Below, one piece after another: positions 1-64,000 of a stretch of 64,000 nucleotides of DNA. Below the pieces are notes generated by a model. It was given only the letters and a program-made list of their open reading frames with translations. It had not been told where the DNA came from and made no database searches. The stretch is from Thermodesulfobacteriota bacterium (GTDB lineage Bacteria > Desulfobacterota > BSN033 > WVXP01 > G020346125). The stretch spans positions 1,685 through 65,684 of the forward strand of contig JBGVTJ010000241.1 in the NCBI GenBank assembly GCA_041862515.1, given 5' to 3'. How positions within the stretch are numbered: position 1 is the first letter of the stretch; each line of letters begins with the position of its first letter. A program made the translations under genes and the position numbers.

Positions 1-396
1 ATCGATACAGTTCCAGCAGCGGATCCCACGACTCCCCCGCAGCAGGCAACGAGTCAGTTGGGCCTGGGACCCGTCATCCGCACTATGGATTTCTTGCCCA
101 ACATTTTGATGGGAACCATATACTCCCGAAAGATCCGCGATCAGCTCATCGATACTGCCAAAAGGCATGACATTCCCTTTCAGACCGATATCTTCCGATC
201 GTGGACTGATGCGGCTACCATTCATATGGAGGGGGGAGGAATCCCGACCGGTGGCATATTTATCCCCAGGCGGTGTAGCCACTCGCCGACCGAAATCGCA
301 CACATCGAAGATATGAAACGTACCCATAGGCTCTGCCTCTCTTTCTTGAGGGAACTCACGAGCAAGGCCATTGAGGAGATGAGGAGAAGGATCTGA
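1..396 (+). CDS. M42 family metallopeptidase (glutamyl aminopeptidase/FrvX-like), C-terminal fragment; start lies outside the window
   Basis: Translation of 58..396 has the M42 C-terminal motifs (HMEGGGIPTGG, RYSHSP-like RCSHSPTE); the frame is open to the window edge. Confidence 0.55.
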   Translation: MDTVPAADPTTPPQQATSQLGLGPVIRTMDFLPNILMGTIYSRKIRDQLIDTAKRHDIPFQTDIFRSWTDAATIHMEGGGIPTGGIFIPRRCSHSPTEIAHIEDMKRTHRLCLSFLRELTSKAIEEMRRRI

Positions 397-435
397 GCTT
401 CGAAATGAAGTGCAAAGAGAAAGGGGGAGGGTAGC

Positions 436-1350
436 ATGGCGGATCGGATTGGGTTTATCGGACTGGGCATCATGGGCAAGCCCATGGTAAGAAATATTCT
501 GAAAGCCGGATACCCCTTGGTGGCTTATAATCGAACCCCGGGACAAGGGAGAGAGTTGGAGGCGGAGGGTGCTCCTTTCTGTACCTCTCCCAGGGAGGTT
601 GCCCAAAGGAGTGATATTGTCTTCGTGATGGTATCTGATTCCGCTGCTGTGGAAGAGGTGGTTCTTGGTGAGAATGGGGTGGCAGAAGGGGGTAGAGCGG
701 GAATGGTCGTTGTGGACATGAGCTCCATTTCTCCCATTTTAACCAAACAGATAGCTACGAAATTGGGAGACAAGGGAATAGATGTGTTGGATGCCCCCGT
801 AAGCGGCGGCGAAGGGGGGGCAATCAATGGGACGCTTTCCATCATGGTGGGCGGGAAGCCCGAGGTCTTCCAGCGAGTAAGGCCCATTTTCGAGACGATG
901 GGAAAAAATATCATCCATGTTGGAGAAAATGGGGCAGGTCAAACGTGTAAACTGTGTAACCAGATTGTCGTTGGCCTCACCATCGAGGCAGTTGGGGAAG
1001 CCCTGGTTTTTGCCGCGAAAGCCGGGGTAGATCCGGGTAAGGTCCGGGAGGCATTGTTAGGTGGATTTGCCCAAAGCCGGGTCCTCGAACTCCATGGTCA
1101 GCGGATGTTAGAGCGGAACTTCAAGCCAGGAGGCAAAGCAAAATTGCACCAGAAGGATACGGAAAACGCACTATCCTCGGCCAAAGAGTTAGAGATCCCC
1201 TTGCCGGGGACGGCATTGGTCGATCAAATGTGGAAAGCCTTGGCGGCCCGGGGAAGCGATGAACTCGATCATTCCGCCCTGGTGACCATATTGGAAGCCA
1301 TGGCGAAGATCGAGGTTCGCAATAGATCGGGAAGGTGCTCAAGGGCGTAA
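436..1350 (+). CDS. NAD(P)-dependent 3-hydroxyisobutyrate / 2-hydroxy-3-oxopropionate reductase family dehydrogenase
   Basis: N-terminal Rossmann motif GFIGLGIMG and the overall HIBADH/GarR family pattern; RBS GGGGGAGG upstream of the ATG. Confidence 0.8.
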   Translation: MADRIGFIGLGIMGKPMVRNILKAGYPLVAYNRTPGQGRELEAEGAPFCTSPREVAQRSDIVFVMVSDSAAVEEVVLGENGVAEGGRAGMVVVDMSSISPILTKQIATKLGDKGIDVLDAPVSGGEGGAINGTLSIMVGGKPEVFQRVRPIFETMGKNIIHVGENGAGQTCKLCNQIVVGLTIEAVGEALVFAAKAGVDPGKVREALLGGFAQSRVLELHGQRMLERNFKPGGKAKLHQKDTENALSSAKELEIPLPGTALVDQMWKALAARGSDELDHSALVTILEAMAKIEVRNRSGRCSRA

Positions 1351-1378
1351 ACGACACCTTTTTTGGGGGCCGGCGATA

Positions 1379-2713
1379 ATGAAAAAAAAGAGAACGAGGG
1401 GACCCGTAAGGGTTATAATCATGGGGGCGGCAGGGAGGGATTTTCACAACTTCAACGTCTGCTTCCGGGATCGGGAGGAGTACCGGGTCGTTGCCTTCAC
1501 GGCAGCACAGATCCCCAACATAGAGGGGAGGTGTTATCCGGCTGAGTTAGCGGGGGGACTTTACCCAGAAGGAATTCCGATCTACTCGGAATCGGAGCTC
1601 GTTTCCCTGGTCTGTTCGGAGTCCGTTGACTTGGTGGTCTTTTCCTATAGCGACGTCTCCTATGTAGACCTCATGCACCACGAAGCCGAGGTGAGCGCCG
1701 CGGGCGCCGATTTCATGATGTTGGGGGTCGCTCATACCCAATTGGAGGCCAGGGTACCCGTTGTCTCCGTGGGAGCGGTAAGAACCGGGTGTGGCAAGAG
1801 TCAAACCACCCGGAGGATATGCGACATCCTGGCCCAAAAGGGCAAAACCGTGGTAGTTGTTCGCCACCCCATGGCATATGGAGACCTTGTCCGCCAAAGG
1901 GTCCAGCGGTTTGCGAGCCGAGAGGATTTCGACCGTTTTCACTGCACCATCGAGGAGCGAGAGGAATATGAACCCCATATTGAAAGAGGCTCGGTCGTAT
2001 ACGCGGGTGTCGATTATGAGGAAATTCTCTCACGAGCTCAGGAGGAGGCGGATATCCTCGTATGGGACGGAGGAAACAACGATACACCCTTTTTCAAACC
2101 TACAGTTCACATCGTGCTCGTCGATCCCCACAGGCCAGGACACGAACTCCGGTATTATCCGGGGGAAACCAATATGCGCCTTGCTGACGCGGTGGTGATC
2201 AATAAAGTCGATACGGTGGATCCCCGAAATCTGGATCGAATGAGGGATAACATCCGACGCGTTAACTCCAAGGCTGTGGTCATTTACGCTGCTTCACCCG
2301 TATCTGTTGAAGATCCCTCCCTCATTTCGGGGAAGAGGGTCCTCGTTATCGAGGATGGACCGACGGTGACCCATGGGGAGATGCCCTATGGTGCAGGGGT
2401 TGTGGCAGCTCAGAAATTTGGTGCCAGGGACTTGGTGGACGCCAGGCCATTCGCGGTGGGGAGCCTGCGGGAGACTTTTGAGAAGTATCCCCATTTGGAA
2501 AAGGTTCTTCCGGCGGTTGGATATAGCACCGAACAGGTCGAGGAATTGGAAGCCACCATCAACGCGACGGAATGTGATTTGGTGGTTAGCGCCACCCCGG
2601 TCGACCTGTCCAGGTTGATTACGATCGGCAAGCCGTTGATAAGGGTTCGATATGAATACGAGGGGATCGGCCATCCCACGTTGGAAGATGTACTCGTCCC
2701 TGTATTGAAATAG
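1379..2713 (+). CDS. P-loop protein resembling cyclic 2,3-diphosphoglycerate synthetase
   Basis: 444-aa ORF with Walker A-like GCGKSQTT and Walker B-like WDGGNND; resemblance to the cDPG synthetase family is from memory, not verified; an alternative start is at 1421. Confidence 0.4.
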   Translation: MKKKRTRGPVRVIIMGAAGRDFHNFNVCFRDREEYRVVAFTAAQIPNIEGRCYPAELAGGLYPEGIPIYSESELVSLVCSESVDLVVFSYSDVSYVDLMHHEAEVSAAGADFMMLGVAHTQLEARVPVVSVGAVRTGCGKSQTTRRICDILAQKGKTVVVVRHPMAYGDLVRQRVQRFASREDFDRFHCTIEEREEYEPHIERGSVVYAGVDYEEILSRAQEEADILVWDGGNNDTPFFKPTVHIVLVDPHRPGHELRYYPGETNMRLADAVVINKVDTVDPRNLDRMRDNIRRVNSKAVVIYAASPVSVEDPSLISGKRVLVIEDGPTVTHGEMPYGAGVVAAQKFGARDLVDARPFAVGSLRETFEKYPHLEKVLPAVGYSTEQVEELEATINATECDLVVSATPVDLSRLITIGKPLIRVRYEYEGIGHPTLEDVLVPVLK

Positions 2714-2729
2714 ATGTTTTTAGCGAAAG

Positions 2730-2935
2730 TCTTGAGTACTTCATTCTCCCTTCACATCAATGCCTCCGAAGTGACCCTTCTAGGGTCCGCAGGCGGGGAA
2801 TACTTGCCCCTTCAGGCCTCTAAAGGGCCGGCCTTCCCCTTTCCTTCGGCTCTGCTCAGGACAAGCTCTGCTTACCCTCGGTGGGTACCCTACTTCTCCA
2901 GCAGACTGCGCTCAGGGACAACGGAGCACTCAAGA
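2730..2935 (+). ncRNA. Copy A of a ~210-nt structured repeat element (candidate structured RNA) closed by a ~20-bp terminal helix
   Basis: Core is strongly similar to the minus-strand copy at 55681..55910; a compensatory base-pair change occurs in an internal hairpin (GGCC-loop-GGCC versus AGCC-loop-GGCT); terminal helix tcttgagtac / gcactcaaga. Confidence 0.45.
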
Positions 2936-2961
2936 GAACTAAAGAAACCAAACAAACAAAA

Positions 2962-2994
2962 TAAACGAGATAAACCATCTAAACGTTCTAAACG
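2962..2994 (+). promoter_or_regulatory. Four direct TAAAC(G/C) repeats with exact 9-nt spacing just upstream of the aminotransferase RBS
   Basis: TAAACG at 2962, TAAACC at 2971, TAAACG at 2980 and 2989; the RBS GAGGAG and the ATG at 3006 follow. Confidence 0.25.
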
Positions 2995-3005
2995 AGGAGA
3001 TTGCC

Positions 3006-4382
3006 ATGGAGAGAGAAAAGGTTGCACCGTTCATAAAGGTTACCCCTCCCGGCCCAAATGCGCGCAAATGGGCTCAATTTCATAAAAAGCATGCCGCTCA
3101 TTCAACGTATTTCTACGATTTTGTTTGGGATCGATCTAAACCAGCCATTGGGCCATTCTGTACGGATGTAGATGGCAATATCATCATGGATTTCGTTAGC
3201 CATGTGGCGAGCTCTCCGCTGGGCTACAACCATCCCGTTCTTGTCGAAACGGCGAAGAAAATCGCCGCAATTGACCCGGATCGATATGCCGGGACCGACT
3301 TCATCGGCGCCTTCGGCGAAGATCCCAGCAACTGTCCCATCCCGACCCCTTCCCACCTCCACCACAAGCTCATGGAGATCTCCCAACAATTCGGTTTCAA
3401 CAGCGCCTTCTTATCCAATTCCGGTGCGGAGGCGGTTGAGAACGCCATCAAGATCTGTTACGACTACCGTCGAAACCATGGATATGGCTTCTGCTTTTAC
3501 GGGGCATTCCACGGACGAACCTTGGGGGCCCTCTCCCTCAATCGGAGCAAGAAGGTTCACCGGGATTGGTATCCCGAAATCCCCAAGATCGTGGAGCTCC
3601 CCTTCTGTCGTTGCCGAAAAGGCTGCGACTGTGGTTGGAAGATATACTCCATCCGAAGGAAAGGCGTGATCAGCCGTCTGGCCCAAGTCCTCGACCCCGA
3701 TATCGGTCTTATCGACCCGGAGGAGGTGGCCTATATCATTATCGAGCCCATCCTGGGTGAAGGAGGATATGATATAGCCAATCCCGAGTTTATCCGGGAA
3801 GTGGCCGAGATTGCTCACCGCGAGGAAATCCCACTGATCGCGGACGAAATCCAATCCGGATTAGGGCGTACGGGAAAGTGGTGGGCTGTGGAACATTTCG
3901 GCGTGGTACCAGACATCATAACCTCTGCCAAGGCCTTGCGGGTGGGCGCTACCATTGGGAAGAGCACGCTCTTTCCCCGAGAGGAGAGGAGGATTTCCTC
4001 GACATGGGGCGAGGGCAATGCCATCAGCTCAGCCGTGGGCTATCAAATCATTCAGACCATCCAGGAAGAGGATTTGCTCAAGAATGCGGAGGAGATGGGA
4101 AACTACTTCCTCGCCGGTTTACGCCAACTCCAATCCCGGTTCCCCGTGATCCACGATGTTCGAGGTCTCGGGCTCATGGACGCCATCTCGGTAGAGACCG
4201 ATGACCTGCGGAACCGAGTGATTCGAAATGCCTTACAAAAGGGGTTACTGGTAACATCGTGCGGGTTCGAATCAATCCGCTTTCTCCCTCCCCTCAACGT
4301 AACCCAGAGGGAGATCGATATCGCCTTGAACATCCTCGAAGATGTCTTTTCAGAAATAGTAACCGAGCCGTCGTTACCATAA
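3006..4382 (+). CDS. Class III PLP-dependent aminotransferase (omega-amino acid / lysine-6 aminotransferase-like)
   Basis: [11 protein letters not shown] motif, PLP lysine in ITSAKAL, 458 aa; RBS GAGGAG. Confidence 0.85.
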
Positions 4383-4422
4383 GCTGTAAGGGGGAAGATG
4401 ACTTCTGCCGAAAGGAGGAGCA

Positions 4423-4935
4423 ATGGATCTTTCACAGTTCGAGGAGATGGAGATACCAGCCTTCAAGAGCTACATCGAATTTCTGCTGTGGCACTACCGG
4501 GTGGTGGATGCCTTCTGGTTCATCTACGTCGGCGAGGAGTTCGATCAACAGACAGCGGAACGAATCAACGAACGAGTATGGGGGAGGGTGGCTGGAATGG
4601 CCGCGAGGGACCTGATTCGGCGCTTTCATATCGAGGAAAAGGGACTCCAGGGGTTCGTCAAGGCCTTAAAATACTTCCCCTGGCATATCCTGGTGGGCTA
4701 TCAGATCCATGAGGGGGAGGACGAGGTAATTATAGATGTTCCCAGTTGTCCCACCCAGGAGGCACGGCTGAAACGGGGACTGGGTGAATTTGTCTGTAAG
4801 GAGATGCACCGGGGAGAATTCACAAATTTTGCCCGGGAGATCGATGAGCGAATTCAGGTCGAGTGCCTCTTCGCCCCCCCTGATCCCCATCCCGACGACA
4901 TGTTCTGCAAATGGAGGTTTACCCTCGAGAAATGA
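4423..4935 (+). CDS. Hypothetical protein (170 aa) with a [11 protein letters not shown] motif
   Basis: Clean ORF with coding-like composition; no family confidently recognised. Confidence 0.45.
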
Positions 4936-5014
4936 GAGGGATGAGGAAAAACCATGGCCAAAGCCTGTGGTGGCAAGAGGGGAGGGTGGGGGCAGTACTT
5001 GTAGGGGTTTCATC

Positions 5015-5866
5015 ATGGTTATCATGCCGGGGCATGTCGGTGAATCAGTTCATGGTGCTTCCCCGGGGGGCGGCCATGAATCGGCTCAAAAAGGGCCATT
5101 ACGGATTACCCTCTCCATGCGGACGAGGCAAGGAAAACTAGCCCGGGCAGAGGGTTTTTATACCCGCTATCTGGGGTTGGGTGATAGCATAGCCATTGAT
5201 GAATATGCTGGAGGACCCGGATGTGGGGCCATATCCCTTTTCTACCGCAATAAAGATGAGATCTACCCCGAATTCAAGGGGAAGGATCTCCGAACCCTCT
5301 ATCCGGGAATCGATCTGCATTCCGTGGCCTCCGATGGTGGGACTTCCAGCAGCGTTTTAGGGGAACAACTTCCAGCCTTGCCTCCCAGAGGCGACGAACC
5401 AACGATTGTCACCTTAACGGTTGGGGGGAACGATTTTGTCTCCTCCCTGGGCCCAGGAGGGGCTATTGGCCCCGGTGCGGTAGAGGATTTCCGCTCGAAT
5501 CTCACGAGGATCCTTGAGGTCCTCCGTGAACGCTACCCCAACTGCACCATCATCCTGGGGACTATCTATGATCCGACGGATGGAGTTGGTGATCTGGGTA
5601 TACCAGAGGTGGACGTCCGGGAGGCCTATAACCTCTTTCACGCTTTTAACAGGGCTATCCTGGATTTGGGAAAGAGCTATGGCGCACAAATCGCGGACAT
5701 ATATTCCCACTTTCTGGGCCACGGATCCCACCATGGAGATCCAAACAATCCCCATTATTGTCCCGGGGATCCTTCTTACTGGTTTGTCCAGGAGATTGAG
5801 CCCAATGCTCGCGGGGCCCACGAAGTCCGCCGGAAATTCTGGGAAGCCCTGAAGAGAAGGCGTTAG
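5015..5866 (+). CDS. SGNH/GDSL family hydrolase
   Basis: GDSL block LGLGDSIA and block III TVGGNDF; an internal start is chosen because the upstream part of the ORF (from 4784) overlaps the preceding gene. Confidence 0.6.
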   Translation: MVIMPGHVGESVHGASPGGGHESAQKGPLRITLSMRTRQGKLARAEGFYTRYLGLGDSIAIDEYAGGPGCGAISLFYRNKDEIYPEFKGKDLRTLYPGIDLHSVASDGGTSSSVLGEQLPALPPRGDEPTIVTLTVGGNDFVSSLGPGGAIGPGAVEDFRSNLTRILEVLRERYPNCTIILGTIYDPTDGVGDLGIPEVDVREAYNLFHAFNRAILDLGKSYGAQIADIYSHFLGHGSHHGDPNNPHYCPGDPSYWFVQEIEPNARGAHEVRRKFWEALKRRR

Positions 5867-5897
5867 AAGGTTAGCCCTGAGGCTTAAAGCCTCGTTC

Positions 5898-6281
5898 TTA
5901 CGAGAGAGGCAAGACAGGTTGGAATACCTCGCACTGTCGGCACATCTTCATCTTCTTCCGCCAGCTTTCTTGCACCTCGCCTTGACAGATCGTACCATTG
6001 ATAAACCAGCAAAGATGCCCACTTTGAAATTCCCATGCCGGGCAATTTCGCCTCATCTCCATGGGACACTTTCGTATCACCCAACAGGGCTTGTTCCCCT
6101 CATTATGCAATCTCTTCATCGCCAGAAGGAAGAGCGCCTGTCGTTCAATATGCACAGGAATGTTTCTCCATCCCTGCTCAAAACTCTGTACAGATTTAGA
6201 GGAAACCCCCAGTAACTGTGCCATTTGGTTTTGAGTCTTTCCCAGATGGCCTCGAATTTGGGAAAACTCCTTTTTATCCAT
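5898..6281 (-). CDS. XRE-family HTH protein with a C-terminal Cys/Trp-rich (CW-type) putative zinc-binding domain
   Basis: N-terminal HTH (QNQMAQLLGVSSKSVQSFEQG); C-terminal CWVIRKC...CPAWE...CWFINGTIC...CRQC. Confidence 0.6.
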   Translation of the reverse strand: MDKKEFSQIRGHLGKTQNQMAQLLGVSSKSVQSFEQGWRNIPVHIERQALFLLAMKRLHNEGNKPCWVIRKCPMEMRRNCPAWEFQSGHLCWFINGTICQGEVQESWRKKMKMCRQCEVFQPVLPLS

Positions 6282-6614
6282 TTAAAATCTCCCGCTCGTC
6301 TTTACGCATTATACCACAATGTGGCTCAATGTAAAGGGTTTCATCCCTTTCTCTCGGGAATGCCGGTAGATCTGCAAGTTCGTATTCAGGTATCTCAATC
6401 TCGTGGGGATCATTCGGCAGGCATTCCTACGGATGAACAACCTCCTCAAACATTTCACACCCTATGACAAGGCTGTCATTTTTCGGTAGACCGAGATGCC
6501 CCTAACGGGGTTTGAACACCATTAACTTTCTCTTGAAAAGAAATCGGACAATGATATTCTGGGATAGGAACACTGATGCTGGTGTCATGGTCTTAATGAT
6601 GAGGGGGTGACGAT

Positions 6615-7916
6615 ATGAATACAGTCGAAAAGTACGAGAAATATGTTAATACCAGCATGGTGGAGAAGATACAGCCCATAGTGATTTCGAGGGCCAAGGG
6701 GGCAACGATTACAGATACTGAGGGGAAGGACTATATCGATTGTTTTTCAGGGATAGCGGTGATTAATGCTGGCCACTGTAATGAGCAAGTAGTCCAGGCA
6801 GCCAAGGCTCAGATGGACAGATTGGTTCACTGCTGCTCCTATGTCTACTATTCCCAACCGACTGGGGACTTAGCTGAGAAGTTGGCCGAAATAACATCCG
6901 GAAGATTGCAGAAGAGCTTTTTTGGCAATGGAGGAGCGGAGGCAATTGAGGGGGCCTTGAGGCTTGCCAAGCAATTTACGGGGAGGACGGAATTTATTGC
7001 CCTTCAGGGCTCCTTCCATGGCCGGTCCTATGCGGCGCTGAGCGTGACGGGCAACAATGCGAGGAAGAGAAGGGGAGGGCCTTACATGGTAGGGTGTACA
7101 TTCCTGCCTGCCCCATACTGTTACCGATGTTTCTTTGAATTGGAGTACCCCCAGTGCCACTTGAGGTGTGCACGGGCTCTGGAGGATATTATCAGGTTCA
7201 ATACATATGACAGCGTTGCTGGCTTCATTGCAGAGCCTATACTCGGAGAGGGAGGGATCATTACTCCCCCGGATGACTACTTCTTGGAGATCGAAAAGAT
7301 ATTGAAAAAGCATGAACTTCTCCTCATTGTCGATGAGGTACAGACAGGGTTTTGTAGAACCGGCCAGATGTTTGGCATTGAGCACTATGGAGTAGAACCA
7401 GACATCATGGTCATGGCCAAGGGGATTGCGGATGGGTTTCCCTTGAGTGCCTTTATCGCAAGGGAAGAGGTAGCTGATTCGTTTAAGCCTGGGGATCACT
7501 TGTCGACCTTTGGAGGTAACCCCGTCTCGTGTGCCGCATCCCTTGCCAATATTGAATTCATGTTAGAAACCAACTTGGCCTCTCAAACCCTTGAAAAAGG
7601 AGCATTCTTGAAGGAAGAGCTTGAAAAGCTAGCGAAACGACATGAGGTCATAGGGGAAATTCGCGGGAAGGGGTTGATGGTGGGGATTGAACTGGTTCGG
7701 GGTCGGCACAAGACTCCGGCCAATACTGAAGGCAGTGAGATCAGAGATTTCTGTCGCGACAACGGATTACTTCCCGGATTGGGGGGTCTCTATGGGAATG
7801 TTCTCAGAATTCAACCGCCTCTGGTAATAACAGAGGAGGAGCTTCTTGGAGTGGTGAAAATCTTGGATTCGGCTTTTACAAGAGTATTGAATGATACTTC
7901 GAGCTCAACAACTTAG
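6615..7916 (+). CDS. Class III aminotransferase (aspartate aminotransferase family; beta-alanine/GABA-type)
   Basis: GGAEAIEGALRLAK, DEVQTGFCRTG, MVMAKG motifs; RBS GAGGGGG. Confidence 0.85.
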   Translation: MNTVEKYEKYVNTSMVEKIQPIVISRAKGATITDTEGKDYIDCFSGIAVINAGHCNEQVVQAAKAQMDRLVHCCSYVYYSQPTGDLAEKLAEITSGRLQKSFFGNGGAEAIEGALRLAKQFTGRTEFIALQGSFHGRSYAALSVTGNNARKRRGGPYMVGCTFLPAPYCYRCFFELEYPQCHLRCARALEDIIRFNTYDSVAGFIAEPILGEGGIITPPDDYFLEIEKILKKHELLLIVDEVQTGFCRTGQMFGIEHYGVEPDIMVMAKGIADGFPLSAFIAREEVADSFKPGDHLSTFGGNPVSCAASLANIEFMLETNLASQTLEKGAFLKEELEKLAKRHEVIGEIRGKGLMVGIELVRGRHKTPANTEGSEIRDFCRDNGLLPGLGGLYGNVLRIQPPLVITEEELLGVVKILDSAFTRVLNDTSSSTT

Positions 7917-8218
7917 ATGAGGGAGGGAACCACAGGAGGGTAATGTTCTCTGCAAAATAGGAATCTCGTGGAATTTCACTTCTGAATGAGATCTCATTCT
8001 GAATGCCCATTTGATTTATACACTGCAAATGTATGTTTGATATTGATTCTGGGTCAATGGAGAGTCAGTTCTTTCGAAGGTAAAGACTCGAAAAGAAAGC
8101 TACGTCTGTGATAGTCTAAAAACAGTAGAATTTGCCAATTCAACGGATGTTCTCCATGAATATGCAATCAGGAAGATTGCAGGGATTACTCATGTAGATC
8201 GGAGTGAGGAGGCAGGCT

Positions 8219-9685
8219 ATGGGTTCAGAGAGACTTAAGAATTTTATCAATGGTGAATGGGTTGATTCTGAATCAACGGAATATGGGGAGGTCCGAAATC
8301 CAGCGAGGGATACACTCTTGTGCCACGTTCCCATGTCCACAAAAGCGGAGGTCGACCGGGCCGTTCAGGCCGCGAAAAATGCCTTTCCGGAATGGAGAAA
8401 CACACCACCGGTTTCCAGGGCGAGATGTCTTCACAGGTTGAGAGAATTATTGGAGGAAAATTTCGATGAACTCAGTAGAGTTCAGACTACAGAACATGGA
8501 AAGACAATCGATGAATCCAGGGGGGAAACAAGGCGCGGAATTGAAATGGTAGAAGTCGCTACAGGAATTCCTTCATTGATGCTAGGTTATAACTTGGAGG
8601 ATATTGCGACAGATATCGATGAGTACTGTATTTACCAACCATTAGGAGTCTTTGGACATCTTGCCCCCTTTAACTTTCCGTTCATGGTACCGCTTTGGTA
8701 TCTACCATTTGCCATCGCTACGGGAAACACTTTCATCACAAAGCCATCACCGAGAGACCCCATGAGTCAGGTTGAGCTTTTCAAGCTTTTAGATGACGCC
8801 GGTATCCCGCCTGGTGTAGTTAACCTCGTCCACGGAGCAGCAGATGTGGCAAATTATTTGTTAGATCATCCAGACATCAAGGGAATAACGTTTGTCGGAT
8901 CCACAGCGGTAGGTAAACTCATCTACAAGAAATGCGGAGAGACCGGGAAGCGAGTCATTGCGCAGTGTGGTGCTAAGAACTATTTAGTAATACTGCCGGA
9001 TGTGGACCTAGATAGTGCTATACCGAGCCTGATGACCTCTTTTTTTGGCAATACGGGGCAACGATGTCTGTCAGGGGCCAACGCAGTTGTTGTAGGAGAT
9101 AGTGATACATTCTACAAACGGTTTGTGGATGAATTCGTGGAGGCGGCCTCGAAAATAAGGGTTGGTGATGGGCTTGATGAAACCGTTCAAATGGGCCCTT
9201 TGCAAACATTGGAATCAAAAAAGAGAGTTATAGGATTTATAGAGAAAGGCATAGAAGCGGGGGCAGAGCTCCTTCTCGATGGCAGAGAATTGAACCTCGT
9301 GGGAGATGTCCCTGAAACGTGTTTCCTTAATCCAACCGTCTTCGGAAATGTTACGCCAAGCATGACCATTGGCAAGGAGGAAATCTTTGGCCCTGTGGCG
9401 AATATTATGAGAGCTGGGGATTTGGAGGAAACCATAGAGATGATTCATAGCAATCCCTATGGTAATGCCGCTTCGATTTATACCAGCAGCGGTAAACTGG
9501 CCAGAAAGTTCCAGCATGACGTCATGTGCGGTAATATTGGCGTAAATATTGGTATCGTTGCGCCTATGGCGTTCTTTCCGTTCGGCGGGATGAAAGATTC
9601 CTTCTTTGGAACCTTACACGGACAGGGCAGAGACGCTATTCGTTTCTTCACAGAAAGTAAGGTTGTAATCCAGAGGTGGTTTTGA
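8219..9685 (+). CDS. mmsA: CoA-acylating methylmalonate/malonate-semialdehyde dehydrogenase
   Basis: Aldehyde dehydrogenase fold with MmsA-type blocks (PLGVFGHLAPFNFPFMVPLWYLPFAIATGNTFITKPS, catalytic Cys in GQRCLS); the ATG at 8219 has RBS GAGGAGG, so the GTG at 8204 is unlikely. Confidence 0.85.
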   Translation: MGSERLKNFINGEWVDSESTEYGEVRNPARDTLLCHVPMSTKAEVDRAVQAAKNAFPEWRNTPPVSRARCLHRLRELLEENFDELSRVQTTEHGKTIDESRGETRRGIEMVEVATGIPSLMLGYNLEDIATDIDEYCIYQPLGVFGHLAPFNFPFMVPLWYLPFAIATGNTFITKPSPRDPMSQVELFKLLDDAGIPPGVVNLVHGAADVANYLLDHPDIKGITFVGSTAVGKLIYKKCGETGKRVIAQCGAKNYLVILPDVDLDSAIPSLMTSFFGNTGQRCLSGANAVVVGDSDTFYKRFVDEFVEAASKIRVGDGLDETVQMGPLQTLESKKRVIGFIEKGIEAGAELLLDGRELNLVGDVPETCFLNPTVFGNVTPSMTIGKEEIFGPVANIMRAGDLEETIEMIHSNPYGNAASIYTSSGKLARKFQHDVMCGNIGVNIGIVAPMAFFPFGGMKDSFFGTLHGQGRDAIRFFTESKVVIQRWF

Positions 9686-9686
9686 T

Positions 9687-10133
9687 ATGCAACTCAATAC
9701 AGCTTCAGCGGTCATTAGATTTGCCACAGAAGTCGAGGAAAAATCCGCAAAATTCTACGATGATTGTGCCAAGAGACATAGAGAAATTGCAGAGACCTTT
9801 CTCTCTTTTGTTAGGGAAAACAAGAAAAATGTGACGTTCGTGAAACGAGCTTATTACGGGGTAATTAGTGATGCCCTTGAGGCATGTTTTTCGTTTGAAG
9901 GTCTAAAGACTGACGAGTTTCTCTTTAAGGCTGAATTTGATGAAAAGGCTCATCTTTCTGATATTCTAGAGATGAGTTTGCAGATGGAGGATAAAATTCA
10001 AAAATTCTATCAAAAAGCCGGGGAGTCATCAGAAAAACTCTTGGCTGATGTGCCTAGAGCCTTAAAAAAGATTGCCGACAAGAGGAAGGAACGGAAGAAT
10101 GAATTAGCGTCTCTTCTTGATGAGATTAGATAA
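9687..10133 (+). CDS. Hypothetical helical protein, possibly a ferritin-like four-helix bundle
   Basis: 148-aa ORF that overlaps the mmsA stop (translational coupling); no family confidently recognised. Confidence 0.45.
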   Translation: MQLNTASAVIRFATEVEEKSAKFYDDCAKRHREIAETFLSFVRENKKNVTFVKRAYYGVISDALEACFSFEGLKTDEFLFKAEFDEKAHLSDILEMSLQMEDKIQKFYQKAGESSEKLLADVPRALKKIADKRKERKNELASLLDEIR

Positions 10134-10136
10134 GTG

Positions 10137-10168
10137 AAACTCCCCGACCAAAGGTCGGGGAGTTTCAC
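10137..10168 (+). terminator. Perfect 15-bp stem hairpin immediately after the 9687..10133 gene (intrinsic terminator candidate, no strong U-tail)
   Basis: GTGAAACTCCCCGACC-AAAG-GTCGGGGAGTTTCAC. Confidence 0.55.
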
Positions 10169-10654
10169 TTAGAAGAATTTCTGCATAGTGGACAGAGATG
10201 ATAATGGTTGAGTGCGAGAAAATTCATGGGTTAACGAAGACTTACTCAATGTGAGAATGATTGTCAGAGAGGGTGGAAAGGCTCGGCTCTCTCCTATGCT
10301 ATTAAAATGAAAAGATCCATAGGAGTCGATAGAAACCCATGTCCTGCCTTCGGATCCAGGATGGAATATGGTTCTTAAGGGATAAGACCTTCTATCCAAT
10401 TTCAGTTGGTATCTGACCTACATGCCATATCAGAAAGAAAGGCAAAACCAGATTATTGGAAAATCCATAACGTACGATTTTAACCTCTCAGGAGCATCCA
10501 ACTCGGCACTATCGCGCCTGAGTTACCGACGAGGGAAACTTGACAGCTCATACTCAACCTTTTTATGCTATCCAAAGAAATTCATCCAGTGGTTGAAGCC
10601 GATATTTCAATGGTGGTTTTATCCCCACGTTTAGACATCCCTTTTTCCAAAAGG

Positions 10655-12177
10655 ATGGAATTATACCGGCTGACCAGGCGAGAGTTCATCAAGGGGGTTG
10701 TCTCAACTGGAGCTTCTGTCTATGTAAGCGGATTGGTTGGCGTCAAATAACCTCTTTCTCGCGAGCATACATTCCGAATTTTCCGAGTAAGAGAATGCCC
10801 GGTCCATGACGGTCAACTCCGTCATTGAGGCCTCGATACCTTGTTAGACCTGCTTGCGGAAAACGGGATGAAGTTCTGCCGAACCGATGGTGGACATCCT
10901 TGGGGAGGGCCGGCAGGTATCATCGATCTCAACGACGTGGTACTCATCAAGGTGAACTGCCAGTGGAAGTGTCGCGGGACAGCAAACACCGACGTCCTGC
11001 GAGGATTGATTTATCGGATTCTTCAACCCCCCGACAGCTTTGATGGAGAGGTAGTGATCTTCGAAAATGCCCAGGGCGTGGGAAGCTTCGACGGGTGCCG
11101 GCGGCATGGGGGGTACTATTCTGATTGGCCTGAAATAGACAATGGAATCTATGCAAACGCTGAGGAGGAGACTATCCTTACCGTGGATTATCTTGGAAAC
11201 ACCGTTTTTAAGGACCAGCACGTAATTCCTCCCTTCTCGATCCCATCCGATCCAACTTCATTTCAGACTCGGATCACTTGACTGACGGCTACCGAAGAAT
11301 ATCAGATTTCTCTTACCCTTGTTTTACTTTTGCGGGAGGGTACCGGAATAGAATTACGGGAAGGAATCTGGAAGGGTTCAGGATACAATACTCATCTAAA
11401 GTTCATCAACATCCCCGTTCTGAAGACACACGAAGGTACTGGCATAACGGGGATTCTGAAACATAGCTACGGCATACTTTCCATGGTCGATGGTTATTCA
11501 GGCATCCGTCATTACAGTGAGTCGGGCACGCAATACGGGAAAATGTGGAGTCTTGTGAGGATTCCTGATTTGAACATTTTCGACTGTATCTGGGTGAGCC
11601 ATGAGAATCTAGGGGGCTACCCACCGGAAACGACTTACCGCACCAATATCCTGCTTGGTGGAACCAATCCGGTCGCGCTCGATTACTACGGGAGTAAGCA
11701 CGTTCTCTTACCCCTTGGTGGCAGCAGAGCGCATGAACACGACCCCGATTCGTTTTCCGGCCTCTTTAATCACCTCACCGGGGCGAGCGACTTCATCAAC
11801 GCCCGCGGCGGGATCGGAGGCGAACCTACCAATGTGGCGGACGATGATATTGAGGTCATCTCGGCGTCGGCTATTTCTTCAGCTGAAGGTGGTTCAACTG
11901 AAGGAGGTAGCGGGAGTGGATGTTTCATTGCAACGGCCGCCTATGGGTCCCGTATGGTAAAAGACGTGAAAGTTCTGGAAGGGTAAGAGATAAGTATCTT
12001 TTGACGAACCGCGTAGGAAGAGCTTTCGTTTCCTTCTATTATAAACAGAGCCCGAAACTAGCCAACCATATCTCAAGTCGCCCTCTCCTGCGAAGCATTG
12101 TCAGGGCTGGTCTTTATCCCTTGGTTCAGGTCGGCGGACTGGTAATCGAAACAGATAAAGATAGAAGGCAGGGTTAG
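10655..12177 (+). pseudogene. Decayed gene: Tat signal peptide + DUF362-like domain + Ser/Gly linker + CFI-box C-terminal domain, interrupted by three in-frame stops and one G-run frameshift
   Basis: MELYRLTRREFIKG Tat motif at 10655; TAA at 10748, TGA at 10826 and TGA at 11279 lie in the same frame as the DUF362-like segments (10841..11281, 11330..11986); GCFIATAAYGS at 11923..11955; the CFI-box continuation (RDKYLLTNRVGRAFVSFYYKQSP...) is in another frame after the GGG run at 11966. Confidence 0.5.
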
Positions 12178-12198
12178 CAATAACCCCTCTCTTTTTTC

Positions 12199-12227
12199 TT
12201 GTTAATCTTGTTCTACTCTGTTATCAT
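12199..12227 (+). promoter_or_regulatory. Sigma-70-like promoter candidate (TTGTTA-17-TATCAT) upstream of the PilZ-sigma4 gene
   Basis: Hexamer spacing read from the sequence; about 220 nt upstream of the ATG at 12445. Confidence 0.3.
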
Positions 12228-12444
12228 AGATAAATACTGAAACCCTATAATATCCGTTAATGTTTGGCAGAAAGCCACGGGTCTAGCGGGGGAGATCCAT
12301 GAGCTTCCAATACACAGCCGGGTTGCCGAAGTAAATAGGTGGCTCGGCTTTCTCATTGGCGTAAATAAACTAGCAACACTACCCCCGATTTCATGATCGC
12401 CCGTATTTCGGGCTCTGAAACCTGATTAATAGGAGGAAATATAC

Positions 12445-13101
12445 ATGCCCGATAAGCGGAAATTTTCTCGCTTTCCCGTGACGGAAACGGTTATTTGCTC
12501 CCGTTATGGGAGAGAGGTGACCATGCGAACCCTAGATATCAGTCTTGGAGGACTGAAACTAGAGGCCAATTTCGATCTAAGGGTTGGTGAGTCCATGATC
12601 TTTTCAATTTTTACCAATAACACGAGAATAAATTGCAAGGGAAAGATCCTTAAAATAGAAGAATTTGGAAATAAGGTTCAAGCCAGGTTGTGTTTCGCTC
12701 CACCCTCGGACTGGGAATATGGGAAACTGTCTGATTATCTAAACGGCCTTTCTCGGAGACCCTTCCAAAGACGGGTAGTTGGTGACCCGGCTCTATTGCT
12801 TCGGAGAGCACTCAGGCGTGCAATGATGAAGGGAGGAAAGTGGGTAAAAAATATTTTCGACGGAAGAGAAGATGAGAAGCTGGAGCAGGTGAATTCATGG
12901 TTGGAATTACTGCCGGATATGGAGAGAACGGTGATTACCCTTCGTTTTGGTTTGGACGGGGAGGATCCTCTCACATCGGAATCCATAGGGAAACGCTTTG
13001 GCTTGCCCCCGGAAAGGACTCGTCAAATCGAAACGGAGGCCATAGAGAAACTCCGAAAGATCAGCAAAAAGAAAGAGATCTACTTGGATGATATAATCTG
13101 A
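12445..13101 (+). CDS. PilZ domain fused to a sigma-70 region 4 (ECF-type HTH) DNA-binding domain
   Basis: PilZ motifs RKFSR (RxxxR) and DISLGG (DxSxxG) at the N-terminus; C-terminal ERTVITLRFGLDGEDPLTSESIGKRFGLPPERTRQIETEAIEKLRK is a typical sigma-70 region 4; RBS AGGAGG. Confidence 0.7.
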   Translation: MPDKRKFSRFPVTETVICSRYGREVTMRTLDISLGGLKLEANFDLRVGESMIFSIFTNNTRINCKGKILKIEEFGNKVQARLCFAPPSDWEYGKLSDYLNGLSRRPFQRRVVGDPALLLRRALRRAMMKGGKWVKNIFDGREDEKLEQVNSWLELLPDMERTVITLRFGLDGEDPLTSESIGKRFGLPPERTRQIETEAIEKLRKISKKKEIYLDDII

Positions 13102-13258
13102 ATTGTGAGTAAAGATGAGTCGATGGATAAGGTTAAGAAGCTACCTTTCTGGTGGACGAATTGAAATCTGAAGGGATTTTTCGTCAAGGACCTACATTCG
13201 GAGCAACTTCACGGTACTCCGCTTCACCTTTATTGTCGAGATAGCCTGACAGCAGGCA

Positions 13259-13666
13259 TCAACCCCTGGCAAGTTTCATCCAGTAGGCCGCGGCCACTCC
13301 CCAGAAGGCATTGAAAAATAATACAAACAGGGGAGTCATGGTTCCCAGATCCAATCCCATCATGCCCTTGCCTGCCTTATATGGGAATACAACGAAGAGT
13401 TGAGCTAGCGAAGGCCCCAGACTCAGAATGAGTCCCGTTTTCAACGTCGATCTCGCCGACAGGGGAAGAAGAAAGAGAACCCCCCAGATCCCCCCCCAAA
13501 CGATACGTGGATAGAGCCATGGAAGGGAGAGGTGAGGGGTCAGTCTCACGCCAAACCGGGCGGTCAGGCCGTAATTGCCGCACAATACTACCACCAGGCT
13601 GTTCACGAGCCCCCCAAAACAGCCCGCCGCAAATACTTGACTCAACCTGGAAAAGAGAGATCTCAA
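13259..13666 (-). CDS. Small integral membrane protein (hypothetical)
   Basis: 135 aa with four predicted hydrophobic spans. Confidence 0.45.
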   Translation of the reverse strand: MRSLFSRLSQVFAAGCFGGLVNSLVVVLCGNYGLTARFGVRLTPHLSLPWLYPRIVWGGIWGVLFLLPLSARSTLKTGLILSLGPSLAQLFVVFPYKAGKGMMGLDLGTMTPLFVLFFNAFWGVAAAYWMKLARG

Positions 13667-13692
13667 GGGGTCCCCTTCTTATCCGGTCCGGT

Positions 13693-13965
13693 CTAGCGAG
13701 CGGCGCCCTTGAGTTCCTTCGCCGGTGAGAACTTAGGAACAGTCTTAGCCGGAATATTGATGGTCTGGCCAGTTCGGGGATTCCGACCTGTCCTGGCCTT
13801 GCGCGTCGAGGTGCTAAAACTCCCCAGACCCGGCAGGGCAATTCTTTCCCTTCGCTTGATGCAGCCCTGAATCGAATCGGTAACACATTTGAGAGCCCTC
13901 TCCGCTGCCGCCTTGGTGATGCCTGCATTGTTCGCCATCTTTGCAACAAGATCTGCCTTTGTCAT
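13693..13965 (-). CDS. hup: HU family DNA-binding protein
   Basis: 90 aa, MTKADLVAKMA...GLGSFSTSTRKARTGRNPRTGQTINIPA signature. Confidence 0.9.
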   Translation of the reverse strand: MTKADLVAKMANNAGITKAAAERALKCVTDSIQGCIKRRERIALPGLGSFSTSTRKARTGRNPRTGQTINIPAKTVPKFSPAKELKGAAR

Positions 13966-14006
13966 ACCGTTTCCTCCTTTCGCTTGAGAGACGGTTGCCT
14001 CCTTTT

Positions 14007-15236
14007 TTAGAAAATAAGATTACCGGTTCTTTTCCCTAAGATCAAGGGTTTTTTGTGGGTCCAGGAAAAAAATTTTTTCCCCGGAAGGAAGAAAGCGAGA
14101 ACAAGAGCCGTGATAGGCAGATAGAAGAGAAAGCCCATTGCCTGCTCCATGCCGAAATTATCAGCAAGAACTCCCGTCCCAAACACGCCCAATCCCGCCA
14201 TTCCCCATGCAAACCCCATAATCAACCCTGACATGGTTCCTCCCCTTCCCGGAACCGTCTCCAGAGCCATGATAATACATGGCGATTCCCCCAGGAAAAA
14301 GGAGAACCCGAGGAGGGCGAGGCAGATAAAGCTCCAACGGGTCGGCACATGAAGAAAACCATAGAATGCCGGAATCACCAGGAGAAAGGAGAGAAGCACC
14401 ATCCTCTTTCGGCCGAGCCGATCCGAGAACGATCCCCCGGCGAACCCACCCAAGGCTCCGCAAATCATAAAAAGCGTGAAGGAACCGCCGCCTGCCACCA
14501 GAGAGAACCCTCTCACGGTCTGAAGGGTGGGTAGGAAAGTTGCCAGGCTAAGAATGGCTGTCGATCTCAGCCAAACAACGAGCCATAAAACGGAGAATGG
14601 CACCAAGTCCTTAAGGCGCAGCGCATTCTGTTGCGCCGCTTCTCCCCGGGTCGTGGGCAAGGGAAGAGCGCTTTTTGGGAGATACCGGACTAAGAGCAGG
14701 ACGAAAATGACTGCTGGTAGGAGAGCTACATAACTCCTTCTCAGGTCCAGGCCGATAACGATGGCAAGAATAATCATCGGCCCAAGGCCGTAACCCACAT
14801 TTCCCCCAACCATGAAGAGAGAAACCCCCAGTCCCTTCCTCGGACCGCTGAAATGGCTCGCCAATGCAGCGGCTTGGGGATGAAAGCAGGCAGTCCCCAA
14901 TCCGCCGAACACCAAAAAGGGGATAAGTGAGGCATAGCTGGGAAGAAGACCGATGAAGCTCATCCCTACGGCTGCCATGATGGGCCCCCAGAACATGAGG
15001 TTTTTTCCTCCGATTCTGTCCGAGAGAATGCCAAAGAGAGGCTGGCTCAAAGAAGCCGAGAACATGAGGATGGAGGCGAGCAGACTGGCCAGGGTAAGGG
15101 ACAATTTGAGCCTTTCGATGAGCAGCGGGAGAAGTGCAGCCAGAAAAGGAGGATAGAGATCAACAACTAGATGTCCCAGCGATAGGAGTGCCACCTTGGC
15201 CATGTCAATCCGATGGAGTGTTGGGGTGTTTGCCAT
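14007..15236 (-). CDS. MFS transporter
   Basis: 409 aa with about 12 TM segments and major facilitator family loops. Confidence 0.8.
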   Translation of the reverse strand: MANTPTLHRIDMAKVALLSLGHLVVDLYPPFLAALLPLLIERLKLSLTLASLLASILMFSASLSQPLFGILSDRIGGKNLMFWGPIMAAVGMSFIGLLPSYASLIPFLVFGGLGTACFHPQAAALASHFSGPRKGLGVSLFMVGGNVGYGLGPMIILAIVIGLDLRRSYVALLPAVIFVLLLVRYLPKSALPLPTTRGEAAQQNALRLKDLVPFSVLWLVVWLRSTAILSLATFLPTLQTVRGFSLVAGGGSFTLFMICGALGGFAGGSFSDRLGRKRMVLLSFLLVIPAFYGFLHVPTRWSFICLALLGFSFFLGESPCIIMALETVPGRGGTMSGLIMGFAWGMAGLGVFGTGVLADNFGMEQAMGFLFYLPITALVLAFFLPGKKFFSWTHKKPLILGKRTGNLIF

Positions 15237-15715
15237 GTATAACTCCTCAGGCCGGATATGAGCCGTCCCCGCGGTATACCAACGTTTTTTTGGTCTGCTT
15301 GGTACTCATACCACAAAGGGTGGAGTTTTTTCCAGGTTTGGGTCTCAAGGCCACATGAGCCGTGGTCGGTGGTCACAATCGAATCTTTCCCAAAACCATT
15401 GGCCAGGGTTTGACGCAGTACCTATTTACCTTGAATATTTATGATGGTGGCCTAAAATTTGCTAGAGAATGCGAGGGGACCAGTTGTATCCACAAAGGGC
15501 GTTTCCTCTCGGGATAGTCCATTCCGCAATGTATCTGATCGAGGAGCACGAAGAAAAGAATAATGTTAAGATATAATGAACTAATGGATATCTGATGGTC
15601 AGTACCGATGGTATTCAAAAACAATTTTTCGGGACGAGAGGGAAAGATATGGTGCTGATTGAACCCTCGAACAGTGAGCAAAGAGAGGGTAACAATCGGG
15701 GAAAGGAGATCTTAA

Positions 15716-16147
15716 ATGATGGGAAAGGGAGATATCAAATCGGGTGATCTCGAAGCCTTTCTGGGCAGGAATACCTCTTTTGAGGGGAAGATGAGCTTTG
15801 AAGGGATGGTAAGGCTCGACGGTAGATTCGATGGGGAGATTTTCTCCGGGGATGTCCTCATCATCGGTGAGACGGCAGTCGTCAATGCGAAAATCAAAGT
15901 AGGTACTCTCCTCGTCGACGGAAAGGTGACTGGCAACGTCCATACGAGCGATAAAATCGAGATCCATTCTACCGGAAAGCTGAATGGAGATATCAATACT
16001 GGCGTTCTGGTTATCGAAGAGGGCGGGATTTTCGACGGAACCTGTAAAATGGACAAAGGAGTCGAGGAAGCAGCCAAGAAGGTGACCCCCTTTAAGGAGA
16101 GGGAGGCCGAAGGGGAGAAGGCTGTTGATCTCCAGGATGAGGGTTAA
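15716..16147 (+). CDS. Bactofilin family cytoskeletal protein
   Basis: DUF583 beta-helix repeats (FEGKMSFEGMVRLDGRFDGEIFSGDVLIIGETAVVNAKIKVGTLLVDGKVTGNV). Confidence 0.85.
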   Translation: MMGKGDIKSGDLEAFLGRNTSFEGKMSFEGMVRLDGRFDGEIFSGDVLIIGETAVVNAKIKVGTLLVDGKVTGNVHTSDKIEIHSTGKLNGDINTGVLVIEEGGIFDGTCKMDKGVEEAAKKVTPFKEREAEGEKAVDLQDEG

Positions 16148-16302
16148 CAGCTGTCGTCGCGTTCCTCCTGAAATTCGGCTATGGATGAATCTCGCGACCC
16201 AGTTAACCCAATAGACGAGATAAATGAAATAAACCCGATAAACCCCTCCATGTCTCGAAGGACCTATTGGCCCCGTTTCCCGTTCGAAGAGTTTTACCTC
16301 TT

Positions 16303-17601
16303 TCAAGAGAGATGTTCTCCCCGGTTGAAAAAACGCCTAAAACCTTCCCTGTCCTCAGAGGCCGCTGAGATGCGCCTCAACCCTTCTTTCAAAGATTCCG
16401 TCTCCGTGGCAAAGGAGAGCCGCAAATAGTGGAAGTCATCGGCTCCAACCCGACCAAAGGATTTCCGATCCATGGTCGCCACCTGATATTCGAACAGCAA
16501 GAACATCTGTAAGAGGGTCGAAGGACTCGTCTCCCCTCTGAGGTCGGGGGGAAGACTCCGAAACGCATCCATAATCCCCAGATTCTCGCAAACTTCCCCG
16601 ATGTTCGGGAAAACATAGAACGCCCCTTTCGGCTTTTGGCAGCGAATCCCCTTGACCCCATTCAATCCATCGACGATTAAGTCCCTCCGCTCCTGGAAAA
16701 TCGTTACCATGTGACGTATGGAATCCCCGCTGCGTGGTGACTCAAGAGCGATGCGAGCCCCTTCCTGGTTGTAGGGAGGAATACAGGAGAAATAGTTGAT
16801 ATTGAGGTTCGTGAAGACCTCAGCTTCCTCCACCGTTGGAAACAGAGCCCAACCGATTCTGCCCCCGGTCCAGGAAAAACTCTTCGAAGCCCCACTGAGC
16901 AGGATAGTAACCTTCTCCATCCCCGGACAGGAAATGATACTGTGATGCTCGCCGTCATCGAATAGGATGTGCTCATACACTTCATCGGAAAACACACGAA
17001 TCTCTCCAGAACATCGCGTTCGAACCACATCAGCTAAGTCTCGAAGTTGTTCTGGAGAGGCCACACCCCCTGTGGGATTCGAGGGGAAATTAAGAAAGAT
17101 CATCTTTGTCTTATCGGTGATGAGGGGGACAACATCCATTCCTGAAAGGGTAAAGTTCCTCTCCTCGCTCAAATGTACGGGAACGGGTTGAGCCCCCAAA
17201 TAGGTGATGAAGGATTCATAGATGGGAAAACCCGGACTGGGATAGATGATCTCATCTCCTGGATTGCAATAGGTTTGTTGGCATAAACCGATGGCAGGTT
17301 TAGCACCAGGAAACACGACAACCCGATCAGCCGTCGCGCGAATCCCCCGTGTTTCGGTAAGGTAGTTGGCAATGGCGACCCGGAGTGAAGGGATGCCCTG
17401 GGGATCACAATAATGGGTATTATCCCGATCAAGCTGCCTTTTGACCTCCTCCTTGATAAATTTGGGAACGGGAAAATCCGGCTCCCCCAGATTACACTTG
17501 ATGACCTCTTTCCCCTGTTCCTCAAGGGTCCGGATTAAAGGCCCTATTTTGAAAGCATTCTCAGTATCGATCAGCCCAACCCTCTTGGCGAAAAGACCCA
17601 T
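16303..17601 (-). CDS. Class I/II PLP-dependent aminotransferase (aspartate / LL-DAP aminotransferase-like)
   Basis: SGASKSFSWTGGRIG PLP-lysine block; start placed at the ATG at 17601, which has RBS AAGGAG, rather than the longer ORF. Confidence 0.8.
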   Translation of the reverse strand: MGLFAKRVGLIDTENAFKIGPLIRTLEEQGKEVIKCNLGEPDFPVPKFIKEEVKRQLDRDNTHYCDPQGIPSLRVAIANYLTETRGIRATADRVVVFPGAKPAIGLCQQTYCNPGDEIIYPSPGFPIYESFITYLGAQPVPVHLSEERNFTLSGMDVVPLITDKTKMIFLNFPSNPTGGVASPEQLRDLADVVRTRCSGEIRVFSDEVYEHILFDDGEHHSIISCPGMEKVTILLSGASKSFSWTGGRIGWALFPTVEEAEVFTNLNINYFSCIPPYNQEGARIALESPRSGDSIRHMVTIFQERRDLIVDGLNGVKGIRCQKPKGAFYVFPNIGEVCENLGIMDAFRSLPPDLRGETSPSTLLQMFLLFEYQVATMDRKSFGRVGADDFHYLRLSFATETESLKEGLRRISAASEDREGFRRFFNRGEHLS

Positions 17602-17767
17602 AGCGTGCTCCTTTTTCCTCTCTCGCGTGAAAATTGCCATTCCAAAATAATAATAAATCGGAAAATGTTCAAGTCCTTTTAGGAAAAGGGATGGCATTCC
17701 CTCAGCCATTCTTTAAAAAGAATAAAATTATCAATTAAATATCAAGGGGTTGTTGCCGAAATCCCTG

Positions 17768-18084
17768 GAGCGAGCATTAAAGAATTTTTGGTAACCATTC
17801 TTAGTGCTTCGATTCGCAAATACAATGACGTATTTTCTAGAGCAAGATCTGAGCAAATGCTCACTCAGCGATAAGTCTTGAGGGCTTCGACTGAGACATG
17901 TCGACGAACTCATGTCGAGTCGCTCAGCCGAAGTCTAAATTTGTTCGTAACCGAACTTATGCATCGAAAGACTTAGTGAAGCGAAACGGTCGCAAAGCCA
18001 TTGTCTGAGCCCAGAGGGGGAGTTTTGGGTTTGCAGTGAAGCGAACCTTACGCTAGAATGATCAAAAATTCTTTTCAGAGAGCG
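17768..18084. repeat. MITE-like dispersed repeat, long copy (family 1: inverted ends ttttggtaaccattct ... agaatg..aaaaa, internal gtgaagcgaa direct repeats)
   Basis: Shares ends and internal blocks with 26895..27091, 50862..51031 and 53107..53176. Confidence 0.5.
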
Positions 18085-18472
18085 AAAGGGTATTTGGGCA
18101 ACAGCCTGTTTTATGATTTTCAATGAATTAGGTGAAATAATACCTCAATACTCTGCGATGAAGCCTCATGTCGGTCTCGGTGGCTGATGGACTGACCCCC
18201 CAGGACCATCGATGGAAACAGGGCTGTGAAATAACCCAACCCGGCCCCGGAAAAATGGTCCCACAAGGAAGACACGGTTCATAAGACAATCGATGAAATG
18301 AAAAGAAGCGGGGAGAAGCTCCGATGGACCCGGCTGGATAAATCGAACTTTTGGTCCATAGGGTGAAAAGGGGAGGAGAAAAATATGGGAATCGGATTGG
18401 GAGGGATTGGCGGAAGGACCATTGCTCCCAGTGAGATTTGGAGGCAATGAAAAGTCCTCTACGAGAGGAAAA

Positions 18473-18898
18473 CTAACTATTCAACCGGTTGAGGAATTTT
18501 TCAGGCATGCTACTGGGATTTCCCCTTTTATTGAGGCAGAGATGCCGAGTCTCCCCATACACAATTACCTCCTGGGTCTCCTTTCTCAGTATTCTATAGC
18601 CAAAGGTTACCATCCGCGTTTTCAGATCCTTCAGATGAGTCCGGACAACGATCAGCTCATCGTATTTGACCGATCCCTTATACCTGCAGCGAAGGTCCAC
18701 CACCACCAGCCTGTACCCCATTCCCTCAAGCTCCCTGTAGCTGAAGCCCTTTGCCCGACAGTACTCAGACCGTCCCACTTCGAACCAGACAACATAACTG
18801 CCGTAATAGGCCACTCCCATCTGATCCGTTTCGGCATAGCGTACCCGAACATCAACATCCACATAATCCCTACGATCGACCTCCTTATCCACGGTCAT
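18473..18898 (-). CDS. YbgC/4HBT-family acyl-CoA thioesterase
   Basis: Hotdog fold with the YVVWFEVGRSEY block. Confidence 0.8.
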   Translation of the reverse strand: MTVDKEVDRRDYVDVDVRVRYAETDQMGVAYYGSYVVWFEVGRSEYCRAKGFSYRELEGMGYRLVVVDLRCRYKGSVKYDELIVVRTHLKDLKTRMVTFGYRILRKETQEVIVYGETRHLCLNKRGNPSSMPEKFLNRLNS

Positions 18899-19006
18899 AC
18901 TCTCGCCATGAGCTACTATCTCTGTTAAACCCTGGAGAAATTCCGTTTATCATTAACGAATAACCAACCGCGGCTTGGGAAACTAAGATATCCCCAAACC
19001 TTTTCA

Positions 19007-19297
19007 TCATTGATCGAACTGGTAGACTATCTCACCCTTTTTTACCAAACCGAGTTCCCTTCGGGCCAGTTCCTCGATGTATTTCTTATTGATCCTCAAA
19101 TTGTCGATCTCGGCTCTCAACTTATCATTCTCTTTCCGCAATTCCGTATTTACCCTTTCGATCTCCTTCAATTCCCTCCTCAGACGGTAGACCTGCAAAA
19201 GTCCCTTATCCCCGAAAAAGGTAAAGAAGATCATCACCGAAACGAGCAAGAGTATCGTAACGAGGATTCTCTTGTTATACCCCTTTAAAGGGTCCAT
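19007..19297 (-). CDS. ftsB: Cell division protein FtsB/DivIC (septum formation initiator)
   Basis: N-terminal TM helix then a coiled coil (LRRELKEIERVNTELRKENDKLRAEIDNL) and an ELARRELGL tail. Confidence 0.75.
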   Translation of the reverse strand: MDPLKGYNKRILVTILLLVSVMIFFTFFGDKGLLQVYRLRRELKEIERVNTELRKENDKLRAEIDNLRINKKYIEELARRELGLVKKGEIVYQFDQ

Positions 19298-19309
19298 GTC
19301 CTTTTGCCT

Positions 19310-20149
19310 CTATTCAAACCTGAATTTGACTGTAATGGTCCCCCATTGATCAACCGTTTGCCCACCTTCGTCCAATGAATTGAATCGCCATTGCTTAATG
19401 TAGTTTATGGAGATTCGCTCCAATTCCGCATCTCCTCTGAGAATGGATAACACCCTCCCCACCGATCCATCGGGTAGCACCCAAAACTTCAATTCCACTT
19501 CTCCTTCCCTCTCGATCTTCACCTCGGGGATTTCCGGTTTATAGAGGATTTTCCTTTTGCCGGCCGGCCCCTTGATTCCAATGGAATCCTTCTTTATACC
19601 GTGGACAGAAGGCTTCTTGGATCGGTCTTTTACTATTATCCGGGCAATGATATGCTCGGTTCCCTTATCCTCGAGGATCTGTCTTCTGGGAACCTTAATC
19701 TCCGCCACGTCCATGGACAACATCTTCCCCCTATAATCACCCAGTGGCATTGAGGATTCACGGAATAATCTGCCCAAATCCTTGAAAAAGGGGGAACTTC
19801 TCAATAATCTAACCCTTTCCTCGGGAGTGGTCTTCTCCTTCCGTTGGGGAACGATAAAAGAGGGACTCGGAACATCGATACTCTCCCCCAAGCTCAGCTC
19901 TTTCAACTTGCTCATGAGGAAATCCTCACGTCTTTTCCGATCATCACCGAGGAATTGCTCGATGGACTTCTCCTCTCGTCTTTCCCCTCCTTCCATCCTC
20001 TTAAGGAAAGGCTCTAAGTAGAGCTGCTTCGGTTCCACTAACTCGATCGGGAAAATCCTCAACTTGGTCACCGCGAAATAATTGGGCACAAACAACAACA
20101 AGCTAAAGTGAATGAGGATAGATACTACTATGAAAAGAAATAATTTCAT
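19310..20149 (-). CDS. TonB/TolA family energy-transducer protein
   Basis: N-terminal TM helix, a Lys/Glu/Pro-rich middle, and a TonB-C-like end (ELKFWVLPDGSVGRVLSILRG). Confidence 0.6.
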   Translation of the reverse strand: MKLFLFIVVSILIHFSLLLFVPNYFAVTKLRIFPIELVEPKQLYLEPFLKRMEGGERREEKSIEQFLGDDRKRREDFLMSKLKELSLGESIDVPSPSFIVPQRKEKTTPEERVRLLRSSPFFKDLGRLFRESSMPLGDYRGKMLSMDVAEIKVPRRQILEDKGTEHIIARIIVKDRSKKPSVHGIKKDSIGIKGPAGKRKILYKPEIPEVKIEREGEVELKFWVLPDGSVGRVLSILRGDAELERISINYIKQWRFNSLDEGGQTVDQWGTITVKFRFE

Positions 20150-20167
20150 GGAGATAATTCCTGGAAT

Positions 20168-20581
20168 CTACTTTTCCCTCTCCTTTGGCCGCGTGGCGAT
20201 GGCCAGCTTATTAAAACCAGACGTCTTTGCCACATCCATGACCTCCACCACTTTCCCGTGGAGTACCCTTTCATCCGCTTGAATGATAACCATCCCTTCT
20301 GGACTCTCCCTAGCGGCCTTCTTGAGATACTTTCCCAACTCCTCAATACTTACGAGCTTCTGTTGTACAAAGATCTTATCGTCCTTAGACATCACTACCC
20401 TAACTTCTTTCTTCTCCCTGGAGATCTCCGTCGATGACGATGTGGGAAGTTTCACTTTAATCCCCGGGGCCACGATGAAGGTGGTGGACAGCATGAAAAA
20501 GATGAGCAATAGAAAGACGACATCCACCAGAGGTGTCAAATCAAACCTCGATTCCTCCCTTTTCATCGGTTTAAAGTGCAT
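20168..20581 (-). CDS. ExbD/TolR biopolymer transport protein
   Basis: DLTPLVDVVFLLLIFFM motif. Confidence 0.85.
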   Translation of the reverse strand: MHFKPMKREESRFDLTPLVDVVFLLLIFFMLSTTFIVAPGIKVKLPTSSSTEISREKKEVRVVMSKDDKIFVQQKLVSIEELGKYLKKAARESPEGMVIIQADERVLHGKVVEVMDVAKTSGFNKLAIATRPKEREK

Positions 20582-20620
20582 AAACCCTCCCCTTTTCCCA
20601 AGCAGCCCAGTTGTGGATCC

Positions 20621-21229
20621 CTATCGTTCCCTCCCCTTGAGCAGATCAACCATCCGTATTGAGTGTTCTTCCATCTCCACGATCAAGGCATCCGCTTTAT
20701 TGGCCAGATATCGGTAGAGTACGAAAGTCGGAATGGCAACCACCAGTCCCGCTGCCGTCGTGATCAGGGCCTCTGAAATCCCGCCTGCAAGGCTGCTGGG
20801 GTTCCCAACCCCTTGAATTGATATGACGTTAAAAGCCTTGATCATTCCAAAGACCGTCCCCAATAACCCCAAAAGGGGGGCAATGGCTGCGATAGTTCCA
20901 ACTACATTGATATATCGTTCGAGGGTCGCCGCCTCCCTCCTTCCGATCTCCTCGATGCTCTCCTTGACGATCTCCCTTCGTTTACCGAAATTGCGAATCC
21001 CGGCCACAATGATATTGGCCATCGAGGAGTTGTCCTTTCGACATCGGGTAATGGCCTCCGGGATCTTCTCCCGACGAATGAGGTCCTCGATTTCGATCAA
21101 GAAATCCCGAGGAATAACCCTTGATCTCCTTAAACTCCAAAGCCTCTCCAAGAAAATGGCCAGCGCTATGATGGAGCATAAGGCAATGGGAATCATTAAA
21201 ACTCCGCCCTTCACGACAAAATCGTACAT
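20621..21229 (-). CDS. MotA/TolQ/ExbB proton channel protein
   Basis: Three TM helices and the GLLGTVFGMIKAF motif. Confidence 0.85.
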   Translation of the reverse strand: MYDFVVKGGVLMIPIALCSIIALAIFLERLWSLRRSRVIPRDFLIEIEDLIRREKIPEAITRCRKDNSSMANIIVAGIRNFGKRREIVKESIEEIGRREAATLERYINVVGTIAAIAPLLGLLGTVFGMIKAFNVISIQGVGNPSSLAGGISEALITTAAGLVVAIPTFVLYRYLANKADALIVEMEEHSIRMVDLLKGRER

Positions 21230-21242
21230 GACCCCTCCTCTC

Positions 21243-24200
21243 CTATCTCTTAGACATCTCTTCTTCCACCCGTTTCAGCATCTTACGCCCAATCTCCTTC
21301 GTCTCCCCAGATCGGGCGGTATGAAGTAGCTTCCGGTAAATTTGCCGAGCTTCGGACCACCTCTTCTGATCCATATAAACCTGGCCCACCTTCAAAAGGG
21401 CCTCCTCCACATACTCCCCTTGATCATGATAGAGATAGAGTACTTTCATGAGCTCCAGCGTGGCCGACTCCTTATCCCCCAACGCAAGATACGAATCACC
21501 AATTTTCAGTTGGGCAAAGGCAGCCGTGGCCTTATCCGGAGAACCACTGGCCTTTTTAAGGGAAACAACAGCTTCTCGGTAGTTCTGACCATGAATATAG
21601 AGCATTCCCAAATTGAGGGATGCCTCGTAAACGATGGAATCATCGGAATATAATGCGATGAGCCTTTTGAGGGTTTTCTCAGCCCAATCGGGCCTCTTCA
21701 ATATCTGATAGCACTTACTTGCCTTGAGGTAAGATCGCTTATCCCATCCCGACTTGGGAAATCGATAAATGACCCTCTCGTAACTCCTGAGAGCCCTTCT
21801 GAAATCCTCCAGGGCGTAATAACCTTGGCCTATCTTATACCAAGCCTCCGCCACATGGTTACTATCTGGAAAGTGCCGGGTGACTTTTTCATATTCGGCG
21901 ACGGCCTCCGAGAACCGTCTCATATTCATGTATATCTCGCCAATTCTGAACTGAGCATCATCGGCCAGGTCGCTTTTCGGATAGTCTCGGAGCATTTCCC
22001 TATACGCGGAGATTGCCCTATCCCACTGCCCATTCTTCTCATAAAACTCAGCCAATTGGAGTTCCAAATTAGCACCTAAGGGATGGTTTGGATATTTCCG
22101 GAAAAAATCCCCTATCTTTTCGATGAAGCGATCATACTTCCCTTCTTGGTAAAAAGAGAGAATAATCCCATAATCGGCTTCGGGCGCCTCCTTTGAATTG
22201 GGATAACCTTTGATTACCTTCAAGTAACCAAGTACAGCCCTGAGGTACTCCTTGAGGTTGTAATAACTATCCCCGACCCTTAGAAGGGCTTGAGGGACCA
22301 ATGGGCTCGAATGCGCGAAATGTACCAGTCGGGAAAAGACATCTATGGCCTTTTTGAAAGCCCTACTCCTGAAATGGGACATTCCCAACCAAAAATACGC
22401 ATCATCCGCATAAGGACTCTCTGGGAGCTCCTTGAGCATTTCTTCGAATCGTTCCGCAGCTTCCGCGAAATCTCCCAGCTTATAGTGGATCCAACCAGTC
22501 AAAAAATAGGCCTTGTCGAGCTTCTCTCCTCCATAATCCCCATGAGTTAATCGGGTTAAGTGATCCAGCGCCCGCTTATATTGTTTTAAATTAAAGTAGG
22601 CTTCTGCCAAGAGGACGGTAGCTTCAGGAGTAAGGTCATGGTCTGGGTAGGTTTCAACCAGTTGATTGAAGTACGAGGCCGCCTTCCTCCACTTTCCCAG
22701 CTGGAAATAATACCATCCTAAGCTATTGAGGGCCTTCCCATAGTAAAAACCGTTATTCACCAGTTCCCCGAAATAACTTGTTGCCTCGGCGTAATTCTTC
22801 AATAAGAGATTAGCCTCCCCGATCCAATAGATGACCTCATCCCTCGGGGAGAAATCGGGATGTCCCGAAAGGATCGACTTCCAATAATGAATGGCCTCCT
22901 TATACGACTTTTCCTGGAATAGAGAAAGACCAATTTTGAACAGGGCTTGATCGGCTAAAGGACTATCGGGATATCCATCAATGAGGACCTGATAGGAGTT
23001 AATGGCATTTCGGTAGTCCTTCAGATTATAAAAAGAGTCCCCGATATTGAAGTATACTTTGTCCTTCAGTTCAGTCATCGGATATAACTTGACGAGGTCC
23101 CGATAAGATTCGATAGCCTTTTGAAATTCCCCCTCCTGGAAATAGTAATAAGCGATTTCGTTAAGCGCAGTACTCCCCCAAGTCGATTGGACGTAGCGTT
23201 TCGTAAATTCTCCGTGGTATTGGATCGCCTTATCCATCTCCCCTTGGCCCAGGTAGGATTTAGTCAAACCGTAATAAATGATTTCGGCCAATTTGGTCTC
23301 GGGGAATCTTAACAGCAACTCCTCGAATACCGAGGCCGAATCTCCATATCTGCTCAGGGAGACCAAGCTCCAGCCCAACCCATAGAGTGAATTCTCCAAT
23401 AAGGGGTGCAACGCAAAGTCCGCATTAAAGGACCTGAAAGCCTGTTCCGCCTCCTCGAATTGCCTGAGATGAAAAAGGTTGGCACCTATGAGGTATTGAG
23501 TCTCAGTCCTCAGGTTGCCCTGGGGAAATCTCTCCACTAAATGACGGAACTTTTCCAATCCTCCATCGTAATTATTCATGTTAATTAATGACTCCGCTGC
23601 CCAGAAGAGTGCTGATTCCGCAATGGGGCCCTCGGGACGTAGTGTATACGCTTTGTCGAGAAATTGGTACGCGCTTTCGTACTGACCTTGTTTCAAATAG
23701 ATCCATCCGGCTGAATAATAGGAGTAATCGATGAGTCTGTCCTTGGGATATCGATTGATCACCTCGAGGAAATACTTCAGTGCCTCCTCCACTCGATTGA
23801 GGTGAAGCTTGGACTCCCCCAACCAATAGTATGCCGATCCTACGAGGGGATTCTCTGAGTGGTTGATAATGAACTTTTCAAATGACTCAATGGCATCCCC
23901 ATAATTCTCCTTCAGATAGCGATATTTCCCCTGTTTATAGAGGGCAAGTTCTCCCTCAAAGACTTTTGCCACGGAGGTACTGAGAGAACTGAAATAGGCG
24001 CAACCCGGGGATTTGGTCGCCGGTCTCACCTTCCGCAACTGAGCCATCATCTCCTCGTCCGCGGTCCTATATTCAATCTTCGGTTCGGCCTTAAACCCTT
24101 GGGCCGCGACAACAGGAAGGGGAATCTTCCGGTAGTCGGTAAGCTTCGATTCATCGGGGCTCGTAATGACGACCTCTGGGAGACTTATCCGAAGCTGCTC

Positions 24201-24296
24201 TTCGGTGCCCTTCAGCTTTGGAACAAGGGAGATGCAAAGGAGGGCAAAAAATGAGAAGGCCGTGGCAAATTTTATCGCTTTCTTGAACATGGACAA
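21243..24296 (-). CDS. Large secreted TPR-repeat protein (1017 aa)
   Basis: Signal peptide followed by more than 20 tetratricopeptide-like repeats (AxxYYxxGxxxxxxGxYxxA pattern throughout). Confidence 0.8.
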   Translation of the reverse strand: MSMFKKAIKFATAFSFFALLCISLVPKLKGTEEQLRISLPEVVITSPDESKLTDYRKIPLPVVAAQGFKAEPKIEYRTADEEMMAQLRKVRPATKSPGCAYFSSLSTSVAKVFEGELALYKQGKYRYLKENYGDAIESFEKFIINHSENPLVGSAYYWLGESKLHLNRVEEALKYFLEVINRYPKDRLIDYSYYSAGWIYLKQGQYESAYQFLDKAYTLRPEGPIAESALFWAAESLINMNNYDGGLEKFRHLVERFPQGNLRTETQYLIGANLFHLRQFEEAEQAFRSFNADFALHPLLENSLYGLGWSLVSLSRYGDSASVFEELLLRFPETKLAEIIYYGLTKSYLGQGEMDKAIQYHGEFTKRYVQSTWGSTALNEIAYYYFQEGEFQKAIESYRDLVKLYPMTELKDKVYFNIGDSFYNLKDYRNAINSYQVLIDGYPDSPLADQALFKIGLSLFQEKSYKEAIHYWKSILSGHPDFSPRDEVIYWIGEANLLLKNYAEATSYFGELVNNGFYYGKALNSLGWYYFQLGKWRKAASYFNQLVETYPDHDLTPEATVLLAEAYFNLKQYKRALDHLTRLTHGDYGGEKLDKAYFLTGWIHYKLGDFAEAAERFEEMLKELPESPYADDAYFWLGMSHFRSRAFKKAIDVFSRLVHFAHSSPLVPQALLRVGDSYYNLKEYLRAVLGYLKVIKGYPNSKEAPEADYGIILSFYQEGKYDRFIEKIGDFFRKYPNHPLGANLELQLAEFYEKNGQWDRAISAYREMLRDYPKSDLADDAQFRIGEIYMNMRRFSEAVAEYEKVTRHFPDSNHVAEAWYKIGQGYYALEDFRRALRSYERVIYRFPKSGWDKRSYLKASKCYQILKRPDWAEKTLKRLIALYSDDSIVYEASLNLGMLYIHGQNYREAVVSLKKASGSPDKATAAFAQLKIGDSYLALGDKESATLELMKVLYLYHDQGEYVEEALLKVGQVYMDQKRWSEARQIYRKLLHTARSGETKEIGRKMLKRVEEEMSKR

Positions 24297-24403
24297 TCCC
24301 TCAAAGGGAAATGTTCCATCGGCCTTTAGGATAAATCAAAAAAAATTTATCAGAATCAAGACCCCTTGTCAAGGAAGTAGCTTTTCCTGCACGGGTTAGA
24401 GAC

Positions 24404-24805
24404 CTATTGGGGTTTAACGGAATTACGGAGCTTCTTGAGCTCTGTAAGGGGCATTTTTGTGCCCTTTGTTTCTCCAGTATCCAGTACCAGTATGTGATAT
24501 CGTTCATGAGAAAACACCCTTGCCGCTTCCCTTGGATACCTCATGGAGTGATTCTCTCGTGGGTCCCAACCGGGCAAGACTAATCCCTTCTTGCTCACCC
24601 TTCTTCCGCACATTACGATCGGGGCGGGGGCAACGATTTCCTCCAGAAAATCATGAAACTTCAGCCGAAGTTCTGTTGACAACCGCGGTAAGAGGTGGTA
24701 GCCCATAGGAGGTTTGTTGAGAAATTGGTATTTCGGTGCGCTCATTTTTTTGGGGATTTTCCTCTCTCCTGACAGGACCAAATCCGATAACCCGAGAAAT
24801 TGCAT
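24404..24805 (-). CDS. Hypothetical protein
   Basis: 133-aa ORF with no recognisable family; true start uncertain. Confidence 0.3.
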
Positions 24806-24809
24806 CCAA

Positions 24810-25457
24810 ATGGATTTTCATTCAATAAAAGAGGAAATGGTGGAAACCCAAATCCGGGCAAGGGGGATCAAGGATGATGCTGTATTAAGAGCCATGCGCA
24901 ACGTTGATAGACACAAGTTTGTTCCCGAAGAGATACGTCACCAGGCCTATTCCGATCGACCGTTGCCTATTGGTGAGGGACAGACCATTTCCCAGCCTTA
25001 CATCGTAGCCTTAATGACGGAATTGCTTGAATTAAAAAAGGGAGATACGGTTTTGGAAGTAGGCACGGGATCGGGTTACCAGGCTGCAATCTTGGCAGAG
25101 CTGGCGGACTACGTCTACACAATTGAAATCATCGAGTCCCTGGCCGTGTCCGCAGAGAGGCTTCTGAGGGAATTGGGTTACGGAAATATCGACGTCAAAA
25201 CGGGGGATGGCTACATTGGCTGGAAGGAATTTGCGCCCTTCGATGCCATCATCGTAACCGCTGCCCCACCCCATGTCCCTCACCCCTTACTCGATCAGCT
25301 CAAGGAAGGGGGAAGGCTCGTTATCCCCGTTGGGGATTATTATCAGGAGCTCAAAAAGATCACCAAGGTAAAAGGGCAGATCAAAAGCCAGAATGTCACC
25401 CCAGTGGTATTCGTTCCCATGACTGGTGAGCATGTCAAGAGTGGAGGAAAGAGGTGA
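24810..25457 (+). CDS. pcm: Protein-L-isoaspartate O-methyltransferase
   Basis: [17 protein letters not shown] and [16 protein letters not shown] motifs; start at the ATG at 24810 gives the typical 215 aa. Confidence 0.85.
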
Positions 25458-25466
25458 AAGATGTAA

Positions 25467-26819
25467 TCATCCCTTCCCTTTACGCCATTTATCAAGCCGC
25501 TTCCTAATTTCTCCCTCATAACCCTGATTCGAGGGCCGGTAATAAATCCTTCCCTTAAGGTCCTCAGGAAGATAATTCTCCTCCACGTAATGGCCTGGAA
25601 AGTCATGGGGATATTTATATCCCTTTCCGTAACCCAATTCCTTCATCAGTTTCGTGGGGGCATTCCTCAAATGAAGGGGAACCTTGAGGGAAAGGGTCCG
25701 TTGTATGTCCTTCTGAACATCGCGATATGCCGTATAGAGAGCATTGCTCTTGGGGGCCACGGCCAGATAAACGGCAGCCTGAGCAAGCGCCAGATTTCCT
25801 TCCGGCAATCCTACAAAATTGAATGCTTGCATTGCAGCTACCGCCACTTGAAGGGCCTGAGGATCTGCATTTCCAATATCCTCAGATGCAAATCGAACCA
25901 TTCGCCTGGCGATATAAAGCGGATGTTCACCCGCTTCCAGCATCCTGGCGAGCCAGTAGAGGGCAGCATCGGGATCGCTTCCCCTGAGGCTCTTATGGAG
26001 AGCAGAAATGAGGTTATAGTGTTCCTCCCCATTTTTATCGTAGAGCAACGCCTTTCGCTGCATCACCGCTTCCAGGGTTTTCAGGGTAATCCTCCTCACT
26101 TGTCTCCTGCCTGGGAGTGTAGTTATCGCTGCCATTTCCAGGACATTGAGAGCAATCCTGGCATCCCCATCTGCCATGGCAGAAATGTGATCGAGGAGGT
26201 GGGGTGCCACCTCGACGGGAAATTTCCCCAATCCCCTCTCCTCATCATTCAAGGCCCGGTTAAGGATCACGAGTATTTCATCCTTCGTCAAGGGGTTTAG
26301 CGTGAAAACCCGTGTCCGCGATAAAAGGGGCGAGATTACCTCGAAGGACGGATTTTCCGTTGTCGCCCCGATGAGGATCAAAAGGCCGCTTTCTACATGG
26401 GGGAGGAATGCATCCTGCTGGGCTTTGTTAAACCGATGGATTTCATCGACGAACAAGATAGTCTTTCGACGGTGGAAACGCCGCTGGCCCTCCGCCTCCT
26501 TGATCACCTCCCTTATCTCCTTCACTCCTGACAAAACGGCGCTGAAGGAAATGAAATGAGAATTCGTTACGGAGGCGATAATCCTGGCGAGGGTTGTCTT
26601 ACCGGAACCGGGAGGTCCCCAAAAGATCATCGATTGAAGCTGATCCCTTTCGATGCCATTCCGGAGGGGCTTCCCCTTGCCCAAGAGATGCTCCTGGCCA
26701 AGGAACTCCAAAAGAGAGGTAGGCCGCATCCGATCGGCCAGGGGTGCAAAGGCCTTCCCGATTTCCTCTGCCTGAGGATCGAATAAACCCCGGTCCGATC
26801 TTAGGCTTGGATCCTTCAT
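25467..26819 (-). CDS. rarA: Replication-associated recombination protein A (AAA+ ATPase)
   Basis: Walker A GPPGSGKTTLARIIA plus the MgsA C-terminal region. Confidence 0.9.
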   Translation of the reverse strand: MKDPSLRSDRGLFDPQAEEIGKAFAPLADRMRPTSLLEFLGQEHLLGKGKPLRNGIERDQLQSMIFWGPPGSGKTTLARIIASVTNSHFISFSAVLSGVKEIREVIKEAEGQRRFHRRKTILFVDEIHRFNKAQQDAFLPHVESGLLILIGATTENPSFEVISPLLSRTRVFTLNPLTKDEILVILNRALNDEERGLGKFPVEVAPHLLDHISAMADGDARIALNVLEMAAITTLPGRRQVRRITLKTLEAVMQRKALLYDKNGEEHYNLISALHKSLRGSDPDAALYWLARMLEAGEHPLYIARRMVRFASEDIGNADPQALQVAVAAMQAFNFVGLPEGNLALAQAAVYLAVAPKSNALYTAYRDVQKDIQRTLSLKVPLHLRNAPTKLMKELGYGKGYKYPHDFPGHYVEENYLPEDLKGRIYYRPSNQGYEGEIRKRLDKWRKGKG

Positions 26820-26894
26820 GAACTTCCCCTGAAGTCGATTACCAGTCAGTTAGCTCAGGGACATCGGGCTCCTTCATAGAGTCACAAAACCCCT

Positions 26895-27091
26895 GAGATC
26901 TCTGAAAAACTGAGAAAAATGAGCTCTGAGCGCGAATTAAGATTTTTTCGGTAACCATTCTGAGTGAAGCGAAACGACCGCAAATTCAATGTTTGAGCCG
27001 AAAAGGCGAGTTTTGAATTTGCAGTGAAGCGAACGTTAGAATGGTTGGAAAAATATTTTGAGCACCGAAGAGCGATCTTTTCAGAGATCTC
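26895..27091. repeat. MITE-like dispersed repeat (family 1), complete copy with outer inverted ends gagatctctgaaaa ... ttttcagagatctc
   Basis: Near-identical reverse complement of 50862..51031. Confidence 0.55.
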
Positions 27092-27159
27092 CCCCCCACA
27101 TTTGACATCTCCCTGAAACCATACTATTATACGCCTCGGTCCAAGTCAAGCGCTATTCA

Positions 27160-27576
27160 ATGAGACAAGGGGTTGCGGCCATGAAGGTAGAGTATTACGG
27201 CTATTGTTGGATCTGTGGTGAGAAGAATCCGGGGGGATTTCAACTAAAATTCGACCTCAACAAGAACGAAAAGACCATGCGGACAAGCTTTATCCCGACG
27301 GAAACCTACCAAGGCTATGATGGGATCGTCCATGGGGGAATCCTTTCGGCCTTATTGGATGAAGCCATGGCTAAACTCGCCTTTGAATTGGGCTATAATG
27401 CCGTGACGGCCATGCTAAACATCCGGTTTAAGAGCCCCGCCAAGGTAAAGGAAAAACTTATGGTCAGGGGTGAAATTACCGAGGTCAATCGTAGGCTAGT
27501 CCTAGCCAAAGCCACAATTCATAGAGAAGACGGGACCCTCATAGCTGAGGGAGATTCCAAATTGGTACGGAAATAG
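27160..27576 (+). CDS. PaaI/hotdog-fold thioesterase with an N-terminal CxxC motif
   Basis: GIVHGGILSALLDEAMA hotdog block. Confidence 0.75.
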   Translation: MRQGVAAMKVEYYGYCWICGEKNPGGFQLKFDLNKNEKTMRTSFIPTETYQGYDGIVHGGILSALLDEAMAKLAFELGYNAVTAMLNIRFKSPAKVKEKLMVRGEITEVNRRLVLAKATIHREDGTLIAEGDSKLVRK

Positions 27577-27580
27577 AAAG

Positions 27581-28420
27581 TCAGAGCTTCAAAAGCTGGT
27601 TGATGTTTTGTCCCAATATTTTACGCCTTTCTTCTTCCCCGAGCCCCGAATCTTCCATCTCTTCGATGTAACGCCCCGGGGGTATGAGGGGATAATCGCT
27701 CCCGAAGAGAATTTTGTCTGCTCCTACGATAGTTACCGCCACGGAGTAGATCCTCCTCCGATAGAGAAGGGGGGAGGCCGCTGTATCGTACCAGGTCTTC
27801 TCAGCGGCCTTGGCCACCTCGGGCATCAGTTCGTAGAAAAAGAATCCCCCCCCCCAATGGGCCAGGAGGATCCGAACCCTGGGAAATGCGCGGATGAGAT
27901 CATAGAGAGATTTCAATGGGGTATTACACTTACCCGGATATGAATGTCCCACCATTTCGTTGCTGTGGAGCATCAACGGGAGGTCGGCTTCCTCCAGGAT
28001 TTGACAGATGGGCCTCAGCGAGTCGATATCGTAGAAAGAGGTAGCGGGAGGATAGGATGCCAATTCCCCGATGCCCTTCATTCCCAGGCTGATGCAACGC
28101 TTGGTCTCCTCAATGGCCTCATCCCCATGACTCGGCTGAATACAGCCAAACCCGATAATTCGCCCGGGAAATTGACGCATACCTTCCACAATGTAGTCAT
28201 TTCCTGCGGAACACAAAACGCTATCCGACCAGGGAAATCCACACACCACGGCCTTGTCGATGCCTCCCTCATCCATTGATCGAATCAATTCCTCCACCCC
28301 TACCATTTTCGCCTTCTCATTCTTGTAGATCTCTCCGAAGGCCAAGTCCTTTTGGGAATACTTTCCGCGATTCCTCCTCACCTCGTCTGGAAAGACATGG
28401 GTGTGGCAGTCGATGATCAT
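27581..28420 (-). CDS. Amidohydrolase-2 family metal-dependent hydrolase
   Basis: MIIDCHTHVFP N-terminal metal-binding motif, TIM-barrel family. Confidence 0.75.
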   Translation of the reverse strand: MIIDCHTHVFPDEVRRNRGKYSQKDLAFGEIYKNEKAKMVGVEELIRSMDEGGIDKAVVCGFPWSDSVLCSAGNDYIVEGMRQFPGRIIGFGCIQPSHGDEAIEETKRCISLGMKGIGELASYPPATSFYDIDSLRPICQILEEADLPLMLHSNEMVGHSYPGKCNTPLKSLYDLIRAFPRVRILLAHWGGGFFFYELMPEVAKAAEKTWYDTAASPLLYRRRIYSVAVTIVGADKILFGSDYPLIPPGRYIEEMEDSGLGEEERRKILGQNINQLLKL

Positions 28421-28440
28421 CGCCCTCGCTCCTCAGCTTT

Positions 28441-29025
28441 TTAAAGCCTCCCCTTGGTAAAGCCATGCCGCCCCAACATCTTACCCAAGCTCCAATATTC
28501 ACGGGATCCCGCACAATATGCGACGGGAAGGGCCTTTGCGATATCAATCCATCTCTTCTCTTTTAAGACCGTATCATCGATGTGTATGGCCACGATCTCC
28601 CCAAGGAAGAGGTCGTGGCTTCCTAAGGGGATGATTCTCTTGACCATACATTCCAGATTGACGGGACATTCCTCGATGAGGGGGGGCAAAACCTCCTGAG
28701 CCTGTATGGGGGTAAACCCGGTTTCCGAAAACTTATCCACATCCCTTCCCGAAACAACTCCACAGAGGTCGACTTCTCTGATCATTTCCTCCGAGGGGAT
28801 ATTTACAACGAACTCCTGAGAAGCCTTAACCAATCCATGGGAATACCGACCGGGCCTTATCGAAATGGAGACCATGGGGGGGTCCGAGTTGACCATCCCC
28901 ACCCAGGCGAGGGTAATGATGTTCGGTTGCCCGGATGCATCCGCACAGGTGACTAACATGACGGGAAGGGGAAACATCCCCGTCGTCGGCTTGAAGTTCA
29001 CCTTGCTCATATCCACCTCCATCAA
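28441..29025 (-). CDS. Flavin reductase-like domain protein
   Basis: FPLPVMLVTCADASGQPNIITLAWVGMV block. Confidence 0.8.
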   Translation of the reverse strand: MMEVDMSKVNFKPTTGMFPLPVMLVTCADASGQPNIITLAWVGMVNSDPPMVSISIRPGRYSHGLVKASQEFVVNIPSEEMIREVDLCGVVSGRDVDKFSETGFTPIQAQEVLPPLIEECPVNLECMVKRIIPLGSHDLFLGEIVAIHIDDTVLKEKRWIDIAKALPVAYCAGSREYWSLGKMLGRHGFTKGRL

Positions 29026-29630
29026 AGAAAAGGGCTGACATCTCCTTTTCCCCTTCGGATTACCCGGGGGACTTCATCGGTTAGATCGATAATGCTCGAA
29101 TGCTCTGCCACGATAATTCCCCCATCGATGACTAAATCGAGGCTTTTGCCAAAACGTTCGTCGATTTCCCGGGGATCACTGTAAAGCTCTTCGTCCGGCC
29201 GGTATACACTTGTACTAATGATGGCATGGCCCAATCCCTTTACAAGGGCGAGACAAATGGGATTGTCCGGAACCCGAATCCCAACGGTCTTCTGCTTAGT
29301 CATCACCATCTTGGGAACCAACTTCGTGGCCTCTAGGATGAAGGTATATGCTCCGGGCAGAAGTCGCCTCATCGTTTTATAGGCATAATTCGAAACGTAG
29401 GCATATCGACTGATATCCTTCAAATCCGAACAGATAAAGCTCAGGGGTTTGCTCCGATTATGCTTCTTGAGCCTGTAGACCTTCTCGATGGCTTCTTTAT
29501 TGAAGAGGTCACATCCTATCCCGTAGATAGTATCCGTGGGATAACCGATCACCCCTCCCTTTTCCAGCACCTCGATGACCCTTTTTATCAACCTGAGCTG
29601 AGGGTTTTGGGGATTGATACTGATAATCAT
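29022..29630 (-). CDS. tsaC: L-threonylcarbamoyladenylate synthase (YrdC/TsaC type)
   Basis: GGVIGYPTDTIYGIGCD motif; 4-nt overlap with the downstream gene. Confidence 0.85.
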   Translation of the reverse strand: MIISINPQNPQLRLIKRVIEVLEKGGVIGYPTDTIYGIGCDLFNKEAIEKVYRLKKHNRSKPLSFICSDLKDISRYAYVSNYAYKTMRRLLPGAYTFILEATKLVPKMVMTKQKTVGIRVPDNPICLALVKGLGHAIISTSVYRPDEELYSDPREIDERFGKSLDLVIDGGIIVAEHSSIIDLTDEVPRVIRRGKGDVSPFL

Positions 29631-29907
29631 GGATCATTCCTCCTTCCCAGTCTATATCACCTCCATCATGATTAAAACATTATCAAAAAATTTCCCCGTT
29701 AAATCAAGGCATTCTCATGGGGTTTACTGAGCTCTAGGAGAATTCTCTCTCCATGGGCGAAAACCTTGCTCGGCAGCGAACTGATCTATCCCGATACGAG
29801 AATCAGGAGAAAGGGACTCGGAAACTTCCACCTCTCTCGCTTTGCCCAAGGGTATGGGGCCTCATGGGAAGAAGGTTTCCAAGTCGAGGCCCCCGATGCG
29901 AATTGCG

Positions 29908-30528
29908 TCAACGGGTAGGCTGGGTGAATGAACGGGAGAAGCTCATCAAATGCCTCTCCACGGAGTGTGGGAAATGAGGATAGTGCTTTTTCGAAAACGC
30001 CATGGCCATCCCATACTCGTCGACGATATCATACCTGGGTTTGACCCGGTCCCCGTCTAAGGAGCCCCGTGGCCTCGAGCTGACCGAAGGGAAATATATG
30101 TAAAGGGTCCCGATGTAGATGGTTTTTTTGGGTAAGATATCGAAATAGACGCATAAAGGCTCAATCGTATTGGCCTGCCCCCCGGGAAAACCATAGACCC
30201 ATTTCCACAGGGTATACTCGTCAGGGGGTAACCTCAAGTAAAAATACCCATCTCCCCTGAGATAGTGCGAAACTCTCAATGGGGAACGCCTTCCCCTGAT
30301 GAATATTCGAAATGAAGTGTTGGCTGAGGAGTCTATTTGGGAACTTTCCCAGGATTTTTCGATGCCGTCCTCCACTACCCCAATCCTGCCAAGGACCACG
30401 GCGTCACCGCTATGATTCCCATAAAAATATTCAATCTCTACGTTCCCAATTTTCTTCACGCAGGACGGAACAAAGAGAATCCAGAGGACAAGACTAATCT
30501 CTATGAACTTCCAACTCCTCACCATGGA
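29908..30528 (-). CDS. Possible exported or lipoprotein (hypothetical), low confidence
   Basis: Hydrophobic N-terminus with a VPSC lipobox-like site; the longer upstream extension overlaps the DUF2914 gene and is probably not translated. Confidence 0.25.
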   Translation of the reverse strand, partial: SMVRSWKFIEISLVLWILFVPSCVKKIGNVEIEYFYGNHSGDAVVLGRIGVVEDGIEKSWESSQIDSSANTSFRIFIRGRRSPLRVSHYLRGDGYFYLRLPPDEYTLWKWVYGFPGGQANTIEPLCVYFDILPKKTIYIGTLYIYFPSVSSRPRGSLDGDRVKPRYDIVDEYGMAMAFSKKHYPHFPHSVERHLMSFSRSFTQPTR

Positions 30529-30675
30529 ATGGATCCAGGAGAATACCATCACTGCCTTCTCCCCACATATAGGCATATTCCGCCCCAAAGTCAAGTTGCT
30601 CGTTATCGATTTGACATATCCAAATCCCCAGGTATAAATAAGAAGAAGAGACCCTCGATGAAAGGAGGAAGCGAA

Positions 30676-31104
30676 ATGATAAGAAGGAAAGTAATGGCGT
30701 TGGCCCTGTTTGCAATTTTCACCCTGGCCCTTCTTCAACCCCCTCGTATCCAGGGCGAAAAGCCGGCTACCGAGGTAAAACCCAACGTGCCTTCGGTTCA
30801 AGAAGCGGTGATCTGTGAAAAAGTTGAAAATCGGACTCCCTGGGGAATCAGGGAAGCCTACCCATCTACCATTGGCAACCTTTTCTGTTTTGCTCACCTT
30901 ACGGAGATCCCCTCGGAGGGAACGATCTACCACGTCTGGTACTACGGGAACAAGGAAATAGCAAAGGTGGGGCTTTCCATCTCGCCGCCCCAGTGGAGGA
31001 CCTGGAGTTCAAAAATAATCCTCCCGGATTGGAAGGGCGATTGGAAGGTGGAGATCGTCTTGGGGGATCACATCTTGCAGACAGTTACCTTCATCATCGA
31101 ATGA
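30676..31104 (+). CDS. Secreted DUF2914-like small protein
   Basis: RBS AAAGGAGGA precedes the ATG at 30676; signal peptide MIRRKVMALALFAIFTLALL; domain assignment is from memory. Confidence 0.55.
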   Translation: MIRRKVMALALFAIFTLALLQPPRIQGEKPATEVKPNVPSVQEAVICEKVENRTPWGIREAYPSTIGNLFCFAHLTEIPSEGTIYHVWYYGNKEIAKVGLSISPPQWRTWSSKIILPDWKGDWKVEIVLGDHILQTVTFIIE

Positions 31105-31208
31105 GCGCCATACGGCGATTGCCGCACCCTGTCCCTCTGAATGTATGTACCCGGGGGCCACTGAGATAAATTTTTCCTTTCCATACCCCTCCCTCAAGGA
31201 GTGGTAGT

Positions 31209-31619
31209 CTACCCGCTTGTCGACTCCATACAATACCTGAGAATATCGGTCTCCGTGATGAGGCCAATTAAATTACCCTCTTCAACCACTGGGAGGCATC
31301 CGATCTTCTTCTCTAACATCACCTTCCCCGCCTCCTCAATACACGACTCAGGGGAGATGGTGATGACCTCGTTTACCATCACCTCTTTCACCGCAACTGT
31401 CTTCATGAATGCTCTCTTTGCCTTTTCGCCATAGCCCATCGCAGAGGCCAAGGAAGCCTTAAAAAGATCCCTTTGGCTGATAATCCCAACCAATCGGCCT
31501 TCCTCAACGACGGGCAAGTGCCTAATCCTACCCAACTGCATGATATCGTCGGCCAAACTGAGCTCGTCGTTCAATCTGAGCGTGGCTACATCTTTCACCA
31601 TGATATCCTTCACCTTCAT
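31209..31619 (-). CDS. CBS domain pair protein
   Basis: Two CBS motifs (VKDIMVKDVATL..., VKEVMVNEVITI...). Confidence 0.8.
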   Translation of the reverse strand: MKVKDIMVKDVATLRLNDELSLADDIMQLGRIRHLPVVEEGRLVGIISQRDLFKASLASAMGYGEKAKRAFMKTVAVKEVMVNEVITISPESCIEEAGKVMLEKKIGCLPVVEEGNLIGLITETDILRYCMESTSG

Positions 31620-31990
31620 CGCCTTCCTCCTTGTCTCCCAGCCTTCAAGGGAGGATGAATCGCGCCTCCCCCCAACTCAAAGGGAGCTATATCCTAACAA
31701 AGGAGGTTCCGAATCCTCTCCGATGAAAGGAGTAAAAGCCTCGTTTCGATGACACCAAATGTACAATATCTGAGAGGTATGACAAAATCAATAAACTCGA
31801 AGCCCGAGACGTTTGATTTTTCAGGGGAAACATTTTGAATTTTATTTCATGGAGGTAATCAACACCGAGGTAACCACTGTGGTTCAAACGGTTATGGAGG
31901 TCTCATAGGCGGCTCCCATATCCTTGAAAGTTATCCCCCGACGAAAATGGTAAATCCTTGGAGGGCGAGCAGGAAGAATGACGTGGGTTC

Positions 31991-32560
31991 TCAGTCAGTG
32001 GAAAGGCCAGGTACCTTCAGTGTCATAAAGAAAAGGGCGATGATGGTTTTGGCATCTCGAATCTCGCCCCTTTTGATCATCCCCAGGGTCTCTTCCAATG
32101 GAATGGGTTTTACATTCAGTACTTCATCAGCATCGAGATTTTGGCGGCCCGGGATGAGGCCGGTAGCCAAGAAGATGTGAATATGCTCGTCTGAATAGCC
32201 CGGAACGGGAAAGATCTCACCCAATTCCTGAAATGCACGGGCGCGATAACCCACCTCCTCAGGAAGCTCCCTTTTGGCGCACTCAATGGGGCTTTCTCCC
32301 GGATTTATCGTGCCCGCGGGAACCTCCCAAACAAATTGTCCCACGGCATGCCGATATTGCTTGATCATTACCACCCTATGGTCGGCGAGGAGAGGGACGA
32401 TGGCAGCTGCCCCAGGGTGACGAATAATTTCTAATTCGGTCGTTTCTCCATTGGGCAATGTCAGCCTCTCTTTAGAGAGACGAATCACTTTACCCTTATA
32501 GAGATCCCATACCTCGTGCGGAATGATACCCATCCCATCCTCCTCGCTGTTGCAATACAT
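31991..32560 (-). CDS. NUDIX hydrolase (ADP-ribose pyrophosphatase-like)
   Basis: Nudix box GESPIECAKRELPEEVGY. Confidence 0.8.
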   Translation of the reverse strand: MYCNSEEDGMGIIPHEVWDLYKGKVIRLSKERLTLPNGETTELEIIRHPGAAAIVPLLADHRVVMIKQYRHAVGQFVWEVPAGTINPGESPIECAKRELPEEVGYRARAFQELGEIFPVPGYSDEHIHIFLATGLIPGRQNLDADEVLNVKPIPLEETLGMIKRGEIRDAKTIIALFFMTLKVPGLSTD

Positions 32561-32745
32561 TCCCTGTCAGACCATTTCCCCGTTGAGCGGAATCACCACT
32601 GTCGTTAACGTGCCTTAGAAGCAGGAAATTTAAAAAATCATTTTATTTCGGATACCTACAAAAAAAAGGGGGAAATAATGTAGCTTTATAATTTTAACTC
32701 CTTCAAATTTAAGAATTTTCACGGAAAAAAATCCATTTTCCCTCT

Positions 32746-32775
32746 TGACAATGGCCATATTTAGTGATACATAAG
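32746..32775 (+). promoter_or_regulatory. Sigma-70-like promoter candidate (TTGACA-17-TACATA) ahead of the small Cys-rich ORF
   Basis: Hexamers read from the sequence in an AT-rich intergenic region. Confidence 0.3.
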
Positions 32776-32809
32776 AAATAACTTACCAGATATTGGGGGA
32801 AGTTCCGCT

Positions 32810-32983
32810 ATGAGCTATATCATTTGCGAAAAGCGAAAGGGAAATCCCAAGGTCAATGTCGAAGTCTGCAGGAGAAAATGCAAGCATGCCAGCCAATGTA
32901 AACCCTACAATGAATACCTGGGCATTGGTCAAACCCTTCAAGGGACAAAGGGCAGTCTCCGAAATCATTCCATATCACCTTGA
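32810..32983 (+). CDS. Small Cys-rich protein (57 aa), below the ORF-track cutoff
   Basis: ATG at 32810 with RBS GGGGGA 9 nt upstream; MSYIICEKRKGNPKVNVEVCRRKCKHASQCKPYNEY... with four Cys. Confidence 0.4.
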   Translation: MSYIICEKRKGNPKVNVEVCRRKCKHASQCKPYNEYLGIGQTLQGTKGSLRNHSISP

Positions 32984-33810
32984 TCTCGAGCCTTCGGCTT
33001 ATATCGGGCCACCCCCTTTGACCCCCCGCAAAACCTCTGGCGAATCCCCCCTTTAGGACGCTGTTGAGGAAGTTGCCAATACCCAAATTCATATTGCAGG
33101 ATGCTGAGCATGGCCACTCCTACCGTCTCTGACCTCAGGATTCGGGGTCCCAGCCCCACGGGGATGAATCCATTCCCTTTTGCTGCAGAGATCTCCCTTT
33201 CGCAGAAACCTCCCTCGGGTCCAACGAGAAAGAGGAATTTTCTCGATTTCTTATCGATTTCCCCAATCCTCTCTTTCAAGGACATCTCCTCTTTCTCCCA
33301 AAGAATCAACTTTACAAGATCACGAACGGGCCATTCCAGAATTGACGTAAGATCACGGATAGCTTCAACCTTGGGGGGCGCGGTCCGCCCGCACTGTTTA
33401 GCCGATTCAACAGCGATCCTCTTCCAACGATTCCATCTCCTTTCGAACCTTTCCCCGCCCAAATTCGGAACGGTCCTCGATGAAACGAATGGAAAAATTG
33501 CCGAGACACCCATTTCAGTTGTTTTTTGCAAGACATAATCCATCTTATCCCCCTTCAAAAGCCCTTGACCCAAGATGACCTCGATGGGGGATTCCCTCCG
33601 GGGAGTGTTCGTTTTCCCAATTGTCACCGTGATCCGATTGAGCTTTTGACTTTCAATGGTTCCCCAATACTCCATTCCCCTCCCATCGAAGAGGACAATT
33701 TCATCCCCCTTCTTTAACCTGAGGACCTTTTGGATATGCCTCGCCTCCGCCCCCGAAATCTCTATTTTTTTTCCCACCCAATGGGGGTCTTCCACATAAA
33801 AACGCGACAC
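32965..33810 (-). CDS. rsmE: 16S rRNA (uracil1498-N3)-methyltransferase
   Basis: RFYV start, GDEIVLFDG, VGPEGGF, GPRILRSET motifs. Confidence 0.8.
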   Translation of the reverse strand: MSRFYVEDPHWVGKKIEISGAEARHIQKVLRLKKGDEIVLFDGRGMEYWGTIESQKLNRITVTIGKTNTPRRESPIEVILGQGLLKGDKMDYVLQKTTEMGVSAIFPFVSSRTVPNLGGERFERRWNRWKRIAVESAKQCGRTAPPKVEAIRDLTSILEWPVRDLVKLILWEKEEMSLKERIGEIDKKSRKFLFLVGPEGGFCEREISAAKGNGFIPVGLGPRILRSETVGVAMLSILQYEFGYWQLPQQRPKGGIRQRFCGGSKGVARYKPKARDQGDME

Positions 33811-33819
33811 TAATCACCC

Positions 33820-34725
33820 TCATGCTCTTATGAAGACGAGACAGGCCCACCCTTTTTCCCGGGTAACCTCCATCAAGGCGAAAGGCCCATCGGCGAACAG
33901 TTTTCTCAAAAGGCCTGCCTCCCCACCTAAGACTCCGGAGAGGATGAGGATACCTCCAGCCGCAACGCGGTCCATCAGGGAAAAACTCATCTCCTCGATA
34001 GTCTTCGCATCGATATTTGTGACAACCAAGTCGAACTGCCCCCTTGCCTGAGAGATGGTGGCCTTTCTTATTCGAACCTTCCCACTCAATTTATTAATAC
34101 GAATATTTTCCCTCGCATTAGCAATGGCCCTCTGTTCGACGTCTATACCCAGGACATTCCGGGCCCCCAATTTGGCCGCCGCAATACTGAGAATACCCGA
34201 TCCCATCCCCACATCCAAGACCGAATGGGGTGCTCTCCTACCTCTTCGTGGGAAGTCATATCCGCCGGTAAAGGCTTTCTCCAGTGCTCGAAGGCAAAGC
34301 CGTGTGGTCGGATGAGTCCCCGTTCCAAAAGCCATTCCCGGCTCGATATCGATGACAATCATCCCCCGTGACCTTAGCCTTATCCAAGGGGGTTTGACGA
34401 CGATCCGCCTTCCTGCTTGGGAAGCCTTGAAGAAAGCCCTCCAACGCATCATCCAATCTCTATCATCGACAAAGCGAATCTCAACACCAGATGGGCAAAT
34501 CTCCGGGAAGAATTCCCTTATAGCCTCCAAATAGCGGGAAATGGATTGGGCCTCAATCATAACAGGAGAGGGGAAATAGGCCTTAATTATTTCGGACCCC
34601 TCCTCCCCCTGGAGCTCTTCAATAACAATCCCGCTGGAACCCCTTTCCATAAGGAAATTGGCCAGGGCCTCCTGGGCCTCTTTCGGAATCGTAACCCTGA
34701 CTTCCCCCCACTGAGTAGTTGTCAT
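33820..34725 (-). CDS. prmA: Ribosomal protein L11 methyltransferase
   Basis: VLDVGMGSGILSIAAAKLGA SAM-binding motif and PrmA N-terminal region; start at the internal ATG at 34725. Confidence 0.8.
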   Translation of the reverse strand: MTTTQWGEVRVTIPKEAQEALANFLMERGSSGIVIEELQGEEGSEIIKAYFPSPVMIEAQSISRYLEAIREFFPEICPSGVEIRFVDDRDWMMRWRAFFKASQAGRRIVVKPPWIRLRSRGMIVIDIEPGMAFGTGTHPTTRLCLRALEKAFTGGYDFPRRGRRAPHSVLDVGMGSGILSIAAAKLGARNVLGIDVEQRAIANARENIRINKLSGKVRIRKATISQARGQFDLVVTNIDAKTIEEMSFSLMDRVAAGGILILSGVLGGEAGLLRKLFADGPFALMEVTREKGWACLVFIRA

Positions 34726-34955
34726 ATCCCTCTTCTTTCGATGTTCCAGGTTTGTAACCGCCAAGAGGCTTTGGGACTTCATCTTATCACAGAAATGGAT
34801 TTCCTCAAGGAGAAATCCCCCCTCCATTCTAGAAGAGGGTTCATCTCCTTGACAATGAACGAGGGTATATCCTATAATTCCACTTAAAAATTTAAGGAGT
34901 TATGCTTTTTTATACGTTAAATTGAGCCCTATCCGTTAAGGATTGGAAGGTCAAC

Positions 34956-35594
34956 GTGAGATTATTCATCACCTTCGAGGGCATAGAGGGAAGCGGCAAA
35001 ACGACGCAAATTCAACTACTGAGGGGTTATTTGCAACGAAGGGGATATCGATGCCGCATCACCCGGGAGCCCGGTGGGTCCAGAATTGGGGATAAAATCA
35101 GGGATATTCTTATGGATACGAACAACGAAAACCTGACCCCCCTCAGCGAATTATACCTCATCCTGGCCAATCGGGCACAGCATGTTATGGAGGTGATAGA
35201 ACCCGCTCTGAAGGATCAAAGTATTCTTATCTGTGATCGATTTCACGATGCGACGATGGCCTATCAAGGATTTGCACGAGGGATGGCCCTTGATTTGATC
35301 GAAAGGCTCAATCAAACGGTTACCAAGGGGTTGAAACCCGATCTGACGATTTTACTGGACTGCCCTGTTGAAGTCGGGTTAGAGAGGGCCAGGGGGAGAA
35401 TGGGGGCTGGGGATTTATTGTGGAAAGAGGGCAGATTTGAAGGGGAACGAGGGGATTTCCATCAGAAGGTGAGGGATGCCTATCTCGCAATCGCCAAAGC
35501 CGAACCCGGCCGGATTAAGGTCGTGGATGGATCAAGGGATGAGCATACCGTTGAGCGGGAAATCCGCCAACTCGTTAACCCCCTTCTAGAATGA
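34956..35594 (+). CDS. tmk: Thymidylate kinase
   Basis: FITFEGIEGSGKTTQ P-loop and the DRF/DxT motif. Confidence 0.9.
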   Translation: MRLFITFEGIEGSGKTTQIQLLRGYLQRRGYRCRITREPGGSRIGDKIRDILMDTNNENLTPLSELYLILANRAQHVMEVIEPALKDQSILICDRFHDATMAYQGFARGMALDLIERLNQTVTKGLKPDLTILLDCPVEVGLERARGRMGAGDLLWKEGRFEGERGDFHQKVRDAYLAIAKAEPGRIKVVDGSRDEHTVEREIRQLVNPLLE

Positions 35595-35601
35595 CTCTTA
35601 G

Positions 35602-36612
35602 GTGGGCAGGATGTCTTTCAAGGAAATTATCGGACATGATAGGCAGATAGAACATCTTCGGAATGCCATGAGGAATGGGCGGCTCGCTCACGCTTACCTT
35701 TTTCTGGGAAAGGAGGGGATTGGGAAAAAAGTGGTCGCCCTAAACCTGGCCAAGGCCCTCAATTGCCTTCGTGGTGACGAAGAACCCTGTGATGAATGCC
35801 GACCCTGTCTGAAGGTAAATCACCTTCATCACCCCGACGTCCTTTTGGTGGAACCTCACGGCCAATGGATTCGCATCGACCAGATCAGGGACCTGCAGAG
35901 AGAGTTGAGCCACAGACCTTATGAGGGGAAGAGGAGGGTCTGTATTCTCACGGATGCGGATCGAATGAGACAGGAGGCGGCTAATGCTCTGCTAAGAATT
36001 TTGGAGGAACCCCCTCTTCACACGGTGCTGATCCTCCTTGCTGCCAATGGAGATTTCATTCTTCCCACCATTACCTCTCGCTGCCAGAGGATTACCTTTA
36101 ATCCGTTACCCCCTGAACGAATAGCGGAAGTCCTTCGGTCAAGATTGGGGCTGAAAAGAGAGGAGGCTCATATTCTAGCCTCCCTTGCCGATGGGAGTTT
36201 GGGGAAAGCCTTGCAGACGGATCTGGATTTTGTCCGTCGGACCAGAAGGGAGATCATCGAAAGGATCATCGACCTTCCCTCTTATGGGGCTGAACAAATA
36301 TTGGGTTTGGCCGAGGAAATGACCAACAACAATGATCTACCCATGCTTCTAACCATGATCCATACATGGTATAGAGACCTTTTATCATATAAGGAGAGGG
36401 GAAGTAGGGCACAGTTGATTAACATCGACCTTTCCCTCGAGATCAATGAGGCGGCTCCAGGGACGGATATTCCATCTCTGATTCGTCGAATGGAGGTCAT
36501 TCAGGGGACCTTATGGAACCTGGATAGAAATGCAAATCGACAACTAACTCTAGAGACCATGCTCCTGGATTTGGCCGGAACCAGAGGCCTCCATGGCGAT
36601 ACAAGGAGTTGA
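35602..36612 (+). CDS. holB: DNA polymerase III subunit delta-prime
   Basis: AHAYLFLGKEGIGKK, zinc module CDECRPC, SRCQ box. Confidence 0.85.
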   Translation: MGRMSFKEIIGHDRQIEHLRNAMRNGRLAHAYLFLGKEGIGKKVVALNLAKALNCLRGDEEPCDECRPCLKVNHLHHPDVLLVEPHGQWIRIDQIRDLQRELSHRPYEGKRRVCILTDADRMRQEAANALLRILEEPPLHTVLILLAANGDFILPTITSRCQRITFNPLPPERIAEVLRSRLGLKREEAHILASLADGSLGKALQTDLDFVRRTRREIIERIIDLPSYGAEQILGLAEEMTNNNDLPMLLTMIHTWYRDLLSYKERGSRAQLINIDLSLEINEAAPGTDIPSLIRRMEVIQGTLWNLDRNANRQLTLETMLLDLAGTRGLHGDTRS

Positions 36613-37402
36613 GAAGATGGTCAGAGTTGTCGGCGTCAAGCTTTATGACGCCAAAATTTATGAGTTTGACGCCCTCGATAAGGAATTGAAATTGGGCGAT
36701 AGGGTTTTAGTGGAGACGGAAAAGGGTCGATTTCTGGGAAAGGTGGCCGTTGAGCCTAGGGAAAAGGAGGAGCGGTCCCTCCTGAAAAACCTCGAACCAG
36801 TCCTTCGGAAGGTAACCGATGAGGACTTGAAACAGGAGGAAAAGAATGTTGAGATGCAGAGGGAGGCCTTCGAGTTCTGCCTGGAAAGGATAAGGGCGAG
36901 GGGGCTACTCATGAAACTGGTCCGCGTCGAATTTTTATTCGATCGGAGCAAGACCATCTTCTATTTTACCTCGGAAAAGAGGGTTGATTTCAGGGAACTA
37001 GTAAAAGACTTAGCCTCAAAATACCACACCAGAATTGAGATGAGACAGGTTGGCGTCAGAGATGAAGCCAAAATGATCGGGGGAACGGGGAGTTGTGGCC
37101 GCGAGCTCTGTTGTTGCCGTTTTCTCAACACCTTTGATCTGGTATCCGTTCGCATGGCCAAGGAACAGAACCTCGCACTCAATCCCGAAAAAATTTCAGG
37201 TGTATGTGGTCGGCTCATGTGCTGCCTGGCTTTTGAACATGAAACTTATTCCCAACTCGGGAAAAACCTTCCCAAGCTCGGAAAGCGGATCAAGACAAAA
37301 TTCGGACAGGGAAAGGTCATTCGGCAGAACATCCTCGCTCAGACGGTGACCCTCCAATTGGAGGATGGAGCCGAAATGACTCTCGATGTATCCGACCTTT
37401 AA
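36593..37402 (+). CDS. PSP1 domain protein (RicT/YaaT-like)
   Basis: PSP1 C-terminal conserved region with a CGRELCCCRFL Cys cluster; overlaps the holB end. Confidence 0.8.
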   Translation: MAIQGVEKMVRVVGVKLYDAKIYEFDALDKELKLGDRVLVETEKGRFLGKVAVEPREKEERSLLKNLEPVLRKVTDEDLKQEEKNVEMQREAFEFCLERIRARGLLMKLVRVEFLFDRSKTIFYFTSEKRVDFRELVKDLASKYHTRIEMRQVGVRDEAKMIGGTGSCGRELCCCRFLNTFDLVSVRMAKEQNLALNPEKISGVCGRLMCCLAFEHETYSQLGKNLPKLGKRIKTKFGQGKVIRQNILAQTVTLQLEDGAEMTLDVSDL

Positions 37403-37419
37403 GGGAAAAGGACCGGGAG

Positions 37420-38979
37420 ATGACAAAGAGGTTTTACATTACCACGCCAATCTACTATGTGAATGATGTTCCTCACATCGGGCATGCATACACTACCATC
37501 GTGGCCGATGTCTTGAGTCGGTTCCATCGACAGTCGGGTTTTGAGACCTTTTTCCTGACGGGAACGGATGAGCACGGTAACAAAGTGCTCCAGGCGGCGG
37601 AAGCAGCGGGCAAAACCCCCAAAGCGTTTGCGGACGAAATCAGCGGCTTGTTCAAAGATCTCTGGCCCCAGTTGGATATCTCCAACGACTCCTTCATTCG
37701 CACCACCGCTGAAAAACACCAGAAGGTAGTTCAACTGATCCTAAGGAAAGTTTATGATAAAGGGGATATCTATTTCGGGGAATACGGTGGATATTACTGC
37801 TTCGGTTGCGAACGCTTCTATACCCAGGGAGAACTGGTGGATGGGAAATGCCCGGATCACCAGAAGGAACCCCAATTCATTAAAGAGAAAAATTATTTCT
37901 TTAAGATGAGCAAATATCAAAAGTGGCTGATCCAGCACATTGAGGAACATGAGGATTTCATTCGCCCTGAGATCTATCGAAATAAGGTCCTTTCCTTCCT
38001 CCGGGAACCGTTGGAAGATCTCTGTATCTCCCGTCCTAAAAACAGGCTTTCCTGGGGAATCTCCCTTCCCTTCGATTCCAACTACGTGACCTATGTCTGG
38101 TTCGATGCCCTCATCAACTATATCTCGGCCTTGGGTTACCCATCGGCGAGTGCCTTCCAAAAATTCTGGCCAGTGGCCGAACATCTCATAGCAAAGGACA
38201 TTCTCATCCCTCACGGGATCTATTGGCCAACCATGCTCCGGGCCGCGGACATTCCCCCTTACAAAAGGCTCAACGTCCATGGGTACTGGAATATCAAGGA
38301 AAGCAAGATGTCGAAAAGCCTGGGAAACATCATCAGGCCTTTAGAGGTTAAAGAGAAATACGGTTTAGATTCCTTTCGCTATTTCCTCTTGAGGGAGATG
38401 ACCTTTGGCCTCGATTCGAACTTCAGCGAAGATGCACTTATCCAGAGAATCAACTCAGACCTCGCCAATGACTTGGGAAACCTCCTTAACCGAAACGTGG
38501 CCATGGTAATCAAATACTTCGATGGAAAGGTCCAATCGCCAGGTCCTGTGGAACCCATCGATGAGGCCCTGAGGGAAAGTGTCTCCTCCGTTGTTCAGGA
38601 GGTGGAGGTTTGTATGGAGGAGATGGCTTTCAAAAAAGCCCTCATCTCTACATGGAGATTGATCGCCAAGGTCAACCAATATCTGGACCAGACGGCACCT
38701 TGGTCCCTTGCCAAGGAAAAGAAACGGCAAACGAGGCTGGCTACCGTATTATATAACGCCCTGGAGTCCCTAAGGGTTATTGCTATCCTGATCTACCCGG
38801 TTATGCCTCGAACGGGCGTTGAGATATGGCGTCAGATCGACCCGGGGGCTCAGCTTCCAGAACAGGATTTTAGCCAGGCCAAACTCTGGAGGCAATATAA
38901 GGCTGGCTCCATCGTAAAAAGGCCAAGGGCTCTCTTTCCCAGGGTTGACACCGCCAAAGTGCAAGGACGGGAGGGATGA
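37420..38979 (+). CDS. metG: Methionine--tRNA ligase
   Basis: HIGH motif (PHIGHAYT), KMSKS, CxxC zinc knuckle. Confidence 0.95.
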   Translation: MTKRFYITTPIYYVNDVPHIGHAYTTIVADVLSRFHRQSGFETFFLTGTDEHGNKVLQAAEAAGKTPKAFADEISGLFKDLWPQLDISNDSFIRTTAEKHQKVVQLILRKVYDKGDIYFGEYGGYYCFGCERFYTQGELVDGKCPDHQKEPQFIKEKNYFFKMSKYQKWLIQHIEEHEDFIRPEIYRNKVLSFLREPLEDLCISRPKNRLSWGISLPFDSNYVTYVWFDALINYISALGYPSASAFQKFWPVAEHLIAKDILIPHGIYWPTMLRAADIPPYKRLNVHGYWNIKESKMSKSLGNIIRPLEVKEKYGLDSFRYFLLREMTFGLDSNFSEDALIQRINSDLANDLGNLLNRNVAMVIKYFDGKVQSPGPVEPIDEALRESVSSVVQEVEVCMEEMAFKKALISTWRLIAKVNQYLDQTAPWSLAKEKKRQTRLATVLYNALESLRVIAILIYPVMPRTGVEIWRQIDPGAQLPEQDFSQAKLWRQYKAGSIVKRPRALFPRVDTAKVQGREG

Positions 38980-39467
38980 AAGCTAAGGCCAGGAGAAATC
39001 CACAAAGGATCGGGTCGATACTGGAGAAGACCCTGAAGAAGATGTCGTTGGATAGGAAATTGAAGGAGCATGAGATCTGGAATGTTTGGAACAGTGTAGT
39101 GGGAGAACCCGTGTCCAGGCACGCTCAACCCGACTTCATGAAAAATAAAATCCTCTTCGTAAAGGTTTCCAGTTCTCCTTGGATGCACCAACTTCATTAC
39201 ATGGGCAAGGGAATCTGTGAGGCACTCAATAAGAGACTGGGTACCCATATCATCGAGGAGATCCGTTTCAGGTTAGGAGAGGTCGATCTTCCCTGCAACG
39301 AAACCCCAACCTCTTCCCGGTCTTCACATACCACTCCACCCCGGGGGAAGGGTATCCCGAAGGAGATTCGGCAAACCCTTTCCTCCATTAAGGATGTGGA
39401 AGTGAGGAAAATTCTTGGAAAGGTGATTCTCATGGACCGGGGGAGGCGGGAGGGGAAGGCTCACTGA
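38976..39467 (+). CDS. DUF721/DciA-like protein
   Basis: 163 aa overlapping the metG stop; DciA-like N-terminal pattern (WNSVVGEPVSRHAQPDFMKNKILFVKVSSSPWMHQL). Confidence 0.55.
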   Translation: MKAKARRNPQRIGSILEKTLKKMSLDRKLKEHEIWNVWNSVVGEPVSRHAQPDFMKNKILFVKVSSSPWMHQLHYMGKGICEALNKRLGTHIIEEIRFRLGEVDLPCNETPTSSRSSHTTPPRGKGIPKEIRQTLSSIKDVEVRKILGKVILMDRGRREGKAH

Positions 39468-39470
39468 CTA

Positions 39471-40652
39471 TCATCTGTCCCGTGTAACCCTCACCACTGA
39501 TGGGATTTCTCGATAGACCTCCTTGAGGGGAATTCCCATGCTTTCCGCGATTTTCCTGCAATCCTCATACTCGGGCATTATGTTAATTATCTGCCCCCTA
39601 TGATCAGTGGAAACCTTGACCCTCACCGTGCCATATTTGGTCTCCACCTCTTCTATTCTTCGACTCAGTTTTGCCCTATGGACGGGATAGAGACGGGCCC
39701 CGATGGAGGTTGATTCTCTGAAGAGGGTATCGACAATCCTATTAACCTCCGGTTCGTGGCAGAGGATCTTGATAGTGGTGCCAGGGCGGTTCTTCTTCAT
39801 CTGAATAGGAGTGAAGGTCATGTCCAGCGCGCCCGCTTCAGGAAGCTTTTCCATGAGATAGCCATAAATTTCGGGAGACATATCGTCAATATCGGTCTCC
39901 ACTACCCAAACCCGATCTCCTTCCCATGGTCCTTCACCCTCCCCCAAGATAATCCTCAATACGTTCGGGATTTCCTCGAATACCTTATCGCCCACCCCAT
40001 ACCCCAGACTCTCGATCCTCATCTCGGGAATGTCACCGAAGCCGGTAGCCAAGGAGGTTAGAATGGCTGCTCCTGTGGGCGTAACCAGCTCCTCATCCAA
40101 GGAAGAAGAGTAAATGGGAACCCCCTTTAATATCTCAAGGGTGGCCGGCGCTGGAACCGGTAGTCGTCCATGTTGCCCCCGGACGAACCCAGATCCCACT
40201 GGAATTCTGGAGACAAACACCTGCTCAATTGCCAGGTATTTTACCCCCGCAGCAGCTCCCACCATATTTATGATGGAGTCAAGGGCACCGATTTCGTGGA
40301 AGTGAACCCGATCGATTTTTTCGCCGTGAATTTTTGCCTCGGCCGAGGCCAGTCGATGGAATATATCAAGGCTTCTTTCCTTTACCAGCTGATCCAATGG
40401 GCTCTCTTCGATCATCCTTTTGATTTCTCTGTAGGAACGCTGGGGACCGTTACCCTCCCTGACCCTCACCTTCACATGGGTTCCATAAATCCGCATCCTT
40501 TCATTCCGTTTTACCTCTATGTCGAACGGTTCGACCCCCAACTTCGCCACCTCCTCGAGGATGACGGATTTCGGCAAACCGATATCGATCAAGGCCCCAA
40601 GGACCATGTTCCCGCTAATGCCCGAAAAGCAATCGAGATAGCACACCCTCAT
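39471..40652 (-). CDS. larC: Nickel-pincer cofactor biosynthesis protein LarC (DUF111)
   Basis: LDCFSGISGNMVLGALIDIG N-terminal motif. Confidence 0.85.
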   Translation of the reverse strand: MRVCYLDCFSGISGNMVLGALIDIGLPKSVILEEVAKLGVEPFDIEVKRNERMRIYGTHVKVRVREGNGPQRSYREIKRMIEESPLDQLVKERSLDIFHRLASAEAKIHGEKIDRVHFHEIGALDSIINMVGAAAGVKYLAIEQVFVSRIPVGSGFVRGQHGRLPVPAPATLEILKGVPIYSSSLDEELVTPTGAAILTSLATGFGDIPEMRIESLGYGVGDKVFEEIPNVLRIILGEGEGPWEGDRVWVVETDIDDMSPEIYGYLMEKLPEAGALDMTFTPIQMKKNRPGTTIKILCHEPEVNRIVDTLFRESTSIGARLYPVHRAKLSRRIEEVETKYGTVRVKVSTDHRGQIINIMPEYEDCRKIAESMGIPLKEVYREIPSVVRVTRDR

Positions 40653-40695
40653 GCCGAACCGCCTTTCCCTCGAGTAGTGAAGGTATTCGCGGACA

Positions 40696-41073
40696 TCAGT
40701 CTCCTTCTTCCACGCGGACGGATGTCCCTGTTCTCACCGTCTTCAGCACTTCGGGATCCCCTACCACCTTTCCGAAGACATTCACCGGGGAGGCTGGTCT
40801 GATTTCATCCCCGCGACTGTTTGGCGTTGGACCGAAGAAAATACAGAATGCGTTACCGGGAGGCCAATACCCCATATCTCCTGGCTCCACAACCTCTCGG
40901 GCCGAATCTTCTAATTGTGCCTGGATTGGAATGGAGAAATAAATTTCGTCTCCCCACGTGTTGATGCGGGATTCAATGGGAAGATCCTTCCAGATGAGAT
41001 CGGCCGTCCCCGTCTCATTGAGTTCACCATATATCTGCACTTCGCCCACCGTAACTTTAATCCTCCTACCCAT
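40696..41073 (-). CDS. Cyclophilin-like fold protein (hypothetical)
   Basis: 125 aa; weak pattern recall only. Confidence 0.4.
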   Translation of the reverse strand: MGRRIKVTVGEVQIYGELNETGTADLIWKDLPIESRINTWGDEIYFSIPIQAQLEDSAREVVEPGDMGYWPPGNAFCIFFGPTPNSRGDEIRPASPVNVFGKVVGDPEVLKTVRTGTSVRVEEGD

Positions 41074-41089
41074 CCTCTCTCCTCCTCAT

Positions 41090-41785
41090 TCACCTTTTGT
41101 CCTGCGGCTTGCCTGGCTTTTCGGAATCAATTTTCTTTGCCCCTTCCCTTTCATCGATGGGCTCGAATTCATCGTAAAGGCTTCGATTCTGCCCCCCGAT
41201 ACCGGGAAAGATTGTTTCCAGTTTGATTTCGAAAGGTCTCCCCGTGTCTCCCTTTTTTCGCCCCGTCTGGATCCAAATAAGGATAAAACCTAAGGCAAGC
41301 AGAAGATAACCTGGAGCCTCCTTAATGGCCACCCCAAGGGGAGCCGGAAATGTCCCCGCCTTGAACCAATCCGTGAGGAATACCCTGAGGGTATTGATAC
41401 ATAAAATCCCGAGAATAACATAATAGGCCAAGAGCGTTTTCCGAATATTTCCGAGCAATGTGCCTACCAGTTCCCCGTGAATTTTCCTGAAATGTTTCCA
41501 ACTCTTGGAAATAGATCTGAGGATTTCATTGCGGACCTTCTCATCCTGCTCATGCATTTTGAGTATTATCTGTTTATCGTTTCGAAAGAGGAGATACCTC
41601 CGAAAGAGGGTATCCATCTCCTCTGTTATCGAGTCGTAATTCCTCACATTCCTGTAAATAAAAAAGGCCATGAGGGCAACCAAGACTAGGGTAATCCATT
41701 CATCCAGTCCTAAGAGGGCAAACAGCAACGGTTTGATGGGCTGGAAATATGAGATGAGCCAATGTACAGAAGGGGATTCGATCAT
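41090..41785 (-). CDS. Hypothetical membrane protein
   Basis: 231-aa ORF with several hydrophobic helices. Confidence 0.4.
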   Translation of the reverse strand: MIESPSVHWLISYFQPIKPLLFALLGLDEWITLVLVALMAFFIYRNVRNYDSITEEMDTLFRRYLLFRNDKQIILKMHEQDEKVRNEILRSISKSWKHFRKIHGELVGTLLGNIRKTLLAYYVILGILCINTLRVFLTDWFKAGTFPAPLGVAIKEAPGYLLLALGFILIWIQTGRKKGDTGRPFEIKLETIFPGIGGQNRSLYDEFEPIDEREGAKKIDSEKPGKPQDKR

Positions 41786-41840
41786 TCTATCTATAGAGGC
41801 ATAGACTTGAAAAGACCCTGCGGCCTATCGCTTTCAAATC

Positions 41841-42605
41841 CTAAACCAGCCCTTCCCGATCCCTGTTGATGAGGCTGGCTACGTATCCAGCCCCGAACCC
41901 GTTATCGATGTTGACTACGGAAACCCCTGCAGCACAGGAGTTGAGCATGGCAAGTAAGGCTGTAACCCCTCCAAAACTGGTCCCATAGCCCACGCTGGTG
42001 GGAACGGCGATGACGGGTCTACTCACTAACCCCCCAACAACGCTTGGAAGGGCTCCTTCCATTCCTGCGACGACGATAATCACGTTGGCCGATTGGATCA
42101 ACTCAGCCTTGCTAAACAACCGATGAATCCCGGAAACGCCCACATCATAGAGACGTTGGACTTGATTGCCCATCATCTCCACCGTAATAACTGCCTCTTC
42201 GGCCACAGGAGCGTCAGAGGTTCCAGCACTGATCACCAGGATGAGCCCTTTCCCTACCCGCTCGACCTCATGATTCACCAGGGTGATGATCCCGGGGACA
42301 GGGTAATAGTTTGCCCCTGGAAATGCCTTCTTTATCGCCAATCCCTTTCTTTCGCGGACCCTCGTTACGAGGACATTATCGCCCTGTTGTTTCATTGGCT
42401 GAATGATGGATATGATTTGTTGGCTCGATTTGCCCTCGCCGAAGATTACCTCTGGAAACCCCTTCCGAAGAGCACGGTGATGATCGATGGTGGCATGACC
42501 AACATCCTCGAAGGGAAGGTCTCTCAGCGTGACCAAGGCGTCACGGATTTCGATCTTCCCCCTCTTGACATCCTTGAGCAACTTCTCCAATCGCCTTACA
42601 TTCAT
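41841..42605 (-). CDS. larB: Nickel-pincer cofactor biosynthesis protein LarB (PurE-like carboxylase/hydrolase)
   Basis: PurE/AIR-carboxylase-like core with LarB-type N-terminal extension. Confidence 0.8.
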   Translation of the reverse strand: MNVRRLEKLLKDVKRGKIEIRDALVTLRDLPFEDVGHATIDHHRALRKGFPEVIFGEGKSSQQIISIIQPMKQQGDNVLVTRVRERKGLAIKKAFPGANYYPVPGIITLVNHEVERVGKGLILVISAGTSDAPVAEEAVITVEMMGNQVQRLYDVGVSGIHRLFSKAELIQSANVIIVVAGMEGALPSVVGGLVSRPVIAVPTSVGYGTSFGGVTALLAMLNSCAAGVSVVNIDNGFGAGYVASLINRDREGLV

Positions 42606-42754
42606 CTTTAGTGCATTCTAAGCAATCTATTCCGAAAAAGTCAAGCTGTATCAACAACAGAGCCAAACCTCTCCCATCGCCCTTGTCCTTGACAAAGCTA
42701 TCTAAAGGGGGTAGCCTTGCCGTGAGCCGGGACCTTCTGTGGAGGAGGGGTTCA

Positions 42755-43810
42755 ATGAATAGGACAGGAATCGTCAGGGATGAAAGGTATATCGAGCATA
42801 TTACCGATGATTATCACCCGGAAAACCCGAATAGACTCAGGTCAATCTATAGCATGCTTCAACAGAGGGATATGAAGGGCTTCTTCACGGAGATTCCGCC
42901 GCGGTTTCCCACTCGAGAAGAACTGGAGATGGTCCATCTTCCCTCTTATGTTGATATGATCGCCTCGACAGCGGGGCAACCCGCTCGAAGGTTGGACCCC
43001 GATACGGTGACCTCTCCCAAATCATATGAAGCCGCTTGTTTAGCAGTGGGAGGGGTACTGGAGGCTATCGAAGCAGTCCTGCAGGGAAAATTGGATAATG
43101 CATTCGCCCTCATCAGGCCCCCGGGGCATCACGCTGAAAGGAATCGCGCCATGGGGTTCTGTATATTTAACAATATCGCTGTGGGGGCAAAATATGCCGT
43201 TCAGACCCACGGACTCGAAAAAGTCCTTATCATCGATTGGGATGTCCACCACGGAAATGGAACACAAAACACATTTTATGAAGACCCTAAGGTGTTGTAT
43301 TTCTCAACCCATCGTTATGGCTTCTTTTACCCAGGTACTGGGGCTCCTGAGGAAGTGGGGACGGGAAAAGGAGAGGGATTTACCGTAAACATCCCGATGT
43401 CCCCTGGATGCGGTGACGCTGAATATGGAAATATCTTCCTCCACGTTTTGAAACCCATTGCGCTATCGTATAAGCCCCAGCTCATTCTGGTTTCCGCGGG
43501 GTTTGATACTTACGCTCGTGATCCCCTGGGAGGAATGAGAATGACGGAGAAGGGGTATGCCCGTCTGACCAATATCACCATGGACATCGCTCAAAGGACG
43601 TGTGGTGGTAAGATCATTATTGCTTTAGAAGGGGGATACGATTTGGATGGCCTGGCAACTTCCGTAAAGGCTGTATTGCGGGAACTCAGAGGGGACTCGA
43701 TAATTGACAGCGTCGAATGCCAAAGAATTGAGAGGAATGAATACGGAAAGATAGATGGCGCATTAGAGAAATTTAAGGCCCTTTACAATCGATATTGGGA
43801 AGAGCTGTAA
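42755..43810 (+). CDS. Histone deacetylase family protein (AcuC/acetylpolyamine aminohydrolase-like)
   Basis: IDWDVHHGNGTQ and GFCIFNN motifs; start at the ATG at 42755. Confidence 0.8.
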   Translation: MNRTGIVRDERYIEHITDDYHPENPNRLRSIYSMLQQRDMKGFFTEIPPRFPTREELEMVHLPSYVDMIASTAGQPARRLDPDTVTSPKSYEAACLAVGGVLEAIEAVLQGKLDNAFALIRPPGHHAERNRAMGFCIFNNIAVGAKYAVQTHGLEKVLIIDWDVHHGNGTQNTFYEDPKVLYFSTHRYGFFYPGTGAPEEVGTGKGEGFTVNIPMSPGCGDAEYGNIFLHVLKPIALSYKPQLILVSAGFDTYARDPLGGMRMTEKGYARLTNITMDIAQRTCGGKIIIALEGGYDLDGLATSVKAVLRELRGDSIIDSVECQRIERNEYGKIDGALEKFKALYNRYWEEL

Positions 43811-43847
43811 TCTTCTCATGTTGCTATCTAAAGGCAGATGGAGGAGA

Positions 43848-44123
43848 TCAGGAATTCACCTTCTCTCGAAGTTCCTTCCCCACCTTAAAAAAGGGAAGCT
43901 TCTTTCCGCTTACATCCACGAGTGCCCCCGTTTTGGGATTTCTCCCCTTGTACGCCGCATAATTCTTCACCACGAAGCTGCCGAACCCTCGTATCTCAAT
44001 CCTCTCTCCTTTGATGAGGGAATCCTTCATCCCTCCGAAGATTGTATCCACGATGACCTTCGCCACGTTCTGGGTCAGATTTGCCCTCGCGGCAACCTTT
44101 AATACGAGCTCAGCCTTATTCAT
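43848..44123 (-). CDS. HU/IHF family DNA-binding protein
   Basis: GERIEIRGFGSF and RNPKTG motifs. Confidence 0.85.
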   Translation of the reverse strand: MNKAELVLKVAARANLTQNVAKVIVDTIFGGMKDSLIKGERIEIRGFGSFVVKNYAAYKGRNPKTGALVDVSGKKLPFFKVGKELREKVNS

Positions 44124-44164
44124 CTCCCTTCCTCCCGTATGACATCAAAGGTTCCTCATGGCCC

Positions 44165-44998
44165 TCAGAGTAACTCCTCCCGAATATACTCCACTGCATT
44201 TCTAAAGAAGGCCAAACCCATTCCCTCCTCAGGCAGATCATCCCTGGTCCATGTGGGATGGTTGGTGAAATGGAGGTAGGCTTCCGGATGAGGCATCATG
44301 CCAAAAAGCCTGCCACTCTCATCGCAGATGCCTGCGACGGCATCTATCGATCCGTTTGGGTTTAATGGATAATCCATCATCTCTTGGGTAAAGGACGGAT
44401 CACTATATTGGGCAACAATGAGATTCCGCTGTTTCAATTTTTTTCTTACCTCTTCCCCGCCGGGAATGAACTTTCCCTCCCCGTGTCTTACCGGGAGGTA
44501 AGCTCCCTTGATCCCCCTCGTGAAAATGCAGGGTGATTTCTCATTGATCTTCAGGTAAACCCATCTATCCTCGAACCTGCCGGAGTCGTTAAAGGTTAAC
44601 GTAACGTACTGGGTATCATAACTACCATCAAACCCCGGTATCAACCCAAGCTTAACCATCAGCTGAAAACCGTTACAACCGCCGAAGATGAGCTTCCCCT
44701 CCCTTATGAAGCGAAGAAGTTGATCTTGAAATCTTTCCCCCCCCGTCCCTGCCCTCGCATATCTGAGCCGGTTCGCCGCCGCTTTTGCAGCGCCCAAATC
44801 ATCGCCATCCAAAAAACCCCCGGGTAAGTTGAGAAGGTGATACTGGTCCAGCGTGACCTCTCCTCGCAGAATCTCATTCATATGGATTATGTCTACTACG
44901 TCGGCCCCTGCCAACTTGCAACCATGAGCCAACTCAGTCTCGCAATTGATGCCATATCCATAGAGAACAATGGCCTTTACCTTTTTTCTGGACCCCAT
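44165..44998 (-). CDS. purQ: Phosphoribosylformylglycinamidine synthase I (type 1 glutamine amidotransferase)
   Basis: LPGGF, GGCNGFQ (Cys nucleophile), HGEG, NPNGS...GMMPHPE. Confidence 0.75.
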   Translation of the reverse strand: MGSRKKVKAIVLYGYGINCETELAHGCKLAGADVVDIIHMNEILRGEVTLDQYHLLNLPGGFLDGDDLGAAKAAANRLRYARAGTGGERFQDQLLRFIREGKLIFGGCNGFQLMVKLGLIPGFDGSYDTQYVTLTFNDSGRFEDRWVYLKINEKSPCIFTRGIKGAYLPVRHGEGKFIPGGEEVRKKLKQRNLIVAQYSDPSFTQEMMDYPLNPNGSIDAVAGICDESGRLFGMMPHPEAYLHFTNHPTWTRDDLPEEGMGLAFFRNAVEYIREELL

Positions 44999-45023
44999 AT
45001 TACCCCCAAGGGAATTTCCCTCT

Positions 45024-46376
45024 TTATACCTTACGCTCTAATGCAGCTATTGTCTTGTGGAATCTCCTTTCGAAGGCTATTCGGTTCTTGTTGGTCGTTC
45101 CCGAGACCAAAATGGTGGCTTTTCTCCTCGGGATAAGAACCCATATCCTCTGATGAGAGAAGAAAAAGGTCACTATCAAGCCCCAAACGAGGAGAATACA
45201 CCCCAACCAGACGATCCATACACCGGGGTCCTTCATTACCTGTAACCCCGTATATTCCCTTTGAATCACATCTTTTAAGGTAAATTGATAACCACCCACG
45301 AGCTTTGGCCTTGCCTTCAACAGCCAGAACCTTTGGGGCATGGCCATGGGCTGAAAGAAGGCCATGGCTATGCCCTGCCCCAAATTATGGATTTGCGGTT
45401 GAAACTTCAAAATCTGGAAAAAAGCCTTTGACTCGGGAATCCCCACCCTTTCCCCTTCGTATGCAACGAGGGAGAAATGTTCCCCCTGACTCTTGTTCTC
45501 GACCGTTACGGTGATCTCCGGAATATCCCCATAGCTGGCTTGATAAAACCTCAACCCGTTGAAGGTGAGAGGATGGTTCACCCGTACCTCTTTTTTCATG
45601 ACTTCCCTCCCATCTTCCAAAAAGGTTAAAGTGCTGATGTATTCCTTGACAAGCCTTTCTTGGGTGTTCGTATCGTAATAGGTGATCCTGAAATCATCGC
45701 ATCTCACCTTGAATCCCAAGGGCCTAGGCGTCGCTTCGTGGCGTTGTCGCGTGAAGACCCGATCAACGGTCTCCCCTTCCAGGATGTTTACGAAGCCTTT
45801 GAACCCAAACAGCGAACCGATGAGAGCGCCCAAGAGAATGATGAGGATGCTGAGGTGGGTTATGGAAACCCCCAACCTCGACATCCTTCCCCGTTCAGCG
45901 AAGATGGCAATGGCTTCGGGCGTTTCGGAGAGGAGGGATTTGCCGAAAATCCCTCTCGTAATGGAAGATGTCTTTTCGGCCACCTCATCGTGTGATAAGG
46001 ACCGTTTCAACTCCTTGGAATAGGGGAGAGTGGTACTCTGGATCTTGCCCATTTCACTTTGGCGACGCGTGATCTCCCTCCAAATACGGGGAAATCGACT
46101 CGAAGAACACGAGAAGATGTTTATGGCTAGAATGCCCAGGATCCCCCTGAACCACCATGAGTGGTACATATCGAAGAAGCCCAAGAAATTGAGAAATCGA
46201 TAAAGCCCGGTCCCGAATTGTTCTATGTACTCCAAAGGGGGGGCGTTCTGTTTGATGAGGGTTCCTACAATGGACGTCAACGCCAAGAGGATAAGGAGTA
46301 ATATGCTCAATCGTACCGAGCGGAGAAGGTCAAAGAGAGAAGTGCTTCGCGTCGTTTCCCTGCCCCTTTTCTCCAT
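45024..46376 (-). CDS. ResB/Ccs1 family cytochrome c biogenesis protein
   Basis: N-terminal TM topology and ResB-like periplasmic domain pattern. Confidence 0.7.
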   Translation of the reverse strand: MEKRGRETTRSTSLFDLLRSVRLSILLLILLALTSIVGTLIKQNAPPLEYIEQFGTGLYRFLNFLGFFDMYHSWWFRGILGILAINIFSCSSSRFPRIWREITRRQSEMGKIQSTTLPYSKELKRSLSHDEVAEKTSSITRGIFGKSLLSETPEAIAIFAERGRMSRLGVSITHLSILIILLGALIGSLFGFKGFVNILEGETVDRVFTRQRHEATPRPLGFKVRCDDFRITYYDTNTQERLVKEYISTLTFLEDGREVMKKEVRVNHPLTFNGLRFYQASYGDIPEITVTVENKSQGEHFSLVAYEGERVGIPESKAFFQILKFQPQIHNLGQGIAMAFFQPMAMPQRFWLLKARPKLVGGYQFTLKDVIQREYTGLQVMKDPGVWIVWLGCILLVWGLIVTFFFSHQRIWVLIPRRKATILVSGTTNKNRIAFERRFHKTIAALERKV

Positions 46377-46471
46377 TTTTATCTGCCCATCCCTTGGGTC
46401 AAAGATTCACAACTGCTTGAATTTTTTACCATACTCGAAATTATGGTGTCAAGGAAAAAGGAGTGAAATGA

Positions 46472-47341
46472 CTAGGAATTTAAATCGAGGGCTTCCTTCA
46501 TCGCCTCAACCATGGAGTAGGAGAGCCTCATATCGCTCGAGCCTACTCCGACGTCTACCTTACCGGCCTCGATGCCGTGATAATCGGAACCCCCGGTGAC
46601 CAGAAGGCCATGTTTTTCGGCAAGGCCCTTATAGAGGGAAATTTGATCCTTGGTATGTTCGGGATAAGAGATTTCAATCCCCATCAGCCCCAATTGGACC
46701 ATTTCGGCAAGCAAGGCATTCAATTGGTGGGCGGATGCGATATGTAAGGTGAATGGGTGGGCCAATACGGGAATCCCCCGCGCTTCCCGTATCAATCCCA
46801 TGGCCTCCTGGGGGTCGAAACGAAACTTGTGAACATAAGCAGGGGCCCCCTTTCCGAGATATCGATCAAAGGCCTCTTGCATGGTATTTACGTATCCCTT
46901 TTTCAACAATACTTGTCCGAAATGGGGTCTCCCGACCTGTCCTCCCCCAGAGGCTTGGAAAACTTCATCATAGCTAATCTCCACGCCCAATTCTCTGAGC
47001 TTTTGCACGATCTTTGGATTTCGTTTGGCCCTCGTTTCCTGGAGCAATGACAACCTCTCGTTTAGACCTTTATTCCCTATATCGATGAAGAACCCCAAAA
47101 TATGCATGCTTCCCAATTCGAATTGCGCGCTGATTTCAACCCCCGGGATAACCTCGAGGCTCAATCTCGCCCCTTCATCCAAGGCTTCTGCATTTCCATC
47201 AATGGTATCGTGATCGGTGATGGCGATGGCTTTCAGCCCTTTTCCCTTCGCATATCGCACAATCCTGGAAGGGGAAAGTACTCCATCAGATGCGGTAGTA
47301 TGGAGGTGGAGATCAACCCTGCCCATTATCCTTTGTTTCAT
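46472..47341 (-). CDS. PHP domain phosphoesterase
   Basis: VDLHLHTTASDG and ITDHDT His motifs. Confidence 0.8.
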   Translation of the reverse strand: MKQRIMGRVDLHLHTTASDGVLSPSRIVRYAKGKGLKAIAITDHDTIDGNAEALDEGARLSLEVIPGVEISAQFELGSMHILGFFIDIGNKGLNERLSLLQETRAKRNPKIVQKLRELGVEISYDEVFQASGGGQVGRPHFGQVLLKKGYVNTMQEAFDRYLGKGAPAYVHKFRFDPQEAMGLIREARGIPVLAHPFTLHIASAHQLNALLAEMVQLGLMGIEISYPEHTKDQISLYKGLAEKHGLLVTGGSDYHGIEAGKVDVGVGSSDMRLSYSMVEAMKEALDLNS

Positions 47342-47541
47342 GTCTCGAAAGGCTCAAAGCGGAGTATCATGACGATTCCCCTTAAGCCCATCTTCAATGG
47401 TATCCCCGCTCTTCTTCAAGACCCAACGGAGATCTCAATACGGCCTCCTCACCCTCGACGGAAGACTTGGTTCAAAAAGGGGTAGACAATTCCCTGATTT
47501 TGTTTTACATAAGACGTAAGGGCATGGATCCAGAGGATGAA

Positions 47542-48342
47542 ATGAACTCCTTAAAGCTTCTCACCCTACGGGCACTCCTCTTGATATTCTTGTCATGGGC
47601 TCTATTGTTATCCTGTAAGGGTCCTTCCATAAAACCCCTTTCGCCCCCCGAGGTAAAAGGGGAGCGATCTCCGAAACGGATTGAGCGAATCATAAATGAA
47701 AGGATCAGATCAATCCGGACCGTTGAAGGCCGTTTAACCATTGTATCGAAAGAGGGGGCACCCCCGGGCACATGTAAGGCACTTTTATTCTTTAAGAGGC
47801 CGAGCCAATTGAGGCTTAAGGGATTCCAAACACCCGGCACTCCCCTTTTCGATCTTCTGATGCAAGTGGGGCTCATCCAAGTTTATATACCGGAACAGAA
47901 TAAGGTTTTCAAGACCGATCTCGGTGAGGGCACGAAAAAACGGGGATTTGGCCTGACGCCTCTCAGTTTAATGAAGGAGATCCTCCAGGTGGGAATCGAT
48001 AAGTCCGAGGAGCTCTCTCTTTCTCAGGGCCAACAGGGTGTAATCGTGCTGAATCACCTGAAGGAGGGGAGGTTGGTGAAGAAGACCGAGATCGATGCCC
48101 GATCGCTTTTCATCAAAAGGGAAACCCTTCTCGGGGCGGGAGAACAACCATACCTCATTACCAGTTACGCCAATTACAAAAACATCGGCGGACAATGGTG
48201 GCCATTCCGCATTGAACTCCATCAACCAATGGGAGGGGAATTCATGTCCTTCGAATTTCAGAGTGTCAGCATGAACGGCCCCATCGAGTCAGATATCTTC
48301 AAGCTCGATGTACCCCCAGGCGTCATAACGGTCCATCAATAA
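47542..48342 (+). CDS. LolA-like / DUF4292-type lipoprotein
   Basis: Lipobox LLSC; beta-rich LolA-like profile; RBS GAGGA precedes the ATG at 47542. Confidence 0.5.
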   Translation: MNSLKLLTLRALLLIFLSWALLLSCKGPSIKPLSPPEVKGERSPKRIERIINERIRSIRTVEGRLTIVSKEGAPPGTCKALLFFKRPSQLRLKGFQTPGTPLFDLLMQVGLIQVYIPEQNKVFKTDLGEGTKKRGFGLTPLSLMKEILQVGIDKSEELSLSQGQQGVIVLNHLKEGRLVKKTEIDARSLFIKRETLLGAGEQPYLITSYANYKNIGGQWWPFRIELHQPMGGEFMSFEFQSVSMNGPIESDIFKLDVPPGVITVHQ

Positions 48343-48547
48343 CCCAGCAACGATCTATCCCTTTACTCCTTCTTTTTTTCTGTAGCCTGCAGCGAATATC
48401 CTCGATGAGGTAGATCCCCGGCTAAATCTCACACTTCTTGACCGCTATAATAACGTCCTGATAGCTCAAAGGGTTCAGCAAATCCAAAATGAATTCAGTG
48501 GCTCCCTCGAAGCCTCATTGGATAGGGGACGCGTATGCGATTTTTCA

Positions 48548-50812
48548 TCACGGGATGTTTTTGCAGAGTGAACCCAACGACCCCTCTTTTTCGTGTTTCT
48601 GGGAGAAATCGACCAATCTACGCAAAAGGCTCATATCATAACCGAAGGGGATAAGTACCTCCTCGGCCGCCTTCAGGAGGAGCTCCGTGTATTTCTCCTC
48701 GTCATATCCATCCTCGGGCCCGATAAGGGGGGCCGCCCTTACCCGATCTTCTTTCACCTTGGATCTCGCATCCCTGATGACATAGGGGACTCTCTCCCCT
48801 GGGTGAATCTGAACCCCGACATCTTCCAATTGCTGGGTTGCCAGGGCGGTGAGGTTGTCTACCTTGTAATCCGAGGGGTCTTGGGAGAGGGTCTTGGAAA
48901 TCACCAGCTCTGAAGGCTCCACCTCGCCGGTTCTCAATTTTAACACGAAATCGAGGAGGACCTCGAAGACTTCGGGGATCTTCGACCGATACCCATCCAC
49001 ATCCTTTGCCCGTGACAATACCTCAAGCATGCTGAGCTGAGCCTCCCTAATCATCGCTGGCATATCGCTTCTCCGAAAGGCCAACCCCCTCGCCTTGATC
49101 TCCCCATCCTCGAATAGGCCGAAGTATCGATTGGCCACGGAAAGCTCCGGCTTGACTCTGGAGGGCAGAAAGACCATCCATCGGTAGATCCCCTCCAAGT
49201 TCATGGGAATTCCCGCCTCTCGGGTAATCTCCTCGCAGAGGACCAGGACTTCCCCTTCGGTGAGGCTATCCTTGCTGATCCATAGGGAATCCGTAATGGC
49301 GTGAATGAGTCGGAAGCCCCTCCTCTCCCCGATCTCCTTAGCTTGAAGCAATTTCTCTCTGCCGAAGGCGGTTACCGCCTCGTGGGCCTCGATCCGCCCG
49401 AAGCGGGCATTACGATACCCTAAGTAGCCAAATGACGTGACGAGTATCCACTTCAGTGCGATATGGCGTCGGCGATAGTTTTCACCCCTCTGCCCTCCCA
49501 TCTTCTTGCTCATTTCCTTCAGCATCCGGCGTCTTCGAAGAATAGGCTTAAGGGTTCTTGGGATCAGTCCCTCCCTCTTCTCGCAGATGTTGTATCCCGC
49601 CTCGGGGACCCTGCTATTGGAACAACAGGCGCAGAGGACGGTCTCTGGGGAGATGTTGTGAACGGCCATAATGGTGGGATACATGGAGGCGAAATCGATC
49701 TCCGCGATATCCTTATGGATCCCCTGGGGAGGTTGAAAGACCAACCCGCCTTTATCCGCAACTAAGAGGTCCCATGCCGTCTTGAATTTCTCGGGTTCGC
49801 CCTTTCGCCATGGGATGAGAATCCCTTCGCCAAAGGCACGATCCAACTGCATCGAGGTGATAATCGTTCCGGGGGAGGTTCTCGCCGTTCGTTGGACGGG
49901 GACTTTGGAAAGTCTAGCCAAATCGATGATCCCCTCAAACCCCGATTCCCCGAAGAGAAAGGAGTTTGCTCGATCGATATGCCATCTCCCAAAGAGGGGG
50001 TAGGCCGGGCTATGGTAAAGGATACGGCCGTAGGAGAAATAAGAGCGCCCCTTCAGGTCGGGAATTCGGTGGACGAGACCTGGCTCCCGGTCCAGGATCA
50101 GGGGGATCTTTTCCCTCCGACTCATCCTGACCGAAGAGGGGACGATGTGGGAATCACCGTGTTCGGTGAGAATCACATCCGGGTCAAACCTCTCCAGAAG
50201 GGCGTTGATCTGGAGTGGCACGTCGGAGGGCAATTGGGGATCGATCTCCAACCGGTATCCCTCACATTCCACTACCAGAGTATTCCCCCGCCCGAAGGGG
50301 AGCAGGGGATTTCCCTCTATGCGGATCTCCATGATCCGAAGGGGAGGGAGGGTGTACTCGATCTCCCAAGAGGAGCATCGGGGTTCTATCCTCAGGACAC
50401 GGCCATCTTCATGCTCCACCCAGCAGCGTCCCGTGGGAAAGAGGCCTTTCTCATAGAGATAAGATTGGGCCAGGGGGATGTCGCAGTTATAGAAGGTGAT
50501 CCGATCCTCGAAACCCGCCAGCAGCCTAAAAAGTCCGGGCACATGGTCGGAGGATCCCATCTCCAGATCCAGTACATCCATCTCCTGCCCGCTCCAGAAG
50601 TCCTGCTTCCGAGCCCATCCGAATCCGAGAAGGAGCCGCCGCTTCCTTAGCAAGCGCAAAAGTTCCTCTAGGTCTTCTTTCCGGCCTCGGGCGTAAATGT
50701 GATGTCGATAGGGGTCCTCTAACCGGAGCATCCCGCCGTTATCACCATAGATCCACAGGACCATGGCCGACTGCCACGGATAGACATCGAAAAGCCAACC
50801 CTCGGTTTCCAT
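48548..50812 (-). CDS. polB: Family B DNA polymerase (archaeal-PolB/Pol II-like) with degenerate 3'-5' exonuclease motifs
   Basis: Motif A DFASMYPTIM (DxxSLYPS), motif B KWILVTSFGYLG (KxxxNSxYG), motif C HAITDS (YGDTDS-like, first Asp absent); N-terminal domain resembles archaeal PolB; the expected Exo I FDIET reads MEIRIE and Exo II reads TEHGDSH. Confidence 0.8.
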   Translation of the reverse strand: METEGWLFDVYPWQSAMVLWIYGDNGGMLRLEDPYRHHIYARGRKEDLEELLRLLRKRRLLLGFGWARKQDFWSGQEMDVLDLEMGSSDHVPGLFRLLAGFEDRITFYNCDIPLAQSYLYEKGLFPTGRCWVEHEDGRVLRIEPRCSSWEIEYTLPPLRIMEIRIEGNPLLPFGRGNTLVVECEGYRLEIDPQLPSDVPLQINALLERFDPDVILTEHGDSHIVPSSVRMSRREKIPLILDREPGLVHRIPDLKGRSYFSYGRILYHSPAYPLFGRWHIDRANSFLFGESGFEGIIDLARLSKVPVQRTARTSPGTIITSMQLDRAFGEGILIPWRKGEPEKFKTAWDLLVADKGGLVFQPPQGIHKDIAEIDFASMYPTIMAVHNISPETVLCACCSNSRVPEAGYNICEKREGLIPRTLKPILRRRRMLKEMSKKMGGQRGENYRRRHIALKWILVTSFGYLGYRNARFGRIEAHEAVTAFGREKLLQAKEIGERRGFRLIHAITDSLWISKDSLTEGEVLVLCEEITREAGIPMNLEGIYRWMVFLPSRVKPELSVANRYFGLFEDGEIKARGLAFRRSDMPAMIREAQLSMLEVLSRAKDVDGYRSKIPEVFEVLLDFVLKLRTGEVEPSELVISKTLSQDPSDYKVDNLTALATQQLEDVGVQIHPGERVPYVIRDARSKVKEDRVRAAPLIGPEDGYDEEKYTELLLKAAEEVLIPFGYDMSLLRRLVDFSQKHEKEGSLGSLCKNIP

Positions 50813-50861
50813 GCTCCCACGGAGAGTTTGATCTCCACTCCGGTTACGGTTTATACCTTAT

Positions 50862-51031
50862 GAGATCTCTGAAAAAGTCGCTCTTCGCTGCTCAAAATAT
50901 TTTTCCGACCATTCTAGAGTTCGCTTCACTGCAAATCCAAAACTCGCCCTTTGGGCTCAGCCATTGGATTTGCGGCCGTTTCGCTTCACTAAGAATGGTT
51001 ACCGAAAAAATCTTTAATTCGCGCTCAGAGC
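50862..51031. repeat. MITE-like dispersed repeat (family 1), inverted copy between the 119-aa ORF and polB
   Basis: Reverse complement of 26895..27091 with a few substitutions. Confidence 0.55.
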
Positions 51032-51118
51032 TTCCTTTTCCAGTTTTCCAGGAATCCCCAACTTTGAACTTTGACATTGACTCTCGTGTTCGGGTTTCGT
51101 GTCCGTGTCCGTTATAAG

Positions 51119-51478
51119 TTATTTGTCATTTGGATTTTGAACTTTGACATTTCCCTTTTCGCCTCTCCCCTCTGACCTCAAACGCCTTTCGCCTTTCTCT
51201 GATGGAGAGGCTGTCTTGCCCGCCTCCTCCTCCATCCTCTTACACTTTGCCCTGAGCTCCTCCAATGCCTTATGGTGCTCTAACAGGATGGAAATCAGTA
51301 TCGCCTCCAGGGGCCAGGGACGGGAGGCGTAGACCCCCGCCTGCACGTGGAGGCGCGCCAGGTCAAAGAGACGATCGAAGGCCTTCTGATCCTCCTTTCT
51401 CAATCCTCGGCGAAACTTCTTCCACTCGGTGTATTCCCGTTCCAAAACCTGGCTATAGGGGAGAACCGTCCTACCCAC
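51119..51478 (-). CDS. Hypothetical helical protein (119 aa) in the lexA cassette
   Basis: Start overlaps the upstream ImuA-like gene by 8 nt (operon-style coupling); no family recognised. Confidence 0.45.
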   Translation of the reverse strand: MGRTVLPYSQVLEREYTEWKKFRRGLRKEDQKAFDRLFDLARLHVQAGVYASRPWPLEAILISILLEHHKALEELRAKCKRMEEEAGKTASPSEKGERRLRSEGRGEKGNVKVQNPNDK

Positions 51479-52190
51479 CGATATGCCCCCTCTTGCCCAA
51501 ACCCCTCAGCGGAAGTCGCTGAGATCTCAGAAGCTTCCCCCCTCCTTCCGTTCTCAACGGTCTCTCCAAAACCAGCTTCAATCTCCCTCCCTCCCTCATC
51601 GTCCTCACGACCATGTCCGACCAACGGGAGAGTCGTCTCAAGAGATATCCCCTGCGGCTTCTGGAAGGAACAGGGGGTTGCATCAAAAGAAAGGGAAGTC
51701 CCCTCGGGTTGAGCTCATCGAGTTTCGCGAGCATTCCCCGGAAAAGGAGATTCACCTCCTGCTCGGGAATATCCTCATCGAGCAGCGTAGTGATGGGACC
51801 AAGCAGGATGACCAATGGATTTTGATGGGAGTCTATCATCGCTTCCAACCGTTCTCGAACCAAGGTGAAGAGTTGATAGCAGGTAAAGGCCCTGGCAACG
51901 ACGATCTCCTTGAGGAGATGAGCGGGAGCCAGGCAATGTCTCCTCGCAAAACGGGAGACGATATAGGGGTCAAAGCCGTTTGCCCCGTCCACGAAGATCG
52001 GCTTCATCCCCGATGCCGCCACAAGGCCGGCCAGATAGGAAGACAAAACCACTGTTCCTTCCCCCCAGAAGAGGGTCTTCGCGAAGGGCGTACGGGAATG
52101 ATTCCATTCTCCCAAGCCCAGGAGATCGAAGACGTTGATCCCGCCAAACCGCTCGGGCAGACTGTGCGACTCTTCCCTTTCCCCTTTCAC
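51471..52190 (-). CDS. ImuA/SulA-like inactivated RecA-fold protein
   Basis: RadA/RecA core pattern (KPIFVDGANGFDPYIVSRFARRHCLAPAHLLKEIVVARAFTCYQLF...LVILLGPITTLLDED) but the Walker A position reads GEGTVVLS (no GKT/S); 6 nt downstream of lexA. Confidence 0.5.
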   Translation of the reverse strand: MKGEREESHSLPERFGGINVFDLLGLGEWNHSRTPFAKTLFWGEGTVVLSSYLAGLVAASGMKPIFVDGANGFDPYIVSRFARRHCLAPAHLLKEIVVARAFTCYQLFTLVRERLEAMIDSHQNPLVILLGPITTLLDEDIPEQEVNLLFRGMLAKLDELNPRGLPFLLMQPPVPSRSRRGYLLRRLSRWSDMVVRTMREGGRLKLVLERPLRTEGGGKLLRSQRLPLRGLGKRGHIGG

Positions 52191-52196
52191 CCTGCC

Positions 52197-52808
52197 TCAT
52201 ACCCTCCTGAAGATCCCGATGACCTTACCCAGAATTTGAAAACCCCTGTCCCCCTCCCTCACCGTAACCGCCTCCCATGCCTCGTTGTCTGGTTTGAGGA
52301 GCACCTCGTCCCCTTTGAGAAAGAATCGTTTCACCGTTGCCTCGTCATCGATCAGGGCGACGATCACATCGCCGTTATCGGCGGAGGGTTGACAGCGAAT
52401 CAAGACGTAATCTCCCGGGAGAATATAGGGAGACATGCTCTCCCCCTTCGCCCGCAACAAGAAGACCTCTTTCCCCTCTGCCCAATCCCGTGCTAAGGGA
52501 ACGACTTCCTCGATATTTTCCACGGCCAGGGTAGGTTTTCCGGCCGCCACCCTTCCCAAGACGGGAACCTCGCGAATGGAAATCCCAGGCCTCCTTCCGG
52601 TGAAATCCAGGATCTCGATGCCACGGGATTTGGTTTGCCTCCGCCTCAGGTATCCCTTCCTTTCCAGGGCTTTGAGGTGATCGAAGGCTGCCCTGGGATA
52701 GATGTCGAAATACCGGCCGATCTCCCTCACGGAGGGAGGGTAACCGCTTTCCAGGGTGAACTCCTTTACGAAATCCAGAATCTCTCTCTGCCGAGGGGTT
52801 AGATTCAT
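52197..52808 (-). CDS. lexA: LexA repressor (S24 peptidase with N-terminal wHTH)
   Basis: REILDFV...PPSVREIG HTH; cleavage and catalytic motifs VAAG, GESM (Ser), VKRF (Lys); start at the ATG at 52808 with RBS GGAGG. Confidence 0.9.
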   Translation of the reverse strand: MNLTPRQREILDFVKEFTLESGYPPSVREIGRYFDIYPRAAFDHLKALERKGYLRRRQTKSRGIEILDFTGRRPGISIREVPVLGRVAAGKPTLAVENIEEVVPLARDWAEGKEVFLLRAKGESMSPYILPGDYVLIRCQPSADNGDVIVALIDDEATVKRFFLKGDEVLLKPDNEAWEAVTVREGDRGFQILGKVIGIFRRV

Positions 52809-52835
52809 TGCTTTTCCTCCCTTTTCCCCAAAGAT

Positions 52836-52853
52836 ACTATACATATGTTTAGT
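52836..52853. promoter_or_regulatory. Candidate LexA operator (SOS box): 16/18 palindrome ACTATACATATGTTTAGT, Cheo-box-like core ACATATGT
   Basis: Lies 28-45 nt upstream of the lexA ATG; palindromicity read directly from the sequence. Confidence 0.4.
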
Positions 52854-53048
52854 TGTCAAGGGAAAAATTTAGTGGACTTTCCCCAACATTTTGGGAGGTG
52901 GTGAGGTAAGTTATTGAAAAACAATGATAAACAAATAAAAAGAAGTGGAAATGGAGGTTTCTCCTATGGTAGAGGAGTTTCTGAAGCTTCCTGAGATTTA
53001 CAAGGAGTATTTTTGTAACTTGGTGATCATATGGCAAATTTTACTTTT

Positions 53049-53282
53049 CATAAGTGAACACCGTTGTCCCCTCGGTTGCTCACGGTCTGTTGCCTTAATT
53101 TCCTTTCGCTCACTGAAAAGAATTGTGGACAATTCTAGAGTTCGCTTCACTAAGAATGGTTAACCAAAATTCTTTCATGTTCCCTCCAGGGAACCAGGGC
53201 AACGGCCTGTTTCGACGTTACCCTTCTCAAGCAAATTTGGCTCATGGACAACGCTGTTCGCCCAGAAACTCAGGAAACTCCT
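53049..53282 (+). repeat. Chimeric element C: terminal-helix ends of structured-element family 2 (same ends as the 55681..55910 copy) enclosing a fragment of MITE family 1 (53107..53176)
   Basis: 5' cataagtgaacaccgttgtccc and 3' ggacaacgctgttcgcccagaaactcaggaaactcc match the ends of copy B; the core differs. Confidence 0.4.
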
Positions 53283-53392
53283 GAAAGCGTTTCACTTGAC
53301 AGAGTGAAATAAAATCTGGTATGTGGTTTCTCGGTTGAAAACCTTTCCATTATCGAACCATAATGCATGAGATCCAATGGAGGAACGGTATT

Positions 53393-53818
53393 ATGTTTAA
53401 GAGCATCTTGGTACCTCTGGATGGGTCGGAAGTCGCCGAGACCATCCTTCCCTATGTGGAAGATTTGGCGGCTACCCACAAGGCGAGGATCGTTCTGCTT
53501 CGAGTTGCCCTGGCTCACACCCTCCCCGGACAAGACGAGATAAAGGCTGAGGTTGAGGCGATCCGTGAAGCTGAGGAATACCTCAAGGGGGTTGAGGAAA
53601 GGTTGAAAAAGAAGGACTTCGACGTAGAATCCCACGTGAGGTATGGTAAGGGGGCTGAGGAAATCATTGATTTCTGCCAGGAACCCAATATCGATGCCAT
53701 CGCCATGTTCACCCATGGGCGAACTGGAATAGGCAGGTGGTTGTTGGGGAGCGTGGCGGAAAAAGTAGTTCGGCATTGCCCCATACCGACCCTGCTTTTC
53801 CGGCCGAAAGGGCAATAG
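53393..53818 (+). CDS. Universal stress protein (UspA family)
   Basis: ILVPLDGSE start, the HGRTG.GR...GSVAEKV ATP-binding motif; RBS GGAGG precedes the ATG at 53393. Confidence 0.8.
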   Translation: MFKSILVPLDGSEVAETILPYVEDLAATHKARIVLLRVALAHTLPGQDEIKAEVEAIREAEEYLKGVEERLKKKDFDVESHVRYGKGAEEIIDFCQEPNIDAIAMFTHGRTGIGRWLLGSVAEKVVRHCPIPTLLFRPKGQ

Positions 53819-53927
53819 GGCATTTTCGAAATGGCGAGCCCCTCATTCCACAAACTTTCTGTATCTACCTCTTGCATCGGAGGAGAATCTCATTCGTCTC
53901 AAGTCAGGGGCGAATCCCGTCCCATTC

Positions 53928-54860
53928 TCAGGCTACCCATTGCCAGATCTTGATAATACCATAGGAGAGGAGGCCGGACAGGAGGGGCGTGGATATCCAG
54001 CCAATGCCTATCTCAACCAGCATTCTCCTACTTACGGTCTTGACATCCTTTACGATTCCCACTCCCACCACTCCCCCAACGATGGCCTGGGAGGCGGAAA
54101 CGGGCACACCCACCTGGGTAAATAAGTGGATCGTAATGGCCTCCGATAGTGTCGCAACGACGGCCGAGTAAGCATCCATGGGGACAATGCGCATACCAAC
54201 CGTCCTCATCACCTTCCCACTGTAAGTCAATACGCCACTGGCAATGCTCAATCCCCCTATGGCTGAAGCTTCCAAGGGGGTTAGCAATCCCGAACCGACA
54301 TAAACCCCCGTCACATTGGCCAGATTGTTGGCCCCCAAGGCATAGGCCCCGTAGCACCCAGCTACGATGAGCCCGTTGGTGAGGAAAAAGGACTGAAGCC
54401 GCAGATCCGCAATGACCCTTTCGAAGAAAAACCCCAAGACCCTGTAGAGCGCAATGCTCAGAATCACGCCTGCGATGGGAGTCATGACCCAACAGATAAT
54501 TACCTTGTACAGTTTGCTGAAATCCGCAAACCCAAAGACGATGCCTATCCCCAAAAGGCTGCCGATGATCGCCTGAGAAGTGGAGACCGGCAGGGATAAG
54601 TAGCTCATGAGGGCTACGGTAACCCCCGCGGCGAGGGCTGACACAAAGGCTGTCGTTGCCGAGAGGTTCGAAAATTTGCCTACCGTGGCAAAACACTTCG
54701 GACCCTCCAAGAGTGCACCCATCAAGACGAAAATGGAGATCAATATGATGGCCGTCCTGTATTTGAGGATGTTAGCTGCGACACCAGTGCCAAAGATGTT
54801 TGCCGCATCGTTACTGCCCAGGCCCCAGCCCAAAAAGATCCCGCTTAAAAGGGTCCACAT
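53928..54860 (-). CDS. Inorganic phosphate transporter (PiT family)
   Basis: GLGSNDAANIFGT and GANNLANVTG PHO4 signatures. Confidence 0.85.
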   Translation of the reverse strand: MWTLLSGIFLGWGLGSNDAANIFGTGVAANILKYRTAIILISIFVLMGALLEGPKCFATVGKFSNLSATTAFVSALAAGVTVALMSYLSLPVSTSQAIIGSLLGIGIVFGFADFSKLYKVIICWVMTPIAGVILSIALYRVLGFFFERVIADLRLQSFFLTNGLIVAGCYGAYALGANNLANVTGVYVGSGLLTPLEASAIGGLSIASGVLTYSGKVMRTVGMRIVPMDAYSAVVATLSEAITIHLFTQVGVPVSASQAIVGGVVGVGIVKDVKTVSRRMLVEIGIGWISTPLLSGLLSYGIIKIWQWVA

Positions 54861-54905
54861 GTCCCGTTACCCCGCTCCCTCGGGTTTTTCCTCTCCTCCT
54901 TGTGT

Positions 54906-55559
54906 TCAAATGTGCGCTTTGAAGATTAGGCTATTCAGCCAATCGGAGGCGTCCTCAACGCGGTCCGAGATATTGGCGATCTTCTCAAGCCAATGTTGCA
55001 GGTGAAGCTTCTGAACCAAGGGGATGTCGGAGGTGAAGATCCTCCGGGTCAACTTCCATTCCAAGTCATCCACATCTGACTCCCTTATCCCGGCATCCCT
55101 AATCCTCTCTCGAATGATCGAAACGTCCTTATCGCCCGCTGAAAAGAGATTCTCCACCGCCTCCTTTAAAGGATCGTAACTGCAAATGGAGTCTACGGAA
55201 ACCTTATGAAAATCCGATTTGAAGTCCTCAGGTATCTCGGGTCGCTGGCCCATGGCGAAATCGCAACAAGCCTCCGCGCTGTCTGCAATCTTATCCAATG
55301 CCTCCACCAAGACATGAACGTCCCCCCGCAAACTGGGCAAAAAAGCACCGGAAAAGAGCAGCCCTTCCACTTCATATCTGATGAAATCGGTCTCCGTTTC
55401 TAAGATATCGGTCTTTTTGGCGATCTCCTTGGCCTCATCGATTTCCGCCTTCAGGTAATGGTCGATGGTTTCCATGGAGGCTTGGAGACACTCCCCTACC
55501 TTTCCTATGAATTTCAGAATTAAATTACCAACTTCCGTCTCCTTCTTAACCCAAATCAT
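54906..55559 (-). CDS. DUF47 (PhoU-like) protein, usual partner of PiT
   Basis: TIGR00153-like helical pattern, upstream of pit on the same strand. Confidence 0.75.
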   Translation of the reverse strand: MIWVKKETEVGNLILKFIGKVGECLQASMETIDHYLKAEIDEAKEIAKKTDILETETDFIRYEVEGLLFSGAFLPSLRGDVHVLVEALDKIADSAEACCDFAMGQRPEIPEDFKSDFHKVSVDSICSYDPLKEAVENLFSAGDKDVSIIRERIRDAGIRESDVDDLEWKLTRRIFTSDIPLVQKLHLQHWLEKIANISDRVEDASDWLNSLIFKAHI

Positions 55560-55644
55560 AGCCCTCCTCCCTGATGGGAAAATATAAAAATATTTAATGA
55601 TTATCCTAAATATTATTTATCTTACAAATTGATGTATTTGCACC

Positions 55645-55673
55645 TCTATATCTTAAAAGCAAGCATCTGTCAA
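55645..55673 (-). promoter_or_regulatory. Sigma-70-like promoter candidate for the DUF47-pit operon (TTGACA-17-TATAGA on the minus strand)
   Basis: Hexamers read on the reverse strand; lies between element copy B and the DUF47 start. Confidence 0.35.
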
Positions 55674-55680
55674 TTAATAA

Positions 55681-55910
55681 CAATGCTGGAGTTTCCTGAG
55701 TTTCTGGGCGAACACCGTTGTCCATGAACGTAAATTGCTGGAGAAGCTGGGGACCCATCCAGGGTGAGCAGGCTTCGACGTGAGCTCAGCCGAACGTAAG
55801 GGGAAAGCCAGCCCTTTAGAGGCTGGAAGGGGTAAGTATTCCCCGCCTGCGAACCCCGAAAGGGTCACTTCGGAAGCACTGAAGCGAAGGGACAGCGGTG
55901 TTCACTTATG
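55681..55910 (-). ncRNA. Copy B of the ~210-nt structured element, with a 14-bp terminal helix and its own promoter-like sequence (TTGTAA-16-TATATT at 55919..55946)
   Basis: Core homologous to copy A (2730..2935) with compensatory changes; terminal helix gugaacaccgcugucc / ggacaacgguguuc. Confidence 0.45.
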
Positions 55911-56129
55911 AAAAATAAAATATACTTTGTAATCAAAAGGTTACAAAAATATTCCGCATAAAAATCAGGAAACTCCAAATAACAATGGTCTTGTTACGGA
56001 AGAATATTTTTGATTGACAAACAGTTTTTTCGACCTCATTGTATGAAGGTCGTCTCCGTTGCAATGATCCAACTCCTGTATTGCTTTAATAATCTGATCT
56101 CGAGTGAAGAATCTCAGAGGAAGTTCGAT

Positions 56130-57166
56130 ATGAGAGGGGTAAAAATCATCCAATACGGGGTCGGTGCAATGGGTTCTCTGATGGTAAAGACGGCCTTAAA
56201 GAGAACGCGCCTGCGATTCGTGGGGGGCATCGATCAGGGGAAAAAGGGGGGGATGGATTTGGGAGCGGCGATGGGTCTCCACGGTAAATTGGGGATTTCG
56301 ATTTCGGGGGAACCCCAAACCTTATTGAGCAATACCGATGCGGATATCGTTCTCCATGCCACCGCATCTTTTTTCGATGAGATATACCCCCAAAATCGCC
56401 ATGGCCATTGAAGCGCGCATGAGCGTCATCTCCATTTGCGAGGAGTTAGCCTATCCTTGGCACCGAAATCCCGAACTTGCCAATAAGATCGACCGGCTGG
56501 CAGAGGAAAATGGTGTGATAGTGTTGGGACCCGGGGTAAACCCAGGATTTTCCTCGATACCCTCGTCATCCATTGCACCGGGTTATGTGCCGAAGTCAAA
56601 AGGATTACGGCCAAGCGGATGCGCGATTCTTCCCCTTATGGCCTAAGGTTCTGGATCGCCGAGGACTGGGGCTCTCCTTTGACGAGTGGAAAAAAAGGGT
56701 ATCTGAAAAGAGGATAACCGGCCATATCGGGTCCCATGAATCGATGAGGATGATCGGGGCCAGTTTGGGGTGGGATTTGGATGAAACCGTTGAAATGCCG
56801 ATTGAACCCATCATTGCCGAGGTTAGCATTGAACTCCCTTATGTGAGGATCGAAAGGGGGACCATATGCGAATATAACCAGAAGGCCTATGCCCTCATGG
56901 CGCGCGGGAAGGTGATTCTCTTTGAGAATGAAGGAAGGGTATATGGGGAGGGTGAAGAACATCATACGGAAGATTCCGTGCATATCGAGGGGAATCCCGA
57001 GATCAAGCTCACCATAAGGCCGGGACTATCGGGCGACGTTAGCAGCTCATCCATGGCCGTCAACGCCATCGCACAGGTTATGGCTACGCGACCCGGGTTG
57101 GTCAGCATGAAGGATCTCCCCAATCCATCAGCCCTGATGGACACAAGGAGATACTTTCACCATTGA
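56130..57166 (+). pseudogene. DapB-like NAD(P)H amine dehydrogenase (2,4-diaminopentanoate dehydrogenase family) interrupted by three 1-nt indels at homopolymer runs; probably intact in vivo
   Basis: Family blocks (GVGAMGS..., NGVIVLGPGVNPGF, FLDTLVIHCTGLCAEV, ITGHIGSHES, EGNPEIKLTIRPGLSGDVSSSSMAVNAIAQVM...PGLVSMKDLP) are spread over three frames; frame switches at the C5 run 56387-56391, the T4 run 56548-56551 and the C4 run 56632-56635. Confidence 0.7.
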
Positions 57167-57451
57167 AACCAACGAAGGAGCTTGATTTGGCAATCCAATT
57201 GGCGGGTCGTTATTCAGGGAAGTAGCATCCCCGGCGTGGCCCGAGAGGGTATGCTCGTATCCTAAGGTGACACCTTCCATCCCGATTTTGCCCATAAAAT
57301 CGAAATAAGAACATCCAGGATAGATGGCCTCAATCACCTTTGCATCGATGGACCATTCCAGCAATGGAACCCGATCAGGCTCTTTCCGTTCCAGAGCTGC
57401 AAAGACACGGTCTCGGGAATTCACGGCCGTTTTTTTTCCCTGAGCTGGCAA
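57128..57451 (-). pseudogene. N-terminal ~70-aa remnant of a uroporphyrinogen-decarboxylase-family (MtaA-like) methyltransferase gene
   Basis: SRDRVFAALERKEPDRVPLLEWSIDAKVIEAIYPG resembles URO-D/MtaA N-termini; the rest of the ORF is non-protein-like and abuts the amine dehydrogenase gene on the other strand. Confidence 0.35.
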
Positions 57452-57476
57452 ATGGTACTCCTTAATGAAATATAAG

Positions 57477-58607
57477 CTAACTCAAATATTTTTTGGAAAA
57501 TTCTTCATAGCGGCATCCCAGTTCCGCAGCTCTTTCCCCATATTCTTCTCTCTTCATCGTCTTACACTCGTAACCGAGGAGTTCTTTCATGATCTCGCAG
57601 GATTTATCGGTAAACACGACCGTTCCATCGTTTTTGATCTCTTCAATGCCTTCGAGCCTCTGACTTTCCAAATTGATCCTAATCGCCTCTTCTTGCGATA
57701 TTTCTCTCGGCAGGGCGAGTTTCACTCCCTCCTGGCTCAGACGTACAGGATACCCACCGACCAATCCCCCCGGTCCCGCAACATGGCTGGTTTCTCCGGT
57801 ATCGTAATAGAGGGATAGAATCTTTTGAATTGCCGAAGAGGCCACGAGATAGTGTCCTTCCGGGTGGCCGAGCCGTTTGGCATATTTGACGATATCTTTA
57901 AAGAGTTCCTCAGGATTCAATTCTGCTGTAATATCATTCCCATCGACGAGAACTTTCAAATAATAGGGCGCCCCTCCAGTATGGCCTTCCCTGACAACCC
58001 AATATTCGGCATAGTGGTGTATCACCAAAAGCGGAAATACGCTCCGCATTGGCACGTTCAGCCTGTGGGAGATAACTTTTCGCAGTTGTGGAATAACGAG
58101 CTCAATATTGCCGATCCCTGCGATCGGAGCTTCTCCCACCTTGGCCAAGGTTGGGTTGACCGCGTCTGGGTACGCTCCATTAACTACCCAGGTCTTGATG
58201 CCCGACCGCCCTACGGCCTGCATCAATTTGTGGCACAACGTGAGATGCATAGGCAGCCAGGGCCCATAACCTGCTTTCTGGAATTTCTTGTGAATCTCTT
58301 TCGGGAGGAGCTCAACCACCCAATAGGATTGCAGGCTTGTGGAATTGAGGATGACGGAGGGCTTGATCCTCGCTAAAGTTTCACTCGTTTTGCCGATATC
58401 TCTCAAATCGACTTTGACGAAATCTATATTCGGGTAAAATCCTTCAAGTTGGGCACCGAATGCGGCATTATTGACCCTTTGAAAGCCATAAGCCTCATTC
58501 ACATCCGCGCCAATAATCCGAGCTATCCCCGGCTTTCTTGCTAGTAATTCCAAAGCCTTCCCCCCAACTTCCCCCAAACCGATGATCATGATTGTTCCGT
58601 CCGCCAT
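57477..58607 (-). CDS. Saccharopine dehydrogenase-like NAD(P)-binding oxidoreductase
   Basis: Rossmann IMIIGLGEVGGKALELL at the chosen start (ATG at 58607) and the Sacchrp_dh-like C-terminal domain. Confidence 0.65.
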   Translation of the reverse strand: MADGTIMIIGLGEVGGKALELLARKPGIARIIGADVNEAYGFQRVNNAAFGAQLEGFYPNIDFVKVDLRDIGKTSETLARIKPSVILNSTSLQSYWVVELLPKEIHKKFQKAGYGPWLPMHLTLCHKLMQAVGRSGIKTWVVNGAYPDAVNPTLAKVGEAPIAGIGNIELVIPQLRKVISHRLNVPMRSVFPLLVIHHYAEYWVVREGHTGGAPYYLKVLVDGNDITAELNPEELFKDIVKYAKRLGHPEGHYLVASSAIQKILSLYYDTGETSHVAGPGGLVGGYPVRLSQEGVKLALPREISQEEAIRINLESQRLEGIEEIKNDGTVVFTDKSCEIMKELLGYECKTMKREEYGERAAELGCRYEEFSKKYLS

Positions 58608-58674
58608 TTCAGTTCCCCTTTTATGTAGTGATTTTAGGAATTCCGAATCCCTTAAGGAAAAAAATGCCCGATCT

Positions 58675-59313
58675 TCACCTCCCAGATGAAAAAGACCTCC
58701 CGACAGCCCTGGCAAAGTGCTCCACATGCTCAACCATCAATTGCTCCATTCGGTCTGCATCCCTCCCTTTCAATGCCTCAATGACCTTCGGCAGATCAGC
58801 GAGCATCCGTTCCGGTTTATGGGAAATCAATCTCTGGATCCTAAAAAATTGATTTTGGGTAACTGAAATAGATTCATGGAGAAAATGATTGTGGGAAGCC
58901 TGGTTGATGATTTGATGAAACTGCATGTCATAATTGATCAGTTCAGAAATGTCTTCACGGTTTATATGATTGGCCATTTCGGATAATCTTTCTAAATCCC
59001 GGATCTGCTCCTCAGTGCTATTCATGGCAGCCAGCCTGGCAACTCCTCGCTCCAGTATCTCTCTCAACTCAATCAGCTTTTGAAAATCCCGAAGATTGAC
59101 GTCAGAGACCCTCGCTCCTACGTGTGGAACGAGGGTTACCAGTTTTTCCCCCGCAAGACGAATGAGAGCCTCTCTAATAGGCGTCCTGCTGACCTTAAGC
59201 TCTTCTGACAGTCTCTTCTCATTAAGAGGATCCCCCGGTTTGTGATAGAGATTAACAATCCGTTCTCTTAACACATTACACACATCGTCACGCACGGCTC
59301 TGTGCCTCCCCAA
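58675..59313 (-). CDS. GntR family transcriptional regulator (FadR/FCD subfamily)
   Basis: N-terminal GntR HTH (LSEELKVSRTPIREALIRLAGEKLV) and FCD C-terminal helices. Confidence 0.85.
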   Translation of the reverse strand: MGRHRAVRDDVCNVLRERIVNLYHKPGDPLNEKRLSEELKVSRTPIREALIRLAGEKLVTLVPHVGARVSDVNLRDFQKLIELREILERGVARLAAMNSTEEQIRDLERLSEMANHINREDISELINYDMQFHQIINQASHNHFLHESISVTQNQFFRIQRLISHKPERMLADLPKVIEALKGRDADRMEQLMVEHVEHFARAVGRSFSSGR

Positions 59314-59403
59314 ATCCTTGTTGTGAATTTCGAGAATTCGTTGGTCAATGTGTCACCACTTGTCAGGCATTAGGTCCGAAAAACTCATGGCCCAATTTTT
59401 AAT

Positions 59404-59454
59404 TGACATTGTATTAAAAGTATAGTATAAGATTTGTATACAATTTGTATATCA
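59404..59454. promoter_or_regulatory. Divergent regulatory region: sigma-70-like promoter candidate (TTGACA-17-TATAAG) followed by GntR-type palindromes (TTGTATACAA at 59434..59443, related half-sites nearby)
   Basis: Perfect 10-bp palindrome read directly from the sequence; lies between the GntR gene and the ADH-AOR operon. Confidence 0.35.
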
Positions 59455-59673
59455 TGAATTTATTTGGAGATCAACATAAATTTTCATACGCCGCAAGGCG
59501 AGCAACCTCAGGTCTTACTCAATATCCCAGTAGAGGTCATATTGTACCCGGTGCCAGGAGAGTCGAAATTTACCTGATCAGATACTGCAATGAGGAAGGA
59601 GGGTTTTGCACCACAACTGCAATGTCATTGCGGGCTGCCCATGAAGCAAGCCACCAATGGAGGATGGAACAAA

Positions 59674-60828
59674 ATGCTCGATTTCAACTATCACATGCCG
59701 ACAAAAATTCAGTTTGGCGCCCGTTGCTCTCAACTGGCCGGACAAATAATCAAACAGTCGGGCACAAAAAAACCACTCATTGTAACTGATGAAGGGGTCA
59801 TCAATGCAGGCCTTGCAAGAATCCTAACCCAATCATTGGAAAAAGAAGGGATCCCCTACGAAATCTTTTCCGATGTACAATCCAACCCGACTCTAAATAA
59901 CGTGGAAGCCGGAACGAAGCTATATAAGGATATCGGAACGGATTGTCTCATAGGCTTGGGCGGCGGCTCTCCCATGGATGTTTCACGGGGAATAGGGGTA
60001 ATCGCCGTTCACGGTGGCAAAATTGAAGAGTTTTGCTTGGGCAAAAGAGCCATTGAGAAGCCACCCCCTCCTATCATTTCCATTCCCACCACAGCCGGCA
60101 CCGGCAGCGAGGTTTCTCCCGGGGGGGTAGTTACTGATCCCGTCAGTAAATTGAAACTCGTTTTTGGGAGCCCTCTTCTCTTTTCAGAGGTTGCTTTAAT
60201 CGATCCCGAATTGACATACAGCCTGCCTTCTCATCTCACCGCCTGGACGGGCTTAGATGCGCTCAGCCATGCAGTAGAAGGATTTCTCTCCCAACGATCA
60301 CAACCCATTGTGGATCTCTACGCAAGGGAAGCAGTTCGGCTTATATCCAAACAGTTGGTCATAGCTTATCACAATGGAGAGAACCGCGAAGCTCGCCAGA
60401 GTTTAACGCTGGCCGCTCTCCTTGGGGGGATGGCTATGCGGGGAGGGTTGGGGTTAGTTCATACTTTGGCCCATGTCATCGGTGGGCATATCGACCTCCC
60501 CCATGGCTTAAACTGTGCTCTATTACTGCCTGAGGTTATGGTCCACAATCTTCCGGCGACTAAGGAGAAGATGGCGGCTCTCGCCGTTGATCTTGGGGTA
60601 GCCAAACCAGATATGAATGAGACTCGAAGGGCGGAGGCGGGGGTCAGTGCAGTCCGAGATCTCTTGAAGGACCTGAGGGTCGAGTTGCCAGAGGATCTCA
60701 AGGTAGGCGAAAAGGTTCTTGGCGCATGGGTATCCGCTGCCATGGAGTACACCCGATATCGACCCAACTACCCAAGGGAAATGACCGCAGAACAGATGAA
60801 GAGCATGCTTCGGCGAGTATTCAGCTAA
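59674..60828 (+). CDS. Iron-containing alcohol dehydrogenase
   Basis: Fe-ADH signatures (GGGSPMD, metal-binding His pair in HVIGGHIDLPHG); start at the ATG at 59674 with RBS GGAGGA. Confidence 0.85.
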   Translation: MLDFNYHMPTKIQFGARCSQLAGQIIKQSGTKKPLIVTDEGVINAGLARILTQSLEKEGIPYEIFSDVQSNPTLNNVEAGTKLYKDIGTDCLIGLGGGSPMDVSRGIGVIAVHGGKIEEFCLGKRAIEKPPPPIISIPTTAGTGSEVSPGGVVTDPVSKLKLVFGSPLLFSEVALIDPELTYSLPSHLTAWTGLDALSHAVEGFLSQRSQPIVDLYAREAVRLISKQLVIAYHNGENREARQSLTLAALLGGMAMRGGLGLVHTLAHVIGGHIDLPHGLNCALLLPEVMVHNLPATKEKMAALAVDLGVAKPDMNETRRAEAGVSAVRDLLKDLRVELPEDLKVGEKVLGAWVSAAMEYTRYRPNYPREMTAEQMKSMLRRVFS

Positions 60829-60859
60829 GTTTCATTTAGTCAGGGAGGAAGATGTCCCT

Positions 60860-62704
60860 GTGAAGGGATACCATAAAAAGGTACTTGCGATCGAGCTCGC
60901 TGAGAAGAGGGACGTCGAAATCCCCCTTGACGAAGAGCTCCTTGCCAAGTATGTGGGCGGCAGCGGCCTTGGAACGAAGTTTCTGATGGATGAGGCCGAC
61001 GGCAATACGGATCCCTTGGGCGAAGGGAATCCCCTCATCATGATGACCGGGCCCTTTACCACCACCCACATTCCAACTTCCAGCAGACACAGCGTGGTTT
61101 TCAAATCCCCCTTGACAGGCATCTATGCTGAATCCAGTTGCGGAGGTTTCTTCGCCGATGAATTAAAAAAAACGGGCTACGACGGTCTCATCATCCGTGG
61201 AAAATCCCCTAGACCTGTCTATATTTGGCTTCACAAGGAAGGAATAGAGTTTCGGGAGGCAGACCATCTCTGGGGCCAGGATATATACGAGGCACATGGT
61301 AGAATTCTGGAAGAGACAACACCTAAAGCAGCCACGTCCATTATCGGCCCTGCGGGAGAGAACCTGGTACCTATGGCCGGGATAGGCCACAATGGCCCGC
61401 ATACCCGCCTCGCCGCTCGATGTGGGGGGGGAGCGGTAATGGGCGCGAAAAACTTGAAGGCAGTGGTGGTCAAGGGTGATCGAAAGTCTCCTGTTGCCCA
61501 TGAGGAAGCTCTGAGGGAATCTATCAGGGCTGTTATTGGACAAATTCGGGAGGCCACTCTACCGATGAATCAATATGGCACTGCGGTTAGCGTTGCCAGC
61601 AGCGAGGAGAAGGGAAACCTCCCCCTGAAAAACTGGTATCAAGGGCGTTGGCCGGGAGCTCAGAAGATCGATGGGCGCATAATAACCGAAACCATCCAGG
61701 TAGGAAAGAGCAGCTGTCGGTATTGCCCCATCGCCTGTGGCCGCAAAGTAAAGATGGAGGATAACCCTTACGGACCCGTCATCGAGTCGGCAGGCCCTGA
61801 ATACGAATCCATGGGCGCCCTGGGTGGTCTTACCCTGGTTGATGATCTCGCCGCCATTGTGAAGGCCAATGAGCTGTGCAATCGTTTTGGACTGGATACG
61901 ATCTCCACAGGTTCGGCAATTGCCTTCGCCATGGAGGCTTACGAAAAGGGCATAATCAATCGAAAAGACCTCGATGGGCTGGAACTGACCTGGGGCAATG
62001 GGCGAGCAGTGGTTACGATGGTGAAAAAGATCGGCAGGAAGGAGGGGTTGGGCCAAGTTCTTGGTCGGGGAGTTCGTTCTGCTGCCGAAGAGCTCGGTGG
62101 AAACTCCGTCGAGTTTGCCATTCATACCAAGGGATTGGAGCTACCACTGCACGATCCCCGCTGTTATCACAGTCAAGCCCTTTCCTACGCCACCTCCAAT
62201 CGGGGAGGTTGCCATCTCGCTGGAAACTGCCACTCACACGAATCCTACCTCCACTTTGAGGAATTGGGCTACAAGGAACCATTCCCCCGACACCAGGTAG
62301 AGGGGAAAGGTGAACTCGTGGCCAAGTTGCAGGATGTAAATTCTCTCATCGACTCCTTGGTCTTCTGTAAATTCCTTCAGATCGGCTACATAACCCCTAC
62401 GCACCACCTGGAATGGTATAAACTAGTTACTGGAAGTAATATTTCGATGACCAAATTTTTACAACTAGGGGAGCGGATCTTTAACCTCAAACGAATGTTC
62501 AACCTCCGCTGCGGGGTAAGCCGAAAGGACGATATGCTACCGCCCAGAATACTCACCCACAAACGGAGGGGAGAAGGACTTGTGGTGAATATGCCACATC
62601 TGGGAGCCCTGCTTTCCGATTACTATGAATACCGAAATTGGTCCGAAGATGGTATCCCAACACGAGAGAAATTAAAGGAGCTCGACCTGGATGGTTACCT
62701 CTGA
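60860..62704 (+). CDS. Tungsten-type aldehyde:ferredoxin oxidoreductase (AOR family)
   Basis: 614 aa with AOR N-terminal and C-terminal domain patterns, pterin- and Fe-S-binding Cys; GTG start with RBS GGGAGGA. Confidence 0.9.
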   Translation: MKGYHKKVLAIELAEKRDVEIPLDEELLAKYVGGSGLGTKFLMDEADGNTDPLGEGNPLIMMTGPFTTTHIPTSSRHSVVFKSPLTGIYAESSCGGFFADELKKTGYDGLIIRGKSPRPVYIWLHKEGIEFREADHLWGQDIYEAHGRILEETTPKAATSIIGPAGENLVPMAGIGHNGPHTRLAARCGGGAVMGAKNLKAVVVKGDRKSPVAHEEALRESIRAVIGQIREATLPMNQYGTAVSVASSEEKGNLPLKNWYQGRWPGAQKIDGRIITETIQVGKSSCRYCPIACGRKVKMEDNPYGPVIESAGPEYESMGALGGLTLVDDLAAIVKANELCNRFGLDTISTGSAIAFAMEAYEKGIINRKDLDGLELTWGNGRAVVTMVKKIGRKEGLGQVLGRGVRSAAEELGGNSVEFAIHTKGLELPLHDPRCYHSQALSYATSNRGGCHLAGNCHSHESYLHFEELGYKEPFPRHQVEGKGELVAKLQDVNSLIDSLVFCKFLQIGYITPTHHLEWYKLVTGSNISMTKFLQLGERIFNLKRMFNLRCGVSRKDDMLPPRILTHKRRGEGLVVNMPHLGALLSDYYEYRNWSEDGIPTREKLKELDLDGYL

Positions 62705-62859
62705 GCAATCAGCCCAAGGGAATTTGAAGAAAAGACGATTTTGATCTCTCTTGAGCAGGACTACAAGTTGATCTGTCAGGGAGAAAAAGGCATGTCAAGT
62801 TTCTTGGATTTCATGGAGCGGACACCGCCGGGCCGATTATTTCTGAGGACGAATTCAAC

Positions 62860-63022
62860 ATGGGCGTCCTTATTCCAAATGTGATGAAAACGGTAAAGAT
62901 GTATGGTATCGAGTACGATCCGGGGAACCCAGTTCCATCGGATGATGGTTTTGCCAACCGTCTCTTTGAGGGCGCTGTCGAATTTCTCGCCAAAACTGGT
63001 CAAAAGGGGGATAAAGATTCTT
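62860..63022 (+). pseudogene. Short ORF resembling only the N-terminus of an MttB-superfamily corrinoid methyltransferase (remnant), low confidence
   Basis: 53 aa ending at a stop just before the corrinoid protein gene; weak N-terminal resemblance (...RLFEGAVEFLAKTG). Confidence 0.2.
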
Positions 63023-63045
63023 GAGAGAAAAGAACAGGTCCTCTA

Positions 63046-63739
63046 ATGGAGAACCCCCTCGCTCAAGGGAGGAGATCGTACGACAAAGGAAGAAATCCTC
63101 GAACGGCTATCATTTTCCGTTGTCAAGGGCGACAAGGAAATGGCCAGACAAGCTGCCCAGGAAGTCATTGAACAAACAATCGACCCTATTGAGGCCATCG
63201 AAAAGGGCCTCTCGAGGGGGATGGATATTGTCGGCGAGCGCTTCAGCAAAATGGAAGCCTTCCTGCCAGAGCTCATGATGGCCGCCCAGACATTCGACGC
63301 GGCCATGGGGATACTGGAGCCGGAGATCGCGGCCCAGAAAAAGGAGGTGGCCACACGGGGAACCATCGTCATGGGAACGATCAAGGGGGACGTGCACAAT
63401 ATCGGGAAGAATATCGTGGTCATGATGTTGAAGACGGGCGGGTTCGATGTCCATGATCTGGGAGTAGATATCCCCCCGCTGTCATTTGTCGAAGCTGCAC
63501 AGAAAAACAAGGCCGATATCATCGCCCTCTCGTCGCTGATGACCACGACCATGCCCGGGCAGGGAGAGGTCATAGAGGTTTTGAAGGAGATGGGCCTGAG
63601 GGATCAATATTGCGTCATAGTGGGCGGGGGACCAGTGAATCAGGAGTGGGCCGACCAGATCGGTGCAGATGGGTACGGGGAGACGGCGGCAGATGCCGTG
63701 TTGCTGGCAAGAGAGCTCTTGGCCGAGCGAAAGAAATAA
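63046..63739 (+). CDS. Methyltransferase-cognate corrinoid (B12-binding) protein; apparent 1-nt frameshift at the C5 run 63054-63058 near the start
   Basis: B12-binding_2 helical cap (KEEILERLSFSVVKGDKEMARQAAQE) plus the Rossmann B12 domain with the DxHxxG motif (GDVHNIGK); the ATG at 63046 rejoins the main frame if the C5 run is C4. Confidence 0.75.
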
Positions 63740-64000
63740 CCCCCAACTCCATTCTTATGAGCATCTAGGGACCCATACCAACCCATTTGAGCGAGATCAT
63801 AGGAAAAAATGTGTTGCCAAAAAATACAATCGCTCAATTTAGGTATATAAAAGTATCAAATTCCTCCCAGGCCCCGGTGGGGAAAGGCCTATCGATCATG
63901 TTAATATAAGCAAATTTTATGAAAAATTGAATCTTATTAATTTGACTCTCGCCTTGATCTGTACTATAGTCGGTAAGTGTCCCAAACCAATGTGGGATTG

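Follow-up and report, generated by a model that had tools for sequence, protein, structure and literature searches.

Does a non-coding stretch of about 200 nucleotides that recurs along one contig, and that keeps its base pairing while its sequence changes, represent a structured RNA of a new class? Two such copies had been described in the window, by which we mean the whole 64,000-nucleotide stretch of Thermodesulfobacteriota DNA analysed here, one (copy A) on the forward strand at 2730-2935 and one (copy B) on the reverse strand at 55681-55910, and a preliminary description had taken them for a functional RNA rather than a plain DNA repeat. The observation is real, and the paired structure is if anything better supported than was claimed. 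We do not uphold the reading as a structured RNA of a new class, as the module is the interior of a multi-copy element that is bounded by TIRs, flanked by target-site duplications and accompanied by a cognate insertion sequence (IS). We consider it highly probable (about 0.85) that the supposed RNA is the conserved hairpin interior of a promoter-homing MITE whose parent is an unannotated IS of 1.45 kb and, with the same confidence, that both the MITE and its parent lie about 11 nt upstream of a -35 box, mostly in one orientation.

Results

Four copies of a larger element in the window

Copies A and B lie where they had been placed and are 82% identical across some 200 nt, and the 18-mer CGCAGGCGGGGAATACTT from their shared core occurs exactly twice in the window against an expectation of 0.01. 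The boundaries first assigned to them locate the hairpin module but not the element, because similarity continues past both sides as far as TIRs and target duplications (Table 1). Two more copies, C and D, had been overlooked; of the four now recognised, B is intact, two (A and D) have decayed, and the interior of C is a different one.

Copy A is a short form that lacks the A+T-rich segment described below. Its terminal repeats are weakly recognisable, and its inner inverted repeat, P1, has three mismatches in 17 positions when read from the sequence; its left remnant resembles that of other short-form copies such as L002, where GGGATGTTTCCTCA is followed by the P1 arm. As had been reported, it follows directly on a stop codon (2711-2713, the end of an open reading frame spanning 1379-2713) and precedes a class-III aminotransferase gene, for which a look-up of the exact sequence returned no record. 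According to Pfam matches, copy B lies upstream of a pair of minus-strand genes encoding a DUF47/PhoU-like protein and a Pit phosphate transporter, and copy C lies between lexA (minus strand) and a usp gene (plus strand). TIR-like 12-mers also occur in the window at 13054, 20058 and 32270; these are inside coding sequence and look like chance matches.

Table 1. Positions of element copies and associated features in the window, numbered from its first nucleotide.
Feature	Position	Strand	Basis and remarks
Copy A, left TIR remnant, degenerate, TAGATGTTTTTAGC	2711..2724	+	Overlaps the stop codon of the upstream gene; weak assignment
Copy A, hairpin module (P1-P8), the element first described	2736..2929	+	Alignment; nhmmer E = 1.7e-47; decayed short-form MITE
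Copy A, optional insert hairpin of ~25 nt, holding 'cttcgg'	2841..2866	+	Alignments; present in A and B, not in most members
Copy A, right TIR, degenerate, AGAACTAAAGAAACCAAAC	2935..2953	+	About 12 of 19 consensus matches; right-shell nhmmer match 2892-2948, E = 1.7e-11
Copy D, decayed: left shell, partial core, right TIR AAAATCATGAAACTTCAG	~24427..24664	+	Profile search, E = 0.002, 8e-6 and 6e-6
TTGACA beyond copy D	24676..24681	+	11 nt past right end
Copy C, same shell (TIRs, IHF-like region, P1 arms), different interior	52981..53283	+	Left shell E = 4.8e-19, right shell E = 9.7e-14
TTGACA beyond copy C	53296..53301	+	12 nt past right end, upstream of usp
Host promoter-like TTGACA-17-TATAGA, DUF47/Pit operon	55645..55673	-	-35 starts 12 nt past right end of copy B
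Copy B, target-site duplication, first copy, ATAACAATG on + strand	55677..55685		
Copy B, complete 293-bp MITE	55686..55978	-	TIR pair and 9-bp target-site duplication; left-shell, core and right-shell nhmmer matches
Copy B, right TIR AAACTCAGGAAACTCCAG	55686..55704	-	
Copy B, hairpin module (P1-P8)	55710..55903	-	Alignment; fold z = -5.7 on this strand, -4.5 on the other
Copy B, IHF-consensus-like site TAACCTTTTGATT (YAANNNNTTGATW)	55931..55943	-	Positions 36-48 from left tip
Copy B, left TIR TTGGAGTTTCCTGATTTTT	55960..55978	-	
Copy B, target-site duplication, second copy, ATAACAATG on + strand	55979..55987		

Anatomy and distribution of the MITE family

Aligning the copies with longer flanks gave a unit that runs from a 19-bp left TIR (left tip 5'-CTGGAGTTTCCTGAnTTTT) through an A+T-rich segment and a hairpin module closed by P1 to a 19-bp right TIR (right tip AAAACTCAGGAAACTCCAG-3'). 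Perfect target duplications of 8-10 bp flank 21 of the 33 complete copies, and imperfect ones, with one mismatch or a match of 7 bp, flank nine more. The best-conserved positions of the A+T-rich segment, 36-48 from the left tip, read YAANNNNTTGATW, which we take to be the complement of the IHF consensus WATCAANNNNTTR; of 28 complete copies, 16 have this IHF-like site there without a mismatch and a further six have it with one.

Within one shell the interiors are modular (window copy C, L043, L097, L128, L153 and L178). An optional insert is related to another small repeat, GCTCAGGGCC...GAAGGGCC, of L009, L042 and L043, one sub-family has a different 3' half, some copies have extra palindromic inserts, and in L153 the core is inverted relative to the shell. 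The same TIRs also bound many other elements of 170-530 bp with unrelated interiors, and L146 is an internally deleted IS. The MITE itself measures 265-293 bp, or up to about 530 bp with other cargo, and its open reading frames are only mechanical. Of the features of a MITE, the following were found: TIRs, target duplications, a non-coding interior, dispersed copies and a transposase-encoding element with the same ends.

A scan of one genome per species, with a degenerate form of the core as query, found 64 loci, spread over about a dozen MAGs with the labels Syntrophobacterales, Desulfobacterales, Thermodesulfobacteriota or 'Pseudomonadota', with eight loci on the 2.07-Mb chromosome CP070774.1 and 16-17 in two fragmented MAGs. 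Many of the loci lie at the ends of contigs, as is characteristic of a repeat at which assemblies break, and the flanks are unrelated from copy to copy, the insertions occupying non-homologous sites. Scanning metagenomes with the terminal repeat gave at least 120 loci. The core was absent from viral contigs in a scan of these, and blastn of a plasmid collection with the whole MITE returned only a chance match of 27 nt. Among the 64 genome loci there was no pair of TIRs 0.7-5 kb apart with a duplication, that is, no autonomous element.

A partner insertion sequence with the same ends

The metagenome matches listed include 19 full-length IS of 1447-1470 bp, each with identical 19-bp TIRs and one open reading frame (421-453 aa, a few shortened); a perfect duplication of 8-9 bp flanks five of them. 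These copies come from metagenomes and not demonstrably from the same genomes as the type-I MITEs, and the hairpin module is absent from the interiors of the IS copies found. A MITE paired with an IS that shares its TIRs is the standard relationship between the two kinds of element. The preliminary description had itself named a match to a TIR transposon remnant as one outcome that would speak against an RNA, and TIRs, target duplications and a cognate transposase-encoding IS are essentially what emerged.

The putative transposase appears to be of the DDE type and only remotely related to the IS4, IS701 and IS1634 families. All 18 transposases compared match NCBIfam IS701, IS4 and IS1634 models (best E = 1e-13), the tabulated transposase scoring 16-29 bits against curated cut-offs of 150-250 bits. 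A Pfam search with the transposase at default settings gave no match; DDE_Tnp_1 was matched by 12 of the 18 sequences, with a best E of 3e-4. Motifs read from the sequences are AIDPGD, IDRGGD and YLxRWKCDESxRYIK, the last of which resembles the YREK signature of IS4-type enzymes, Y-(2)-R-(3)-E-(6)-K after the third catalytic residue. By eye the sequences display a candidate Y-x2-R-x3-D/E-x6-K pattern, and YLARWKCDESYRYIK would fit Y-x2-R-x3-D-x6-K with the E one residue later. An AlphaFold2 model built from a 26-sequence alignment reached a pLDDT of 50.6, too poor for a fold search, and PDB sequence and profile searches with the transposase gave no match. The protein has more than 4,380 relatives in a homology search; among the matches listed, those named by their source are all 'hypothetical protein'. 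Precomputed Pfam domains are absent from every listed match, and contigs about 1.5 kb long account for most of them. A tblastn search of plasmids with the transposase gave one weak match, at 25% identity, to a Deinococcus 'transposase'.

Several other kinds of structured mobile element were considered. Because the family has TIRs, duplications of 8-10 bp and a DDE-like partner, we dropped IS110 bridge-RNA, IS200/IS605 omega-RNA and retron msr/msd readings, and the same features exclude a REP/BIME or IS200/IS605-derived palindrome.

Insertion upstream of -35 hexamers

Flanks were compared after turning each MITE to the orientation of copy A, the one in which the transposase gene of the IS reads in the sense direction. 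TTG is found at offset 10-14 in the right flank of 36 of 44 MITEs, compared with 13 of 43 on the left and 4-6 of 44 where control offsets are used; for TTGAC the corresponding figures are 22 of 44, 3 of 43 and 0. The tnp-3' flank of the IS has the same TTG pattern in 16 of 19 full-length copies; in MITE and IS alike, one end of the element lies 11-14 nt upstream of a TTGACA hexamer. A full sigma-70-like -35/-10 pair is present at that position in 16 of 44 MITE flanks, where shuffles predict 0.74, and in 5 of 18 IS flanks, where 0.31 is expected. The next feature on the same strand is either a tRNA gene or cluster, as in L004 and L050, or an open reading frame with a Shine-Dalgarno sequence in front of it, at a distance that is commonly 70-180 nt, and several MITE copies lie just upstream of tRNA gene promoters. 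All the non-truncated copies of the window, B, C and D, have TTGACA 11-12 nt past the right end. In many cases, the hexamer is a real sigma-70-type -35 box belonging to the promoter of a co-oriented gene or tRNA.

The hexamer is found 2-4 bp beyond the target duplication, and the host promoter is left intact. Since the duplication separates it from the element, the hexamer belongs to the host and is no part of what the element carries. At two loci, L050 and L009, the 8-bp duplication of a newer copy abuts the right end of an older, truncated copy, indicating that the same site was used twice, which is an indirect sign of mobility.

These positions bear directly on the proposal that the module is a stand-alone ncRNA gene family or a riboswitch-like cis-regulatory leader. 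Both of the copies first named face a downstream gene and their structure is conserved, as such a proposal would have it. However, in most copies the promoter of the downstream gene follows the element, so that the element is not a 5' leader, and with the -35 and -10 boxes of that gene placed after it we reject the riboswitch reading. Dozens of copies, with TIRs, target duplications and a transposase-encoding relative, are found beside unrelated genes and tRNAs, and the genes downstream (DUF47/Pit, usp, tRNAs and others) have no function in common. No Rfam family matched in the window at gathering score, and for copies A and B, on both strands, nothing relevant appeared at E values up to 10; a glycine riboswitch match on the opposite strand (E = 3.2) is at chance level. 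We regard a stand-alone RNA or leader as highly improbable.

Covariation in the hairpin module

A rod-like structure with seven helices fits an alignment of 43 copies, a set that grows to 55 with the 12 copies found by the terminal repeat. The helices are P1, the inner inverted repeat; P2, TGC/GCA; P3, GAAGTG/CACTTC, with the variants GAGGTG/CACCTC, GCAGTG/CACTGC and GCGTTG/CAACGC; P4, ACCC/GGGT; P6, GCAGG/CCTGC; P6b, GGGGAA/TTCCCC; and P8, the hairpin CCAGCC-TCTAAAG-GGCTGG. The long terminal helix noted at the outset corresponds to P1: it is real and covaries in 12 of its 15 pairs, but it is not the end of the element. The compensatory change between GGCC/GGCC and AGCC/GGCT is likewise genuine and is joined by further paired variants across the copies, P8 occurring as CCAGCC/GGCTGG, CCGGCC/GGCCGG, CCCCGC/GCGGGG, CCCGGC/GCCGGG and CCGCGC/GCGCGG. 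A second pairing that had been proposed, ccgaag/cttcgg, does not generalise, its 3' partner lying within the optional insert of about 25 nt that is absent in most copies.

Across the 43 copies 92.9% of cells are paired, double-sided changes occur in 20 of 46 pairs, and 154 cells are compensated, where shuffles give 37 ± 6. A covariation score of 0.234 compares with 0.045-0.074 when partners are slid by 1-3 columns, and an unbiased scan of all column pairs recovers P1, P2, P3 and P8; P6b and part of P6 had no freedom to vary among these copies, since they were specified by the search pattern. The result is replicated in the 12 copies ascertained through their TIRs, which contribute 447 Watson-Crick cells, 63 compensated cells and new variants of P8. 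It should be borne in mind that the shuffle test ignores relatedness and that the variation is mostly between sub-families, which means that independent events are fewer than these cell counts suggest. The statement that structure is kept while sequence drifts is correct, and the covariation behind it is stronger than had been stated. As pairing is kept across sub-families by compensatory change, some single-stranded form of the module matters to the lineage.

Strand asymmetry and expression signals

In the orientation first chosen, the helices hold 77 A·C cells against 20 G·T cells, excluding the loop-closing T·G, and in the 12-copy replicate the numbers are 30 and 11. Unpaired columns are without a matching bias (G>A 0.038 against C>T 0.036; T>C 0.073 against A>G 0.094). 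The reverse complement is the more stable strand in 41 of 43 copies, by a mean of 13 kcal/mol that derives partly from its G-richness, and z-scores normalised by shuffling favour it in two of three cases: -6.9 on the reverse strand against -5.3 for L039, -4.1 against -2.0 for copy A, and -4.5 against -5.7 for copy B. If it is the stability of a single strand that is conserved, this asymmetry in wobble pairs favours the strand opposite to the one originally proposed.

We found no conserved promoter that would transcribe this reverse strand through the hairpin and no terminator-like site. An inward promoter-like site is present in only nine of 28 copies, at varying positions, and neither sigma-54 promoters nor canonical inward sigma-70 promoters are conserved in the left shell. 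The only promoter-like site at a fixed position, TTATCA-16-TATAAT, lies in the left shell of 15 of the 28 copies, on its reverse strand, and is directed out of the element, away from the hairpin.

These data allow two readings of why the pairing is kept, which we rate about equally and each of which, taken singly, we find possible but rather unlikely. One holds that the hairpin is a functional structured RNA carried by the MITE as cargo, such as an sRNA, an RNase-processing or stabilising element, or a transcription barrier or insulator; this does not conflict with the MITE explanation but extends it by a function at the RNA level. The other holds that pairing is kept at the level of DNA, in a quasi-palindrome that forms a hairpin or cruciform, for example while single-stranded during replication or transposition, with the compensatory changes arising by template-switch or mismatch correction, or through selection for the transposition competence of master copies, and with no RNA function.

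The asymmetry between A·C and G·T, some 3-4 to 1, is what would be expected of a reverse strand that folds with G·U wobbles; a cruciform engages the two strands to the same extent, and alone it would not produce such a ratio. Of the four covarying helices two are long-range, with partners 160-220 alignment columns apart, and this agrees with a folded RNA, as do fold z-scores of -4 to -7, but exceeds the distance over which quasi-palindromes are typically corrected. The greater stability of the reverse strand in nearly all copies also points to RNA, though part of the energy difference is accounted for by G-richness. Conversely, the expression signals that were sought are absent: there is no conserved promoter for the reverse strand and no terminator, the conserved promoter-like site faces away, and no Rfam family matches either strand, all of which counts against RNA cargo, and the absence of expression signals fits a DNA-level origin. 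The interior can be replaced (copy C, L043, L128) and, in L153, inverted relative to the shell, which counts against a functional RNA cargo, and the flipped core of L153, set between the P1 arms, demonstrates recombination of these arms. Two further points favour a DNA-level explanation: the entire interior forms a single rod-like, imperfect inverted repeat of the kind seen in many MITEs, and variation is mostly between sub-families, as expected when few master copies are sampled. DDE cut-and-paste transposition of the IS4 type is not known to need internal hairpins, and this weighs against a DNA-level explanation. MITE-derived sRNAs do exist in other systems (PMC10969869), which lends some precedent to an RNA.

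Covariation this strong is unexpected for the interior of a neutral MITE and leaves room for a genuine RNA function. It may also be that the hairpin hinders transcription that runs into the neighbouring promoter or out of it. With low confidence, we suggest that it is a structural module which propagating master copies either need or tolerate.

Discussion

The element first noticed as a candidate RNA is, on the main reading given above, the interior of a MITE with a TIR-sharing IS as its parent. Two properties set this pair of elements apart as unusual and beyond a routine repeat: the placement of both IS and MITE upstream of -35 hexamers, and the strand-asymmetric covariation of the hairpin. 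We found no published description of this TIR sequence or of an IS that targets -35 hexamers.

For its movement the MITE, which has no coding capacity, presumably depends in trans on the DDE transposase (421-453 aa) of the IS of about 1.45 kb. According to this scheme, a staggered cut would leave the right end, equivalent to the tnp-3' end of the IS, 11-14 nt upstream of TTGACA, the transposition machinery recognising either the hexamer itself or proteins bound at the promoter, and IHF may take part in the reaction. That the target is chosen by the transposition machinery is suggested by the near-constant spacing, which would be hard to achieve through selection alone. The bias in orientation may also be mechanistic, because the two ends of the element differ, with the IHF-like site only at the left; it could in part reflect selection after insertion rather than mechanism. 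Taken to its full extent, this line of argument leads to a composite model in which the unannotated IS family and its MITE derivatives form a promoter-homing DDE transposon that reads the -35 TTGACA, or the sigma-70/RNA polymerase occupying it, and inserts itself 11 bp upstream with a fixed orientation, and in which the covarying hairpin is a functional single-stranded module, probably an RNA antisense to the strand first proposed, that aids propagation or insulates the promoter. We offer the model tentatively, at somewhat less than even odds.

Known systems resemble the family in different respects. The Correia elements of Neisseria (CREE/NEMIS) are likewise small, non-coding, multi-copy elements with TIRs, an internal IHF site and promoter-like sequences at an end, and they lie next to genes, form hairpins in transcripts and can alter expression (PMC10969869 and general background). 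They differ in measuring about 100-155 bp, in having a TA duplication and in having no known promoter-specific target, whereas the MITE described here is 265-293 bp long with a duplication of 8-10 bp, a long covarying interior and an identified cognate IS.

The IS4-family elements IS10/Tn10 and IS50/Tn5 resemble the present family in having TIRs that start with CTG and a duplication of about 9 bp. They also have an IHF site just inside one end only, comparable with the putative site found here, inward and outward promoter-like sites that overlap near that end, and a YREK transposase motif, to which the candidate motif read from our sequences would correspond. The present transposase, in contrast, scores below threshold against the IS4, IS701 and IS1634 models. 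The targets differ as well: IS10 inserts at a symmetric hotspot, NGCTNAGCN, whereas the hexamer here is asymmetric and lies past the duplication.

For target preference, the nearest precedent is found in the IS1202-group elements related to ISAjo2, which target dif/pdif sites and are DDE-type IS with TIRs that lie in a single orientation at a fixed short distance, 5 bp, from a protein-binding DNA site, the XerC site (PMC10132070). The transposase family of that group is unrelated to the one here.

A 'safe-haven' logic of orientation- or position-specific insertion beside essential transcription units, and not within them, is shared with Tn7 at attTn7 and with the yeast elements Ty3 and Ty1 upstream of Pol III genes. 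The likeness is one of strategy only, those elements relying on TnsABCD or on a retroviral-type integrase with TFIIIB. ERIC/IRU, BIME/RIP and other intergenic palindromic repeats are imperfect palindromes too, some of them (RIP) with IHF sites, and such repeats are often transcribed within neighbouring mRNAs. REP/BIME sequences differ in that they are without TIRs and target duplications and are moved by HUH (RAYT) enzymes, in place of the TIRs, duplications and DDE partner seen here.

Our results remove a candidate 'new RNA class', as the conserved structure belongs to a mobile repeat, and they are relevant both to ncRNA mining and to the assembly of these MAGs, since the repeat breaks contigs. 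A MITE whose hairpin covaries with strand-asymmetric wobbles also provides a clean test case for deciding between the maintenance of palindromes at the level of RNA and at the level of DNA. The parent IS family is common in lineages of anaerobic sediment and groundwater, including Thermodesulfobacteriota, Nitrospirota and Thermodesulfovibrionia. If a DDE transposon does insert at a fixed distance upstream of -35 boxes, this would be an unusual form of target selection with a bearing on the evolution of promoters, and placement upstream of promoters could furnish a tool for promoter-proximal integration. Promoter homing, if true, would then be a bacterial analogue of the safe-haven targeting practised by Ty3 or Tn7.

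Further copies and small repeats in the window

Two more members of the MITE family, the short non-coding transposon to which copies A and B belong, lie in the window (see the table). Copy C, the third member, shares the terminal repeats, the IHF-like region and the arms of the inner-repeat helix P1, with a different interior; it is flanked by two divergent genes, lexA (52197-52859, - strand) on one side and that of a universal stress protein (53363-53818, + strand) on the other, and the -35-type hexamer TTGACA follows 12 nt beyond its right end. Copy D, the fourth, is decayed and was detected solely by profile searches; its right repeat reads AAAATCATGAAACTTCAG, with TTGACA 11 nt past that repeat.

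A second set of small modules, made up of GCTCAGGGCC...GAAGGGCC hairpins, occasionally in tandem, and of AAGAATGGTTAGCCAAAATTCTTTAATG-like blocks, is repeated across these genomes and nested in MITE interiors. In the window it occurs within copy C (about 53090-53210) and in a separate run that stops right ahead of a promoter-like site, TTGACA-17-TATTAT, at about 27102; elsewhere it was found at locus L009 (5530-5700) and at loci L042, L043, L128 and L178. The optional insert of copies A and B looks related to this set.

Features of the window and of one further locus
Feature	Location	Strand	Description
Copy C	52981-53283	+	third family member
Copy D	24427-24664	+	fourth family member, decayed
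Small-repeat modules	26837-27130	+	hairpins and blocks of the second set
CA-rich stretch	2954-3005	+	3' of copy A
N-terminal ORF	56010-56411	+	DapB_N-like; 2,4-diaminopentanoate dehydrogenase-like
C-terminal ORF	56573-57166	+	DAP_DH_C; 2,4-diaminopentanoate dehydrogenase-like
Outward promoter-like site, copy B	about 55900-55935		weaker form, TTATGA-16-TGTAAT
Outward promoter-like site, example	L039 262-289	-	left shell of MITE

Rearrangement and copy number

At locus L153 (4328-4788) the type-I hairpin core of a MITE is reversed relative to the shell and broken up by other sequence, which suggests that the P1 arms recombined with each other. On the 'complete' chromosome CP070774.1, runs of N that are probably masked stretches adjoin or cut family copies (L005, about 1730-1830; L051, about 2480-2580), and the copy counts for this chromosome are therefore lower bounds.

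The parent insertion sequence

The left end of the 1.45-kb IS that carries the same terminal repeats contains a second, internal copy of the repeat motif (GAGTTTCCTGAGTTTTT or AGATTCCTGAGTAAAAT), about 95-115 nt inside and directly ahead of the transposase start codon. This arrangement, present at L092, L075, L130, L160, L168 and others, has a TTGAC(C) hexamer upstream of the internal motif. It may serve the transposase as a second binding site, or serve autoregulation.

A homology search returned more than 4,380 relatives of the transposase at E <= 1e-5. Among the matches listed (P0001-P0120), all that carry a source name are called 'hypothetical protein'. None of those listed comes with a precomputed Pfam domain, and the contigs on which they lie are mostly ~1.5 kb long; where a source is named, in a few cases, it is a MAG of the Thermodesulfobacteriota, Thermodesulfovibrionia or Nitrospirota. 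These relatives look like an IS family that is absent from current annotation models.

Neighbouring genes and possible outward transcription

Beside copy B, a 2,4-diaminopentanoate dehydrogenase-like gene is split over two ORFs, which may point to a frameshift or pseudogene, or to a wrongly placed start. Several AAAC(G/A) units make up part of the CA-rich stretch that follows copy A (AAACAAACAAAATAAACGAGATAAACCATCTAAACGTTCTAAACGAGGAG), and no -35/-10 match occurs there; the aminotransferase gene and the one upstream may share a transcript that runs through the decayed copy.

In the left shell of the MITE, the reverse strand carries an outward-facing promoter-like site (TTATCA/TTATGA-16-TATAAT/TAAAAT). 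Its position is fixed in 15 of the 28 complete copies, and it overlaps the IHF-like site. This putative promoter would direct transcription past the left end, toward the upstream and often divergent gene.

Follow-up and report, generated by a model that had tools for sequence, protein, structure and literature searches.

Domain architecture of the locus

The stretch of DNA analysed here (the window) is 64,000 nucleotides long and comes from a Thermodesulfobacteriota bacterium (assembly GCA_041862515.1, contig JBGVTJ010000241.1). On its forward strand, positions 10655–12177 contain the whole remnant of one gene, which encodes a Tat signal, a DUF362 core, a Ser/Gly linker and a CFI-box-CTERM domain. 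Translation from the ATG at 10655 gives MELYRLTRREFIKG... and meets three stop codons, TAA at 10748–10750, TGA at 10826–10828 and TGA at 11279–11281, before the frame closes at a TAA at 11984. The remainder of the C-terminal domain is encoded in frame 10657 (...VRDKYLLTNRVGRAFVSFYYKQSP...), up to a TAG at 12175–12177. Over the remnant as a whole, the coding frame passes from 10655 to 10657, back to 10655, and once more to 10657.

The signal region (10655–10747, +) contains the twin-arginine motif TRREFIKG at 10673–10696, corresponding to residues 7–14. The motif fits the pattern [ST]RRxF[IVL]K, which is found near the N-terminus in 98 of 120 homologues among the matches listed, and the peptide also has a moderately hydrophobic h-region (IKGVVSTGASVYVSGLVGV, hydropathy 1.34). 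The twin-arginine motif noted in the initial annotation is thus confirmed. The TIGR01409 profile (TAT_signal_seq) did not match the window's peptide at E ≤ 1; this model is short and weak, and the result is no argument against a Tat signal. It is matched by 14 of 64 intact homologues at E ≤ 0.001.

Profile searches, which the initial annotation had proposed as a check, identified both of the domains that it had named. Pfam DUF362 (PF04015) matches positions 11402–11692 (+) with a score of 45.1 bits against a cutoff of 24, covering profile positions 102–198 of 200, and is present in all 120 homologues among the matches listed. Two DUF362-like segments had been described: a DUF362 match is indeed present, as a single Pfam stretch, and the N-terminal half is part of the same fold. 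The core is predicted to adopt a LarA-like fold (clan CL0471). The LarA superfamily consists of nickel-pincer nucleotide enzymes. A Foldseek search of the PDB gave weak LarA matches only, with E values of 0.04 or worse, and a profile search of PDB sequences with the protein gave no match. Identity to members of the LarA lactate racemase superfamily (DUF2088; PDB 5huq, 4nar, 9eia and 7s91) is just 10–12%, and LarA enzymes are cytoplasmic, whereas the DUF362 family described here has a Tat signal together with a tag at the C-terminus. Papers on DUF362 report its clan membership and its co-occurrence with CBM9 and dockerin domains, and nothing further.

The Ser/Gly linker was also correctly recognised: translation and homologue alignment place a Ser/Gly/Ala-rich stretch, SASAISSAEGGSTEGGSGSG, at 11861–11920 (+). 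Behind it, the CFI-box-CTERM domain (GCFIATAAYGS..., 11921–12126, +) matches NCBIfam NF041770 with 86.2 bits against a cutoff of 40, over the entire model (1–69 of 69). This full-length match appears only when the frames are joined at 11979/11980, and with this joining the proposed CFI-box assignment holds. As in other CFI-box-CTERM proteins, the whole model is matched at the extreme C-terminus behind a Gly/Ser-rich linker; unlike them, the domain here is cut by a frameshift.

The CFI-box domain is carried by 32 of 64 homologues. Half of the DUF362 homologues thus bear the tag, which is found also on short proteins of 72–148 residues; four short CFI-box proteins are named by their source as Chloroflexi/Dehalococcoidia or Omnitrophota MAGs. 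The domain alone, used as query, returned 34 short proteins only, and these are little guide to the range of tagged proteins. Two ORFs of 72–74 residues (P0121 and P0122) consist only of the CFI-box domain and are 71–75% identical to the domain of the query (P0001); these could be the C-terminal remains of DUF362–CFI genes that have been frameshifted in a similar way in other metagenomes. Long amphipathic helices are predicted for the domain. Neither the window's protein nor two of three intact homologues have within it a 19-residue segment with a Kyte–Doolittle hydropathy above 1.3, and in the remaining homologue (P0019) a weak peak reaches 1.26. A sorting or anchoring role, as proposed in the initial annotation, is implied only by the name of the domain. 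We found no mention of the CFI-box in the literature, and no gene neighbour or partner gene conserved across the 13 loci described below.

Homologues and an intact syntenic orthologue

In a large protein collection, 604 relatives were found, many of them intact, with lengths of 498–523 residues and identities of 64–74% over 96–99% of the query. The frame-corrected translation is 74–79% identical to intact homologues of ~500 residues. With the Tat-signal DUF362 proteins of Thermodesulfobacteriota, Aminicenantes and other sediment bacteria it shares full-length homology (55–79% identity), the N-terminal pattern [ST]RRxF[IVL]K and the motifs VLIKVNCQWKCRG and VLKTHxGTGITG, both of them invariant. 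This copy differs from them in having two nonsense codons, three 1-nt indels, a shortened 5′ end and 12 replacements at conserved positions.

A scan of GTDB species representatives gave 13 loci, of which the best (L002) is from a MAG described as an ‘uncultured Syntrophobacterales bacterium’, project ERP108616. This project sampled deep marine sediments (PMC8319310). In L002 the gene is a single uninterrupted ORF of 521 residues (L002:5515–7080), and the surrounding genes, encoding DUF6125, a GDSL lipase, a class-III aminotransferase, an aldehyde dehydrogenase and a 148-residue protein, are collinear with those of the window. The aldehyde dehydrogenases of the two contigs are 95% identical and the 148-residue proteins 91%. 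A tblastn search with the repaired protein as query found no second copy of the gene within the window.

The window has a coding density of 87%. TAA, TAG and TGA each end ordinary genes; stop-codon reassignment is therefore ruled out. Among nine neighbouring genes, Pfam analysis found no domain split across frames, five of the genes giving full-length matches and four none. The source genome is thus not generally eroding, although one further gene, at 56010–57166, is split over three frames (see below).

Stop codons and frameshifts

Comparison with an intact orthologue had likewise been proposed as a check, and a nucleotide alignment with the uninterrupted L002 gene places every lesion. The first stop codon, TAA at 10748–10750 (+), is a true nonsense codon produced by a C-to-T change from CAA (Gln). 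L002 has CAA at this position, and two independent contigs, L001 and L015 (described below), have TAA. In the homologue alignment the codon corresponds to the conserved Gln of GVKQTFS. The second, TGA at 10826–10828 (+), also arises by a C-to-T change, from CGA (Arg); CGA is present in L002 and in a further contig, L016, and TGA in L001 and L015. This column is variable in the homologues, being occupied by Arg, His or Gln and never by Cys.

The first frameshift lies at 11225/11226 (+), where the G of GTAAGTTCC in L002 is deleted between A11225 and T11226, in L001 and L015 as well as in the window. The site is not homopolymeric, and the deletion moves the coding frame from 10655 to 10657. A second frameshift, at 11346/11347 (+), is an extra A (CGGAATAG as against CGGATAG) that is private to the window, being missing from L001, L015, L002 and L016; it brings the frame back to 10655. 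Between these two opposite shifts (~11226–11346) the window encodes SSLLDPIRSNFISDSDHLTDGYRRISDFSYPCFTFAGGYR in the 10657 frame, where the homologues read SSYLLDPIRSNFISDSDHLTDGYRRISDVSYPCFTSAGGYRIELREG, and the frame used by the initial annotation around the TGA at 11279–11281 (+) has no alignment to homologues. This TGA is therefore an out-of-frame triplet and involves no mutation: the bases at 11279 are identical in the window, in the intact L002 and in L016, where they read His-Leu-Thr-Asp. Thus, of the three in-frame stops originally described, those at 10748 and 10826 are genuine nonsense codons and the third is outside the true frame. The accompanying argument that such interruptions are beyond run-length error applies to the two nonsense codons; the apparent third stop is a product of indels, of which the one at 11346/11347 is itself a change from A to AA.

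A third frameshift, the loss of one nucleotide at 11979/11980 (+), is also private to the window (window CTGGA-AGGG, L001 CTGGATCGGG, L002 CTGCAAAGGG) and moves the frame from 10655 to 10657. It had been attributed to slippage in a run of G. We conclude that it is not a G-run slip, because the GGG run is equally long in the window, L001 and L002 and the missing base is just 5′ of the run. Finally, the terminal TAG at 12175–12177 (+) is CAG in L002, whose stop comes two codons later; P0002 and L002 both end ...RRQGQQ. The TAG is thus a third C-to-T nonsense change, which costs two residues only.

The 5′ end has been remodelled. At 10649–10694 (+), between AAAAGGATGG and TTCATCAAGG, the window lineage is 41 nt shorter than L002, where the extra stretch contains a GGGGAG Shine–Dalgarno-like site and the ATG of a conserved MANKRK N-terminus. 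The exact junction of the difference is ambiguous. A replacement start codon in the same frame, the ATG at 10655, has AAGG immediately against it. The same 5′ form is present in L001, L015, L018 and L020. A look-up with the 148-residue neighbour gave three more short contigs, which end before 10748 and are informative on the 5′ form only. The 41-nt difference is probably a deletion in the window lineage, a direction that is read only from the MANKRK N-termini of the homologues.

A scan for promoters and terminators around the gene found sites no commoner than expected by chance. Directly 3′ of the 148-residue ORF there is a perfect 15-bp hairpin (GTGAAACTCCCCGAC...GTCGGGGAGTTTCAC) at 10134–10168 (+), which has no T-run and hence was missed by the simple scan. 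Its stem is kept in L002 while its loop differs, for which reason we consider it probably a terminator between the upstream operon and the pseudogene. A further intergenic stretch of 46 nt upstream of the pseudogene (~10204–10249) is present in the window and missing from L002.

Recurrence of the lesions in independent contigs

One of the relatives, P0026 (299 residues, 96% identical), led to the contig L001 from JGI metagenome 3300009034, which is 98.9% identical to the window over 2719–12795. L001 contains both nonsense codons (TAA and TGA) and lacks the same G, and has neither the extra A nor the loss at 11979/11980. We also scanned metagenome contigs with a pattern over the TGA site, in which the variable base was given as N, and found two more. 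L015, from another JGI metagenome (Ga0224501), is 98.2% identical to the window over 10550–11740 (1.19 kb); it too shows both nonsense codons and the deletion of G, without the extra A. L016, which is 99.7% identical to L002, retains CGA. Three assemblies that differ from each other by 1–2% thus have three disabling lesions in common, and these lesions are therefore inherited mutations. Exact-protein look-ups with the window's aldehyde dehydrogenase, with the fragments of 146 and 197 residues and with a neighbour of 217 residues gave no match.

The remaining two indels were examined by comparing the window with L001. Over 10 kb there are only two frameshifting differences between them, and both are in the 1.5-kb pseudogene (chance ~0.02). 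That both private indels fall inside the pseudogene is what neutral decay predicts.

Strong clustering is seen among the positions at which the window and L001 differ, with clusters at 11901–11980, 2746–2911, 5098–5318 and 12549–12747; the CFI-box region, for instance, has eight differences in 80 nt. This pattern points to patches of recombination, or to assemblies that mix strains, rather than to clock-like divergence.

Relaxed constraint on the remnant

The remnant is under relaxed selective constraint. Of 189 columns with at least 90% conservation among 118 homologues, 12 have a deviating residue only in the window and two only in L002 (sign test p = 0.006). The window's 12 replacements are S40F, Y75C, T110A, H125P, G128S, G139A, V181G, V219F, C294Y, D338N, G395A and N398D, of which Cys294Tyr falls in the GTQCGKMW motif. 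L015 has private changes of its own at conserved sites, and it retains the ancestral His125 and Gly128 that are lost in the window and L001. These replacements were consequently later than the inactivation, and decay went on after it.

Between the window and L002, dN/dS is 0.385 for the pseudogene, as against 0.14 for the aldehyde dehydrogenase gene, 0.22 for the 148-residue ORF and, on the opposite strand, 0.35 for a small ORF. Among members of the dead lineage, pN/pS ranges from 0.47 to 0.72, which fits neutrality (p = 0.22) and rejects an omega of ~0.15 (p = 0.004). The corresponding value for the pooled flanking genes is 0.23; counts are small, and the contrast with the pseudogene is not significant (Fisher p = 0.17).

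History of the gene and alternative explanations

We are highly confident that 10655–12177 is a genuine unitary pseudogene, and that it is fixed in a marine-sediment lineage of Syntrophobacterales-like bacteria. The central claim of the initial annotation, that this is a genuinely decaying gene and no artefact, is borne out by the intact 521-residue syntenic ORF, by lesions that recur in two independent contigs and by the replacement of conserved residues. In all of this the locus resembles ordinary bacterial unitary pseudogenes, with an intact syntenic orthologue in a sister lineage, several independent disabling lesions, relaxed constraint, and individual strains that keep gaining lesions; the remnant has no unusual feature.

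The following account, which covers what the gene once did, in what order it was damaged and the loss of its expression, is inferred. The ancestral gene would have encoded a protein of ~510 residues, comprising a Tat signal, a LarA-like DUF362 core, a Gly/Ser linker and a CFI-box domain, which was probably exported in folded form to the cell envelope. The ancestor that the window shares with L001 and L015 would then have gained the change of CAA to TAA at 10748, that of CGA to TGA at 10826 and the 1-nt deletion at 11225/11226. In the same lineage the 41-nt shortening, probably a deletion, would have affected the native ribosome-binding site and start codon. With translation of the Tat-signal part ending at codon 32, an exported product would presumably be impossible. 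Drift would have followed, replacing residues conserved in the family, and the window's own strain would have added the 1-nt indels at 11346/11347 and 11979/11980, the first of which happens to restore the 10655 frame. The remnant is full length except for 41 nt at the 5′ end, and its DNA is ~90% identical to the live copy; the inactivation is therefore fairly recent.

Sequencing or assembly error could account for some or all of the interruptions. If limited to the two indels private to the window, at 11346/11347 and 11979/11980, such error is unlikely though conceivable: the insertion is a run-length change, from A to AA, and the window does contain another gene split over three frames (56010–57166), with a C5A4 run at one junction, but none of 156 homopolymer runs of at least four bases in 8.4 kb of flanking sequence differs in length between the window and L001. 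That every interruption is an error in an otherwise intact gene is highly improbable, as two nonsense substitutions and a non-homopolymer deletion are identical in three independently assembled sequences, and errors would not explain the surplus of replaced conserved residues.

It might instead be proposed that the gene has been split, and that the C-terminal ORF, containing the C-terminal half of DUF362 and the CFI-box, is a working cytoplasmic protein. An ORF of 299 residues starting from TTG is open in L001, where it has been called as a gene (P0026); the window's version has 218 residues. Such a product would have neither a signal peptide nor half of the LarA-like fold, the window's strain has interrupted the ORF two further times, and the substitutions in the lineage fit neutrality and strike conserved residues, such as Cys294Tyr and Asp338Asn. 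We therefore regard a functional split gene as very unlikely. A broader proposal, which we consider similarly improbable, is that it was adaptive for one sediment Syntrophobacterales population to lose, throughout the lineage, an exported envelope protein that was LarA-like and may have had a cofactor, or that the C-terminal ORF has been kept as a new cytoplasmic protein.

The remaining alternative is that programmed recoding keeps the gene functional, whether by readthrough of stop codons, by selenocysteine insertion at TGA or by programmed frameshifting, and its chance of being right is negligible. One interruption is a TGA, with no locus-specific support for recoding. Against it, the window would need two readthrough events and three frameshifts to yield a full-length product, and homologues have Gln at the first stop and Arg, His or Gln at the second, without any Cys or Sec. 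In the sister lineage these sites are sense codons and the frame is unshifted, and hence there is no conserved recoding signal. An Rfam scan of the window gave no match, and so neither a SECIS nor a frameshift element, and TAA, TAG and TGA all act as normal terminators here.

Given that the remnant is very probably a pseudogene, we propose that it should be annotated as one pseudogene at 10655–12177 rather than as three or four short hypothetical ORFs; public gene calls in L001 split it into products of 61, 146 and 299 residues. It represents a clean and dated case of gene decay, in which two shared nonsense codons and one shared indel were followed by indels private to a strain. As an ordinary case within a known, uncharacterised family, its significance outside annotation is small. 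It does point to a widespread and uncharacterised architecture, in which a Tat signal and a C-terminal CFI-box tag flank a LarA-like DUF362 core.

Other features of the window

The second broken gene, at 56010–57166 (+), resembles that of 2,4-diaminopentanoate dehydrogenase. DapB_N is encoded in the ORF at 56010–56411 and DAP_DH_C in the ORF at 56573–57166, with a third frame (56338–56646) between them. The first junction is at a CCCCCAAAA run (C5A4) at ~56385–56393, and with one base fewer the sequence reads EIYPQIAMAIEA. Exact-protein look-ups found no independent contig for this gene, which may be a pseudogene or the result of a homopolymer error.

An intergenic element of ~190–210 nt occurs twice in the window, at 2745–2960 (+) and 55700–55915 (−), with ~86% identity between the copies. 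It is predicted to form a long stem (consensus −61 kcal/mol), in which three pairs show compensatory changes, and the L001 copy has the helix variant of the distant copy. The element has no match in Rfam; a structured repeat, a small mobile element and an undescribed RNA are all possible identities for it.

Downstream of the pseudogene, the gene at 12445–13101 (+) encodes a protein of 218 residues in which an N-terminal PilZ domain is fused to sigma-70 region 4. This uncommon architecture suggests a c-di-GMP-responsive DNA-binding protein. Just upstream of the gene, at 12436–12438, a 3-nt indel (GAA) distinguishes the window from L001.

Follow-up and report, generated by a model that had tools for sequence, protein, structure and literature searches.

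A probable LexA-controlled PolB2 mutasome operon in a Thermodesulfobacteriota MAG

Introduction

A cassette headed by lexA in a Thermodesulfobacteriota MAG raises the question of whether a family-B DNA polymerase can stand where ImuB and DnaE2 are found in the imuA-imuB-dnaE2 mutagenesis cassette, as the original prediction for this DNA had proposed, or whether the genes belong to another system. We have analysed the cassette within a window of 64,000 nt (contig JBGVTJ010000241.1) and conclude that it is very probably a LexA-controlled bacterial PolB2 mutasome operon.

The arrangement had been thought uncharacterised, but it has already been described. Makarova, Krupovic and Koonin (2014, PMC4104785) reported lexA, an inactivated radA, arCOG07300 and an 'inactivated' PolB2 in Leptospirillum ferriphilum (LFML04_0990-0993); Timinskas et al. 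(2025, PMC11791011) analysed bacterial iRadA-PPB2-PolB2 operons, found lexA to be enriched nearby and modelled the complex as a heteropentameric mutasome; and a 2026 survey of bacterial polymerases places the PolB2 group as G2 (PMC12926913). Several gene orders of the operon are known in archaea and one in bacteria, and Cdc6 (Orc1/Cdc6) is enriched near the archaeal operons (PMC11791011). As summarised in the same paper, archaeal Dpo2 is damage-inducible, and with the equivalent IID substitution it is an active extender polymerase needed for targeted mutagenesis; another paper describes it as a translesion-synthesis extender (PMC8764526). In the literature searched, we found no experimental study of bacterial PolB2 or its operon.

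Organization of the locus

The four ORFs of the original prediction were all confirmed, at the coordinates it gave and all on the minus strand (Table 1). They had been called tightly spaced, and this holds for two of the three junctions, as lexA and the 239-aa gene are 6 nt apart and the latter overlaps the start of the 119-aa gene by the predicted 8 nt, but not for the third, where 306 nt separate the 119-aa ORF from the polymerase gene. The corresponding PPB2-PolB2 junction is only about 45 nt long in the close relatives L001 and L002. The G+C content of the cassette (0.53-0.54) is slightly higher than that of the flanks (about 0.50), and its neighbours in the window are housekeeping genes (ResB, PHP, Usp, PitA, MetRS and others).

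Table 1. Features of the lexA-iRadA-PPB2-PolB2 locus (positions in the window)
Feature	Position	Strand	Remarks
lexA	52197..52808	-	203 aa, from ATG 52808; RBS GGGAGG at 52821-52816
iRadA, catalytically inactive RadA/Rad51 homologue (predicted)	51471..52190	-	239 aa, GTG start
PPB2 (arCOG07300 family)	51119..51478	-	119 aa, GTG start
PolB2, archaeal-type family-B DNA polymerase, exonuclease domain probably degenerate	48548..50812	-	754 aa
Promoter with embedded putative LexA-type operator	52831..52859	-	sequence inspection, palindrome search, promoter scan
Dispersed hairpin repeat (MITE/REP-like), inserted	50862..51051	-	inside PPB2-PolB2 spacer 50813-51118

A survey of genomic neighbourhoods, which had been suggested for the co-occurrence of lexA, an imuA-like gene and polB, gave the order lexA-iRadA-PPB2-PolB2 in all 13 related loci with enough upstream DNA. 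LexA, iRadA, PPB2 and PolB2 all split into the same three clades; the genes flanking the operon differ in distant relatives, and close ones keep the synteny of the downstream flank. Haloarchaeal loci, whose copies are on megaplasmids, have the same three-gene order, with Cdc6 preceding instead of lexA. We have also observed the three-gene cassette iRadA-PPB2-PolB2 in Leptospira LE1-like phages, which is possibly new.

LexA, promoter and operator

The canonical LexA expected at the head of the cassette is borne out by a match to TIGR00498 of 200.8 bits (cut-off 110.95) and by matches to PF01726 and PF00717, and the Ala-Gly cleavage site (GRVAAGKP), the Ser (GESMSP) and the Lys (TVKRF) can all be read in its translation. 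The start of lexA is almost certainly the ATG listed in Table 1, which has GGGAGG in front of it; the longest ORF opens with a TTG at 52859, but this codon belongs to the -35 hexamer TTGACA (52859-52854). Between this hexamer and the -10 element TATCTT (52836-52831), the 18-bp palindrome ACTAAACATATGTATAGT (52853-52836, minus strand) exactly occupies the 17-nt spacer, and the promoter scan gave a score of 10/12 with a spacer of 17 nt. The palindromic operator that lexA had been predicted to own is real as a palindrome, lies inside the promoter and is unique in the window, where about 0 chance matches are expected for the full 18-mer.

In all 12 related loci with an examinable promoter, a single 18-bp palindrome fills the TTGACA/TATnnT spacer before lexA. 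This architecture occurs once per locus, upstream of lexA, with no other copy in the 196 kb of these 12 loci, and the operator arms co-vary symmetrically between clades. One sigma-70-type promoter precedes lexA-iRadA-PPB2-PolB2, with a palindromic putative operator in its spacer. The operator may be new, because the descriptions that we found in the literature mention lexA enrichment but no operator. As a separate observation, also possibly new, orphan PPB2 genes have been found behind the same operator in metagenomes.

The three partner proteins

The 239-aa protein had been assigned to ImuA/SulA on the basis of GEGTVVLS at its Walker A position. The reading itself is correct and lacks GKT/S, so that an intact ATPase, which would have spoken for ordinary RecA or KaiC paralogues, is not present. 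The proposed profile search against Pfam and NCBIfam (E <= 1) gave weak matches to Rad51, RadA and Dmc1 models only and nothing named ImuA or SulA, although these libraries may hold no ImuA model. The top 50 PDB fold matches of its AF2 model (pLDDT 78) were without exception RadA, Rad51, Dmc1 or Rad51-paralogue complexes. Neither the Walker A GKT/S nor the Walker B Asp was found in 49 homologues, and iRadA has a RadA/Rad51 fold without ATPase motifs. In hhalign, a profile of iRadA relatives matched the RadA-like gene of a haloarchaeal PolB2 operon with 89% probability (E 2e-6), which only suggestively points to homology with that partner. On these models, folds and alignment, we have rejected the ImuA/SulA assignment.

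PPB2 consists of an N-terminal MGRT arm followed by three helices (7-25, 28-46 and 57-89 in the AF2 model). Homologues have PF26485 as their precomputed domain. In 49 homologues, G2-R3-T4 and V5-L6-P7 are invariant and follow either M or a start encoded by GTG. Its homology to haloarchaeal PPB2 (VGRTNPTF...) is clearly supported by the hhalign comparison (98.4% probability, E 8e-15).

The 754-aa polymerase was rightly placed in family B (PF00136). The best NCBIfam models are of archaeal type (NF004416, 419 bits; NF004418, 376 bits), and the protein is nearer to archaeal PolB enzymes than to Pol II. Its alignment with haloarchaeal PolB2 (33-38% identity) runs from end to end and clearly supports homology to that protein; the bacterial enzyme has an extra segment of about 35 residues in the exonuclease-like region. 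Motif C reads ITD in place of DTD here and [ILV]TD in 40 of 40 homologues (IVD in haloarchaea), whereas no variation is seen in the motif A Asp (D373), the motif B Lys (K454) or the second Asp of motif C; D241-R242 is conserved, and conservation is high in the palm and fingers. Exo I and Exo II lack conserved acids among the 40 homologues, which suggests that the exonuclease has been lost; this rests on non-conservation in a weak alignment of the domain (14 bits) and not on a confident structural alignment. With a simple regex, we saw no canonical beta-clamp-binding motif at the C-terminus of iRadA or PolB2 in this clade.

Comparison with known systems and alternative readings

All testable defining sequence features of the PolB2 operon were found at this locus, that of exonuclease loss on the weak alignment just mentioned, and the locus is a typical case of an operon that comparative genomics had already brought to light. 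With the bacterial operons of Leptospirillum, Timinskas et al. and group G2, it shares the four genes, the order reported for bacteria, the substituted DxD, the degenerate exonuclease motifs, the ATPase-dead iRadA, the MGRT arm and the adjacent lexA; nothing essential differs, and this copy has the repeat insertion, a longer PPB2 tail and, by the regex, no canonical clamp motif. The archaeal PolB2/Dpo2 operon (Sulfolobus islandicus Dpo2; haloarchaeal megaplasmids) is a homologous three-gene unit whose small gene begins with MGRT from a GTG start in archaea and bacteria alike. Across the two domains, motif C reads IID, IVD or ITD, and in the archaeal copies that we examined the neighbouring regulator, where present (L020), is Orc1/Cdc6 and not LexA.

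If the polymerase had replaced ImuB and DnaE2 in a variant of the imu cassette, the 239-aa protein would be an ImuA homologue. Both cassettes are LexA-controlled and multigenic, with an inactive RecA-superfamily protein beside an error-prone polymerase, and they are functionally analogous; however, the 239-aa protein matches only RadA, Rad51 and Dmc1 models at E <= 1, with its top fold matches of the same kind, no Y-family (ImuB) or C-family (DnaE2) gene is present, alignments with archaeal PolB2 operons cover all three genes, the MGRT protein included, and the literature treats the operon as a separate archaeal-derived system (PMC11791011, PMC4104785). The imu cassette combines a RecA-lineage ImuA, Y-family ImuB and C-family DnaE2, whereas here a RadA-lineage iRadA, PPB2 and a B-family PolB2 form a separate unit of archaeal origin, and we regard the two as analogous, not homologous, and the replacement as very unlikely. 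An ordinary, accurate Pol II-type SOS polymerase adjoining lexA by chance has next to no probability. E. coli Pol II (PolB group G1) is likewise of family B and LexA-repressed (background in PMC12926913), and has been called a translesion-synthesis extender, but it consists of one subunit, proofreads with an active exonuclease and carries a QLGLF clamp motif, and its similarity to our polymerase is weak. The NCBIfam Pol II models score <= 56 bits (cut-offs 570-1435), the exonuclease DEDDy residues are not conserved and iRadA and PPB2 always accompany the gene, which refutes both this reading and that of a housekeeping Pol II.

Makarova et al. (2014, PMC4104785) discussed an earlier hypothesis in which PolB2 is catalytically dead and the complex serves a purpose other than synthesis, such as regulation of replication or restart, or processing of stalled forks. 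The replaced first motif C Asp in 40 of 40 homologues and the non-conserved exonuclease acids favour this, but the invariant catalytic residues, the conserved palm and fingers and the activity of Dpo2 with its IID (as summarised in PMC11791011) argue against it, and we consider it unlikely. A module for replication or maintenance of a mobile element (phage, plasmid or casposon-like), as opposed to chromosomal repair, would fit the phage and megaplasmid copies and the slightly raised G+C. Yet the neighbours are housekeeping genes, close relatives show synteny on the downstream side, the window has no integrase, terminal protein, cas1 or inverted terminal repeat, PADLOC gave nothing relevant, and LexA control suits a host damage response; we give this possibility very little weight.

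Predicted function

An SOS-inducible translesion or mutagenesis module, as the original prediction had suggested, is the most plausible reading of the LexA-headed PolB2 operon. On the basis of established LexA biology, archaeal Dpo2/PolB2 work and published AlphaFold models, LexA would occupy the operator in undamaged cells and block RNA polymerase; upon DNA damage, RecA-ssDNA would trigger its self-cleavage, and the four genes would be co-transcribed. PolB2 would then be joined by one iRadA and by PPB2 as a trimer, one MGRT arm of which would insert between PolB2 and iRadA, close to the DNA. This complex, presumably without proofreading, would extend primer termini that are mismatched or lie opposite lesions, so that damage is tolerated at the cost of mutations, until fresh LexA from the same transcript represses the operon again.

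According to published models (PMC11791011), the E. coli Pol V mutasome (UmuD'2C-RecA) follows the same structural principle, with the polymerase binding to a RecA/Rad51-family protein via an oligomerisation-like motif and the N-terminal arm of a small subunit inserted near the active site. Pol V is also SOS-controlled, but it uses a Y-family catalytic subunit, a UmuD' dimer and active RecA, in contrast to the PPB2 trimer and dedicated dead paralogue of the PolB2 complex.

A hairpin repeat between PPB2 and PolB2

The C-terminal tail of PPB2 is about 8-11 aa longer in this genome than in close relatives, and the spacer that follows contains a repeat of about 190 nt, 89.5% identical to 26902-27091, with further copies at 17972-18086 and, shortened, at 53128-53178. 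The repeat folds with -59 kcal/mol (z = -5.5), has no match in Rfam, and is not followed by a terminator-like T-run. L001 and L002 lack it, with their homology resuming at 50861, and the repeat is an insertion that does not belong to the conserved operon. Its presence between PPB2 and PolB2 in this genome, possibly a new detail, could lower the expression of the polymerase.

Identity of the locus

The four-gene locus headed by lexA is an ordinary member of the known bacterial PolB2 mutasome operon, because the defining features of that operon (gene order, motif C, dead ATPase and MGRT arm) are all present. The original prediction described four co-directional genes on the minus strand, and ORF calling bore this out; the tight spacing that it reported holds for the first three genes, with a gap of 6 nt between lexA and the 239-aa gene and an overlap of 8 nt between the latter and the 119-aa gene, but the polymerase lies 306 nt beyond the 119-aa gene. 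The arrangement had been thought uncharacterised, whereas comparative genomics and structure modelling had already described the system (PMC4104785; PMC11791011). In archaea and several bacteria, Makarova, Krupovic and Koonin (2014; PMC4104785) connected PolB2 to an inactivated RadA and to arCOG07300, and for Leptospirillum ferriphilum they explicitly set out a locus of four genes that includes lexA. The partners received their new names, iRadA and PPB2, from Timinskas, Timinskas and Venclovas (2025; PMC11791011), who reported only the iRadA-PPB2-PolB2 order in bacteria and found lexA enriched next to the bacterial operons and orc1/cdc6 next to the archaeal ones. They also recognised the MGRT arm and the D(K/R) motif, and their model of the complex is a PolB2:iRadA:PPB2(3) heteropentamer with a PPB2 trimer and a PolB2 beta-alpha motif mimicking RadA oligomerisation. 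In a 2026 survey the group appears as bacterial PolB G2 (PMC12926913). Our literature search found no experimental study of the bacterial PolB2 system. The residual novelty of the locus lies in small details, namely the operator, a repeat, an orphan PPB2 and a phage cassette, together with the question of a dedicated LexA.

Coordinates of the features discussed (window numbering unless an accession is given)
Feature	Position	Strand	Remark
lexA	52197-52808	-	
iRadA gene	51471-52190	-	239 aa
Conserved iRadA tail	51471-51545		close relatives only
PPB2 gene	51119-51478	-	119 aa
PolB2 gene	48548-50812	-	754 aa
Candidate LexA operator	52853-52836		
Dispersed repeat, ~190 nt	50862-51051	-	inserted in the PPB2-PolB2 spacer
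Repeat copy	26902-27091	+	
Repeat copy	17972-18086	+	with fragment 17768-17806
Shortened repeat copy	53128-53178	-	
61-aa ORF (rejected)	50892-51077		in the PPB2-PolB2 gap
PHP-domain phosphoesterase	46472-47341	-	two genes downstream of PolB2
PilZ/sigma-70 region 4 protein	12445-13101	+	218 aa
Natrononativus amylolyticus operon (L020)	NZ_CP101459 1392-5620		Cdc6-iRadA-PPB2-PolB2; Cdc6 gene first
Leptospira phage LbrZ_5399 cassette (L021)	KF114879 3192-6448		iRadA (197 aa), PPB2, PolB2 (818 aa); no lexA

The neighbourhood survey covered 18 related loci from species-representative genomes (Thermodesulfobacteriota, Syntrophales-type MAGs and one NC10 MAG), and the co-occurrence lexA-iRadA-PPB2-PolB2 was found in 13 of the 13 loci that had enough upstream DNA. 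The order iRadA, PPB2, PolB2, co-directional and adjacent, is kept in the window and in every related locus with all three genes, which are these 13 with lexA upstream and one more (L016). Flanking genes are common only to the closest relatives, and the window's own cassette is flanked by housekeeping genes. G+C is 0.53-0.54 across the cassette (48001-52000) and about 0.49-0.51 in the neighbouring 10 kb, a small excess that is compatible with foreign origin. The sole PADLOC match was to a polymerase-containing 'homing endonuclease' model, and no defence system was found by this program.

The polymerase and its partners weighed against other families

The polymerase matches PF00136, and its best NCBIfam models are those of archaeal-type 'type B DNA-directed DNA polymerase' (NF004416, 419 bits; NF004418, 376 bits). 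An E. coli-type Pol II (PolB G1) was another family-B candidate, but the E. coli Pol II models of NCBIfam gave at most 56 bits, which is below their cut-off, the DEDDy residues are not conserved and the C-terminal QLGLF is missing, and we rejected this identity. The best PDB relatives are Pyrococcus and Thermococcus PolB; as judged from these matches, the profile scores and the haloarchaeal identity described below, the enzyme is assigned to the archaeal PolB2/PolB3 lineage and not to the Pol II lineage. Motif C reads HAITDS in the window, and all 40 homologues have I, L or V in place of its first Asp, never giving D-T-D, while D508, D373 of motif A and K454 of motif B are invariant in the same 40. 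The exonuclease-domain alignment is weak (14 bits); within it, the window has R/E, and most homologues have E/H, at the positions aligned with the D/E of Exo I, and I or L occupies the position aligned with the Exo II Asp, so that, on this 14-bit alignment, the 3'-5' exonuclease active site appears to be lost. In D241-R242-E243, D is kept in 39 of 40 homologues and both R and E in 40 of 40, and the haloarchaeal PolB2 proteins have G-R aligned with D241-R242. By its position, D241-R242 would be the published D(K/R) motif of the PPB2-arm loop.

The 239-aa protein had been assigned to the ImuA/SulA family, which we could not sustain. Its family matches in Pfam and NCBIfam (E <= 1) are weak and go exclusively to Rad51, RadA and Dmc1, no ImuA-named model appears at that threshold (the libraries may hold none), and its AlphaFold2 model (pLDDT 78) has top 50 PDB matches that are all RadA, Rad51, Dmc1 or Rad51-paralogue complexes. 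An ImuA-ImuB-DnaE2 mutasome was likewise rejected, there being no ImuB or DnaE2 and the other two genes encoding PPB2 and a family-B polymerase. The letters GEGTVVLS, earlier read at the Walker A position, are indeed found in the translation, where FWGEGTVVLSS stands in place of GxxxxGKT/S; VILLGP, with LLGP in place of hhhhD, stands at Walker B. An intact ATPase was not seen: the protein has neither the Walker A GKT/S nor the Walker B Asp, and the same is true across 49 homologues. The Walker positions were placed by comparison with P. furiosus RadA and by a partial alignment. In the model, the protein begins directly with the core strands and has no N-terminal helical domain. The window protein is named 'hypothetical protein ACETWT_12725 [Thermodesulfobacteriota bacterium]' in NCBI.

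The 119-aa protein gave no match in the local Pfam and NCBIfam libraries. It begins with MGRTVLPY, in which G2-R3-T4-V5-L6-P7 is invariant in 49 homologues and in every related locus, and its model predicts three helices behind an N-terminal arm that is free, as suits PPB2, a family of three-helix proteins of ~90-120 aa. PF26485 is the precomputed Pfam domain on all listed PPB2 homologues (P0121-P0240); our Pfam scan of the window PPB2 did not return it, and the model is possibly missing from the scanned copy of Pfam.

Only some members have a clamp-binding motif in iRadA or PolB2, which is no strict criterion of the system. The regular expressions QL[x]LF, Qxx[LMI]xF and QLxLxL matched none of the window proteins, and gave 3 matches (in 3 proteins) in the C-termini of 240 homologues. 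The C-terminus of iRadA carries a conserved clade-specific tail, SQRLPLRGLGKRGHIGG, of the form (S/F)QRLPLR(G/D)LGKRG(H/Y)IGG, which is no canonical beta-clamp motif; its conservation may be at the nucleotide level, because it overlaps the ribosome-binding site and GTG start of PPB2.

Archaeal and phage counterparts

A tblastn search of plasmids with the polymerase matched 105 records; judged by genus name, most by far are haloarchaeal. The polymerases of the haloarchaeal operons are 33-38% identical to the window PolB2 over 70-87% of the length, align with it end to end and have IVD as motif C. On megaplasmids of Halobaculum magnesiiphilum (L019) and Natrononativus amylolyticus (L020), genes for 'hypothetical protein' of about 235-250 aa and about 93-101 aa precede the polymerase gene. 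The archaeal PPB2 genes start with GTG (VGRTNPTF), as does the PPB2 gene of the window. When compared by hhalign, the archaeal small proteins matched the bacterial PPB2 profile with 98.4% probability (E 8e-15), and the larger protein matched the iRadA profile with 89% probability (E 2e-6). The archaeal homology of the three proteins thus stands on direct alignments to haloarchaeal operons; these leave the homology of PPB2 and PolB2 clear, and that of iRadA suggestive.

The three genes were also found on the Leptospira phage LbrZ_5399, whose PolB2 is 36% identical to that of the window, and the same three-gene cassette without lexA is present in the LE1-like phage/plasmid genomes KF114878, KF114880 and KX656785. 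The PPB2 gene of LbrZ_5399 is annotated from an internal Met at 3841, and a start giving MGRTIQPY lies at 3724.

LexA and a candidate operator within its promoter

A canonical LexA with its own palindrome had been proposed, and both were found: the protein scores 200.8 bits with TIGR00498 (equivalog cut-off 110.95) and also has the winged-helix DNA-binding and S24 peptidase domains (PF01726 and PF00717). The start codon is almost certainly the ATG at 52808, preceded by the ribosome-binding site GGGAGG; the TTG at 52859 belongs to the -35 box. The translation carries GRVAAGKP, GESMSP and ATVKRF, as in all relatives, and by comparison with E. coli LexA these hold the Ala-Gly cleavage site and the Ser/Lys dyad. 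The palindrome ACTAAACATATGTATAGT exactly fills the 17-nt spacer between TTGACA and TATCTT, and such a position inside the promoter would imply promoter occlusion. Among the 12 loci with upstream sequence, each has exactly one promoter TTGACA-[ACTnnnCAnnTGnnnAGT]-TAtnnT, always upstream of lexA and nowhere else in their 196 kb.

Three versions of the palindrome occur across the loci, ACTAAACATATGTATAGT, ACTAAACAAATGTATAGT and ACTCATCAAATGATGAGT, and both arms change together. The versions track three clades that are recovered equally by LexA, iRadA, PPB2 and PolB2. Such co-variation is what would be expected of the operator of a dimeric repressor co-evolving with the repressor, and makes the palindrome a candidate LexA operator. 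It agrees at only 13 of 17 positions, by our own count, with the M. xanthus box CTRHAMRYBYGTTCAGS (PMC9705874). The LexA of the NC10 MAG (L017) is 81-82% identical to those of two 'Deltaproteobacteria' MAGs (L007 and L012) and shares their operator, whereas the PolB2 proteins of the same genomes are only 61-62% identical; the contrast may come from a transfer of the cassette across phyla, from MAGs that are mis-binned or loosely named, or from a far stronger constraint on LexA.

A promoter scan revealed no second operator or convincing promoter before iRadA, PPB2 or PolB2, and a single LexA-repressed transcript would therefore be the simplest reading. A search of the whole window gave no operator copy except the site at lexA, and no recognisable SOS gene (e.g. 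recA or uvrA) was seen among the window ORFs scanned, so that the window is compatible equally with a global and with a dedicated LexA.

The same operator outside the cassette

Metagenomes were scanned with the exact-arm operator of clade 3, the window itself having the clade-1 version. The clade-3 operator was found on at least 120 contigs and, among the matches listed, a -35 box abuts it in 46, of which 17 precede a lexA cassette, 13 a stand-alone PPB2 and 4 an IS91-like transposase. The stand-alone PPB2 (MGRTVMPYSHV...) lies directly behind a TTGACA-operator-TATTCT promoter and is followed by no lexA, iRadA or PolB2 (L023, L030, L033, L037, L047, L056, L061, L076, L117, L125, L130, L134 and L136). 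It is 52-69% identical to the PPB2 queries from the window and L012, and the operator centre is TATG in most cases. These sequences suggest that the orphan gene may be a second source of PPB2 subunits controlled by a LexA box. The genes that follow at L130 resemble those of membrane permeases. The transposase lies within about 60 nt of the same promoter and operator at L050, L106, L062 and L028 (probably also L118), and we take it to be IS91-like from its zinc-binding N-terminus MLSAPATVYRPRN...CRDCSHEYLLAFSCKRRHFCPSC; either it is LexA-controlled or the IS was inserted behind a cassette promoter.

A more far-reaching reading is that lexA and its promoter-embedded operator (ACT-N3-CA-N2-TG-N3-AGT) belong integrally to, and co-evolve with, a self-contained module, which moves between lineages, is seen on phage-plasmids without lexA, and has a small dedicated regulon including the stand-alone PPB2 (perhaps to supply the 3:1 PPB2 stoichiometry) and possibly the IS91-like transposase, this LexA not being the general SOS repressor of the cell. 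We regard this reading as rather unlikely.

Proposed mechanism and meaning

The sequence analysis shows the identity and architecture of the operon; its function, as we infer it, would be as follows. LexA would repress the operon until RecA-ssDNA triggers its self-cleavage; the three proteins would then be produced at the same time and form the complex of the published PolB2:iRadA:PPB2(3) models; and PolB2, having no proofreading, would extend termini that are mismatched or lie opposite a lesion, in the manner of archaeal Dpo2. Damage-inducible expression is suggested indirectly by the presence of lexA among the genes and by the site of the candidate operator within the promoter. The activity of Dpo2 is summarised in PMC11791011, and PMC8764526 describes it as a translesion extender. 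Of the proposal of an SOS translesion or mutagenesis module with an ImuA-like protein, the SOS translesion module is retained, but the family is changed to iRadA.

The PolB2 mutasome is a predicted multisubunit family-B translesion polymerase passed from archaea to bacteria, which rewired it from Orc1/Cdc6 control to LexA control. The present locus adds no new kind of system, only a further member, which comes from an uncultured Thermodesulfobacteriota MAG. As long as iRadA and PPB2 carry the annotation 'hypothetical protein', the cassette will be found anew by automated readers. The conserved operator within the promoter provides a concrete, testable predicted LexA site for these lineages, and the orphan PPB2 behind the same operator suggests that the mutasome regulon and its subunit supply reach beyond the operon.

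A hairpin repeat and other features of the window

The intergenic repeat between PPB2 and PolB2 has long terminal complementarity and is predicted to fold into one hairpin (-59 kcal/mol, z = -5.5). Rfam gave no match over the whole window, and the repeat therefore belongs to no known RNA family; with its strong hairpin, it looks MITE- or REP-like. The close relatives L001 and L002 lack the insertion, which is present in this genome only. The 61-aa ORF was rejected as an extra gene, since it lies on the repeat and has no family match. About 270 nt separate the shortened copy from the lexA promoter downstream of it; a further copy is found just upstream of an mgsA/rarA-like gene.

The PHP-domain phosphoesterase gene is probably unrelated to the cassette, because it is syntenic in close relatives (L001, L002, L004 and L018) and not in distant ones. 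The 218-aa protein has a PilZ domain at its N-terminus and, at its C-terminus, the helix-turn-helix of sigma-70 region 4, and may be a c-di-GMP-responsive transcription factor.

Follow-up and report, generated by a model that had tools for sequence, protein, structure and literature searches.

Can a bacterial B-family DNA polymerase with degraded proofreading motifs and a motif C that lacks an aspartate still be a working enzyme, and is it under LexA control? The question is raised by a gene in the 64,000-nucleotide stretch of DNA analyzed here (the window). The gene, polB2 (48548..50812, minus strand), is an intact open reading frame for a 754-aa B-family DNA polymerase, and its limits agree with those given in an earlier reading made from the letters alone (the sequence-only reading), which had proposed an exonuclease-deficient, error-prone and Pol zeta-like enzyme. 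We consider it highly probable that the polymerase belongs to the bacterial PolB2 (G2) group and that its gene is the last one of a lexA - iRadA - PPB2 - polB2 operon of an uncultured, Thermodesulfobacteriota/Syntrophobacterales-like bacterium. As a polymerase it is nothing new: the PolB2 family, the loss of its proofreading site, both partner proteins, the link to lexA and the analogy to Pol zeta have all been published already; the locus is a clean, intact bacterial PolB2 cassette.

The polymerase gene and its operon

The polB2 product matched Pfam DNA_pol_B (E = 2e-32) and, over its full length, the NCBIfam models NF004416 (3e-125) and NF004418 (2e-112), which describe short archaeal type-B polymerases and gave 376-419 bits. 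Its residues 1-405 are 56% identical to a PolB2 catalogued previously (PMC11791011). The AlphaFold2 model (pLDDT 94.5, pTM 0.92) superposed over its whole length on the PolBs of 9N, KOD and P. abyssi with TM scores of 0.73-0.74. Compared with two close relatives, L001 and L002, the gene had an overall dN/dS of 0.15-0.17 vs. 0.07-0.09 for the exonuclease remnant, and it is under purifying selection. A pseudogene or a remnant of recent transfer is ruled out by the intact reading frame and the overall dN/dS value, and a mobile-element polymerase by the housekeeping-like neighbors and by the synteny with PHP and DUF4292 genes that is kept in close relatives.

All four genes of the proposed operon are on the minus strand of the window, and the order lexA-iRadA-PPB2-polB2 was found in all 13 related loci with enough upstream DNA. 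The first gene, lexA (52197..52808), probably starts at the ATG at 52808 (MNLTPRQ...), which is preceded by GGGAGGA, while its maximal reading frame extends back to a TTG at 52859, within the promoter. The LexA identity is clear from TIGR00498 (200.8 bits vs. a cut-off of 110.95) and from the Pfam matches to LexA_DNA_bind and Peptidase_S24. The translation contains VAAG, GESM and VKRF, which were assigned by inspection to the Ala-Gly cleavage site and the Ser/Lys dyad.

The second gene, iRadA (51471..52190, minus strand), starts 6 nt past the lexA stop codon and encodes a 239-aa RadA/Rad51-like core that has neither the N-terminal domain nor the ATPase motifs. It matched Pfam Rad51 (3.4e-5) and, weakly, NCBIfam RadA/Dmc1, and a profile of 13 members matched the P. 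furiosus RadA structures (2.8e-7). By inspection, the P-loop site maps to GEGTVVLSS, lacking GK[ST], and that of Walker B to LVILLGP, in which G131 is invariant. The 3' end of iRadA is overlapped by 8 nt by the third gene, PPB2 (51119..51478, minus strand), which starts with GTG and encodes a 119-aa, arCOG07300-like helical protein with the N-terminus MGRTVLP. MGRTV is invariant in the 16 sequences compared. The single-sequence AlphaFold2 model of PPB2 (pLDDT 74.6) has three helices (residues 8-22, 28-46 and 57-88) between a free arm at the N-terminus and a tail that is disordered, and no Pfam or NCBIfam model matched the protein.

Bacterial four-gene operons with lexA were described in 2014 (Makarova 2014, PMC4104785), and a modelled heteropentamer together with the Pol zeta parallel was reported in 2025 (Timinskas 2025, PMC11791011); the bacterial PolB2 or G2 family has further been treated in PMC7544198 (Kazlauskas 2020) and PMC8764526. 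The published operon table has LexA-iRadA-PPB2-PolB2 entries from Thermodesulfobacteriota, Syntrophaceae and NC10 in which motif C is the same, HAITDSLWI (PMC11791011). Only a fraction of the PolB2-system members have been described as carrying a beta-clamp-binding motif at the end of iRadA or PolB2, and no QLxLF-like motif is conserved at these C-termini in the clade studied here. The iRadA of the window contains the string SQRLPLRGL, which is found in L002 but not in L001.

Promoter, putative operator and spacer repeat

Upstream of lexA, a promoter scan identified the site TTGACA-17 nt-TATCTT (52831..52859, minus strand; 10/12). Its spacer is filled by an 18-nt near-palindrome, ACTAAACATATGTATAGT (52836..52853, minus strand), which is a putative LexA operator and is unique in the window. 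The window and each of the 12 related loci with upstream DNA have a single occurrence of the pattern TTGACA-ACT-N12-AGT-A, which lies upstream of lexA. Further comparison revealed two dyad-symmetric variants, ACTAAACA[T/A]ATGTATAGT and ACTCATCAAATGATGAGT, neither of which has a second copy in the window or the loci. The variant tracks LexA similarity and lineage, and both half-sites differ between the variants while the dyad symmetry is kept.

To our knowledge, the palindrome matches no LexA box. A literature search for the operator strings returned irrelevant matches only, which is no proof that the motif is undescribed. We tentatively suggest, with rather less than even confidence, that the ACT-N12-AGT palindrome of the lexA promoter may be a LexA operator not described before, one that accompanies the PolB2 cassette. 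If so, the cassettes of Thermodesulfobacteriota and NC10 would have dedicated, co-evolving LexA/operator pairs. From the operon structure and the conserved operator-like palindrome we infer that LexA probably controls the operon, and the conserved promoter and operator offer a concrete handle on the SOS control of the PolB2 cassette.

The spacer between PPB2 and polB2 is 306 nt long here vs. about 75 nt in L001 and L002. It contains a copy of a dispersed palindromic repeat (50860..51050, minus strand), which is not part of the ancestral operon. The repeat RNA folds into a single long hairpin (-72.3 kcal/mol, z = -6.2), and no Rfam family matched the repeat or anything else in 48000..53600. A hairpin-forming repeat of about 190 nt could attenuate or uncouple the expression of polB2. 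It is thus conceivable that PolB2 is functional but without effective LexA control in this bacterium, either because the hairpin terminates or processes the transcript or because the palindrome binds another regulator; the long spacer with its stable hairpin and the lack of a second operator upstream of polB2 fit this explanation. However, a scan of the spacer detected neither a promoter-like nor a terminator-like site, polB2 has an intact reading frame with 90-92% identity to relatives without an insertion at the same site, and further copies of the same repeat family lie at other intergenic places in the window, near 17950, 26930 and 53130. We therefore regard a loss of LexA control as improbable and retain the LexA-controlled operon as the preferred interpretation.

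Polymerase and exonuclease sites

For the assignment of catalytic positions, the polymerase and E. coli Pol II were aligned to a 75-member family profile. In this alignment, Pol II D419 corresponds to D373, K493 to K454, D545 to I506 and D547 to D508. Motifs A and B, which had been recognized in the sequence-only reading, are EIDFASMYPTIM (49667..49702, minus strand) with the catalytic D373 and KWILVTSFGYLGY (49415..49453, minus strand) with K454. D373 is present in all 75 family sequences and K454 in 74 of them; Y378 and P379 are nearly invariant among the 75 diverse representatives. Motif C reads HAITDS (49286..49303, minus strand) and is of the HxxxD type, with His where other motifs C have Tyr, by which PolB2 is defined (PMC8764526; PMC11791011). 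As the sequence-only reading had stated, it keeps the TDS aspartate (D508, 75/75) and lacks the first Asp, which is replaced by I506; H504 is found in 73 of the 75 sequences, and position 506 is never Asp. Residues 331-356, ILIPWRKGEPEKFKTAWDLLVADKGG (49745..49822, minus strand), form a conserved segment that closes with the D(K/R) motif specific to PolB2, D353-K354, which lies inside ADKGG (D353 in 75/75, Lys or Arg at position 354 in 68/75). The spacing from this motif to motif C is 153 residues here vs. 148 in S. islandicus, and in published models the equivalent segment contacts iRadA and the N-terminal arm of PPB2 (PMC11791011).

The missing Asp had led the sequence-only reading to doubt polymerase competence. 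Together with the destroyed exonuclease site, it would also suit a catalytically dead, polymerase-like scaffold that binds only DNA or partner proteins, in line with the original description of the family as inactivated and the 2008 idea of an "inactivated PolB" (PMC2527604; PMC4104785). A dead active site, however, would not be expected to show the conservation of D373 and D508, and nearly of K454, Y378 and P379, that is observed across the family. The Dpo2 enzymes of S. islandicus and S. solfataricus have the same HxxxD motif C; they polymerize robustly without detectable exonuclease activity, and Sulfolobus Dpo2 extends primers as actively as the replicase does (PMC8764526). Activity is also known from primer-independent PolBs in which the same Asp is missing (PMC7544198). 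The doubt over competence appears to be largely answered by this homology, and we consider the scaffold explanation very unlikely. The preferred interpretation remains a polymerase with a working active site.

The exonuclease domain has fared differently. In the same alignment, Pol II D156 corresponds to R164, E158 to E166, D229 to I223 and D335 to G291, while Y331 has no counterpart. The protein has thus kept only one of the five exonuclease residues of Pol II, and the Exo III helix is deleted, with about 18 residues between the conserved GRWHID strand and the next helix. The claim that the proofreading motifs are inactivated is therefore borne out, with some corrections of detail. The Exo I remnant, PPLRIMEIRIEG (residues 156-167; 50312..50347, minus strand), pairs with Pol II PPLKWVSIDIET. 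Both the Pol II profile alignment and the succession of strands in the AlphaFold2 model, where the DnaQ-like strand/helix order begins with the strand of residues 160-166, place Exo I at IRIEG (163-167), as proposed in the sequence-only reading. Of the catalytic carboxylates of Exo I, only the Asp is lost, to R164, and the Glu is retained as E166, though neither position 164 nor position 166 is conserved across the 75 representatives. In the Exo II remnant, DPDVILTEHGDSHIVP (residues 210-225; 50138..50185, minus strand), H218 stands for Asn and I223 for the catalytic Asp. The string TEHGDSH given earlier for Exo II was one residue out of register, with I223 directly after it, but the loss of the Asp stands. 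Position 223 is mostly Leu or Ile in the family (L35/I22/V4/D4), and the DPD and GD of the Exo II region are conserved.

Two other assignments were ruled out. LRIEP (140-144) had been suggested as Exo I by pairwise phmmer and by the family profile vs. P. abyssi PolB; residues 129-144 form a hairpin ahead of the exonuclease domain. D280 had been taken as the Exo III Asp in a hand alignment; it belongs to GRWHID, a conserved strand, which we take to be the counterpart of the GRIHFD strand conserved in archaeal PolBs, as in P. furiosus PolB. The near-invariant acidic residues of the N-terminal half are D9, D111, D210, D212, D220 and D280, which by our reading fall at ordinary positions that have no catalytic role in archaeal PolBs. 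No DxE or YxxxD was seen to have moved elsewhere, the finding that would have refuted the sequence-only reading. The domain has retained the DnaQ-like order of strands and helices, minus the Exo III helix, and has lost its active site. This agrees with the published description of the PolB2/G2 exonuclease domain as having no active site, with Exo I not conserved, the Exo II Asp lost and Exo III missing (PMC7544198).

Orthology to E. coli Pol II, i.e., an accurate, proofreading and LexA-controlled polymerase for replication restart, deserves next to no credence and is already refuted by the sequence features. Both enzymes are bacterial, B-family and LexA-linked, and they align well over the N-terminus and Exo I, but the NCBIfam Pol II equivalogs NF004421, NF004422 and NF004420 gave 56, 27 and 24 bits, with cut-offs of 570, 1103 and 1435, four of the exonuclease residues and the Asp equivalent to D545 are gone, and neither iRadA nor PPB2 is present in the E. 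coli K-12 neighborhood of polB that was examined.

Proposed mechanism and comparison with known systems

What was observed here, namely the features of the sequence, the protein fold, the order of the genes and a conserved promoter and operator, can be combined into a mechanism that, for LexA binding, complex formation, catalysis and the extender role, would be carried over largely from homology. In an undamaged cell, LexA would sit on the palindromic operator in the spacer that separates the -35 and -10 elements of the lexA promoter, and the four genes would be held at a low level. DNA damage would lead to RecA-stimulated self-cleavage of LexA and to transcription of the operon. PolB2 may then join a single inactive RadA-like protein and three copies of PPB2, one of which would reach towards the active site with its MGRT arm; the interface elements, residues 331-356 of PolB2 and the MGRT arm, are present in the sequences. 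Such a complex would have a working polymerase center (D373, D508 and K454) and no proofreading, and it may extend mismatched or lesion-opposed primer ends so that replication resumes, at the cost of mutations. The evidence supports the sequence-only reading of an exonuclease-dead, Pol zeta-like B-family polymerase linked to LexA; "error-prone" is too simple, as Dpo2 copies undamaged DNA accurately and chiefly extends mismatched or lesion-opposed termini (PMC8764526). Functional statements about this PolB2 are predictions transferred from the Sulfolobus enzymes, with which it has only family-level motifs in common, and no experimental test of any bacterial PolB2 was found in the searchable literature.

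Among other LexA-linked systems, the imuA-imuB-dnaE2 cassette follows a logic parallel to that of lexA - iRadA - PPB2 - polB2. [quoted passage not shown] The Pol V and dnaE2 polymerases, however, are family Y and family C enzymes, not B-family ones, and their accessory proteins are unrelated. E. coli Pol II (polB) is closer in being a bacterial B-family member of the SOS regulon with extender behavior, but it is a single-subunit enzyme of another PolB clade with an active DEDDy exonuclease and DTD in motif C.

Pol zeta (Rev3 with Rev7, Pol31 and Pol32) resembles the predicted complex in being a multi-subunit, damage-linked B-family polymerase that has an inactivated exonuclease domain and extends past lesions, and this functional analogy has been drawn before (PMC11791011). 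It is not an orthologue: it has other accessory subunits, no RadA-like or PPB2-like partner and a C-terminal metal-binding domain. The archaeal Dpo2 belongs to the same family and shares the motif C change, the loss of proofreading, the damage-inducible expression and the two partner genes (Feng 2020, PMC7390963; Feng 2022, PMC8764526). It is much smaller than the PolB2 described here, its exonuclease domain is more decayed, its operon has the order PPB2-PolB2-iRadA, and its neighborhoods are rich in orc1/cdc6 rather than lexA. Dpo2 has been characterized biochemically and genetically.

The published bacterial PolB2 (G2) operons match the locus best. They have the same gene order, often with lexA upstream, the same motif C (HAITDS), the same lost Exo I and Exo II residues and missing Exo III, the same D(K/R) motif, the MGRT arm of PPB2 and an iRadA without ATPase motifs; besides the catalogued member similar over the first 405 residues, the phylum itself is in the published table. 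The differences are the hairpin repeat inserted between PPB2 and polB2, a longer tail in PPB2 (119 aa here vs. 91-96 aa in the published operons) and, unlike in a fraction of the PolB2-system members, no recognizable clamp-binding motif. Nothing essential sets this locus apart from the published PolB2 (G2) operons.

Polymerase and proofreading sites of PolB2

The interval 48548..50812 (minus strand) contains exactly one ORF, polB2, encoding 754 aa. Pfam DNA_pol_B matched residues 308-691 (E = 2e-32), and two NCBIfam models for short "type B" polymerases of archaea spanned the full protein (NF004416, E = 3e-125; NF004418, E = 2e-112), while the E. coli Pol II models gave merely 24-56 bits, well under their cut-offs. 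An AlphaFold2 model made from 75 family representatives (mean pLDDT 94.5, pTM 0.92) superposed over its full length in Foldseek on the PolBs of 9N, KOD and P. abyssi (TM 0.73-0.74, ~21% identity).

To place the catalytic residues, PolB2 and E. coli Pol II were both aligned to the profile of 75 family representatives (clustered at 50% identity; 32-58% identical to PolB2); the Pol II exonuclease residues are those listed in the supplement to Timinskas et al. (2025; PMC11791011). The residues D419 (motif A), K493 (motif B) and D547 (second Asp of motif C) of Pol II correspond to D373, K454 and D508 of PolB2, of which D373 and D508 are invariant in the family and K454 is found in 74 of 75 sequences. 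The first Asp of motif C (D545) is I506 in PolB2, whose motif C reads HAITDS; none of the 75 sequences has Asp at this position, and H504 is kept in 73. The D(K/R) motif is D353-K354 (D in 75/75, K/R in 68/75). In the exonuclease domain, D156 and E158 of Exo I align with R164 and E166, and D229 of Exo II aligns with I223. Exo III is deleted rather than merely mutated, as Y331 has no counterpart and D335 falls on G291. Across the family the Exo I positions vary, and in 61/75 sequences the catalytic Exo II position is occupied by Leu, Ile or Val. The polymerase centre is intact and the proofreading centre destroyed.

These results bear out the sequence-only reading that catalytic carboxylates of the exonuclease are replaced, that motifs A and B are recognisable, and that motif C retains one Asp and lacks the first. 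Three details are refined: in Exo I the Asp is replaced but E166 is kept, though unconserved across the family; in Exo II the equivalent of the catalytic Asp is I223, and the string assigned to this motif (TEHGDSH) was off register by one; and Exo III is deleted. We also looked for an intact exonuclease site elsewhere in the N-terminal domain. The near-invariant acidic residues of this half (D9, D111, D210, D212, D220 and D280) are, by our own reading, ordinary conserved non-catalytic positions of archaeal PolBs, and therefore no such site was found.

The secondary structure of the model (strands 160-166, 178-183 and 186-190, helix 197-209, strand 213-217 and helix 219-234) agrees with the DnaQ-like order, which places Exo I on strand 160-166. 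HMMER alignments to P. abyssi PolB had instead placed Exo I at LRIEP (140-144), which is wrong. In the model, a hairpin made of residues 129-144 precedes the exonuclease domain. With Thermococcales PolB structures, HMMER shifts Exo I by ~23 residues (PolB2 residues 129-167; 50312-50428) because of this hairpin, which PolB2 shares with E. coli Pol II and which is presumably absent from Pfu-type enzymes. The shift is a warning for automated motif calling in the PolB2 family.

The polB2 gene is intact, and a 99%-identical homologue of equal length occurs in metagenomes. Compared to two relatives (~91% protein identity), its dN/dS is 0.15-0.17; that of the exonuclease remnant is 0.07-0.09, a strong constraint that would fit a role in structure or in partner binding. 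Three homologues (P0129, P0174 and P0143) carry an intein at about residue 460 of PolB2, inside motif B; Pfam Intein_splicing matches all three and LAGLIDADG_3 matches P0129 and P0174. Other family matches of 900-1300 aa were grouped with them.

The lexA-polB2 operon and a dispersed repeat

Three genes lie upstream of polB2 on the same strand in a tightly packed operon: lexA (probable ATG start at 52808; TIGR00498, 200.8 bits, cut-off 111), a gene for a 239-aa RadA/Rad51-like protein (51471..52190) starting 6 nt past the lexA stop, and a 119-aa ORF with a GTG start (51119..51478) overlapping the RadA-like gene by 8 nt. The RadA-like protein has GEGTVVLSS at the P-loop site and LLGP at the Walker B site, and both motifs are likewise missing in twelve relatives. 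No database family was found for the small protein, which begins MGRTVLP; its MGRTV N-terminus is invariant (16/16 sequences), and the predicted fold has a free N-terminal arm followed by three helices. Among 18 genome loci searched with tblastn, the order lexA, RadA-like gene, small-protein gene and polB was found in 13/13 with enough upstream DNA (Thermodesulfobacteriota, Syntrophobacterales and Syntrophaceae MAGs and one NC10 MAG). Downstream of polB2 (46472-48342) are genes for a PHP-domain phosphoesterase (3',5'-nucleoside bisphosphate phosphatase/RNase RNM-like) and a DUF4292/LolB-like protein; they are syntenic in all close relatives with downstream sequence (L001, L002, L004 and L018), which points to a stable position in the chromosome and not to a mobile element.

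The spacer between the small-protein gene and polB2 is 306 nt, compared to ~75 nt in L001 and L002, its closest relatives. The added length comes from one copy of an intergenic, palindromic repeat, ~130-190 nt long and bounded by the terminal inverted repeats ACCATTCT...AGAATGGT. Copies occur at ~17950-18075 (+), ~26930-27075 (+), ~50860-51050 (-) and, in part, ~53120-53165 (-); 7 occurrences of its 11-mer AGTGAAGCGAA were counted in the window (0.03 expected). As RNA, the spacer copy is predicted to fold into a single long hairpin (-72.3 kcal/mol, z = -6.2). The repeat, without a match in Rfam, may be a MITE- or REP-like element, and its putative hairpin might affect polB2 expression. The small protein is 119 aa here and 91-96 aa in L001 and L002. 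Its extra tail (51119-51200), predicted to be disordered, is located immediately upstream of the inserted repeat; the stop codon may have been displaced by this insertion or by another change close by.

A candidate LexA operator

Immediately upstream of lexA is a promoter-like TTGACA-17-TATCTT (52831-52859, minus strand; 10/12 matches), the spacer of which is filled by an 18-nt near-palindrome, ACTAAACATATGTATAGT (52836..52853, minus strand), unique in the window. The pattern TTGACA-ACT-N12-AGT-A occurs once only, 5' of lexA, in the window and in 12/12 loci with upstream sequence (L001, position 4291; L002, 4254; L006, 164; L007, 140; L008, 3775; L009, 3256; L010, 4336; L011, 3797; L012, 4074; L013, 4335; L014, 3859; L017, 4224). 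Two variants were found: ACTAAACA[T/A]ATGTATAGT in the window, L001, L002, L006, L008 and L014, and ACTCATCAAATGATGAGT in L007, L009-L013 and L017. Both half-sites differ between them, with dyad symmetry retained, and the variant tracks LexA similarity to the window LexA (~60-92% for the first versus 48-52% for the second). The promoter hardly differs between operons with proteins of only 46-60% identity. Such a conserved palindrome in two symmetric variants is good comparative evidence for a putative autoregulated operator. No description of these sequences was found in the searchable literature, and the palindrome may be an undescribed LexA box. In four loci the lexA start follows the promoter/operator by 190-325 nt, versus 22-78 nt in the others; these intervals (L007, 165-489; L008, 3800-3992; L009, 3281-3591; L011, 3822-4079) may contain a long leader, or else a small ORF that escaped annotation.

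Relation to described PolB2 systems

PolB2 was previously tied to an inactivated radA and arCOG07300, with lexA in the same predicted operon in some bacteria, such as Leptospirillum ferriphilum (Makarova et al., 2014; PMC4104785). Kazlauskas et al. (2020; PMC7544198) defined a bacterial group, G2, that nests in archaeal B2 and has an unconserved Exo I, a missing Exo III, a single Asp in motif C and a D(K/R) motif specific to it. In a 2026 survey (PMC12926913), G2/PolB2 likewise figures among the standard groups of bacteria, its exonuclease domain being inactivated. Sulfolobus Dpo2, with motif C HxxxD, is a robust polymerase without detectable exonuclease, accurate on undamaged DNA and efficient at extending mismatches and lesion-opposed termini (Feng et al., 2022; PMC8764526). 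No experimental study of any bacterial PolB2 was found in the searched literature. By homology, the cassette would be damage-induced, and PolB2 would assemble with iRadA and a PPB2 trimer and extend past lesions without proofreading.

The partners owe their names, iRadA and PPB2, to Timinskas et al. (2025; PMC11791011), who also built a model of a PolB2:iRadA:PPB2(3) complex and described the MGRT arm, an iRadA-PPB2-PolB2 order that is fixed in bacteria, and the enrichment of lexA. The gene order and MGRT arm in the window are those published. The proposal of an exonuclease-deficient, LexA-linked enzyme resembling Pol zeta is supported by the family features and the operon, and the same parallel is drawn by these authors. 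Their supplement lists LexA-iRadA-PPB2-PolB2 operons in Thermodesulfobacteriota, Syntrophaceae, Deltaproteobacteria and NC10 with the motif C string HAITDSLWI, identical to that of the window protein, and one catalogued member is 56% identical to it over 405 residues. The locus has motif C, the D(K/R) motif, the lost exonuclease site, the gene order and the MGRT arm of this family; on these sequence features it is therefore a PolB2 system (iRadA, PPB2 and PolB2, with lexA), and its polymerase an ordinary member of a described family whose lineage is already catalogued. The observation of the sequence-only reading is confirmed and its interpretation supported.
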